Source: Guillardia theta CCMP2712
Taxonomy: Eukaryota > Protista > Cryptophyta
Direction of reading: 5' to 3'
NCBI RefSeq assembly: GCF_000315625.1
Contig: NW_005434645.1
Location: 233,925-297,924 of the forward strand
Length of the DNA: 64,000 nt
The translations under genes and the position numbers were made by a program. A model generated the notes under the pieces. The model was not told the DNA's origin. It searched no databases and saw nothing but the letters and a program-made list of their open reading frames with translations. Positions 1-64,000 of the stretch are shown here, in pieces (the stretch's first letter is position 1; the number at the start of each line of letters is the position of its first letter).

Positions 1-108
1 CAAGACACCCAAGAGATCAGGAAGGAGAGCGCATCACCAGTAATCACACGCAGAGATGTCTTCAGACGCATGCTTCAAGCTGGACGTGCCCCTGCCAAGA
101 GGTCAAAT

Positions 109-157
<49 letters not shown>

Positions 158-1984
158 GGCCCCCCCACACCTTCTCCTCCCCCCCCTTTCTCCTCTTCCA
201 TCCTTCACTCTCTCATCATCCAGGACAACCTGAAGTTGCCCATGAAGACATCGTAGCCTTTGTCGAAGGCACGGAATGCAAGACCGTCTGAAGCTCCACG
301 GGCCACGAAGCTGCAGAAGAGGCAGTTGAGACGAGGAAGCAGTGCGAGGAGACGAGGGGGAGAAAGAAGAGCGGCAAGAGGACCTGTAGCTCGAGTCCAT
401 GATGCCATGTTGCAAGAACATGACCTGAGGGCAACCAAGATCAGCTCGCCCTCATGCAAGTCATCCCACCTTGTCGGAGTTATGCCGAGGGAGGCGATGA
501 AGCTCCAATCGATAACCATCGGCCGTGTCCAGGATGATCTGTTGGAAGGGATAGCCTTCATCCCCGCATCAGCCACGAGCCAGTTCCGCACAACAAGACT
601 CGTCACCGACTCTCATGACAGCAGCTGAGAAATTGTGCTCCCTTCGAGGTGTGTGGGCACGAAACTTTCTCAAGGACAAGGTGGAGGACGACAGTTCTTT
701 CCTGCTCGCGCCGTTATCCTTCAATCTCCCTCAGCAGGAGCCCTGCTGTTGCTGACCTGTACGTCAGCTCGTCCTCCTCCCGAATCTGCCTGTTGTAGTC
801 CCTCGACCCGAGCACTGAATGCAGGAACCTGGCCGGCTCACGTCAGACCCGGCGGGCCTGCGGCGGCTCCTCTACGTCACCTGCGGATCATCCAGCAGAT
901 CCACTCGAGGGTGAGATGAATCCTGAGCTGAACGTCCTCCAGCAGGCCGGTGGAGACCTCGTGGTCCAACTCCACCTCCCTGCTCCCACTTGTTAAGATC
1001 TCCTCCTCCTCCTCCTCTCTCGCCACCCTGCTTCTCCCCATCTCCTTTCCCTCCTCCCTCCATGCCCCCCCCCCTCCCCCTCCCCCTCCTCCTCGAGACA
1101 ACTTGGCAGAGCTTTCTTCGCTTTGTCCCAGCAGTCGAGCAAGCCGTTGAGCTCTTGACCCCATCCCAGGGAGCCACATCAGCGCCAGATGCAGCATGCT
1201 GACGATGCGGTCGACTACCCAGTATACGAGGTCCTGCCAGGAGGTCAGAGGGCACAGACCTTGTACGTCTTCACTCCCTCCATACCCGCAGCAGCCCGAA
1301 GAGCCTCCTTGGCAGCGGGTGCATCTCCGTCCCCACCGATGTCTCCGACACACTATCAAACATCCTGCTCTTCTCTGCGCTCTGCCTCCCCGACTCGTTG
1401 GACTGCACGTAGCTGCAGAGGAGGCGTGAGCAGCGTGCAGGAAGGGAGGAGCAGGAGCGTTCAGTCACCTGTCGAACGCAACCTTGGACCCTACAGTGCC
1501 GAGCTCTTGTCAGTGAAAGGGGAGAAGCGATCAGGAGCGAGACCTTTGGACCCGTTCTTTGCCGTCTCATCGATGAAAAGGGATGCAAACCCCGACACTG
1601 CACGTCAAGGGTTCAGATCAGCCGCATCCCTCCCTCCACCCACCTCTCTTGCTCTTGTGATCCCTCGATTGCGCAGAGGGCCCCGACCTGATCCTGTTCC
1701 TTCGAGCTGCATAGTACCTGTCGTTGTTCACCACCTGCATCAATGCTGCACACACGTCAAGAGAGATCGCCATGCTGGTGTTTGCACCTGCAGAGAAAGC
1801 GAGGACAATCTGCTGTCCTAGTCGAAAGTTCTCTCTGACCAGTGCCTTGCAAAGCTCTGTGCTCCCGACCACAAACCTGTCGGACGCGTAGAGCAGGCGT
1901 TTTCTGATCCCCATGGCGGCGCCAGGTCTCTTCAAGAAGAGCGAAGGCTTGTCATTCTATACATGTCCCCGGGCTCTCATCCAT
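1..1984 (-). CDS. AB-hydrolase triacylglycerol/steryl-ester lipase (lysosomal/gastric lipase-like), spliced, 3' end outside window
   Basis: Spliced exons give GYPFQQIILDTADGYRLELHRLP (Abhydro_lipase motif), FLQHGIMDSS, VARGASDGLAFRAFDKGYDVFMGNFR|GTSSLKH...DYW. Start codon is approximate. Confidence 0.85.
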
Positions 1985-2556
1985 CGGCCAAGTTGACCAT
2001 GATCGCTGGGATGAATGAAGTTAGTCTGGGGAACTAGTCAAACCTGAACCAAGACTTTCTGTGGTTCAAGATAACATTCATCCTACTCACACTCAAAACA
2101 TGTCCCCAAATCTATATGTGTTCCTGTTCCTGCTGCTCCTGCTGCTCCTGCTGCTCCTGCTGCTCCTGCTGCTCCTGCTGCTCCTGCTGCTCCTGCTGCT
2201 CCTGCTGCTCCTGCTGATCCTGCTGATCCTGCTGCTCCTGCTGCTCCTGCTGATTTGCTTCGTCCTCCATGTTCCCTCGCGCCATCGGGATGCATTGAGA
2301 ATACCCCACCCCTCGAAAGTGCAAACATTGCTTCAACATGTACCCTCTCTATCCTTCACACACCGGGTGATATCTCGTAAACATTGATGAATAATGTAGG
2401 GTAGTGGTCACTACCCCCACCTTACTTCTACCTCAACAAGGGGGTGCATGGATGTCAGACTTTGTGAGTCATTCATGGTGGTTTTGTGGAAGCAGCGGAG
2501 GAGGGAGGGGAGGAGGAGAGAGACAGGCGGTCAGGTTAGCAGCAAGCATGATCGGG

Positions 2557-2587
<31 letters not shown>

Positions 2588-2706
2588 AGGATGGAGAGAG
2601 ACGACGCAATTGTTGACAGAGTCTCTGACCTCTCCTCTCCCTTTCTCCGATCGTGATTGAGATACCTTCCAGATGCGTGTCCGACCTCTATGATGGGAGT
2701 GCGACG

Positions 2707-8739
<6,033 letters not shown>

Positions 8740-8974
8740 GCTCTTGGTGAGTTTTCCTGACTTGTGCTGAACCTCTGACTCTGATGATGATGATGACAAC
8801 ACAACGACGACGTAGAACGTTTGCAACGGAGATGTGAGTTGTGGTTCTTGACGATATTGTTCCCCCATGATTGTATGAGCGCAGGTCAACGCGGCCATGG
8901 CTATCTTGCTAGATGAAGACTGTGAATGAAAATATTCTTTTCCCATGCTCCTGATCGAGTCCCCCCATCGCCTC

Positions 8975-10169
8975 TCATCTGCCTCGTACTTCGCATCTTT
9001 CCTTGTGCTCTTGATGTTTGCTGCAAGTCCGGCAGAGGAACGATCTAGTATGACATTCAGTGAGCTTGCAGAACGACTAGATTCCGGTTGCTAGACCTAT
9101 TTCCCAAGAGGGTCAAGTCATTCTCGAAAGCTGACAACAGCTTCTCTGACACGATCGGTTTGTTCCTCCAATCTTGATATCTGACAATACACGAGATGGT
9201 ATCAACATCGTCAAGAGAAGGAGAGGGACGAGGATGCAGGAGCAGTGTGCCAATCTCACCTGTCGTAAAGGTCGGGATTGGAATCAACCTGTGGATATGG
9301 CAGTCATCGAAGGAGTTGTTTGACGTTTGATGTCAACACTGTGAAGGTTTCATTCTTCGCATTCTTCACCTTCTTGACAAACTCGGCCAATTCTTGTGGA
9401 CTGTGAAAGTCAAGCGCGTCGATGAAAGAATGACTGAGAAACAGTGTGAGGAGAGAGGAGGAGGAGAGGAGAGGAGAGAGGAGAGGAGAGAGGAGAGGAG
9501 AGGGGAGGAGGAGAGGAGAGGAGAGGAGAGAGAGAGAGAGAGGAGAGAGAGGAGAGAGGAGAGGAGAGGAGAGGAGAGGAGAGGAGATGAGAGAGGAGAG
9601 GAGAGAGGAGNNNNNNNNNNNNNNNNNNNNNNNNNNNNNNNNNNNNNNNNNNNNNNNNNNNNNNNNNNNNNNNNNNNNNNNNNNNNNNNNNNNNNNNNNN
9701 NNNNNNNNNNTCCACAAGGAGCAAGAGAGGAAGCGAGAGGAGAATGGAGGAAAGGGTGATTGAGACAACGACAGAGTGACAGAGAGGCAGAGAAAGACAA
9801 CAAGTAGAATGGAAGCCGAGAATGTGAAGTGAGGAAGGAAAATGAGCAGGAGCAGGAGAAGGAGAAGGTGGAAGGGGATGAAGGAAACAAAAGAAGTCTG
9901 TCACTTTGGGGCAAAGTCCTTGGCGTTTGGAGCTCCCAGATAAATCATGACTGATGGGATCATAAAACCTGCAAGTGTTTGGAATCAGACAGCAAATTTG
10001 ATGCTTGTTGTGGTCGTGAAAGGGGGTGGGGCAGGAGGAGGAGCAGGATGATGATGGTGATGATGATGGTGGTGGTGGTGGTGGTGGAGGAGGAGGTGGT
10101 GGTGGTGATGATGATGATAGAGATGATGATAGAAATGATGATAGAAATGATGATAGAAATGATGATGAA

Positions 10170-10231
<62 letters not shown>

Positions 10232-10837
10232 AATGAGGAGGAGGAGGAGGAGATAGTGGTGGTGGTGATGGTAGGCAGAACAAACCTTGGTAGAACTTTT
10301 CGGAGAGATAATCTTTCATGATCTTGAAAACATGTCACATGCATTGTACTGGTGATCAGGCATAAAAATTCACAGTGTTTTCAATGGCCAGGGAGAATCG
10401 ATACTGAGACGAAACAAGCATCTTCGAAATCCCACCTGCCAATAACAACACAACATTCACAATCGTCAACCCTCCATCTTCTCCTCCACTCACGATCTTT
10501 CTTTGCCACCTCATTGAGTGCTTCCGGAAAATCAAAATTTCGCTCCTCTGCATTCTTGTAGCAAGAGCCGTAGGAATCGACCTGCCCATGATATCAACTC
10601 AATTCTTTTCTCCCTCAACTTCAACATCCACCGAGATGTATTTCATGAATTTGAACAAGAAGTTATCGTGCCTGCTGCATGTCGCCGATACAAATCTGAG
10701 AAATCTCTTAACTCTCGAAACTGACACTGTAAGATCTACACACGTTGCAACCAGACTGTTATTCCGCGAAGATCTGTACCGCATGATGGATAACTGAAAA
10801 CAAGATCAATCTTTCTCCTCCTTCTCTTTCTCCTCCA

Positions 10838-10876
<39 letters not shown>

Positions 10877-12441
10877 TGGAAACATCATCATTGGAAACAT
10901 CATCATTGGAAACATCATCATTGGAAACATCATTGGAAACATCACTTGCATCGTCGTATCGATCCCGGTATCTATCAACATCCTCATCATCTCCATCATG
11001 ACATGCAAGACGGTTCGATTATCATTGCCATACTCGCTCTGGGAAAGCATTGAGTGCTGAAGAAACATATCTCGACAGCCCCTCTCCATGGCTGCAGTTG
11101 CTACATGTGATCGATGCTGAGTTGTACAGGCAGGATCTGCGATTGGATCGCATTCGCGTTCTCAGATACATGAATCCATGCAATCGTCTGTTACATGTCT
11201 CGTATCGTCGCATTAGAACCTGCCATGATATGATCAGTGAACGATGATGAGGATGATGATGAGGAGGATGAGGATGAGGATGAGGATGAGGATGAGGATG
11301 AGGAGAAGTAGTATGAGGAGGAGAAGTAGGAGGATGATAATGAGAATCAGACTGAGGAGGAGGAGGAGGAGAGGTAGTATGAAGAGGAGGAGGAGGAGGA
11401 GGAGGAGAGGAACATTCTTTCTTACATCCGGTGAACTTCGTCGTGATGTAGGCGTACGACACCGGAACGTCCGACTCCTCCTGCACCCCCGCCAGGATGT
11501 CCGTCCCTGCAGAAATTTCTTCTTATCAGCGCATCTCCAACGATCCACCATGGAGACAAGCTACTCGCAAGTGACTTGTCCCAGATGCTGTGAGCTTCAA
11601 GATTCAACGCCGCTGTCATCTTCAACATGACACACAACCTCATTAGTCCTCCAGGTCAACAAGCAGCGCCATCAGAAACTCCTTCCCTCCTCCCTCCTCC
11701 TCCTCCTCCTCCTCCCCCCCATCCCTCCTCCTCCTTCCCTCCTCCCGCAGACACCTGGTTCGTTCGGACCACCGTGTCCCCAGTCACCATCAAGTTGTAA
11801 ATGAGCACGTCAGCGTCTTCGAGGCGTCCAGTGATCGCACATCCCAAGCAGCTGGGCTCATGGTCGTCAGCTCAGTCCAGCAGCTCTCAGAGCCTCTCAC
11901 TCCCTGATGCTTGCGTTGGACAACCATATCGCTCCTGCTCCATACCTGCCCTCCAGTATCACCTCCGGCCATAGGGCAGGGCCATTCAACAAGCAGCGGC
12001 TCCTACCACTTGAACAAGTCGGGATGGAGCCACAGCCTCGTGACTTCGTTCCTGGCGTCCAGAGTTTGAGATTTTCGTTGACGCCCCTTGCAGTCCCTCC
12101 TGGCCCTCCTACTCGTCACGTCAGCCATGACCTGTTGGACGTCGAGAACAACTGACATTCTCCTCCTCTCTACTGCAGTAGCGATTTTGTTTCCATAGCG
12201 GCAGAGAGACGGGTTTCGCACGCAGAAGGCATTCTTGGCGCGATACTGAGCGCTCAGAAGTCAGGCATGTCGGCCATTGAGGATTCAAACCTTGCTGCTG
12301 TGCTGGATAATGAACAGTTCGTTGCTGCATAACACAAACACATGTAAGAGAAAAGAAAATCGTGTTGCCCTTGGGACGCACCTGAGGAATCCCAAAGATG
12401 ATGCAGATGCGAGTATCAGAGCAGCAAGTATCTAACGCCAT
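8975..12441 (-). CDS. alpha-1,3/4-fucosyltransferase, glycosyltransferase family 10
   Basis: Exons give SQYRFSLAIENT, KDYLSEKFYQG, VMIYLGAPNAKDFAPK, HSFIDALDFHSPQELAEFV and a terminal FLCRTC, all GT10 hallmarks. N-terminal CAITGRLEDADVLIY. Start is approximate. Confidence 0.9.
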
Positions 12442-13312
12442 GAATCAAGTCGATCCTCCCTTTGCCTCAAATTCTCATTTCCCTGTCCTGCCTTTGCCCT
12501 TTCCTTTCCTGTCATGCCTTGACTTGCCCTCCCAACAACTGTCGTGTCCTATCCTGCCCTCATCTGGCCATCTTCCCTCCTCCTCCTCCTCCTCCTCCAC
12601 CACCACCACCTCCACTTCCTCTTCTTCTACCTCCACTCTTTCCCTTCCCTCCATTCCTTCCTTCATGCCCATCACGTGGAAGCCACTTTTCTTCCGGATT
12701 GAAATTCATCCACTGATTACACACAGTAGGGTTGGGTTGATTATCATCCATTACAGAGAGATATTGTTGCTCTGCAATAACCAGGGTAAATAGTCCTCGT
12801 AAAGTTCTGAAAGTTCTAGGAGGTCCCCCCGATCGCTCTAGGTTAAAGTTCGATAGATAAAAAGAGAAGCTGTAGATCTACCCCTCCCCCGAGCGGAGGA
12901 AAGGATACTGAAGCGCAGGATGGTGATCCTGATTCATAANNNNNNNNNNNNNNNNNNNNNNNNNNNNNNNNNNNNNNNNNNNNNNNNNNNNNNNNNNNNN
13001 NNNNNNNNNNNNNNNNNNNNNNNNNNNNNNNNNNNNNNNCTCTTCCTCCTCCTCCTCCTCCTCCTCCTCCTCCTCCTCCTCCTCCTCCTCCTCCTCCTCC
13101 TCCTCTCCTTCCCTCCCCTCCCTTTCTCCCTTCATGTCCATCACCTGCCATCGTCGCTTCTTCCGCATTTCAATGCCCCGACAGATTCTAGACCCTAGGG
13201 TGGGGTGTATTATCACCGGTACCACAGACCCCTTGTTGCTCATCAGAAGTATGGTAGGGTATTTTGAAAAGTCTTGAAGGGGGGGTGGAGGGTGCTCCTC
13301 GGGCCTGGAAGA

Positions 13313-13371
13313 ATGCGATGGTTGCTAGGGATGGTTGCTGTGCTGGTCATCGCCGGGGGCGAGGCGAAAGG

Positions 13372-13407
<36 letters not shown>

Positions 13408-15739
13408 AAGCGGCAGCCAAGGAGGAGGATGGTAAGTCGCAAGAGTAAGAGCAAGATGAACATCAGATCTGCGATGGTGCATGCCAGTCCAAGTCGATGT
13501 GACCTATATGATGTCGATCGGGGCATGTTGGTGGAGAAACCGAATGGCTGAGCACAAATCAGCATCCTCGTGAATCGTTTAGCTCTCCTCCCCTTGTCAC
13601 TCTGCTCCTCTTGTCCTCTTCCTCCCTCTTTCTCCCTATGCCTTCCTCTTCGATGTGCCCCCACGTGGTGTGTATGCGCTTGTCAAGCATGGCCTGTCTG
13701 TTCCTCTTTGAGTCGAACCTTCAATGCAGGACGAGCCATCGCCGCAGGTTTGCTCTCCCTCTTGCCATGACCGAGCCTATGCTACTCAACCAGGGGGAGA
13801 ACTCCAAGAGCAAGAAGCTCGCAGCATCAATGAACGATGAGAGGATCGTCCTGCGAAATGCGCACAGCCAGGAGCAAATTAGCATCGAGGACAAGTCACA
13901 TCCTCCAAAGGGTCCAGGGCGAGCCGTTCTCCCTGATCGTGCCATCGTGGCACTGTTTCCCGTTGGCACGCAGCTTGCTAACGGGCTGCGGCACCTGAGC
14001 ACGTGAGTCGTTGGGCATGGCAGCGACGGAGGTTCACGTTCTTCAATATGACAGGTGCAGCATTCTTGCGGAGAAGTCGGGCAGAGAGCTGCTTGTAGGT
14101 GATGACCAACATCAGACATCTTGGCATGTTGTTGACATGTTCTGTTGGTGAGAAGACCCGTCAAAGTCCATCTGCGCAGCTTTCTTCGCGCGGTTCCTTC
14201 CGAGCTGCTTCAGGCAGGTACTACACGCGCAATGGACGGCGGTTAGCCTTGCGCTGATTGTTCTGCTATCAAGGTCAACCATGATGACTTGTCGGAACAA
14301 TGCTCCTTGCAGCACGAGGTTTGGCATGCGAAGGGGGGGGGAGGGCGGGCTTCTGAAGGCGACTCAGGAATCGGCCTACGACTTTCTGAGCCAAGATGTT
14401 CGTACAAACTGGCATCCCATCGTAGAGGTAGAGCTTCACTTGGACATGTTCTTTTCGAGTGAAGACACTCAGGGGAGCTGCAACATTTCGAAGCTGGAAA
14501 GCAACAGGACGGCGATTTCTTCCATCTACGCTGTGATAGCACAATTGCCCTTGCAGACGGTTGAGGAGTCCCTGACAGTGCCAGTTCAGATCAAGCCCCT
14601 GGGAATGAGGGACAGTGAGTACATCCGTGCGAAGATAGAGTTCTACGGGTCCCTATCCCCTCTTTGCTATGCAGCCGATCCTGACTTGCCCATGTGACAG
14701 AAAGCTCAAGTGGGTGGGGGACATGAAGGAGAAAGCAAGGTTTCGCCTTCTTCATATCTCCCCTCTCGTCTCATTTTCTACCGTCTCAGGGGCTACATAG
14801 AGAACATGCGGGCGACGCTCGAAGCAGGTGCGACGCTGCTGTGATGCTCAGCTTGCGCGTCGTTTCACACCATCATTGCGTCAGGCAAAGTCATCGGCGT
14901 GCACATACGATACACGGACAACCTACGTCTGTCTTGTTGGCACATGTCGGTGGTGCTCACGAGGTCTGCAGATGATGAGAACAAGAAGAAAGCCGGGCTG
15001 AACACCCAGCTCAAAGACTTCTTGAAGATCGTGAGACATCTTCATCATCCTTCCGAAGAGCTCGTGCCTTCTGACCGCCCTCACAGCTGGGCCATACAGT
15101 GCAGAGGTACAAGAAGGACAACAAGGTTGTCCCGCTCCTAGTCTGCTCCGACAACATCAACGTGCAAGGCTTGGTTAAGAAGTTCCTGCCCCACGTTTAC
15201 TTTCCTCCCATGATCTCAAGAGGGAGATACTTGCAGGCACTTCTCCTCCCTCCTCCTCTTCCTCCCATCTCCCCCTCTTCTCCCTTCCTGCCTCCTTCCC
15301 ATCCCCCGCTCCTCCTTCCCCTCTCCTTCCCCTCTCCTCCTTCCCCTCTCCTTCTTCCCTGCTCCTCCTCCCCGCTCTTCTCTCCACCACCTCCCCCAAC
15401 CGCCCCCCCCTCCCTCCGAGCGCCTGACCTCTGGGGACTCTGTCCCCCTGCCGCTCTCCGTCTCCTCACCTTCCCTCCAGGCCCTCTTCGAGATGCTGCT
15501 GCTGGGGAGCTGCGACCTCATCATCGGGAGTACCTCCTCCACGTTCAGGTCAGTCCAGGATCGCAGGCTGCTGTCGATCGCCGTGCTGAGCAGAGGCCCG
15601 CAGCTACGAAGCAGCGTTCATCAACGGGGGAACGGACATCATGCTCTGCCATGAAGGTGATCCTCTAGAAGTCGCCCTACCCGTCCCACTGACGCTCTTG
15701 GAAGGGGTATGGCAGACTTGGCACATCGGGAGTGTGTGA
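13313..15739 (+). CDS. fucosyltransferase of the alpha-1,2/alpha-1,6/O-FucT superfamily (GT23/NodZ-like)
   Basis: Signal/anchor MRWLLGMVAVLVIAG; motif I VIGVHIRYTDN; motif II LLVCSDN; motif III ALFEMLLLGSCDLIIGSTSSTF-SYEAAFING. Confidence 0.8.
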
Positions 15740-16067
15740 GTGTATTTAAGAAAGCGGCATGTTATTTCGACCCCTCCTACACCTTGTTCCCTCTTCTACT
15801 CCACCTCCTTCTCCTCTCCTCTCCTCTCCTCTCCTCTCCTCCACCTCCGCTACTCCACCTCCTTCTCCTCCCCTCTCCTCCCCTCTCCTCCCCTCTCCTC
15901 CCTACACCACCTTCTCGACTCCATCTCCTCTCGTCTCCCTTCCTCTTCTCTCGTCTCCCTCCTTGCTTCCTTTGCTCCTTTCACACGCACACCCCTCATG
16001 CCTTCCTCGCTTCCCGTTTGTTCCAATCTCGACTCTGTTTCATCTCATTCTACACTCAAATCCTCCT

Positions 16068-16780
16068 TCACCCCTCATGCTCAATCTCCTTTCCTTGGCC
16101 CCCATCTCCTCTTTCTCCCCTCCCTTCATCTCCTCCCCTCTCATCTTTTCCCTCATCCTTCCTCCTCTTGGGTACAGGCGCCTTGCTGTTCTCACGGGCA
16201 TAGAACTTCTTGAAGAGCTCTATAGCCTCCTGCTCGTGTACTCCAGCTCGCACCTGGTAGCTCGCAAACCCGACAGCACGCAGCTGCGAGTCGCTCTCAT
16301 GCATGCACATAACCGAACCGTTCCCTCCAAACTTGTCGTTGCAGCATCCGAAGACCGCTCTCTCCCTGCCAACACTCTCAGCATCCTCCCCTGCCCTGCC
16401 CCGCAGGCATCCGTCCAGACTTACAACCCGAGCATCGCAAGCGCAGAGGCACACATGATACAGGGCTCGCATGTCACGTACAGCGTACAGCCAGCAAGCA
16501 GCTGCTGCGCCCAGAGATTGTCTCCGCCCTCCTCCACGAGCGAGTCGATCGCCACCATCTCAGCATGGCGCGTAGCGTCCATGCGCTCGTTGGTCTTGTT
16601 GTGCCCTCGGGCGATCACGACTCCTCCCCTCACCATGACGCAGCCAACTGGAACTTCTCCCTCCTCGAGCGCCTTCTTCGCCTCCTCTTCTGCGAGCGCC
16701 ATCATCTCGTCCTCCTCCTCCTCCCGCCCCCTCTCGCTCCCCCCCATGCCGCCCCCTGTGCCGACCATGAGGCCGGCCAT
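16068..16780 (-). CDS. ADAT2: tRNA-specific adenosine-34 deaminase catalytic subunit (TadA/Tad2 family), one intron ~16366-16424
   Basis: GEVPVGCVMV, HAEMVAID, LYVTCEPCIMCASAL, FGCCNDKFGGNGSV, FKKFYARENSKAP. Confidence 0.93.
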
Positions 16781-17052
16781 GGCCGATGTCTAGCTAGGTA
16801 ACACGGAGTTGCCAAATTTGCTATCCAGATGGCGGGAATGCGAAGGCTTCAGCGAGTCGTGTGGTGATGGAGGTGGCAGGCAGAGGGGAGAAGCGACAAG
16901 GCTGAGGGGAGGGAGAGGAGGAGGAGGAGAGGAGAGGAGAGGAGAGGAGAGGAGGGGAGGGGAGAGGTAGATTAGAGAGGAGAGGAGACGATACGAAGCA
17001 GGTGGGCAGGTAGGCAGGCAGGCAGAGCAGAGGATAGAGTGACCAGTGCGAG

Positions 17053-17584
17053 ATGAACTTGTCGACGAAGGAGAAGAAGGAGGGGGAGCAGGTGAGTCGC
17101 CGACGAGTCGCCTGATGTCCCTCACCTCATACTTATCCCTCTCCCAAGGCGTCGAGGTCGGGTCAGCACGCAGAGGCGAGGCTGTCGCAGGAGGAGTATC
17201 TGGACAAGTTGTTGCTGCCCCCTGCTCCCTGCTCCCTGCTCCCTGCTCCCCCGGCTCCCCCTGCTCCCCCTGCTCCCGCTCCCTGCTCCCTGCTCCCCTG
17301 AACCCTCCGAGATCAGGTTCGGCGTCAACGTTTACCTCAAGGACTGCATCACGCTCGTCCTCGAAAACCGGCCGGAGAAGCCGCTGGAGTTCATAGCAGA
17401 CTACCTCAACAACGCTCTTCATGTGAGCTGCTGGCGAGGATGGGCGATCTTTGACCAGGACGTGCAGGGGAAATCTTCGACCCAGCGATCATACCGATAC
17501 ATCCGTTTGACCAGAAGGAACAGGCAGGCATTCATGGATAACTTGGCCTCTGCGTATTTCACATTGGTCAGGTGATAGAGATTG

Positions 17585-17631
<47 letters not shown>

Positions 17632-17659
17632 ACTGCTACTGCTACTGCGCCTACTCCTA

Positions 17660-17690
<31 letters not shown>

Positions 17691-18800
17691 AACTCCTTTC
17701 CTCCATCCTAGAGCCCTCTTCTCTTTTCCTCATACCTTGCCCTTCCTCTTTTGCTGCTCTTCACAGTATCCTGATGCGCCTGGTAGGCATAGCGAGATGC
17801 AGGGTCAGAGCGGGCTGACAGGAGCACAATATCTCAGCCTTATCAAGCTCTTCTGCAGTGACTTTCCTCCTGAAGTGATCGAGTCCTTGACCAAGGTGAG
17901 GAGCGTGTGCTAGTGCCGCTGCCGCTGCCGATGGGGAGAGGGGGGGAGTCGCTGGCTGAGAGGAGCACGGGAGACGATGAGGACGAAGAGGCTCTACTGA
18001 CGTCCTCGGCCGTCCCCAGGTGATGGACAAGAAGACTTCGGAGAGCATCTCCTTCTCTTACTTCGCCGCGGGCATCAATGCCTGCCTCATGTACGAGGTG
18101 AGTGGGAGGGCGGGGGCGATGGAGAGGGCGGGGAGGTAAGGCTGATCCATCTCATGGCAGGAATTCTTCGAGCATGCTGAGTATATCTTCAACTCGTGCG
18201 ACGTCGATGCGAAGGGTCCGACACGCTTGTTCCCTCCCTCCTGCTCCTGTCCCTCACTTCCTGCTCCTGCCTCCTTTCTCCCTCTCCCACAACTTCTTCA
18301 AGTTCTGTTCTTCTCTTCCACCCTCCACCCACTCCTCCTCACCTGCTCCTCGACTCTCCATGTCCTCTCTCGACCCTCACTGCTCCTGCAGGGCAAGTGG
18401 ACTACGACGTTTTCATCAGCATCTTGCGCCAGATGAATCAGAGCTCTTCTGACGTACTGCATGAGGTCAGTGAAGCTATCCCCTGCTGCGCAACCCCAGC
18501 TGAGATCTAGCTCGTCTGGTCGATCCGGCTGATGTCGCTCACTGCCAACAGAGTGAAGGATGGAACATCCCGAGTTGCAAACTCTTGGATTCTGCGCGAA
18601 ATGTGCTAGGTGAGAAGCTGCCTCCTCCTGCTCCTCCTCACTGAAGCTTTGCCAGCGGCGCGAGAGCGAGGCGCGGAGAACAAGAATGTCACTTATAAGG
18701 TTTACAAAATCTTTACTATCACATCAAAAATCACAAAAGCAAGCAGGAATTCATCATGGCAGTCATCAAGATATTTGTGCTCCGCAATGAAAACAAGTAA
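17053..18800 (+). CDS. TPGS1: tubulin polyglutamylase complex subunit 1-like (TPGS1/C11orf49 family), multi-exon
   Basis: RIIa/Dpy-30-like VYLKDCITLVLENRPEKPLEFIADYL, then RQAFMDNLASAYFTL, GLTGAQYLSLIKLFCSDFPPEVIESLTK and ISFSYFAAGINACLMYEEFF, matching the TPGS1 pattern. Confidence 0.75.
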
Positions 18801-18820
18801 AAACCTCACTCCGCCACTCT

Positions 18821-21800
18821 TCACTCCTCCACCACATTCTCCGGAACATTGTTCTCGACGATGGATGGCCAGGGATCGTTCTCATTTGCATCCCCCGTGA
18901 ATCTGAAGATCCGATCGGGAACATACCGTGGGCAGTCATCTCCCTCGAGGTCCTGGTGGAGGGTCAGAGAAGAGCAGGAGGGTACAGACTTCCTCTTGCT
19001 ACCTGGATGCCTCCCGACGGCCCGTCGTCCCCATCAGCGAAGGGCAGGGGATCATCGAAGCCGATGTAATTGAAGCATCGCCTGCACAACAAACATGAGA
19101 TCTTCAGCACCTCCTCCTCTCCCCCGTGCTTGTTCCTCCTCCTCTCGGCTCCCCATCTCTTCCTCCTTCGCCTTCCCCTCCTGTTCACCTTCTCCAGCTC
19201 AGTGGCATGAAAGACTCGATCTCAATGCACGTAATTGTCCTATCGCTAGCATCAGGCATCTTCGAGCCGCAGCAGGAAATGTGCAAACCTGTTCCTCATT
19301 GCAAACCCATCCTTGCCCTCGTTGAGCTTGTCGTAGGTGATGGTCAGCTGAGCGATGAGGATGTTGAGCAGACCAATAGTGATGCAACTGCACGAAACAG
19401 CCGTAAGGGGAAGATGAGAACAGGAGGGGATGAGCAATCGGAAGAAACTCCGAGGAGTGTGAAGACTCACGTCACGAAGATGAGGAGGAGCGCCCTAGTA
19501 AACGAGCCAATGGTGCTGTAGTTCGGGGAGGAGATGCCCACAATCTTTTGAGGGAAAGCATCAGGCTTTGCGAGCTCAGCACGGCAGTTCTTACAGTCTG
19601 GAAAAGCACGACCAGACTCGTGTCCAGGCCCTCGTTGAAGGGTCCCTCAGCTAGGATTGAAAGAGCACTTCCAAACGCTGCGATGCAAGTCAGGAATGTA
19701 TGTGTTGCAAGCAGGGAGCCACACCCGCCAACAAGACAAGGATCATGAAGAGGGAATGGCTGATGTCGTGCAACATGATGCCAATGGTGTAGGTGAAGGC
19801 AGCCATAGGAGTCGACAGGATGCTGATCTGTTGGGTAGAGTGAGATTCTCCACTATCCGAGGAATTCCTCGTTACCTGGAACACTTGGACCCACAGGAAG
19901 ACGGCAGAGATGGCCTGGATCACTTTCGTACTGTTGATGGTATCATCTGTCTCGGCATCGACTGAAGTTGCGCGATCAGTTGCAACAGCTGGAAGTCAGA
20001 TGGAGGTTCACCTGCTGGTGTTGTGCAAGGGCCCCCAGAAGGACAGTCGTTCTCCTCACAATTCTGAATCAAGGATCAAAATCTCCAACGGAGGGTTTCT
20101 CTCATTCTTACCCGTGTGGCGTAGGTAATGATGATCAACAAGCACGACACAACTCGTAGGATATTCCAAATATTCCAGAAGTATCTGCAAGCCGGTCAGA
20201 TGGAAGACGTCTCCTATTTGAGTGACATGGCAACAGCACTATACCTCGGAAGGTGTAAAACGCAAAAGCCGAGGTTGAGGGGAAGATACATCTTCCTGAC
20301 AATTTGAAAACAGAAGATCCAGAGCTAATCAAACGCGATTAATGTCCTGCTGTGGATGGATGAAATATTCACCTGAATCGCCAGCGAGAAGACAGTGGCA
20401 ACCATAAGAGCGATTCGAATAGACTGAGCAGAAACAAAGTTATCTGGATGTTGAAAGAACTGACCGCACTCACCTCGGACTTGTGGTGGCATCCGGAACT
20501 GTCTGCCACGATTTCCCACATGAACAAGAAGAGCATAACCATGTAGCTGAGCTCCTTGAAGAAGAAGATCCTCAGGCCAAAGAGCTGCCACTTCAACTCG
20601 AATGTCTTGCGGACGGCAGGGTGTTGGAAGCACTCTTGATCACCTTCGAAGCAACGTCAGCCATCTTCTCCTTCAAGGTTCGTGTTCTCTGTTGTGAAAT
20701 ACCAAGCTCGACAAGCCAGGCGAGCGGAGAGATCCATGGATCCTTGCTTTGGTCCGGATCGCCGTACAGGTCTTTGATGTAGTAGTTCACTTTGACCTGA
20801 ACTACCAGTCAGTCCTATGGCAGACATGCCACAATGAAGCGACCTTTCTTCCTGCAAACTTCTGCTTGGAATGCCACAGAAGGCCGTCGAGCAGGACTTG
20901 AACCAGCGATCCACTCTCTCTCGCGAGAGTCTCGACTAGATCAGGATGATACTGAAACATCTCCTGTTCAGAAAGGAAGGTGACTGAAGATCTTAAACGA
21001 TAAACAACAGCAAGAGCGAGACCTGTCGTCCGTAGTAGTACCCATGGATGTCCGCTCTGATCGTCAAGAGATCACTGTTCATACAACGTCAAACTCAACT
21101 GTCATCTGAGCTCTTCAAACCTCAAAATGAACTCCACGAGTGGGTACTTGCCATCGTGCAACGCCCAGTACAACGGCGAGAGGGTGGCTCCATTGATATT
21201 CAACTGCTTGGAATCAGCTCCAAAATCACCACCTGCAGCGATCTCACCTCACACAACCATTTGGCTCTCTGGTTGCGAGGTGAACAAGCAACGGCATCCC
21301 GCAACTCATCCACGTCTCCATCGACCAGCGCGTGGGTGATACCGTTGCCTCCGAGGTTCAGGCCGCGAGACATGCTGTTTGCTGCTCGCTTCCACATCTA
21401 GACAAGTTGTCAGACGTAACAGTGCCTGCTCTGGCAATCGATGCATCGAAACCTCTTTCCATGCCTTTTCAGACTTTTCAGTCCATGATTCCGCTAAAAT
21501 CTGTGACGCACATCAGGCAATCAGGCAAAATAAAGTCAAGAACGCACCTCCTCCAACATAGCGATCACTGCTTGTCCAAATGGACTGAGGTACTCCGCTC
21601 GGACACCATAACGAATGTGTCGCACTGTCAACTCGAACAGATTTTTGAAGAATTCCTTTTGAACGTGCGTCAGCTTTTAACCACTTTCAAGAGTTCAACT
21701 CAGCACCTCGGGATCGGTGATGCTCACGATGAGCATGTTGACAATGTGATGGACAAGGGTTCCCCACCTGAACATGCACAATGTTCAGTTGCGCTGCAAG

Positions 21801-24800
21801 GCAGGTGAACTTCCAGTATACATCTTCAACGAGCGTCGGAAGAGATGGGTCTGCTCAGGAGCCTGGAGGGTGCAAGTCATATGACAAAACTCAGGCACAA
21901 ATGACGAACCAGCTCGTTGAGATGCTTCCAGAACAGTTGACCGAGCTCCTGTCGCAATGACCGAAATCAAAATCATCAACTGGGGAAGTACTTCTGCTGA
22001 CCTCTTCCTTGCATTTCTCCTTCACGGCGTTCCAGTCATTCCAGACAACCTGATTCATGTTGGAATCATGACCCTCTAGATCGCGGGAAAACGCCTGCGG
22101 GGGTACAAATAAGCTCTTTGTGCAAGAGACCATAGAGATCGCCTACATCCATGTTCATCCTCCACAGCCAACGGAGCGCCAGAGTCAAGTTTTCATTCCA
22201 ACTGAACATTCCAAGTCAGAGTGCAATACTATTGTGAAAACAGTCAAGGTCTCATACCGTGACCCCAACGTGTCAGCAATTGCAAGCTCTATCGCCTCAG
22301 CAATTGAAGACAGGTGATCGCTCCTTATTCCACTGCAAAGAACGTCAGTCAATAAACCTTGGAACAAATAACACTCAAAGTTACCAATCATAAAACTTTG
22401 GAGAGAATATGTAGACTTTCTCAATCTGCTTCTCCGGTTGCCAGACCAGCGCAGTCACTTCAATCAAGAATGAATAGACTGTGTTAATGAGTTCCTGGTA
22501 TTCGATCAGCATTCGAATAGACTGCAAATTACCAGTATACCTCCTCTTCTTCATGGAACTTGTTTACAACAAGTTTCGAATCAGTGTGGGTTTCTGGACA
22601 ACGCAACCACGATCAGTCAAGACAACTGAACGCACACGGAAAAATGTATATACCCTCTCCGTTAGATTTGCTTTTGTTGAGTTGGAGAACAGAAGAAAAG
22701 AACTGAAAATCCGCAGTGAGACAATACTGTAACATACTCCCACCTTACCGCGTCAGATTGAATATTGCGCATAGATTTCCCACCCAATCTCTTCTGGGAA
22801 TTCTGCTGCAATTTTTCGTTGGCCTCGGCTACTTTGTGCTCGCGCACCATCTTCTGGAATCGAAGCCTGCTATTTTCGAATGCGCTGCGGAACAGATGTG
22901 GGCAGAGCTTTGCAAGCGCGGTACGAAGACACTGCTTCAACCTCCTCTCATTGGCTGGGTCTCGGATGAGTTCAGACGCTTCATGCAAAGGCGCCGCGTA
23001 GTCTTCGCCCTCTCGGATGGCCTCTGCCATGTTTTCGCAAACCATTCGGAAGATTGTCCCCCATGATTTCTCAACTTCCTCAGTCCAGGCATCCTCAGCA
23101 GCGTCGGCGAGAGCATTCATGATCACGGGTCCGATCAAAGGAATGTGATGAGGCCTCACATGATAATTAACATGTCGTAGCCCGAGCCATGCCACTTGTT
23201 GCTTCATATCGTCTGGTTCATCTGCAAACGAAACAAGCATCCCGAGTGTATCACCCATCTTGACAGCCATGTAATCACGTGGCTTGTTGAATAGGGAGGC
23301 TGCACTCGGGGCCAGCTTAAAGAGACCATCATAGATCATCCCTCCAAGATCACTTGCAGTATATTTCTCAGATATGGTGTCCCAGGAATCTCGCACAAGA
23401 CCAAGAGTCGAACTCACGTCTTTCAATGACTGCTCTAGCGCCTCTGCCAGGAAAGACCACATCCATGTCCACGCTCTGTGCTCTTCAGTAGTGAAATCTT
23501 TGCCCAGAGCTGTTGAAAACACACCTAAAATGATTTTTTGCATGATGGGCATTTGACTCTGGTGCACGCCTTTGCGATGATGCATTGGTGCCAATTCTGC
23601 GATCTTGAAGTATATGCTGGCCGGAGAATGTATGTTGTCAACAATGCTGGAAAGCATGTCAACGAACTTTGTACCTTGAACTGCAGCATTTGTGAAGCGA
23701 AACATTGGTTCAAGATGTTCATCGTCTCTCACAGACTCATAGATCATGCATCCCAAATCAGCATACGACACTTTCTTGATCAACTTTTCCCATGACTGGG
23801 CAACAAATTCTGCATGATATTTCCATTCCTCCGCGTCAATAATAGGTGCTTTGCTGGCCTTCAAGCCTGCCCTCTTGCGCCTCTGACGCCCGCTCCTGAA
23901 AACACCTCCTGCAGATTTGAGATTCGTTCCAGATCTCCTTGAACTGGAAACAGTTGGCGCCTGACGCGACGATGCCAACGAATGTGTGGAGCGCGATCTA
24001 ACGGATCTGGGGGATTCACATGCTTGTTCCGGCGCAGTATAGAATTCTCTGGAATTGCTGAATGGATCTGTCTTCCTTGCATGCCCTTCTCCATTTCCCG
24101 ATTGTCCATTCATGTTGGCGAAAATGTTTTCGATGGAGCTTCGACGGCGGTTCCGATCTCCGGAGCTTGATGTGCTGTTTTTCCTTGAGGAATTCTTGGC
24201 ATCCCTAGGCTTTTCCAGACCATTGCCATTCTTGTAAGCTTCGGAGATCGCCATGAATGGACAAGACCCTCCACTATTCATGTCCACACCAACATGTAGT
24301 TCCGCCAACCGATCTTGTTTGCCGGAATGAGCCCTGCCAGAACTGCTTGTGCGTCCTATAGAGCCAGTGGACGAAGTTCGCTTGAAGAGATCAAAACCAC
24401 TCGACGGGATCCTTGGAAATGAACCAGACGAAGTCCTACCGAACTCCTGGTTCTGCAGCTTCGTCGTCAAGGAGCCATCAGATGAAGTTCGCCTGAATTC
24501 ATCCGATTCAGTCGTTTTAAATGGTTCCAAGCTCTTTTCGATATCTTCCCATCCAGATTTGTTATCATGTGCGTTGGCACTATGAGGGCTTGCAAGGTCA
24601 TCAGCCTCAGCGCTTGAGTCGCGTACTCGCTGGGTCTCATCGGAATCCCAGCTAGTCTGCTCCTTCTCCTCTTCCAAGACATCGAGCGTCTCGAAAGTGT
24701 ATCCATGTATGTCCTTCAGATTCGGGATCTCGGAACCCCCCAAGATCACAGAGGCGGACAGCGAGGCCACGCCTGGATGATATATCTTGTCCTTTCCATC

Positions 24801-25495
24801 ATGATGATGGTCATTACCATTCTTATCCTTCTTCGAGCGATGAATAAAGGTTATGATCTCCTTGCTCGGTTTGGGCGAAAGGGGTTTCTCAGTCTCGTCT
24901 GATACGGGACTATCCTTCGAAGCTTCCTTGCCAATTGGAGACTTGCGGTTTCCGTGTTTGGGCGAATCGCTTCTTTCGCCGCTCTGTCCAGTCGGACTTT
25001 TCCTTCGGCTAAACAATGTAGCATCTGCTTTCGATTTGCTTTGTTCTTTGTTCTTGGGTGAACTTTCATTGCCCATGTTGCTTGCAGTCAGCTCACTGAT
25101 AAAATCACCAGCGTACAAAGCAGGGAGCTCTTCAAAGGCCATGTTACTGTGGATCCGAAAGAATTTTTCCGTTGCATCCTTCGAGGCAAAGTGCTTGATG
25201 GTGAACTCTCCTCCGGGATGCCTTGGCAAGAATGGAGTCACATCAAACACAAATCCTTCAATGATGATCATGGTTCTCCCATCCTCTTGGGCATGGTTTA
25301 GCTGCTCTTGATTCCACTTTGGGTTGTGCAGCGCATCCCTGCGCGCATTTATGGCTTGGCGTATCGACTCTGACAGCATCGCGGTTGGTTGTCGAACAAC
25401 AACCTGCAAAGCACAGAATCACTTTCGGGCTTCAAACTCATGCTGTCGAAGACATTCAGCTGCTCTTCATCTACATCAGAACGAACTATGCTCAT
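18821..25495 (-). CDS. cytochrome b5 + four globin domains + ankyrin-like linker + TRP(V)-like six-TM cation channel (~30 exons)
   Basis: b5: VFDVTPFLPRHPGG...DATEKFFRIHS. Globin F-helix segments: LAPMHHRKGV, LGLRHVNYHV, FSPKFYDCGI, LTVRHIRYGV. Pre-S1: HPAVRKTFELKWQLFG. S2-S3: PRYFWNIWNILRVV. Pore: LFQTIVGISP. S6: GLLNILIAQL. TRP helix: FAMRNRTITCIEIESFMP. All are joined in frame through GT-AG introns starting at the donor at 22748. Confidence 0.85.
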
Positions 25496-26799
25496 AGAAC
25501 CGCATCTACATCCCTCCATCCCCATCCCTCACATCCCTGACTGCCGCAGTCGCTGCGTCCCTGCATTGAACCCTGTGTTGAGTCCCTTTGTTGCTGTTTC
25601 ACTACTACCTCTCCCAACCCCACCCCCACCCCAAAAACGTCAATTGTCCGAGCCTACCCCTGTGGACAGAGACACTCCAGACTAGTAACCCCACCCCACC
25701 CCTTGGCCAAGATAAATGCTCCGACTTCTTAGGGAATACCCACCTCACGATATCTTGATCACTTTTCCCATACCCCCGAAAATACCTGAAAGTACCCACC
25801 ACCGGTCATGAGTAACACCTACATACTCAACACCCACCCCGCCGTTTCGAGAGGGCGGAGTAGTACCAGGTGTACACCCTAGTAAAGTGGGCAAAAGGGG
25901 GGACATAGGGTGGGGTACAATTGCCTGGCTGGAGGAATATTTCACCAGGTGGAGGAACATGGGATGACCCAACGGCCAGATGTTTTAGTTAGGCGTAAAC
26001 GTGTGCCATGACAGTCAGGGGTGGGGACGTATCCCTGGGACCATGGCGGGTGGGGGGTACTTTTGTCGGTCAAAGTATGAGGAGTGTGGTCCTGTCCAAC
26101 AAGGTCTTGGAGGGGGTAGGGGTGAAAAACCTAGGGGGTAGTGTCAGGGAGATTCCCAATCATGGTTTTGACTGACACGCACGGGATCGCAAGACTTTGC
26201 GAAACCACTCATTTCTGGAAACGTCCAATTCGAAAAGATGTCTTTCCCCTCAGTTTTATACTGAATTTTGGTGAAGAAACCCCATTTTCCCACCCTTTCG
26301 CGCATACTCGTATCCGCGGGCTGTTCTAAAATAAGACTTGTATCATTTACGACCGTCCAGCCCGGCCTCCATGGACCCCTCCTCCGATCTCACGAACCCC
26401 ACCCAGATGTAAAAGGAGCACTTGTACTAGACAGCGGGGTCACGAGGTAACGACATTTCCGCAGATCAATCTCGGTCCATTTTAAAGGGTCTCACTGCGA
26501 ACGGTACTGCCCGTACAAATGAGGCGCGCAACTGTACCAATGATTCCGAGTCCGTACTAGCAAAGCTACCACGCCGCTATACGTGTTGGAGTATTGCGGT
26601 ACAACGTGGGCTGTCACCCGGCGTCGGTCACGTAATCTACTTCATTGTGCGGCGTCTGGAGACTCTGATCAGGGGCCTCGTCAATACACATATAGACATA
26701 GTAGTGATGAGCGCTGGCGGACTCAATCCGTCCGACCGTCGGGCTTGCGAGGTGCTGAAAAAAATTTACACAAAGAGTCGTTCATGTTCGACTGAGAGA

Positions 26800-26895
26800 G
26801 TCGTGACTGCGCGCATTCAAGTGAAATCAGTTAAGTTTGGGGGACAGCAGTGGGCAAGATTAGGGCTGGTTCTTACTGTCTTTTCTCTTCTGATT
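26800..26895 (-). repeat. dispersed non-coding repeat (MITE-like family A), inverted copy
   Basis: 26825-26850 is the exact reverse complement of 60101-60126. The adjoining sequence is the reverse complement of agaagagaaaagacag(c/t)(g/a)agaacca, as at 29870, 51360 and 60044. Confidence 0.75.
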
Positions 26896-26955
26896 TTTAA
26901 AACTTCAGTTCGACTCGCCATTGACCCTGGCACGCCGGGGTCAAGTCAATGGGAT

Positions 26956-27265
26956 TTGCCAAAACATCAAATGCTCTTCGCTTGAGTGTGGCCAGAAGAC
27001 CAAGGACTGAGAAGTTCAATACACTCCGATGTCAACTTGATCGGCTGAGTTGCGCCTGTCAGTGTTGTGGCACTAGTAATGTCATCGCACACAATCGGTC
27101 AGTGCTAACAGGGAGGGGAAGCTTGCAGGGTAATCTCTTGGAAGATCAAGAGTAGTAGGCCGGAACAGTCAAACAAGAACGGAATCCTCTGTGTATGGGA
27201 GATGAAGTCACGGAGGTCAATGAAAGTCTCATTGGGCAGGGGACGGTTTTGAACTTGTGGACAAC
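26956..27265 (+). repeat. diverged direct duplicate of 29997-30256
   Basis: Shared blocks in the same order: ttgccaa.acatcaaatgctct, agttgcgcct, gaagcttgca, tcttg.aagatcaagag.agtag, cctctgtgtatgggaga, gaggtcaat, ttttgaact..t.gacaac. Confidence 0.8.
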
Positions 27266-27362
27266 TTACAGGCTTTCTTTCTCCAACGACAAAATATCGT
27301 TTGGATGAGGGTGGAGTGCAGAGGAGAGCAATGATTCAGCGAGGTAGAGTACTTCAAGTGAG

Positions 27363-27430
27363 GTGCTGATGCCAAAAAACAGCGTGGGAAGGGGAGGCAC
27401 AGAAGCTCGAGGCTTCGATCACTTACCATC
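27363..27430 (+). pseudogene. 68-bp relic of a paralog of the Ubl-NACHT-WD40 gene N-terminus
   Basis: 60/68 identical to 31257-31324 and encodes ADAKKQRGKGRHRSSRLRSL(T/S)I. Confidence 0.8.
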
Positions 27431-27499
27431 CAAGCTTACTCAGCTGAGTGCGGTACGATCCCGGACGGTATGAAGTAACAGTTGCGGCTTCGGAGCCCT

Positions 27500-29468
27500 T
27501 CAGCCGTCGTGGCTCCGCTCGAGTCTCGCCCTCTCCGGCGAGTAACCTGCGGGGCCCAAGGCTGACTTGATCCACTCGCAGTTGTCGTTCTCCAACGATA
27601 TGACGGTTAGAGGAGGTTCCTCCGTCTTCACCTCAGCGCACGCGACCGACAGGACGTGAGGGCCGTGCTCGGGGGCCGTCCTGCCTCCTTCGATCCACTG
27701 CTCGGGCTGACAACAGCACAGAGAGCACATCATGATGGAGAATGCGAGCTGAAAGATGAAGAGGATCAGACTCAAGCTCGCGATCGCCCGTGCACTCCCA
27801 GCTAACGTCTTGCAGAAGCCTTGACCCGTGTATCGCTGGTGTAAATCTGCCATAATGGCCCGAGGTCAGCGATCCCTGAAGCATGAGCAAGCTATTCTTA
27901 CCGCACTCCCAATCGGACGCCAGGGCGAGACTCAGGGCTGCTGACCCTCCTCCCAAACAGCTGAGGATACCGAGGATGAGGACTGCGAGAAGTAAACCCC
28001 CGAAAACCTTGCTCTTGTACTTGCTGGTGAACACTCCCGTGGCTCCGAAGAACAAGGGGAAAATTGCTGGGATCAAACCGCACAATCCCAAGGATGTGAG
28101 CAGCGCTTTCGCTGCGTTGCGGTGGCTTTCACATAAACGTAGGCTCGAATAAGAGACCACCGAAGATGACGATGAGGTTGACGACGATGAGGTTGACGAC
28201 GATGAGGTTGACGACGATGAGGTTGACGACGATGAGGTGGACGACGATGAGGTGGACGACGATGAGGTGGACATTGAGGAGGAATACTGCCCACTCTGAT
28301 ACCCAGCATTATATCCGGAGTCGTGGACGGAGCTCAGGTCCAGGTTGTAGCTCGAAGTCAGGTGCCCTGCTGCTACCTGGCTGTTGTAGTCCCCGGAGAT
28401 CAGTCCGGAGGAGTAGGTTGTCGGCGAGGAAGGACAGCAGACAGCCACGTCTTCGCTGTGTACGCAATCATGGGAAGCCCACCCTCCAAAGGAGCATGAC
28501 GTAAGCTGCGACTCGCTGCCGCTGCATGACACTTGATCCATCCAGATGGTTCCGGTCCCTCCCCCGAAGGAGCCAACCGACATCGCGTACGTTGTCGTAC
28601 ATCCGACTTGCCTGCAGACTACTTGTGCGTCTGGGCTCGAGAAGTCGTCGTCACAAACCGTTCCCCATGCTCCGTTGTGCTGCACCTCCACCCGACAACA
28701 TCCGGCTGTGTTGCATGCTGCAAGTCTCAGCCCCCCTATGGAGACTCCCTGTAAATTTCTCGTGCACGAGCCTGCTGTGCTGGCGCTGTCATGTATGAGC
28801 TGGCCTGTGCTGTATCCCGAGTTGTGTCCAGCTTGGAAGCCTGCGTTGTATCCTGTGTTGAAGCCCGAGTAGCTACCGATATCGAACCCGCTGCAGTACC
28901 CCGAATTGTACCCCGAGTTATATCCTATGTTGTACCCCATGTTGTAACTCGAGGAGTACCCAGACAAGTCTAAACTTGTATCCAGGTTGTATCCCGAGTT
29001 GTATCCATAGTTGTACGTTGTCGAGTATTTGCCGCTAGAGTAGTATATCGAGGAGTATCCGCTGTTGCTGTATGTCAAGGACTGTGGGTTGTCGTAGTAA
29101 CCCGTGTTGTAACCTGTGTTGTACCCGTAGTTGTAGCCTGAATTGTAAGTGTACACGAACTTCGACTCGTATCCTGTATTGTATCCTCTGTTGTACCCCC
29201 TGTTGTATCCATTGTCATAACCCCTGTTGAACCCAGAGTCGTATCCTAAGTTGGAGATGGAGGTTGAGGGAGATGAGGAGGGGGGCGAGGAGGAGGGGGG
29301 CGAGGAGGAGGAGGAAGGAGAGGAGAAAGAGGACGACGCAAGAGCCTCGTCGCATCTCTGTACTTGGTAAGCTGCCGGGACTATGCCCGCGATGAACAGT
29401 CCGAGGCCAAGAACGATGTTCACGATGCTCATGGGCAGTACAAAACGCATGGTTGGTTTGCGCATCAT
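27500..29468 (-). CDS. four-TM (CD20/MS4A-like topology) protein with GYN repeats, an SRCR domain and Ser-rich tracts in the first loop; intron 27847-27901
   Basis: SRCR: RVEVQHNGAWGTVCDDDFSSPDAQVVCRQVGC...IWMDQVSC...HDCVHSEDVAVCC. Four hydrophobic helices; the fourth comes from ORF 27500-27853, reached by a GT-AG intron. Confidence 0.85.
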
Positions 29469-29778
29469 GGTTGGAGAGAGCAAAGCCGATGTGTGTGAGG
29501 GAGCTTGAGCGAGTTTGTTGGTCGGTGAGGCTTGGAGAAGAGGATGAAGGGGCAGGAGGGCAGCTGTAAACTACCCCACCCCTCCTCACTTCGCCATGAT
29601 GCGGTCAGATGGCTGGTCAGTCTGACGTAGGCGGATCATGAGGGATCACTGATGCACGAAATGTCAAGGTTTCGCTTTCCGGTGCTCTATGCGGTGCCGG
29701 GGCTCTCGAGTGTTAAGCCTTTCTTACGTAAGTGTGTCATACCGTAGCACGTCGCTGAGTCGGCAAACTTGACCCTTT

Positions 29779-29906
29779 CTTTACTCAAAGTTAAGTTAAA
29801 GATCAGTACGAGGACAATCAGGAGAGTCGAGGAGGCTTGACCCTGACACTGTCGCACTAGCCAAACGGAGAGGACAAAAGACAGCGAGAACCAAACCTAA
29901 TCTTGA
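29779..29906 (+). repeat. dispersed repeat family A copy
   Basis: ctttactcaaagttaagttaaa...gtacgaggacaatcaggagag.cgaggaggcttgaccctgacactgtcgcac...aaagacagcgagaaccaaacc, near-identical to 59952-60075. Confidence 0.85.
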
Positions 29907-31003
29907 CCAGTATGCGCTCAGGCTTGGCCGACGAGCCTTGAATGTTTGGCAACACATTCCGTCCTTGACGAGCGACCAACAAAGTTAGACTTTTAGTTGC
30001 CAAGACATCAAATGCTCTGTAGCGACAATCAGTGTGAGCTCAGCCAATGCTTCGCTTTTTGGTGATCATGTGTCAATTCGACCAGTTGCGCCTATGAAGC
30101 TTGCATGACAACAACGGCATAGACTTCTTGAAAGATCAAGAGCAGTAGAGCCGGATCAGTCGAACAAGAATGACAGCCTCTGTGTATGGGAGACGAGGCC
30201 AATGAGGTCAATAAAAGACTGAAAGGGCAAGGGAAGATTTTGAACTCGTAGACAACAGTGAAAGACGACTAGAGGACAGTGGTGTAAACGATGATGTCAG
30301 TGAGAGGAGGAGGAGGAGGAGGAGGAGGAGGAGGAGGAGGAGGACATAGTATACACAGGTCAGCGACCACGGGTCTGAGGAACGACCGACCTCTCCGGAG
30401 TCGACTTGACCACCTTGAAGAGTGTGGAGGAGACGTAGTTTGGGGGGGTAGGGGTACTCCGTGAAAGCGTTGGATTATTTTATATGGGGGTGGGGTACAG
30501 ATAAGAATAGTCATTCAGTGAGGTAGGGTACTGCAAGAGTACCCCATGGTTACAGGAAATAGCTGACTATTGAGAGGGGGTGAAAAAGAAAAGATTTGGT
30601 GTGTAGGAATTACGATCCTTGCTGACAGGGGGTGGGGTGGGCAACCACGGGGGATAAAATGCTACTTATCAGGCGCTGTCATGGCGGGCGTCGTTGGGAA
30701 GCGGGAAGCAAAAGACGATGACCCCAGACCATGCTTGCAAGTAGGGATGAAAGATGATGGTAGGAAGGAACTGAATCAAGTGGGGCGAGACAGAAGAAGT
30801 GTGAAGAAAGATTTGAAATATTATTTCGCAACTTCCGTCCCTGGCGAGACTAGTACTTCACTGTGGTAACATTGATCGTTGGAAGGAGCAGATACCCTCA
30901 GATCTCTCTTCGACTTGGAGCTAAATTCAACCAAATATCATCGCAAGCTCTATGTTGAAGACTTCTCATGTTTGAAGGCGATTACTACTGAATCTACGAA
31001 CCC

Positions 31004-34000
31004 ATGCAACTCTTTGTAGTAGGCTGCGGACAAACTCGAGTGATCACTGTCGATCCGTCTTCCAGTGTGAGCACACTCAAGGAAAAACTGCAAGATCAGC
31101 AAGAAGAGTTGTGTAATCTCCAGGTTTGGTTGACGCATGCAGGCAGGGGACTGCATGATAGCCGCACTCTCACTGAGATTGGGCTGATCAATGGATCGAC
31201 ACTGTTTGCAGCGTACAAGTCCTTGGGGGGAGGATGCGGACCGAGCAGACTGTTCAGTGCTGATGCCAAGAAGCAGAGAGGAAAGGGGAGGCACAGAAGC
31301 TCGAGGCTTCGATCGCTATCCATCTTTGATGAGAGGGACCTGGACGAAGGGTCCAAGGTTGCAGCACAGCGCCTTGCCTTCCTAGAGATGGCAGAGCAGA
31401 TTGCTACGGACAGCTCAGACATCAACCTTGAGTCCGTGCCTGGTTTTGAGATCCCTCGTGTGCTTCGGGAGGGCTGGAGGGAGATGCTGCGCCCTGTTTC
31501 TGACGAGCCGAGCGTTCCTCACGAGGTTTCCGAGGAAGGATGGATTCTCCGCGGTTTGGTGGGAGGGGATCAGGCGAGCTCCAGCAAGGCTCTGACGAGC
31601 AGCTTCGGCGTGAGAGTTTTCGTCACCTCCTTGGAGGACAGCGAGTGGGAGAGGAACTTTGTGAGGAAGGACCTGGTTCCGTTCTGGCAGGAGATGGCAC
31701 GATTAAATGGGGTGTATCTTGACGTCTGCGAGAACCGATGGGGGATCGACGTCGATTTCAGCAATGCTCACTCGTTCGAGGAAATCAGTCTGAACGAGCT
31801 TGACCTGTCACAGCGAAGAAGTTTGCGTTTCTGCCACATTCTGATCGTCGGGCAAAAGTACGGGATCAGGTCGTTCCCAACAAGAATCGCGAAACAGAGG
31901 TTTGAAGACCTTCTCAAGACCATCGATAACGCGCATGACAAGAAGCTCCTGAAAGAATTCTTTGCGCTTGATATCAATCAAGAACAGGTGGAAAGATTCG
32001 ATGGGGGAATTGGCAAGGGACCAAGCTACGTGTTGCAGCTGAACAAGATCGATGAAAATTGGAGGAGGACATTTGAGAGGATCCGGATTATTCTCAGCAA
32101 CGCTGCTAGGATGATATCGTCAATAGACTCTTCGCATGGTGGGGGCAGAATCAAAGATGACGACATGAAGATGATGATGCTTGGTATGATGGAACGAGAG
32201 TTCACGCATGGCGATGTCAGGCAAGAGGTGTATATGACCAACCTTGAAAGAGTTGTTTTCAATCGCAAGATTCTCGGATTAGATGCAGCTAAAGTCTCTC
32301 ATCCCGCTTTTAAAATTTTTGTGGACGTGAATGAGTCCGGGATGATTGATGTGGACTCCCAGCAGATGTTGTCTAAGTTCTTGGACTCGATGCCAGGAGC
32401 GCTGGAGCGGCATGAGTATCTTGTGAACGATTGGAATGAGATGTCGGGATTGAATCCCTTGGAGAGTTTGGAGCATGCCAACTATCTAAAGAAGTTGTGT
32501 GATGAGATGTGTTCTGTGGTCAGCAACCTTATCTTGGATGCAGCTCGGGCTCGAAGAAGGTGTCATAACCATGTCGTCGAAGAGGTCAAAACACATCTGA
32601 ATTTTGTTACAGAAGAAGCCCAAAGATTCTGCTCCAATCCAGACACAGATCACATGATCGACAATCTACGCAAGTATCTCGACCTTACCACGATCAACAG
32701 TGATAATCATATCTTCTACATCTCGGGGCCACAAGGGTCAGGGAAGACCGCCCTGATGTGCAAAGTTGCTAAGGAAGCGATCAACGCAAATACCTCAGGC
32801 TGTGTGGTCGTTCGGGTTGTCGGGGCTTCCAACAGGTCCAAGACGCAGATGGGTTTGCTGAAGAGCATATGCCAGCAACTGCGATCTGCCTACAGCAGGA
32901 CTGACGAGGATTTCTCTGTTATCACCTTCCGCGATGTGGTGGCTTACTTCCGCAAGGCAATCAACGACTGGCCGAGCCAAGTTTGCCCACTCACAATGTT
33001 TATCGACGGAGTCGATGAACTTGACCAGAGATACTCCGGGTCCCATCTCAACTGGATCCCTCTAGGCCCTCTCCCTGACTGCGTCAGAATGGTCCTGTCG
33101 TTCGGCAAACCTGAGAACCATCACGATCAAAGTCATCGGAAGAGCCTGCCGTTGCTCTCGGGCCATCCGAACAAGCTGATCCTCGAAGGCGTCAGTGACG
33201 CCAAGGCCTTCTTGTCCTGCTGCCTGAAACGCGAGGGCAGGAAGATCACCAACGAGCAGTGGTCGGAGGTGTCGGATGCCTTCAACCGCAGGGAGGACAT
33301 GGTCTGTTCCACCTTCTGGCTGTCGCTCGTCGCCTCTACGGTACAAGACTGGCCGTCTTTTGGAGGGGTGGTGCATGCTATCAACCCGTCTGTGATCGGG
33401 CTGCTGGTGGACTTCTTTGAGGGACTCCAGGTCAAGCACGGGAGGGAGCTGGTCCGGTCTTCCCTCGCGTTCATCGCACTTGCCGGCCCGCAGTACCTCG
33501 ATGAGACGGAGCTGTTTCATCTCCTCTCCTTGGACGACGATGCCCTTGCTGAAGCTTACTTCTGGGCTGTGCCGCACGTGCGGGTCATCCCCCCGTTCTT
33601 GGTGAAGTCGCTGCTGCACGACCTGCGGCACCACCTCTATCGATTCTCCGACGGGGATCACATGAAGTGCGTCGCCTACAGGAACGAGAAGCTGGCGGAA
33701 GTCGTCGAAACTTGGCTGTTTGGAACCTCACGGGGATTCAAGGACAAGATCGAAAGGCACAGCCAACTTGCTGACTACTTCGATGGCACATGGAGCAAGA
33801 GAAGGAAGCCTTACACAGGGCAGCTGCTGAAGCTCCTGAAAGACACGTTCAACGAGCTGAAGGGAGATCGATTGGTTCCCCGTCAGCCTATCGTCCTGTA
33901 TGGCACCATCTTTTCTCCTCCAGGGGAGCGAGTACTCAACTACCGCAGGATTCACGTGCTGGTCCACCACCTCATCGCATGCCGAGATGAGCGCAGAGCC

Positions 34001-36139
34001 GTTGCCGAGCTCTGCTCCCTCGAGTACATGACGGCAAAGATGCTTGCCGACGGAGTCGTCGAGCTCCTGCGAGAGTGCTCGCATGCTCTCAAGGTCTTCC
34101 CGGACTCGGTGGTCGCGCTGCACGAGGTCAAGGGCTTCATAGGCAGGAACCTCGAGATATGGCATGCGCCGCCTTGCCACAACGTCTCCTTCCAGCTTGC
34201 CTTCCAAGAGCCCGACCGGTCTGCCGTCCTCCGCTGCTTCCGCGAGAGCGAAGTCTTCAGCGGGAACTTCGGCTCCATGCTCTTCGTTGACTGGCTGAAC
34301 AAGCCGCTCGTGTCGCACCCCTGCACGCTGACGGTTCAGGAGCATGAGGACGCGGTCATGGCTGTTGCTATCTCGCCTTCGGGAAAGCTCTTGGCCTCCT
34401 GCAGCACAGACGGGACGGTCGTCATCTGCAGCAGTACAACAGGCGACGTCCGTGCCGTCATCCGTGGACACTCCGCACAAGTCTCCTCCGTGTCCTTCAG
34501 CCCCAACAGCGACCTCCTGGCGAGCGTCGGGTGGGATCAGAGGATGTGCATGTGGAGCACGAGTACCTGGAGCAAGCAGGGCGATGCTCACTCCTTCACG
34601 AGCAACCTCAACACCGCGTCCTTCTCCTCTAACTCGTCGTACATTGCAGTAGCTGGAGGAGAGCTGGGAGGGAGCGAGGAGGCGATCTTTGTGTCCTACG
34701 CTAAGACCGGGGAACTGAAGGCTACCCTAGCTGGGCATCAGGCAGGCATCACGTGCGTGCAATTTCATCCAAGAGACGAGCAGCTCCTTGCGTCCTCGAG
34801 CTACGACGAGACCGTTAGAGTATGGAACCTCTCCACCCACCGCCAACTCATCGCATACACAAAGCATGCAGACTGGGTCCGGGCGGTTTGCTTCAACCCC
34901 TCCTCCTCCAGCGAGCTAGCAAGTGCCGGGGAGGACAGGGTGGTGCGAGTATGGGACTTTCACTCAGGGGAGGACCGGCTCGTCCTACGAGGGCATGCAC
35001 GTGAAGTCCATGCGGTGGCATGGACGAGGTGCGGGGGGTTCCTAGTGAGCGGGAGTGAAGACAAAAGCATCCGAGTGTGGAGCTCCAAGGGCGGGGAGGT
35101 GCACGCGATCCTGAGGGGACACGAGAAGGGCATCAACTCGCTGTGCTTCAATCACAACGGCAAGATCCTGGTGTCCGGGTCGAGCGATCGCGCCGTCAAG
35201 GTGTGGGTGGTGGACAAAGACCGGCAGGTGGTAGAGGAGGAGGAAGCGCACGCGGGGAGAGTCTACAAGATCGCCTTCAACCCCCAGGACCCGACGGTTG
35301 TAGCGTCGTGCAGCGCAGACAAGACCATCCAGGTGTGGAACTTTGAGACGGGAGCTGCGACGAGTGCGGGGCTGGGAGGGCACACGGACTACGTCCTGGA
35401 CGTCGCCTTCAGCCCGCACGACCCCAACTTGCTGGCCAGCTGCAGCTCGGACACGACAATCCGACTGTGGGACGTCCAGAAGTTCCGTGTGATCCTCCCT
35501 CCCCTCACCGGCCACAGCGGCGCCGTCTGCTGCCTTCTCTTCCATCCTAGCGACCCGGCCGTGCTGGCGAGTGGGAGTTCCGACAGGACCATCAGGGTCT
35601 GGAGCGTCACGGGGGGTCACCTCAGGAGGACGCTGAGGGGGCATGACAGCGGCGTCGCATCCCTGGCCTGCAGCTTGTCGAACCCAAACCTGCTGGCGAG
35701 CGGAGGGCAAGACGGGAGGATCAAGCTCTGGCACTTCCTAGAGGGATCCCCAGCAGGGGTCGACCTGGTGGGGCACGAGGGCTCCGTGAACCACCTGCGG
35801 TTCACAGAGGCAGCGAGTCGGCTCATCAGCTGCTGTCAGGGAGGGCGGGTGAGCCTGTGGGACGTTTCCTCCTTCTCCTGCCTCCTCCGCTGGGACTCCA
35901 AGGCTCAGCTGACCTGGACGTCGGAGAAGTTCGTGCTTGCGTGCGAGCAGGGGAACATCATGGTATACAACCTCCCGTCGGGGCCCGAGGCCTCCTGGTC
36001 CCCCCGGGCCTTCTTCAAGTCCCCCAACGCCATCGTTGCCATCGCCTGCTCGGGGGATCAAGTCTGTGTGGCCGACGAGTCGCGCAAGCTGCTGCGAATG
36101 CGGTTGACGAGGGACGGCAGTAGGAGGAGGTTGTTGTAA
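31004..36139 (+). CDS. ubiquitin-like + DUF4062-like + NACHT (STAND) + WD40 repeat protein (NWD1/NWD2-like), intronless, 1711 aa
   Basis: Ubl MQLFV...KSLGG (76 aa). DUF4062-like VRVFVTS...ERN...RWGI. Walker A GPQGSGKT; Walker B MFIDGVDEL. More than 10 GH...WD/WN repeats. Confidence 0.93.
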   Translation: MQLFVVGCGQTRVITVDPSSSVSTLKEKLQDQQEELCNLQVWLTHAGRGLHDSRTLTEIGLINGSTLFAAYKSLGGGCGPSRLFSADAKKQRGKGRHRSSRLRSLSIFDERDLDEGSKVAAQRLAFLEMAEQIATDSSDINLESVPGFEIPRVLREGWREMLRPVSDEPSVPHEVSEEGWILRGLVGGDQASSSKALTSSFGVRVFVTSLEDSEWERNFVRKDLVPFWQEMARLNGVYLDVCENRWGIDVDFSNAHSFEEISLNELDLSQRRSLRFCHILIVGQKYGIRSFPTRIAKQRFEDLLKTIDNAHDKKLLKEFFALDINQEQVERFDGGIGKGPSYVLQLNKIDENWRRTFERIRIILSNAARMISSIDSSHGGGRIKDDDMKMMMLGMMEREFTHGDVRQEVYMTNLERVVFNRKILGLDAAKVSHPAFKIFVDVNESGMIDVDSQQMLSKFLDSMPGALERHEYLVNDWNEMSGLNPLESLEHANYLKKLCDEMCSVVSNLILDAARARRRCHNHVVEEVKTHLNFVTEEAQRFCSNPDTDHMIDNLRKYLDLTTINSDNHIFYISGPQGSGKTALMCKVAKEAINANTSGCVVVRVVGASNRSKTQMGLLKSICQQLRSAYSRTDEDFSVITFRDVVAYFRKAINDWPSQVCPLTMFIDGVDELDQRYSGSHLNWIPLGPLPDCVRMVLSFGKPENHHDQSHRKSLPLLSGHPNKLILEGVSDAKAFLSCCLKREGRKITNEQWSEVSDAFNRREDMVCSTFWLSLVASTVQDWPSFGGVVHAINPSVIGLLVDFFEGLQVKHGRELVRSSLAFIALAGPQYLDETELFHLLSLDDDALAEAYFWAVPHVRVIPPFLVKSLLHDLRHHLYRFSDGDHMKCVAYRNEKLAEVVETWLFGTSRGFKDKIERHSQLADYFDGTWSKRRKPYTGQLLKLLKDTFNELKGDRLVPRQPIVLYGTIFSPPGERVLNYRRIHVLVHHLIACRDERRAVAELCSLEYMTAKMLADGVVELLRECSHALKVFPDSVVALHEVKGFIGRNLEIWHAPPCHNVSFQLAFQEPDRSAVLRCFRESEVFSGNFGSMLFVDWLNKPLVSHPCTLTVQEHEDAVMAVAISPSGKLLASCSTDGTVVICSSTTGDVRAVIRGHSAQVSSVSFSPNSDLLASVGWDQRMCMWSTSTWSKQGDAHSFTSNLNTASFSSNSSYIAVAGGELGGSEEAIFVSYAKTGELKATLAGHQAGITCVQFHPRDEQLLASSSYDETVRVWNLSTHRQLIAYTKHADWVRAVCFNPSSSSELASAGEDRVVRVWDFHSGEDRLVLRGHAREVHAVAWTRCGGFLVSGSEDKSIRVWSSKGGEVHAILRGHEKGINSLCFNHNGKILVSGSSDRAVKVWVVDKDRQVVEEEEAHAGRVYKIAFNPQDPTVVASCSADKTIQVWNFETGAATSAGLGGHTDYVLDVAFSPHDPNLLASCSSDTTIRLWDVQKFRVILPPLTGHSGAVCCLLFHPSDPAVLASGSSDRTIRVWSVTGGHLRRTLRGHDSGVASLACSLSNPNLLASGGQDGRIKLWHFLEGSPAGVDLVGHEGSVNHLRFTEAASRLISCCQGGRVSLWDVSSFSCLLRWDSKAQLTWTSEKFVLACEQGNIMVYNLPSGPEASWSPRAFFKSPNAIVAIACSGDQVCVADESRKLLRMRLTRDGSRRRLL

Positions 36140-36465
36140 ATAGTGTGAGAGTGAAATGAAAACGTAGGTGAATTCACTTGCTCGGACTCGCCGACTCCCC
36201 CAGTGAAGACCCGGCGGTTGTCCCCAGTGTCACACACTGGGGACCCACCCTACTAATTCCCGCCCCCGCCATCCCCGCCATCCTCCCCGCCTTAGACAAC
36301 TTTCTCTTGGGCCGCCGCCGGCCGCCGGGCCGGGGATTCTGGGGCCCGGGCGGACGAGGCGGCGGCCAGCCCGGACCCGGCGCTGCCCCTGACCCGGGCG
36401 GCCAGAGCCCCGGCCCGTTCCAAGTTTGGAGGGGGATGAGGGGTGGTGGCAGTTGACAAGCGATC

Positions 36466-41979
<5,514 letters not shown>

Positions 41980-42159
41980 NNNNNNNNNNNNNNNNNNNNN
42001 NNNNNNNNNNNNNNNNNNNNNNNNNNNNNNNNNNNNNNNNNNNNNNNNNNNNNNNNNNNNNNNNNNNNNNNNNNNNNNNGAGAGAGGGAGGAGGAGGAGG
42101 AGGGTAAGAGGAGAATGGGGCCGGGAAAGGAAAAGAGGGAGGAGCTCTGGGGTCTAACT

Positions 42160-42545
42160 AACCCGCAGGCCCTTCTGCAGCCTATCCTTGATGATTGTGC
42201 CCAACACGGCCATACTCCTCTCCGTCAAGATGTCCTGCGCAACCCCCACTTGTCATCCTCGCTCGTCAACAGAGATTCGGAAGCACCTCGAGCTCTGACA
42301 GCTGGTCCTGAAGGAACCTTGACATGACGAAAGGAATTGTCTCGTTCTGCCGTCGCGCGTCATTCTCACCTCCTCCTCCTCGGGCGCACAGAGACGGGAG
42401 GGAGAGAAGCATCGGGGGTGTAGTGATGGATCGGAACGAGAGAAGACAAGACAACAGTTGAGACAACAAAAAACAGACAAGAAGACGTGTACATGTTGAA
42501 TTAAATCAAGACCAGAGGAGAAGGGGCAGGGGCAGGGGCATGAAA

Positions 42546-42613
<68 letters not shown>

Positions 42614-44135
42614 CTATCAGCAGTACGCAGCACCGCAGGCCCCACGAGCATCACCTGCAACTTAGCGATGAAATTCTTGACATCGAATGCTGGATCGTCT
42701 TTCTTGATCTCTCCCTGCCGACTCGCGTCATAAAGTTGCCGCAAACGCTTCTCACGAGCTCCCGACCATGCAGATCGAGGTCTCGCTCTCTCCGAACACC
42801 CTGCGGCAGCATGTCAGAGGCCGTTGACGGCAAGCTTCTTCCATCCATCATGCAGAGCACAGGGACTGCGTTCACAGGGCCGGAAACCGAGCCAACAGGA
42901 TCACTCAGGGTACACAGTTGGGAACCTGTCTCCGAGGCGGTTCGACACTTCACTCGCCGCACTTGCGACAGCCTGCCCTCCTGCAGGCTTCATCAGGCTA
43001 CCTCGTGGCCCCATCGCCCGCCCTCACCTGTCATGATCGGTCCAAGGAAGGCACTCTCGCGCAGCTTCCTGACTCTTCTTTCCCAGGCAGTCTCCTGGTA
43101 GATCGCCACATCTTTCCGCACACCATCAGCAACACGACATGAACCCAGCCATGCTCGGGCTGTACCGAAAGTCTCCTTGTCCAGTGGAACTCCTTCGACG
43201 GGCCCCTTCCCTCTTGAGTCTTCTCCCAGCGCCTGCGAACCAGGGCCCGTTTAGCAACAAGACACCGTCCCCTCCTCCTTCGACTGCTTACCTCACGGAC
43301 GGACTTGCCGAGACGAGAGTCGTAGATCTTCTGCTCCAACTCCTGACTCCTCTTGTCGAGCTTCTCTTGAGCATCGATCACACTCTGTGCTGCCTTCAGC
43401 GTCGCCCGGCCTGTTCGCAAACCCATCAAGACAAAGAGGCATCGAGACTAGGAGCACACCGACTGCCTGCACTGCGGGTTGCTCGGCAACTTTCCCAATG
43501 GCTCCTCCAACCTAGAACTATGTCAGAAGACCACTCCTCTCCCTCCATCCGTCTCTGCATCGATCAACTCATTAATCCATCCCTCCTTCCCTCCATCCTC
43601 CCAGCTCCTCTTCAGGAAGTTACCGCACTGAGTCCTGCGCCGATGGTGAAACCGACTCTCTCACGGGTGGGACGTGTCTGCTGTTCGAGCTCGTCGGCTC
43701 GCTTCTTCGCCTCCTCAGCAGCCTTGTGAGCTCTTTGAATCTACAAGCAGGCAGTTAAGAAGCGACGGCAAGCATCATCATCGCATCTTACAGCAGCCTC
43801 AGCAGCGGCAAGCGCCTCTAATCTGCTCTTCTCCAATCTCTCCTGCGCTTCTTTCAAGGAAGGATCTTGAGACTCCCGCTGCTGCATTTGATCTTTGACG
43901 CTCTTCCAGAAAGTCTCGAAGAAACCCTTGCCAGCCTTGGGCACCTCTTCCTTCGTCTCCTCCTTCTCCTTCTTCTCGTTCGCAAGAACCTTCGCTGAGC
44001 AGGAGCAACCGAGTAGCCGCTGAAGGTCTTCACGCTCTTGGGGACGCTAGAAGCTCGGACCCTGTTGAACGCGGCGACCTCCGGAGAAATGCATACCCTG
44101 GAGAGACAAGAAGCCAGCCTGACACCTCGCTGCAT
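42160..44135 (-). CDS. TIM44: mitochondrial import inner membrane translocase subunit Tim44 (3' end in the N gap)
   Basis: Arg/Ser-rich presequence MQRGVRLASCLSR; GFFETFWKSVKDQM; EIKKDDPAFDVKNFIAKLQ; TIPFVMSRFLQD; AVLGTIIKDRLQKGL. Confidence 0.8.
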
Positions 44136-45629
44136 ATTGTTCTGACGGAGGATAAGAAACCTGAGGGATACGATTGGTTCAGAAGACTCGATGGAACTCA
44201 TTCACAGTTGATTTCACTTCTGAGAACACGTCTCAAGATCCAGAGATGAAGTCCATCCTCACTCCTCCACCCTGTCCGAGTACTGCTATGAAATCTCTGG
44301 CAAGCATCCTGCCCCTGCCCGTCCCTGCTTCTAAATCTCCAACTGCCCCTCCAACTTTCGTCTTCATCAAAAATGTCCCGCCCCCAATCTCAAAATACTC
44401 GTTCCTTTCGCCAAGACGATCCCTCTGATTTCAGCCCGCGCAATTCAGTTTCCATACAACCTCCGCCAAGATACTATAGTGGGAGTCTAAGATGGTGATA
44501 TGAGCATCAAAGCACTACATGCCGACGTTCAATCCACTCCCTCCCTGCTCCCCCTCGCTCTATCACACCTTATCCATCTCATCTGCTGTTCCCTATCATC
44601 TCAGGCCATGAAATGCGATGTCCTGGCTCTTCTTCGTCTCCTCTTCCTCTCTGTCTTCCTTCCTCCTCCTCCTCCTCCTCTCCTCTTCTCTGCTTCCTCT
44701 CCCCGCTGTCCATCTCAACACGTGCATGGTGAATCTGAAAGAAGAGCGTGTCCTTTTCATTTTCCGACATGGGGTATTTGAGCAACAAAATTGAAGATAT
44801 TTTTCACATATTCCAGTAACTTTTTAAATTTAAGAATTAATTTATTGAATATTTGCAAATATTTGAGAAAGGTCTCAAAGCATGATAAATCAGATTTGAG
44901 CTCTATGCGTCCTATTTGTTGGTGCGGCTGACAGTTAACAGGGTGGGGATCTTTGCGGAGGGTGGTGTACTATTATTAAGGGGTGTAGTCAACAGGATGT
45001 GGGTAGGGGTACGTCTGTACCACATAATTCTATGTTGCAACATGGGGTGCAAAAAGGTAAAATGGGGTCAAATACTTGATACTACGGGTATGAATCTAGA
45101 AGGGCCTATCGTTGAGGGTAGGGGTACTCTCGTGGAGGGTACTCATGACAAGGGGGTGGAAGTCTTGTCAGACTTGGAAGTGAGTGGGTGGGGGTACAAA
45201 AGTACGGGTAGCAATCCCTTGTGTCCATAGGTGAAATGAAGTAAAGAAGCCGGTAGGGTGGTAAGAGCAGGGGTAGGGAACAGGTGTGAACTTGCAATGT
45301 ACAGAACTGCGCGTAGGATGAGTGGAAGATGGAAGACAAGAGGAGAAGAGAAGTGGGAGAGATGAAGACAAGGACTAGGCTGAGGAGAAGGACGAAGAGG
45401 GGAGGAAGCAAAGAAAGGAACACTGAGGGAGGGGGGGAGAGGGGGGGAGAGGGCGACGATGAAGGGAAAAGGAGAGGAGCGAGACGACAGGGTAAAAGCT
45501 GGACCTAAAACGGGGTTCCCAGAGGATANNNNNNNNNNNNNNNNNNNNNNNNNNNNNNNNNNNNNNNNNNNNNNNNNNNNNNNNNNNNNNNNNNNNNNNN
45601 NNNNNNNNNNNNNNNNNNNNNNNNNNNNG

Positions 45630-46906
45630 ACATGAGTTCGAGGAGAGAGGATCGCAGTCTTGCAGCACGAAGATGCCTGGAGGACAAAGGAACATGGAAT
45701 CGATGTGCATGCGTTGAACAAGAAGGGCTATGGGAGATGATGAGACCTCGATCCTTCACGTCTGACGGATGTACTTGCTAGGCAAGCATGGACCAGGGCG
45801 AGCATGACGCCATGGCACCCGAGGGTGAAGGGTCGCACAGAGATCCGTGGGCAGAGAGGCTGCAGATGCTCGGGATGTCGGACGACTTGATCCTCAAGGC
45901 AGCTCGTGCTCTCGGGTAGTTGGCTTCCTCTGACCCCTCCGAGCGCAGGTGTTTGCTAGGGTGGACGACCACCCGCTCCTGGCCTGCTGCTCGAGGTTGA
46001 ATCGCAGGTTGAGGCAGGTACGTGGAGGATGGAGGGGAGCTCGTAGTGCTGCATGCGTCCTCTGAAGTTTCCTCGCTCGGGCAGCTCCTCAACGACGATT
46101 CCCTGTGGGAGAACATCTGCCAGCGAGTCATGCGGGGGAAGCAGCCGCCGCAGAACGGTTGGGGAGGGAGAGTGCGGAGGACGGTGGTCAGCTGACAAGT
46201 GTGCAAGGGGTGAACTTCCTGCCCGAACCGGGAGAGAGCTACAAGCAAGTTTTCCTCAGGATCCTGTGCGATGGCGACGGAGCTTGGAGCTGAGAGGTCT
46301 TGACTTGCGTTGGCAGGTACGACGTGTCGCGGCTCGAGATCAAGCGGGAGGAAGTGATCAACAGCTCGTGGAGGTTCTACTTCTGCTCCGATATGGTGGG
46401 TGGCGGCCAAGAGCAGGGGGTGGGGGCTGACATGGAGGCTGCAGTACTTGTACCATGCTTCTCCCGAGCAGGCAGCACTTCGAGACTCGCGGTCTGCCCG
46501 GGCCTTCTTTTCATCCGATGGGATCTTCATGAGGTGAGGAGCAGCAGCAGGATCAGGAGAGGGGGGAGGAGGAGGAGGAGGAGAGGGAGGGAGCAACAGG
46601 AGGAGGGAGCAGCAGCCGCAGCAGCAGCAACAGGATTTATGGCGCTGATGGCTGCTCGGTATCCAGCACTGTTCCCGGGGCTCCATCGCAGCGATCGACA
46701 CTCAAGTGGCAGGTCGGCAACTTCTGCCTTGACCTGACCGCCAGGGTGTGTGACGTTTGTGTGCTTGGAGCAGCTGCTGCTGCGGTCGGAGGATGAGTCG
46801 GGTGCGCTTGCTGGGGGATCGTGGAGCGTGCTGGGATGTGATCAGGAGGCAGGCAAGGGAGAAGGGAAGCTGTGTAGCTCGGAAGAGCGGGGAACACACT
46901 TGCAGG
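45630..46906 (+). CDS. putative F-box-like protein (partial model)
   Basis: LGMSDDLILKAARAL...LGQLLNDDSLWENICQR...ESYKQVFLRIL...IKREEVINSSWRFYF resembles an F-box followed by a protist/plant-type C-terminal domain. Both ends are uncertain. Confidence 0.5.
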
Positions 46907-47599
46907 TAACTCGTTCTCCTGCTCTCCTCGCGTGTCTGAGAGCTCGAGGCAGATTGGTTCTTATCCGGTGCTGAGCGTGACGAGGACGCAGAGTTGGGGC
47001 TGGTGCCTGGTAGGCAGGAGGAGAGGGGAAAGGCGGGGGGGGGGGGGAAGTTGGGGGGAGGGAGGGGGTTCTAAGGGGGGGGCAAGGGGCCGAACTTAGC
47101 TTTGGGGGGGAAGGGAGGAGGGGAGGGGGGGGGAGATGGATGGGGGTAGCTTGCTCGCGCTGAAATGTTGTGCAGGCGAGCAAATTTGTTGTGCTGGTTT
47201 CGGAGAATTCTCCTGATCAGAAACCTGGGCAGCAGGAGATGTTGCTGGGCGAGCTGAGGGCCACATGACACGGTTTGCTGCTGGAGTGTTTTGATCGTGA
47301 TCGGTAGAGATAATATGGACTCACTCATTATCGGATGCACAACTGAGGAGGGAGTGATGTGGGTTGAGAGGGGCGCGGGCAGTGGCAGGGGAAGGGAGCA
47401 AAGGATGAACTTTGGAGTCTTGTACTGAACTTATGATACATCTCATCTCCTCTTCCCTTCTTCCTCCCGTGCTCGTCAGTGCCACGTCAGGCTTGCTGTG
47501 GGAACATTCAGCAGAGGAGAAGAGTCTCGTTGTGCTTTCGGCCTTTCAGATCTGTTCGCCAACTCCTCTTCCAGCTGTCGAATTCCTGATGATTTAATG

Positions 47600-50651
<3,052 letters not shown>

Positions 50652-51282
50652 CCTTATGGAAATTTGTTGACCTTGTTGGACCTGGTGTTTGAACTTGTAA
50701 GTAGAGATAATGTATACCTAATCATCTCCGGGATGATGGAACGAGTCAGGATGGAAAAAGATCAGAATGATCACTATAACTATCGCCATCATCTAAAATC
50801 ATACATATCGACATCATGCACGTCCACATCGTCGTTTATCATGTATATTAACATGATATACATCTACAACATCTTCTATCTTATGTATCCACATCATCAT
50901 CAACATCTTCATTGTTTCAGCTTGATCAGCATCTTTGGCCTCGTCCTTGTTTATCCTGTCTTCCTCGCTCCTTGTTTATCCTGTCTTCCAACACGCCAAT
51001 TCAAAAAACTTGAACAGTGATGGCCCGGTTGGGGATGAGGGCGCTTTCCGGGCCCCGCCGCCCACCAACCGAGTCGGATCATCATGGCATGCGGATCGGA
51101 ACTTCGGATCACGCCGGGTACCTCCGAAGCGCCTCCGGCGGCCTGCGTGTGACTCGTTACGGACTCCGGGACGCCTCACCGTGGCACCGCCCGGGGGCCC
51201 GGGCTGTAATCTATCCTTGAATGCAGCTTGGAATGCTGCCCGGTTACACTGGTTCAGTCGCCGGGAACTGACTTGGAACCTT

Positions 51283-51383
51283 CTTTACTCAAAGTTAAGT
51301 TAAAGATCACTTCGAGCCGGGACCGTTGAATCAGGAGATGTCGCACTGGCCAAACCGCGAGAAGAGAAAAGACAGCGAGAACC
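51283..51383 (+). repeat. dispersed repeat family A copy (internally deleted)
   Basis: ctttactcaaagttaagttaaagatca...aatcaggaga.tgtcgcactggccaaac..cgagaagagaaaagacagcgagaacc. Confidence 0.8.
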
Positions 51384-52028
51384 TGGGAACAGTGCTGCCA
51401 GGCCGGCCGGGCCTCACCGGGGCCGGGAGGCTCAGTGACTCACCGGTGCCGACAGTCGGACCGCCGCCGGTGGATTTCAGCCTGGCAGGGATTCAAGTTT
51501 AGTCAGGATCGGATTTTAAGTTAGTCAGATTTCCCCAGGGTCAGGAAGGGGATGGGGGCTCCTCCCAAAGAAGTAGGAGGGAATGAACGAGGAACTCGAT
51601 AGTTCCGCGGGGGGGGAGGGGGGGAGGGGAGGTAGGTGTTGGGGGAGCGGGGGGCGGGAGCGAAGTGGAGGAGGAGGAGGAGGACGAAGAGGAAGAGAGG
51701 GAGGAGAGGAGGTAGGATAATCGGGGAGTATCAGAGCCTGGAGGATCAGGGAGAGGAACAATGGGGAGTGATTCTGGGAACAGTCTTATTGCATGTAGGA
51801 ATCTTACCAGCATCCAGAAACCACTTTGTTACTCTGTACCTTCCCTGTGTTTGAAGGAGGGAAATTCACCTAGCGCTTTTCCTGCTCCACTCTGACGGAA
51901 TACCGTTCAGATACCTCCTCCTCAAAATGATCGCCTCAAATTCCCCTCTGATTTTTGTTTGTCTCGGGTACAGGGCATGGGGTTCTAACTAAACCGGAGC
52001 ACCCCCTAATCCAACCATCACACTCGCC

Positions 52029-55000
52029 ATGGCAGAGAAGCGGAAAGCAGATTCCTCCCAGGGCCTGATGGGCATGATCAAGCAGCAGCTGAGCGACATG
52101 CCCTCTCAGAACAAGAAGCCGCGCCAGGCCGAGAAGAACATGGGCGCTGACCCTGTCCAAACCCTCTTCAACAGGCTCAAGGACATCAGAGACGACTTCT
52201 ACAAGAGGGTGAGTGAGCGAGCAGCTGCTTGCAGCCCCTCTGAGCGCCTGATGGTGGCCAGGGGGACATGGGCGCTTGCAACGTCGAGATAGAAGCCAAG
52301 CTGGGGCTCATCGTCTCCTCTGAGACCGGAGGGAGGACGGGAGCCTTCACCCCCGGGGCAGGAGCGATTGAGATGCTTCCTGGAGTGATGAAGGGGAAGA
52401 AGTTCGTGTCCGGAGTGTCGAGGAAAGACTTCGAGAGCTTCAAGAGGCTGCAGGAGGTACCTAGCCTTGCTGAGAAGGTCGCCAAGAAGACGCACGCGTA
52501 CACCTACAACGACGACCAGCGGATCCAGACGGACGAGGAGGGGAACGTGATACTTGAGATGAAGACCCGAGAGCTGGAGTTCCAGATTCACCTTCCCTCC
52601 TGTCCATGTACGAAAGGAGACCCTCGTGCCATCTCGCGGCCGCTGACGTGCTTGTTGTCAACCAGATGATTGCAGGATCACAGTCTCCATCGAGAAGCCT
52701 CTGGAGCAGAGCGAGAAGGTAGTGGTGAAGGAGGGATGGCACTCCCACAGAGTCAAGGACCGAGCTTCCTTCGTCGATCTCAAGGCTCGGCACGGACACC
52801 CGAAGGTTTCTCAATGGCAGGCAGACTTCACTCGAGTCGCGACCTCAGTCCAGCGAGACCCGACGGTGGAGGAGACGTTTGAGGTGGAGCTGGAGCTGAA
52901 GGTGGAGGCTGGAGTTTGGCTCGACGTCCACCTGACCTGACATGCCCAAGGCGGAAGAATGCAAGTCATGGATACAGGCGAACGAAGCTGAGGATGCAAA
53001 GCAGAAGGTCCGAGGGTCCCAGCAAGGCTCCTGCTGGATTGACACGCCTGCTGACAGACTGGCGACATCGCAAGGGACCTGTGGAATCGTATCAGCCAGA
53101 TGATGCCGAGGGAACAGACTGCTGGCAAACTTGTAGAGGTGGGCCCTGTGATTCACTTCCCCTCGTCTGACGTCGCTTGAATCTCAAGGTCAAGGACTAC
53201 GCGGTGGAGGAGGCAGCGCAGCGCGTTTGCGTTGCCTGCTTTGACTCGGCGGAGGCCAACAACTCGGTCAAGTTTGAGTTTCCCGGTATCATGACATGAG
53301 GCTGCGTGTGGGAGGAAGGGGTCTGACGCATCGAGGAAGGGACTATGCCCATCGGCTTCAGCCGCAAGTCGATTGAGAAGGTGAAGTTTCAAAGAAGGTG
53401 AGGCGTCTCCGTGCTCAGCCTCCTTCAGGTGCAGAAAGAGAGCTACATGGTGTCCGAGAAGACGGATGGGGTGATCTCCTCCTCCTGATCCCCCTCCTTC
53501 TCCCCCCCCTCCTGATCCTGATCCTGATCCTGATCCTGATCCTGATCCTGATCCTCCTCCTCCTCCTCCTCCTCCTCCTTCTCTCCCACCTTATCCTCCT
53601 CCTTCTCATCCTAATCGTCGTTGTCATCGTCTCTTTTTCTCTTCGGCTCCTCGTCGTTCTTCTCTTCTTCTTCGATTCGATTCATGTTATGGACTCGCTG
53701 ACACAGCTCTTTCTCAGATCCGCTACCTCCTTGCCTGCGTCGCTTCTCCCGGTCGAGCCGGGCCTTGTTTCCTGTTCTGCTTCCTGACCCTCTGAGAAGA
53801 GGCTGGGAAGCCGCCCGTCGCTGTACTTCTCGACAGGAAGTTCAAGGCCTGGACGATGGTGCGAAATGAAGGACAGGGGCCGGCGGGTTGACGCAGCCAT
53901 GCAGGAGGGGATGGAGGAGATCGGGGCTGCTCTGGGCGTTGGGACTGTTCTTGATGGAGAGGTTGTGAATCTCTCCCTCCCTCCCTCCCTCCCTCCTCTC
54001 CCTCCCCCTCCTTCCCTCCCTCCTCTCCCTCTTACCCGCATACAAGATTGTGCGCAACCGAAGTTGGAAGAGAGACATTTTCATGACCTTCGACGCTCTG
54101 TCCTGGTGAGCCCTAGAGCTTCGAGAGTTGAAGAGTTCTGACGTGGCAGCTCCCAGCGGCGAGCGATCGGTTGTCAAGGACGAGCTCAAGAAGCGACTTG
54201 CCTACCTACAGGCCTCAGCGCCCCCCCCCTCCCCTCCCCCCCGTCTCCTCCTCTCCTGCTATCCTTCCAACCCACCCTTCCTCTCCCGANNNNNNNNNNN
54301 NNNNNNNNNNNNNNNNNNNNNNNNNNNNNNNNNNNNNNNNNNNNNNNNNNNNNNNNNNNNNNNNNNNNNNNNNNNNNNNNNNNNNNNNNNNNNNNNNNNN
54401 NNNNNNNNNNNNNNNNNNNNNNNNNNNNNNNNNNNNNNNNNNNNNNNTCCCTCCCTCCTCCTCCCTTCCTCCTTCCCACCTCCCTCGCCTTAACCTCCCT
54501 TCCCCACCTCGCCTCCCTCGCCTTCGGTCCCTCCCTCCCTCCCTTCCCTCCCTCCCTCCCTTCCTCCCTCCCTCCCTCCCTCCCTCCCTCCCTCCCTCCC
54601 TCCCCTCTTCTCCCCCCACCTGAACCTGCTGTGTTGCAGCAAGGGGCCGACCGCGTCGATTTCACCGACCACATTCACCTCGGCAAGAAACTCGCGTGCG
54701 CTTGCGCTGCGTCGCTGATGGGGAGCTGTTGGGCAGGGAAGGAAGAGAAGTACAGACTGCTGGGCGACCTCGGGCATCAGAGCAGCCTGGTTGATGATGC
54801 AGCAACACCGCCCCTCCCGTCCTCTCGCTCTCCTCTCCTCCTCTTGCTCTCCTCCTACCCTCCTCCTCCTACCCTCCTCCCCTTGTGCCACTCGTTCCCA
54901 TCTCCTCCTCTTGCTCCAGTTCCCCACGCCTCTCCTCTTGTTAACTTTCCTCCCTGTAGATCACCGAGTGGGAGTACTGCGCCGACCAGGGCGCCTGGAT

Positions 55001-55640
55001 CTACAAGATGCCCAGGTCTGTTGAGTTGGGTGCAGAGCTGGGCTCGGGCCGGTGGGCCTGCTGACTGACCTGCTGGGTCCAGACCTGACAAGAAGAAGCC
55101 CAACTTCTCGAGGACAGTCCTAGCGACCATCATGGAGATCGCGGAGGGGGTATAAGGAGCTGAGAAATCTCCGCGTTGCCAGCTGACCCTGACCTCGACG
55201 TCAGATGGACATCGAGGAGCTGGAGTACCGCCTCACCTTTAGGAACCCAGAGGAGGATGACTGGACGTACCAGGTGACCCGCTGCCTCCTCCCCTGCCTC
55301 CCCTGCCTCCCTCCCCTCTCCCCTTCCCTTGCCTTCCCACTTCTGCTCTGCTCTTCCTCCTGGATTACCCATCTCCTCCCGCCCTCCCCACTGTCTTGGT
55401 CGCGCCATGACATCTCTACAGATCGACAAGAAGCGGAAAGAAATCCTCGCCACCCGCCTGCAGAGCAACGGCAGCCATCACTAGCTGGGCTAACCCTAGC
55501 TGACCTCCAGCTAATTTTCACCCTGTGTTGGGATTGAAGGCCGCAAAGTCACATAACAGAGTCTTTTCATTCATTTAAACAGATATCTACCGAGAACCTC
55601 TCCTGCAGATCAATGACCGCCTGCTGAGCTCGAGCTGGGC
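52029..55640 (+). CDS. bifunctional mRNA capping enzyme: CYTH/TTM (Cet1-type) RNA triphosphatase + guanylyltransferase
   Basis: TTM motifs VEIEAKLG, RVKDRASF, WQADFTRV, FEVELEL. GTase motifs FPGTMPIGFSR, YMVSEKTDG-IRYLL, TVLDGE, FMTFDAL, and RPDKKKPN near the C-terminus. Confidence 0.88.
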
Positions 55641-55641
55641 T

Positions 55642-58486
55642 CTAGGAGATGTGGTCCTTGTGCACAGTATGCAGCTGGGGAGGCTGCGACATCTCAACCG
55701 TCACGGCCGTGATCGCTATGTCAGCCGATGAGTTCGCCTCCCCAACCTCCATCCTGATCTCCTCCGGCATCTCCTTGGGCTTGATGGAGAGCGTGGAGGG
55801 GCTGCCGGGGAAGGAGGAGAAGGAGGGGCGGATCATGGGCGAGACAGCTGGGGAGGGCAGGTTGCGCTGCATCCAGGTCTCGATGGCACGGAGCATCCTA
55901 CCTCCGGAGAGCTTCGTCCTCCTCTCCGTCATGCGCGTGCGCAGGACCGTCAGGAGCTTCGTGCTGGGGTTCTCGCCGGACTGGCCGATCTCGTGGTCGA
56001 TCCTGAGACTGCGGGGGCAGGAGAGTCAGCGAAGGGGAGGGAGGGGAGGGGAGAACACTCACGCTCTTCCTGCCGGGCAGCACCGGGACAGCTGGGACCC
56101 GTCGAAGAGGCCGAAGTAGGCTTGGCTCATCTGCTCGTTGGAGGTGCAGGCGGGCAGGAGCACGACGTCCTTGTTCAGCTGTGCCGTCACTGCCGACGCC
56201 GCCAGCCGGTTCTGGGAGACGAAGTCGTGGATGGGGATCGCGTCTAGGATCGCAAACGCCTCCGTCCAGCGCAGCTCCTTCATCAGCACGCAGATTTTGA
56301 TCGTCTTCCCCTTCTCCGTCAAGAACTCCTGCAGCGACTCCAGCAGCGCCAGCGCGTTCAGGTCGTTGTCCATCGCCAGCACGATGCTCTGGAGCCCCTC
56401 CATCCTGTCCATGAGCTGGAACAGCTCCGAGCAGCGTTCTAAGTAGCACGTGCTATCCATGGTGCACTCGAGCTGCTCATAACCCTTCGTCTCCACCTTC
56501 TCTGACTTCCATTGCTTCCCCTCTCCTGCCAGCTCCACCGTTGGCATAACTTTGCGCGGGGAGATGGGTGGGCTACCAGGTGGAGTATCAGCTGGGGTTT
56601 CCTGGAACTCCTTGGAGACGCGAGGGCTGTTTCCTCCCTTAGAGACTACGATCTTGACGTCGGTGGGAGCTGAAGACGTGCTGGACTCGCCACTGATGGA
56701 GGTCTGCTTCTTGAAGAGCTCCTCCTCCAGGTCCATGCTCATGGCAATGGCGTGAAAGTTGTCCTCGATGGCGACGGCGGGAGCAGGCGGGGGTTCGAGC
56801 CCGCTCTGAAGGGCGCAGCTGATCTCCTCGGTCCTGACCTCCTCCTGTAGTAGTCAAGTCAGCAAGACAGAGGAGGAGGAGGAGGACAGCAAGATAGAGG
56901 AGGAGGAGGAGGAGGAGGAGGGAGGAATATTTCGCTCTTACCGCCCACTCGTTGATCACTTCCCTGACGCTGTGCATCTCCTTCTCGTCCGACGTCAGCA
57001 TGACGACTCCCCACCTCTCCTTCAGCAGCGTGATCGACAGCGCCTTTGACATGGGCGTGCACCCGACAATGAGCGCCTTGTTGCGATCCGAGAAGTGCAC
57101 CGCGTGCGGGTCGGCCTCTGCCTCGTCCTGCGCCTCGTTCCCCGACGCTCTCCCCGTCTCCCCAGACCATCGGAGCGCGAGCTTGCAGAGGATGGGCCCG
57201 GCAATCTGGTTCACAATCACCACAGATATGATGACGGCCTGGAACTTCCTCCCCCATGTATCGAACTTGGACGCCACTTGAGCAGCGAGACCGAGAGAGA
57301 ACCCGGCCTGAGAGATCAGGGTCATCCAGATGGTCAGGTTCAGCGCCTTCGGCTGCCCAACGGCCCACCCTGCTCCCGAGGTCCCGGCAAAGATGCAGGC
57401 AGCACGGACGACCGCGACGATGACAGCGAAGCCGATGGAGCGGACGAAGGTCTCGAGGTCGAGGCTGGCACCGACAAGGGTGAAGAAGGGGAGGAAGATG
57501 TAGGGAGCAGCGATCTGAAGTGCCTCGCAGAAGCGATGGTGGAAGCTGCTGAAGTTGACGCACACGAAGCCTCCTACAATGCACATGAGGAGCGGCTCCA
57601 GGTGAAGGGTCTTGTCCTCGGGAAGCTGCTTGGCGACGGCCTCAGCGAAGATGCCACTGCAGAGGAAGACGAGGAAGCCGAGGGGAAAGACGAGGGCCCT
57701 GACGAAGAACCGGCTGAAGACCATCAGGAGCATGAACATGTACCCAATGATGACGCCGATGATGAGGGAGACTACGATCATCGCGATCACGATCCCCAAG
57801 GAAGATCCCTCGAACGGCAGCCCCTTGCATGAAGAGCCCGCGTAGGAGACTGTGATAGTGACAGAGATGAGGACGAACAGGTCCGATAGCACGGTGATGC
57901 CCAGCATCGTCGACGTCATCGTCCCCTTGCACCGCAACTCCTTGACGATCGCAATGGCCGTGGCCGGGCTTCTCGCTATGCAGATGGAGGCCATGACCAT
58001 CGCCACAGCCCACCTGCAGTCACTGGGATAGCCGCTGATCCACGACAGCATGCTCGACGACGACAGCAGGCCGACGACTGTCGTGCAGAGAGCGAAGGTG
58101 AAGAAGGCAATGGCCGTCGTCTGCGCCACCAACCCCTTGAAGAGCGGCTTCAGCTCGTGGATGTGCAGCTCGGCTCCAGCAGAGGTGGAGATGTACGCGA
58201 GCGCAAACATGTTGATCCAGGCAAGGCTAGCCACCTCCTCCTGCGTGATGATCTTCAAGGAAAAAGGTCCGATAATGGCGCCAACCACGATGTACCCGGT
58301 GATGAGGGGGAGGCCGACGAGAGGGAAGTAGGGCCCGACCAACTTAGAGGCTAGAGTCACGACCGAGAACGCTGCCCATGTTCGAGCAATCTCAGCAGGC
58401 GTACGAGTAGAATCTGAGCTCCCACCCCCCGATCGGCGATAGAGGTCGCCAATGGTATGGTTTGACATGAAGGTGAATTCCTCCAT
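55642..58486 (-). CDS. CPA2 (KefB-like) cation/H+ antiporter with degenerate RCK/TrkA-N C-terminal domain
   Basis: About 12 TM helices; LPLITGYIVVGAIIGP, AGAEL, SPATAIAIVKE, LPFFTLVGASLDL, SQAGFSLGLA, VNQIAGPIL. Then KALIVGC and IVLAMDNDLNAL. Confidence 0.88.
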
Positions 58487-59951
58487 CGCGCTTGTTCGGC
58501 TGAGGTTGGCTGGTACTTTCAAGGCTCAAAGGGTTCTAAGAGAGATGGGAGTTGATGAGAAACGATCTGATAGGGTCGGCTAGGCAAACGATTGACGGCC
58601 CATCTCAGTACGTACGGAGGTTGATGGAAGGGCTCACTGCAATTCAAAGACCCAGTGACTTGTATGAACTACCAACAATCCAATGCCTGTTCCAAGGTCC
58701 TTTGCCGGACTTGAGTTCGTCCTCGAGAGTCTTGGCTGCACTAAAGTCTCGGGCAGTGCAGACAGGGTTACTGGGCAGTAAGAATACGAAATTGGCTCTT
58801 GTCGACCTGAACAGATCAGCCACTGAGCAAGCTTCCTGCTGTGTGATGTCCGGCCAAGGATCTGGAGATGGAGCCCAAGAGGTCGTTGGCAAGAGGAAGA
58901 GGTGGAAGATCGCAGGAGAGCAAACGAGTCGCACGAGCTCGATGCAGCAGGCGAGGAGGAGGCACAAGGCAAGGGATGGGAATGTGTCTACACCCTCACC
59001 CCCTCCAGGGATCTAGAATGGAGGGGTAGGGGTGGTATTTTGGGGGATTGTTCAGATCGAGGACAAACTTCACTACCCCCCAACAGCACATAGAGGAACG
59101 TGGGTCCGATTGGGGAAAGTGATAGGTAGGGGTACTACTGGGATATTTGTGGGGGTAGGGGTACATCAAAAGAAGGATTCTTGGGGGAATTGTGGGTATT
59201 TGTCAGGTATAATAGGGGGTAGGGGTTGTTGAAACAACATGGGGTTGTCAAGATTCTTGTGATAGAACGGAGCAGAGCTTGCCAGCGTAAAATTTGACAT
59301 CTGAAGGGTGGGGTAGCGTTTGATTGAGGTAGGGGTTCCATAAATACTAGAGACAACCCCTACTTTTCTCAATTGAAAATACCGGTTATTCTGATTCACG
59401 AAGGGGTCATGCAGTGACAGTGCTTCTTCCATGGGTGGGGTGGGAGATGATGGGGAATGTTCGTTCCCCCAATTCCCAGTCCCCTTTCGGATGACACGCG
59501 GGGCTCACTAAGGGATGGGTGGGGTACCACTTGTAGGGGAAAAAGGGGTGGTTGTAGCAGAGAAAGGCAGGGGTCATAGGATCGGGTGTGACCTCCCGCA
59601 AGGAGTCACCTGGGGTGGGGTACTCCGTTCCTTGTAAGTTTCTGCTAGCAAACTTTCACCGCCCGCAGGGAGGACGACTCTCACTGAAGGTGGGGTACAA
59701 GTGGGGAAAAAGGGGGGTACATTTTTATGAGGAGTGTGGTCACTTCTATCAGTGCCCGGCCAGGGTCACGAGCCCGGCAACCACTAGTCAGTAGTCATTT
59801 AGATCATCGATTACTCAAAGCCTTAAGTTAAACTATACTACTGAACTCATTTAGAGATGATTGACGTACTCAAAGTTAAGTTAAACTATTAGGCTACTGA
59901 ACGGGTAGTTTCGGACGGCGTCGCCGGGTACGTTCACTTTCAAAAAACTTC

Positions 59952-60264
59952 CTTTACTCAAAGTTAAGTTAAAAAGCAGTACGAGGACAATCAGGAGAGA
60001 CGAGGAGGCTTGACCCTGACACTGTCGCACAGGCCAAACGGCGAGAAGAGAAAAGACAGCGAGAACCAAACCCAATCCGGGGAGTCCTGCCGCGGTGCCG
60101 ACTGCTGTCCCCCAAACTTAACTGATACCTTCACTTAACTGCGCGCAGGACACTGTCGGGATCGGACGCGGCAGTCGGCGGGACTCGGATTGGGTTTGGT
60201 TCTCGCTGTCTTTTCTCTTCTCGCCGTTTGGCCTGTGCGACAGTGTCAGGGTCAAGCCTCCTCG
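59952..60264. repeat. repeat family A copy plus inverted partial copy forming a perfect 79-bp inverted repeat
   Basis: 60001-60079 is the exact reverse complement of 60186-60264, with a 106-bp spacer. Confidence 0.92.
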
Positions 60265-60956
60265 ACTAGGAGGCTTGATGGCACCGGGCCCGGCCCGGCC
60301 GGGCACCGTACTGCGGCACCCGACCAGCCCGGACGGGGCCGGCCGCCGGATCGTACCGGGCCCCGGAGGGCAACGGAGCTCAGTATCTTTGGAAGGGGGT
60401 AGTAGATACCTACTGCAGTTCAGGGTGGGGGTTAGGATCGGATATGAGGGGTACTCGACCTCTCAAACATTGAAGCCTGATCTGTATCATTGGGAGGGTG
60501 GGTACAAAGTTTGGGGGTTGTGAGATTCCCATAGGGGGTAGGGGTGGTTCACTTCCAGGAGGATTTTGGACCAAATTAGCTGAATTTCATGCAGACGACG
60601 AGGCAGAGAGCGAGGAGTTGGTGGGCTCGAGGAAGAGGGTGCAGTATGGGGAGAGAGGAAGGATAGACGGCAAGCGAAGGGTAGGAACGGAATATCATTA
60701 ATGGGAGAGGTGGAAAGGAAGAAGGGCGGGGACTGGAAGGTTGGGACAGAGAAAGGGAGGTAGAGACAGAGACGAAATTATAGCAATAGCGCGGAATCAG
60801 TCAGAAGCTGGATTGAACGTCGATGGAGGTTCATGGAGTGAGCCTACGAGACCGAGAGGGGGTGGTAGTGTGGTTCCAATGACAGCACTCACCGAAGAAG
60901 ATTTGCTGCACACCTTCACAGTGATCCCTCTCGTGATGCTCGTTCGTGTGCAGCTC

Positions 60957-62094
60957 ATGTCAACCACCTCCTGGGTTGTGCTGCTGCTGGTTGCTTCCTT
61001 GGGACTCGCGTCGGGAACCGATGGTGCATTTTAGAGACGCTTCTGTGTCAGACATGCTGATCTGTGCACAGATGCTAAGGCCCAGCTGCACAAGATAGCT
61101 CAAGACAAGATCACCCAGGCAAGCATGTGATGACTAGAGAGCGATGTCAAGCTTACATGGCCTCATCAGCATATCTCGTCTGTTGTCCATTCAGCTCCTT
61201 CTCCTGTGCACGGGTGCGAACCTCCAAGACACGCGCGCTCTGGACTAGAAACTTGATGTTGACTGCATGGTTGACTGCAGGTCATCGACGCCGGAGCTGC
61301 ATCCGACAGTCTCCTCTCGCGCTGGACCATCAAGCCTGGGGACCAACGACGACGACGACGACGACGAGCCTGGGCTGTCGATGGGTAAGGGGACGTTCCT
61401 AGTGAGTTGTGGTGTTGAGGAACAAGTCAGATGGAAGCGTCGGCAACGTCGGAGGGACTTACGGAGTGATGAAGCACTTCGGGTCGGCGCTGGGCCTGAA
61501 CAAGCTTGTGGCGAAGAACCAGAAGGACGAGAAGGCGAAGCCCGTGGCTAAGGCGTTGACGCAGTGGATCAAGGCCAAAGATCCGAAGACTGGTGAAGAC
61601 GAGGACGAGGAGTGGGAGGGGAAAGGAATGGTGCGCCTGACATGCTGCCATGCCCACCTACAGCATGGAGCAATGCGATCGGTATCGTGGGGTGCATCGG
61701 AGGAACTGTGATCTGTATTACAGCGGTGACGAGCGAGAGGGATGGGAGGAGGAGGAGGGGGAGTGACGTGGAGGCCGGTAGGTCGGGACTTACTTCATTG
61801 CGAAAGCTGAGAACAAGAAGCTGAAGAAAGCAAAGAAGCAGTAAGCTGCTGCAAGCTCAGGCTTGATCCCTCGCCTACTAACGGGTCTCTTGAAGGTCGA
61901 ACCTGCTCGGGGGAAGGTATGGCGCCGTGAAGAAGGAGGCTGACTCTGATGATGAGCCTGCCCCTCAGTATGAGCCGATGCAGGTGATGCCGTGTGAAGG
62001 GAAGAAAGATGCTGTGTGCAGGAGGGGAAGGGCTGACTTCAATGCTGACTCCTCTTCCTCCTCCTCTCTGACTTAGATGACGGACATCGTCTAG
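60957..62094 (+). CDS. small type I membrane protein, hypothetical
   Basis: Signal peptide MSTTSWVVLLLVASLGLASG; TM AIGIVGCIGGTVICITAVGTYFIA followed by a basic tail; short GT-AG introns. Confidence 0.6.
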
Positions 62095-62858
62095 TGGACT
62101 GTGAAGAGATCAGCAAACTTGGGTCGTCCATGCATCGTCCATGGACAAGGGCGGTCTGCTCCGCAAGGAACCAGCGATGCTGCTCCAGCCGTTCGAGCCT
62201 TTCTCCACCTCCTCCTCCTACTCCTCCTACTCCTCCTACTCCTCATCCTCAAGAAGTTCTCTCAATACAATCGAACTGCCCCCACCACCTCCATACGTCG
62301 AGAAGCCACACCAGTCGTCTCCTCCTCCCGCACTTTCCCCGTCCCTGTTCCTGCTCGTATCCTTGTCCCCCACCCTTCCCCCCCCCTCCTGTCCATCTGC
62401 TCTTACCTCTCTCCCTGCTACCCTCGACATCTACCCTCCCTCCCTCCTCTCCCTCTGTTCTACCCTCCCTCCCTCCTCTCCCTCTGTTCTACCCCCCCTC
62501 CCTCCTCTCCCNNNNNNNNNNNNNNNNNNNNNNNNNNNNNNNNNNNNNNNNNNNNNNNNNNNNNNNNNNNNNNNNNNNNNNNNNNNNNNNNNNNNNNNNN
62601 NNNNNNNNNNNACGTCCTACCCCCTCCCTCCCTCCTCCCTCCTCGCCTCCTACCCCCCTCCCTCCCTCCTCCCTCCTCGCCTCCTCTCGCTCCTACCCCT
62701 CCCTTCTCCTCCTCTCGCTCCTACCCCTCCCTTCTCCTCCCTCTCGCCTCCTACCCCCCCCCTCCCCCTCCCTCCTCCCCGCTCCCCCAGCGTGCGACCC
62801 CAACGAATTTCACCTCAGGGTCTCAGTGATCCCTGGAAGGAGTCAGGTAGAACCGAAG

Positions 62859-63892
62859 ATGCCGCACGGAGAGGAGGGAGGCGGCGAGGAGGCGGCGATG
62901 GAGGGGGAAAGCATGGCTGTGGTGGAGTCAGAGGACAGTCAGTCTGAGGAAGGGGCCGAGGACGGCCAGCTCTCTTCCTCCTCCCCTGCCTTCCTCAGGC
63001 AGAAAGCGGCCCAGCTCTGCTGCGACGAACTGCCCGAACTGGAGATGGCGGCAGCCAAGAGCGCCCTTGGAAGGGAGATGTTGGAGAACGGCATGGCAGA
63101 GAACGCGTATCCTCTCCTCTGCGACGTCCTGGCTGTACGAATGCTCTCCTCTCCTCTCGACGAAGCCGCCATGGCTGATACCCTGGAGTTAGTGGCAAGA
63201 GCACTAGTCGGTAAGTTCTCCCCTCCTCCCTGCTTCTCCCGCTCACGGAAGTGCAGGGAAGAATCAGCATGGCGAAGCCATCGCGCGGTACGAGGAGGCG
63301 CTGTCGGTGCATCAGAGCTTGAGGGATGAAGCGGCCATGAAGCGCTGCCTGGAGGCTATGGGAGGACTATACATGCAGCAGGCAAGTCGTGGTCCTTCCT
63401 CCTCCTCCTCTCCTCCTCCTCGTCCTCCTTTTTCTCCTCGTCCTCATCCTCGTCCTCGTCCTCGTCCTCGTCCTCATCCTCGTCCTCGTCCTCCTCCTCC
63501 TCCTCCTCCTCCTCCTCCCCCATGATGACAGCATGGCAGGGAAACCTTGACAAGGCGGTGGACATATACAATCGATGCTCAAACCTCTCCTCCTTCCCTT
63601 CTCCGTCTCCTCCTGCGTCTCCTCCTCCCCAAGGCGACGCCAGCACCGTGAAAGACCGGCCACACGAGCAGAGCTCGGCCGTGGGCAGCGCAGAGCCTAA
63701 TGGCGTCTCCCCTCTGAGCGCAGGGAGACTTCATGTATGCCGAGCACGTTTCAGGTTGGAAGTGATACTGGAGGTTGCAGGACTTGCGAATGGCAGGGGA
63801 TCAGGCAATGCTGCACAATATGGAGATTATGATGGACAAGTGAGTGGTGAGGGTGGGGAGAGGAAATGTATGATGGAGATGATGATGATGGA

Positions 63893-63946
<54 letters not shown>

Positions 63947-64000
63947 AATGATGATGATGATGATGATGATAGGAGTGATAATGATGATGATGATGGAAAT
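62859..64000 (+). CDS. TPR-repeat protein (kinesin-light-chain-like TPRs), continues beyond window
   Basis: LGREMLENGMAENAYPLLCDVLAVR; HGEAIARYEEALSVHQSL...CLEAMGGLYMQQ; GNLDKAVDIYNR. Confidence 0.65.

What the first reader, a model, noticed from the sequence alone, without database searches (positions are those of the whole stretch)
18821..25495. Heme-sensor ion channel: cytochrome b5 + four globins fused to a TRPV-like channel in one polypeptide
Seen: the 915-aa ORF (b5 plus two globins) has a GTAAG donor at 22748. Following canonical GT-AG introns, mostly ~45-60 nt, keeps one open frame through two more globin folds and an ankyrin-like segment (SPLYWALHDGK). The frame continues into a complete TRP-type membrane module ending at the stop at 18821: HPAVRKTFELKWQLFG, YFWNIWN, pore LFQTIVGISP, S6 LLNILIAQL. 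No stop or new start separates the halves, and globin 3 spans the junction. Established: globin-coupled sensors couple O2/NO/CO binding to enzyme or chemotaxis outputs, cytochrome b5 reduces globins, and TRPV channels are tetramers gated through cytosolic N-terminal domains. Inference: this is a self-contained gas/redox-gated cation channel carrying its own electron donor, with up to ~16 His-ligated hemes per tetramer. I know of no characterised channel with this architecture; uncharacterised predicted homologs may exist in other algae.
Basis: partly seen in the sequence, partly recalled or inferred. Interest (0 to 1): 0.95.

Follow-up and report, generated by a model that had tools for sequence, protein, structure and literature searches.

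The report
Globin-carrying TRP-like channel of algae
One expressed gene of the alga Guillardia theta joins a cytochrome b5 and four haemoglobin-like domains directly to a TRP-type ion channel; it belongs to a widespread algal family I could not find described, and it probably lets oxygen, nitric oxide or cell redox state open or close an ion pore, which nobody has tested.

Summary
The fusion is real. The genome is Guillardia theta. Spliced RNA contigs from three studies give a 30-exon gene, ATG 25379 to TGA 18821, 1664 aa, one frame. One contig runs from cytochrome b5 across 22748 into the first channel exon; the only contig break is explained to the base by 38 nt shared with a paralogue. Order: b5, linker with a conserved Cys-Pro-Phe motif, four globins (the third has no proximal His), about three ankyrin-like repeats, then a TRP-fold membrane module (TRPV3 E 1e-25; paralogue model Z 18.4 to TRPV1). 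It lacks six ankyrins and the TRP-box Trp, so it is TRPV-like, not a TRPV. The genome has eight paralogues; relatives occur in cryptophytes, dinoflagellates, chromerids and Tetraselmis. The channel-proximal globin keeps its His in 63/63. A 2014 paper listed globin 2 as a stand-alone globin and never mentions a channel. Gating by haem state is inferred (about 0.6); b5 is an accessory relay, not an electron source. The scan found the same architecture earlier at paralogous loci of this genome.

The parts
25404..25405 (-). Spliced-leader trans-splice acceptor AG; genomic part of the mature mRNA starts at 25403
   Evidence: Contigs X2 and X5 start at 25405; the 13 loose letters of X5 match the published cryptomonad spliced leader (PMC5619915), compared by eye
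18821..25379 (-). Whole coding sequence: 30 exons, 29 GT-AG introns, 1664 aa
22749..25403 (-). Long first exon (b5, linker, globins 1 and 2, start of globin 3)
   Evidence: read as one ungapped 2657-nt piece in RNA contigs
25107..25307 (-). Cytochrome b5 domain with both axial His (His54 at 25220, His77 at 25151)
   Evidence: Pfam PF00173 E 1.2e-15; both His present in all 8 paralogues
23830..25100 (-). About 420-aa Ser/Gly/Lys/Arg-rich, poorly conserved linker
   Evidence: composition; weak match among paralogues
24255..24263 (-). Conserved Cys-Pro-Phe motif (aa 373-375), candidate haem-regulatory (CP) motif or redox Cys
   Evidence: in 8/8 paralogues; in 10 of 44 family N-termini against 0.04 in shuffles
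23409..23828 (-). Globin 1: Tyr B10, Phe CD1, Gln E7, His F8 (His600 at 23582); flavohaemoglobin-type pocket
   Evidence: paralogue model Z 17.9 to globins
23001..23408 (-). Globin 2: Tyr B10, Phe CD1, Met E7, His F8 (His736 at 23174); same sequence as the published 'single-domain' globin EKX46654.1
   Evidence: Hell's Gate globin E 7e-13; supplement of PMC4101818, by eye
22147..23000 (-). Globin 3 (approximate limits): split pseudo-globin, helices A-C in exon 1, a disordered insert, helices E-H in exons 4-6, no proximal His
   Evidence: exon 4 holds no His; His in 13 of 57 family members at this position; paralogue model
21355..22070 (-). Globin 4 (approximate limits), channel-proximal: Trp B10 (21930), Phe CD1 (21841), Trp E7 (21766), His F8 (His1082 at 21619)
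   Evidence: His in 63/63 family members; paralogue model Z 17, rmsd 1.8-2.1 to globins
20600..21350 (-). About three ankyrin-like repeats, beta-hairpin and helix-loop-helix linker (approximate limits)
   Evidence: paralogue model residues 137-295 align with TRPV1 from residue 249; Ank_3 only E 0.09 on exon 14
19330..20599 (-). Pre-S1, S1-S6 and pore (filter Gly1523 at 19538; S6 Asn1553 at 19365 and Ile1556 at 19356)
   Evidence: family profile against TRPV3 425-715, E 1.3e-25; hydropathy; mapping
19189..19329 (-). TRP helix; Ala1574 (19302) stands where TRPVs have the TRP-box Trp
18821..19081 (-). Conserved C-terminal beta-strand domain and stop

Best explanation
A TRP-superfamily ion channel whose cytosolic sensor is a chain of globins. 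Shown: one mRNA and one frame; TRP fold; globin 4 joined without a linker to the ankyrin-like domain, where TRPV1 has its first ankyrin repeats; haem ligands conserved. From established knowledge: such channels are tetramers, usually cation-permeable, gated through the ankyrin, linker, pre-S1 and TRP-helix network. Inferred: globin 4 binds haem; a change in its iron (oxidation state, or O2/NO/CO binding) moves its last helix and with it the ankyrin-linker domain, shifting the S6 gate. Globins 1 and 2 bind or turn over gas (globin 1 has an NO-dioxygenase-type pocket), globin 3 is a haem-less spacer, and the tethered b5 relays electrons from a separate reductase to reset the ferrous state. The output would be Ca2+/cation flux in response to O2, NO or redox state. 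My odds: fusion 0.97, TRP fold 0.97, globin 4 binds haem 0.9, haem state controls gating about 0.6, a gas is the physiological ligand about 0.4.
For: RNA joints and contig arithmetic; fork explained by paralogue; full-length single-transcript paralogue P0165; every channel-module match in the genome lies at one of the eight globin loci; last globin abuts the ankyrin-like domain in every homologue that has both; His F8 63/63 and Phe CD1 58/63 at a mean column identity of 25%, against 13/57 in the neighbouring globin; b5 attached at the N-terminus in some clades and the C-terminus in another; TRPV matches by profile and structure.
Against: No haem binding, current or gating was measured. Trp B10 and Trp E7 in globin 4 of this gene would crowd the ligand pocket, and the pocket varies across the family (E7: Gln 25, Leu 14, Trp 11). 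The filter is poorly conserved (Gly 25/40, no fixed acidic residue), so selectivity is open. Most members lack b5. Models are of a paralogue, monomeric and without haem.
Confidence: 0.6

Rival explanations
1. The b5-globin chain is a tethered enzyme (NO dioxygenase, nitrite reductase or ROS handling) that shapes local NO or redox chemistry; the pore is gated mainly by another stimulus (heat, stretch, lipids, Ca2+) and only tuned indirectly.
For: Globins are F-family, nearest to flavohaemoglobin-type domains; globin 1 has Tyr B10 and Gln E7; b5 with b5 reductase reduces cytoglobin for NO dioxygenation (PMC7475203).
Against: An enzyme would not need rigid attachment; the invariant globin is the one fused to the gating domain, while b5 and the distal globins vary in number and place.
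Confidence: 0.2
2. A sensor of free haem or iron status: haem loading of globin 4 and of the Cys-Pro-Phe motif, not gas binding, gates the channel.
For: CPF motif in 8/8 paralogues and enriched in the family; CP motifs are the best-known haem-regulatory motifs (PMC6356037); closed Trp/Trp pocket in globin 4.
Against: Globin folds usually hold haem tightly (my knowledge); many homologues lack the motif; no binding data.
Confidence: 0.1
3. The globins are structural, or the protein does not conduct; haem state has no effect on a pore.
For: Variable filter, missing TRP-box Trp; one globin is already haem-less.
Against: His F8 63/63; S6 Asn-x-Leu-x-Ala and TRP-helix Arg and Glu conserved.
Confidence: 0.08
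4. Two adjacent genes (a b5-globin gene and a channel gene) joined only by the reader's splicing.
For: No single contig of this locus spans b5 to pore; only 21 nt of exon 13 lie on the upstream contig; depths of the two contigs differ in two runs.
Against: The break recurs at one place in three studies and equals a 38-nt run shared with paralogue L022, as predicted from the 22-nt overlap; paralogue and homologue transcripts are single ORFs.
Confidence: 0.02

Closest known systems
TRPV channels (TRPV3, TRPV1, TRPV4, TRPV6, insect Nanchung/Inactive) and TRPA1
   Same: Pre-S1, S1-S6, pore helix, S6 gate motif, TRP helix, ankyrin-like repeats, linker beta-hairpin and C-terminal strands; profile E 1e-25 to TRPV3; model Z 18.4 TRPV1, 18.2 TRPV6, 17.1 Nan-Iav and TRPA1.
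   Different: About three ankyrin-like repeats instead of six, preceded by globins; TRP-box Trp replaced by Ala in 34/40; filter lacks the fixed Gly-x-Gly-Asp; 13-18% identity.
G. theta chimeric b5-globin proteins and 'single-domain' globins of Smith, Vinogradov and Hoogewijs 2014 (PMC4101818)
   Same: Same genes: EKX46654.1 equals globin 2 here; the 1497-aa EKX39126.1 matches paralogue P0163 by length; b5 and three His-F8 globins were noted.
   Different: The main text has no mention of channel, ankyrin or TRP; globin 3 is not in its census; this gene was treated as a 126-aa stand-alone globin domain.
Globin-coupled sensors (HemAT, DosC, GcHK)
   Same: N-terminal globin, C-terminal output domain; the logic of haem state controlling an output.
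   Different: Those use S-family globins and soluble outputs (PMC7475203). Here the globins are F-family (S-family structures score Z 12-13.5 against 16-18), there are several in tandem, and the output is a pore.
Haem- and CO-regulated channels (KATP via SUR2A, BK)
   Same: Haem and gas act on an ion channel (abstracts of PMC5834611 and PMC12346439).
   Different: They bind haem through short Cys/His motifs, not a globin fold, and are K+ channels.
Flavohaemoglobin; cytoglobin with b5 and b5 reductase
   Same: F-family globin with Tyr B10 and Gln E7 coupled to an electron carrier.
   Different: No FAD/NAD-binding reductase in this protein; membrane channel attached.

Membership tests
TRP superfamily (group 1) | S1-S6 fold with pore helix, detectable homology to TRPs | tested here: met
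   family profile E 1.3e-25 to TRPV3; paralogue model pLDDT 89.6, Foldseek E 5e-11, VIA Z 18.4
TRP superfamily (group 1) | TRP helix after S6 | tested here: met
   helix 595-611 in the model; Arg 36/39 and Glu 27/37 in register with TRPV3
TRP superfamily (group 1) | Tetrameric cation conduction | not testable with these tools
   no oligomer model, no electrophysiology
TRPV subfamily | Six N-terminal ankyrin repeats | tested here: not met
   about three helix pairs; alignment to TRPV1 starts at residue 249, a globin lies upstream
TRPV subfamily | TRP-box Trp | tested here: not met
   Ala in 34/40 and in this gene
TRPV subfamily | Filter Thr-Ile-Gly-x-Gly-Asp | tested here: not met
   first Gly present here and in 25/40; no conserved Gly-Asp
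TRPV subfamily | Linker beta-hairpin plus C-terminal strands | tested here: met
   strands 244-260 and 631-650 in the paralogue model; VIA alignments run to residue 652
TRPV subfamily | Branches inside TRPV in a TRP-wide tree | not testable with these tools
   no reference TRP sequences were available as ids; only hit ranking (TRPV and TRPA within about 1 Z unit)
3/3 haem globins (F family) | Myoglobin fold with His F8 and Phe CD1: globins 1, 2, 4 | tested here: met
3/3 haem globins (F family) | His F8: globin 3 | tested here: not met
   no His in exon 4; Phe in the paralogue; 13/57 in the family
3/3 haem globins (F family) | Binds haem and gaseous ligands | not testable with these tools
   needs spectra
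Globin-coupled sensors (S family) | S-family (HemAT/protoglobin-type) globin | tested here: not met
   Pfam Globin, not Protoglobin; lower Z to HemAT, DosC, GcHK
Globin-coupled sensors (S family) | N-terminal globin fused to a C-terminal output domain | tested here: met
Cytochrome b5 | b5 fold with two axial His | tested here: met
Flavohaemoglobin | FAD- and NAD-binding reductase domains in the same chain | tested here: not met
   none in exon 1 or in full-length paralogues; the genome's only PF00970 matches lie on contig C8

The most novel reading that the evidence does not exclude
The first ion channel that uses a globin as its ligand-binding domain: a widespread algal and alveolate TRP family, including coral symbionts, gated directly by O2, NO, CO or the haem oxidation state, with eight paralogues in G. 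theta possibly tuned to different ligands. If shown, it would be a new category of gas or redox receptor.
Probability: 0.55. Interest if true: 0.95.

Novelty: new variant of a known kind. Interest (0 to 1): 0.85.

Why it matters
How algae sense O2, NO and redox state quickly is largely open, and the function of G. theta globins was called a puzzle in the paper that listed them. If these globins are the sensor of a TRP channel, the puzzle becomes a patch-clamp experiment, most of this organism's catalogued globins are reassigned as parts of eight channels, and a new TRP family spanning cryptophytes, dinoflagellates (including Symbiodiniaceae), chromerids and a green alga is defined. A genetically encoded gas- or redox-gated pore would also be a useful research tool.

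Tried and rejected
Start at 25495: rejected (spliced-leader acceptor downstream of it). My own first guesses of three splice sites (a skipped exon at 22654-22702, acceptors near 22520 and 20296) were corrected by RNA joints and depth arithmetic. Two-gene reading: rejected. A giant-virus origin for the intron-free homologue P0185 on an up to 284-kb metagenomic contig: not supported, neighbours are eukaryote-like (PATROL1 TPR, aminotransferase). Exon-by-exon Pfam scans of the small exons gave only weak hits (E 0.03-0.2). The raw-read run X18 laid only 20 short reads and showed nothing. Ten literature searches found no globin-TRP fusion; subscription reviews on microbial and algal globins are not in the library. 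The careful tree did not finish; the quick tree is unrooted.

Full report
Source. The window is G000:C29:233925-297924 of an 87.1-Mb, 669-contig genome. A homologue named Guillardia theta GUITHDRAFT_143733 maps to a paralogous locus on a contig of the same length, 419,931, and the published G. theta globin EKX46654.1 reads identical to globin 2 here. The organism is the cryptophyte G. theta.

Gene structure. I laid four runs on 19541-25540. Three contig sets from three studies (X2, X5, X8; RNA by guess, but they are spliced) show the same joints, all CT..AC on the plus strand, that is GT-AG on the minus strand. Fifteen joints are listed, including 22703-22748, and nine more are fixed by contig coordinates and depth. 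The resulting model has 30 exons and 29 introns of 44-107 nt, an open frame of 1664 codons from ATG 25379 to TGA 18821, and reproduces the contig lengths exactly (3410 nt; position 1115). The last five introns were not covered by joints; they are supported by one loose end matching exon 26 and by collinear matches of paralogues and of homologue P0005. The contigs start at 25405, and X5 carries 13 extra letters that match the cryptomonad spliced leader of Roy 2017 (PMC5619915).

Is it one transcript? One contig runs from b5 through all globins and is spliced 21 nt into exon 13; a second starts in exon 13 and holds the channel. The two overlap by 22 nt at the same place in all three studies. With 31-letter assembly words (my knowledge of Logan), that overlap predicts a fork caused by 38 shared nucleotides. 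Paralogue L022 shares exactly 38 spliced nucleotides there (9 + 29), and no other within-exon run shared with a paralogue exceeds 25. The break is an assembly fork, not a gene boundary. In addition, paralogue P0165 (1582 aa) is one ORF with b5, globins and channel on a single 4886-nt transcript contig. No long read of this locus was available.

Domains. b5 has both axial histidines. A 420-aa low-complexity linker holds one conserved island, a Cys-Pro-Phe motif found in all eight paralogues and in 10 of 44 family N-termini against 0.04 expected; CP motifs are known haem-regulatory motifs (PMC6356037), but binding is untested. Globin 1 has Tyr B10, Gln E7, His F8; globin 2 Tyr, Met, His; globin 4 Trp, Trp, His. 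Globin 3 begins in exon 1, is split by a disordered insert and has no proximal His. Because the joined protein could not be submitted, structures were predicted for paralogue P0165 (about 45-90% identical exon by exon). Its globin 4 plus channel folds at pLDDT 89.6: residues 1-135 match globins (Z 17, rmsd about 2) and 137-652 match TRPV1 249-748 (Z 18.4), TRPV6 (18.2), Nanchung-Inactive and TRPA1 (17.1), then TRPC, TRPM and TRPY1 (14-15). Foldseek's top 50 are all TRPVs, and the family profile hits TRPV3 425-715 at E 1.3e-25. The last helix of globin 4 runs within two residues into the first ankyrin-like helix, at the place where TRPV1 has its first three ankyrin repeats (repeat limits from my knowledge).

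Family. The genome has eight such loci, collinear exon by exon, and every match to the channel module lies at one of them. A search with the globin pair alone returned 150 representatives, about 30 of which also match the channel exons. With further searches there are 63 non-redundant proteins with a globin next to the ankyrin-like domain. Named sources: Guillardia, Hanusia, Hemiselmis, Chroomonas; Chromera, Colpodella, Polykrikos, Gymnodinium, Biecheleria, Effrenium, Durusdinium; Tetraselmis. Transcriptomes of predatory species may include prey. The channel-proximal globin keeps His F8 in 63/63 and Phe CD1 in 58/63, the next globin keeps His in 13/57, the third in 48/49, at 25% mean column identity. 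b5 is N-terminal in the Guillardia clade and in two environmental proteins, C-terminal in 7 of 8 members of a clade with Tetraselmis (SH-aLRT 99, quick unrooted tree), and absent from most others, some of which are truncated. b5 is thus an accessory part that appears at both ends, which points to a functional link with the globins. All my homologue searches used globin-containing or family queries, so globin-free relatives elsewhere are not excluded.

Mechanism. Shown: fusion, folds, conserved ligands, rigid adjacency. Inferred: haem state in globin 4 is passed through the ankyrin-linker domain to the TRP helix and S6 gate; globins 1 and 2 bind or consume gas; b5 relays electrons from a separate reductase (one PF00970 locus exists on C8). 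I give this about 0.6. The Trp/Trp pocket of globin 4 in this gene and the variable pocket across the family make oxidation state as likely a signal as gas binding. Rivals are a tethered NO/redox enzyme with indirect effect (0.2), a free-haem sensor (0.1), a structural or non-conducting role (0.08) and two genes (0.02).

Comparison with what is known. It works like a globin-coupled sensor with a TRPV-like pore as output. It is a TRP-superfamily member by fold and profile, but not a TRPV by three tested features (six ankyrins, TRP-box Trp, filter motif), and not an S-family globin-coupled sensor. Smith, Vinogradov and Hoogewijs 2014 (PMC4101818) described two b5-globin chimeras and several 'single-domain' globins in G. 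theta, one of them globin 2 of this gene, with no mention of channel, ankyrin or TRP in the main text. A 2020 globin review does not list a channel output in the passages found. Databases carry the proteins under automatic names only. Ten searches found no description of the fusion, but subscription reviews were not searchable.

Verdict. On what is shown it is a new variant of the TRP kind; if gating by haem state is shown it would be a new category of receptor. Earlier notes of this scan reached the same reading at paralogous loci; I saw them only after my own analysis and do not count them as evidence. Interest 0.85.

Noticed in passing
window 18000-18821: The channel contig is 2523 nt, leaving about 890 nt after the stop; unspliced, it would reach into the convergent plus-strand ORFs near 17900-18510. 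Long 3' UTR or merged overlapping transcripts.
   Followed up: no
L017 and L018 (C78:203800-223299): Two paralogues lie head to head within a few kb; two more lie 25 kb apart on C178. All eight share the long first exon and intron positions.
   Followed up: partly
L020 (C192): This paralogue has three Cys-Pro-Phe motifs in its linker and L023 has two.
   Followed up: no
L029:194-6814 (P0045): A 2206-aa homologue holds two complete globin-channel units in tandem; P0044 (Polykrikos) continues into further globins after its channel.
   Followed up: partly
L032-L037: A homologue about 50% identical to G. theta is encoded without introns on metagenomic contigs of a eukaryote, with a b5 ORF 450 bp upstream on the same strand, probably its first exon.
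   Followed up: partly
L017 near C78:206500 or another paralogue; window 19725-19830: In runs X2 and X8 a second, less similar contig lies on exon 24, the most conserved membrane exon; its source paralogue was not identified.
   Followed up: no
window 16421-16780 (-): Zinc deaminase ORF (Pfam dCMP_cyt_deam_1 E 2e-25), probably a tRNA adenosine deaminase exon.
   Followed up: partly
window 27633-29483 (-): 616-aa ORF with an SRCR domain (E 6e-24) and Gly-Tyr-Asn repeats, upstream on the same strand.
   Followed up: partly
P0001, P0028: Other multi-globin proteins: one of 2461 aa with 14 matching stretches, one of 1208 aa with seven globins and a C-terminal b5 but no channel match.
   Followed up: no
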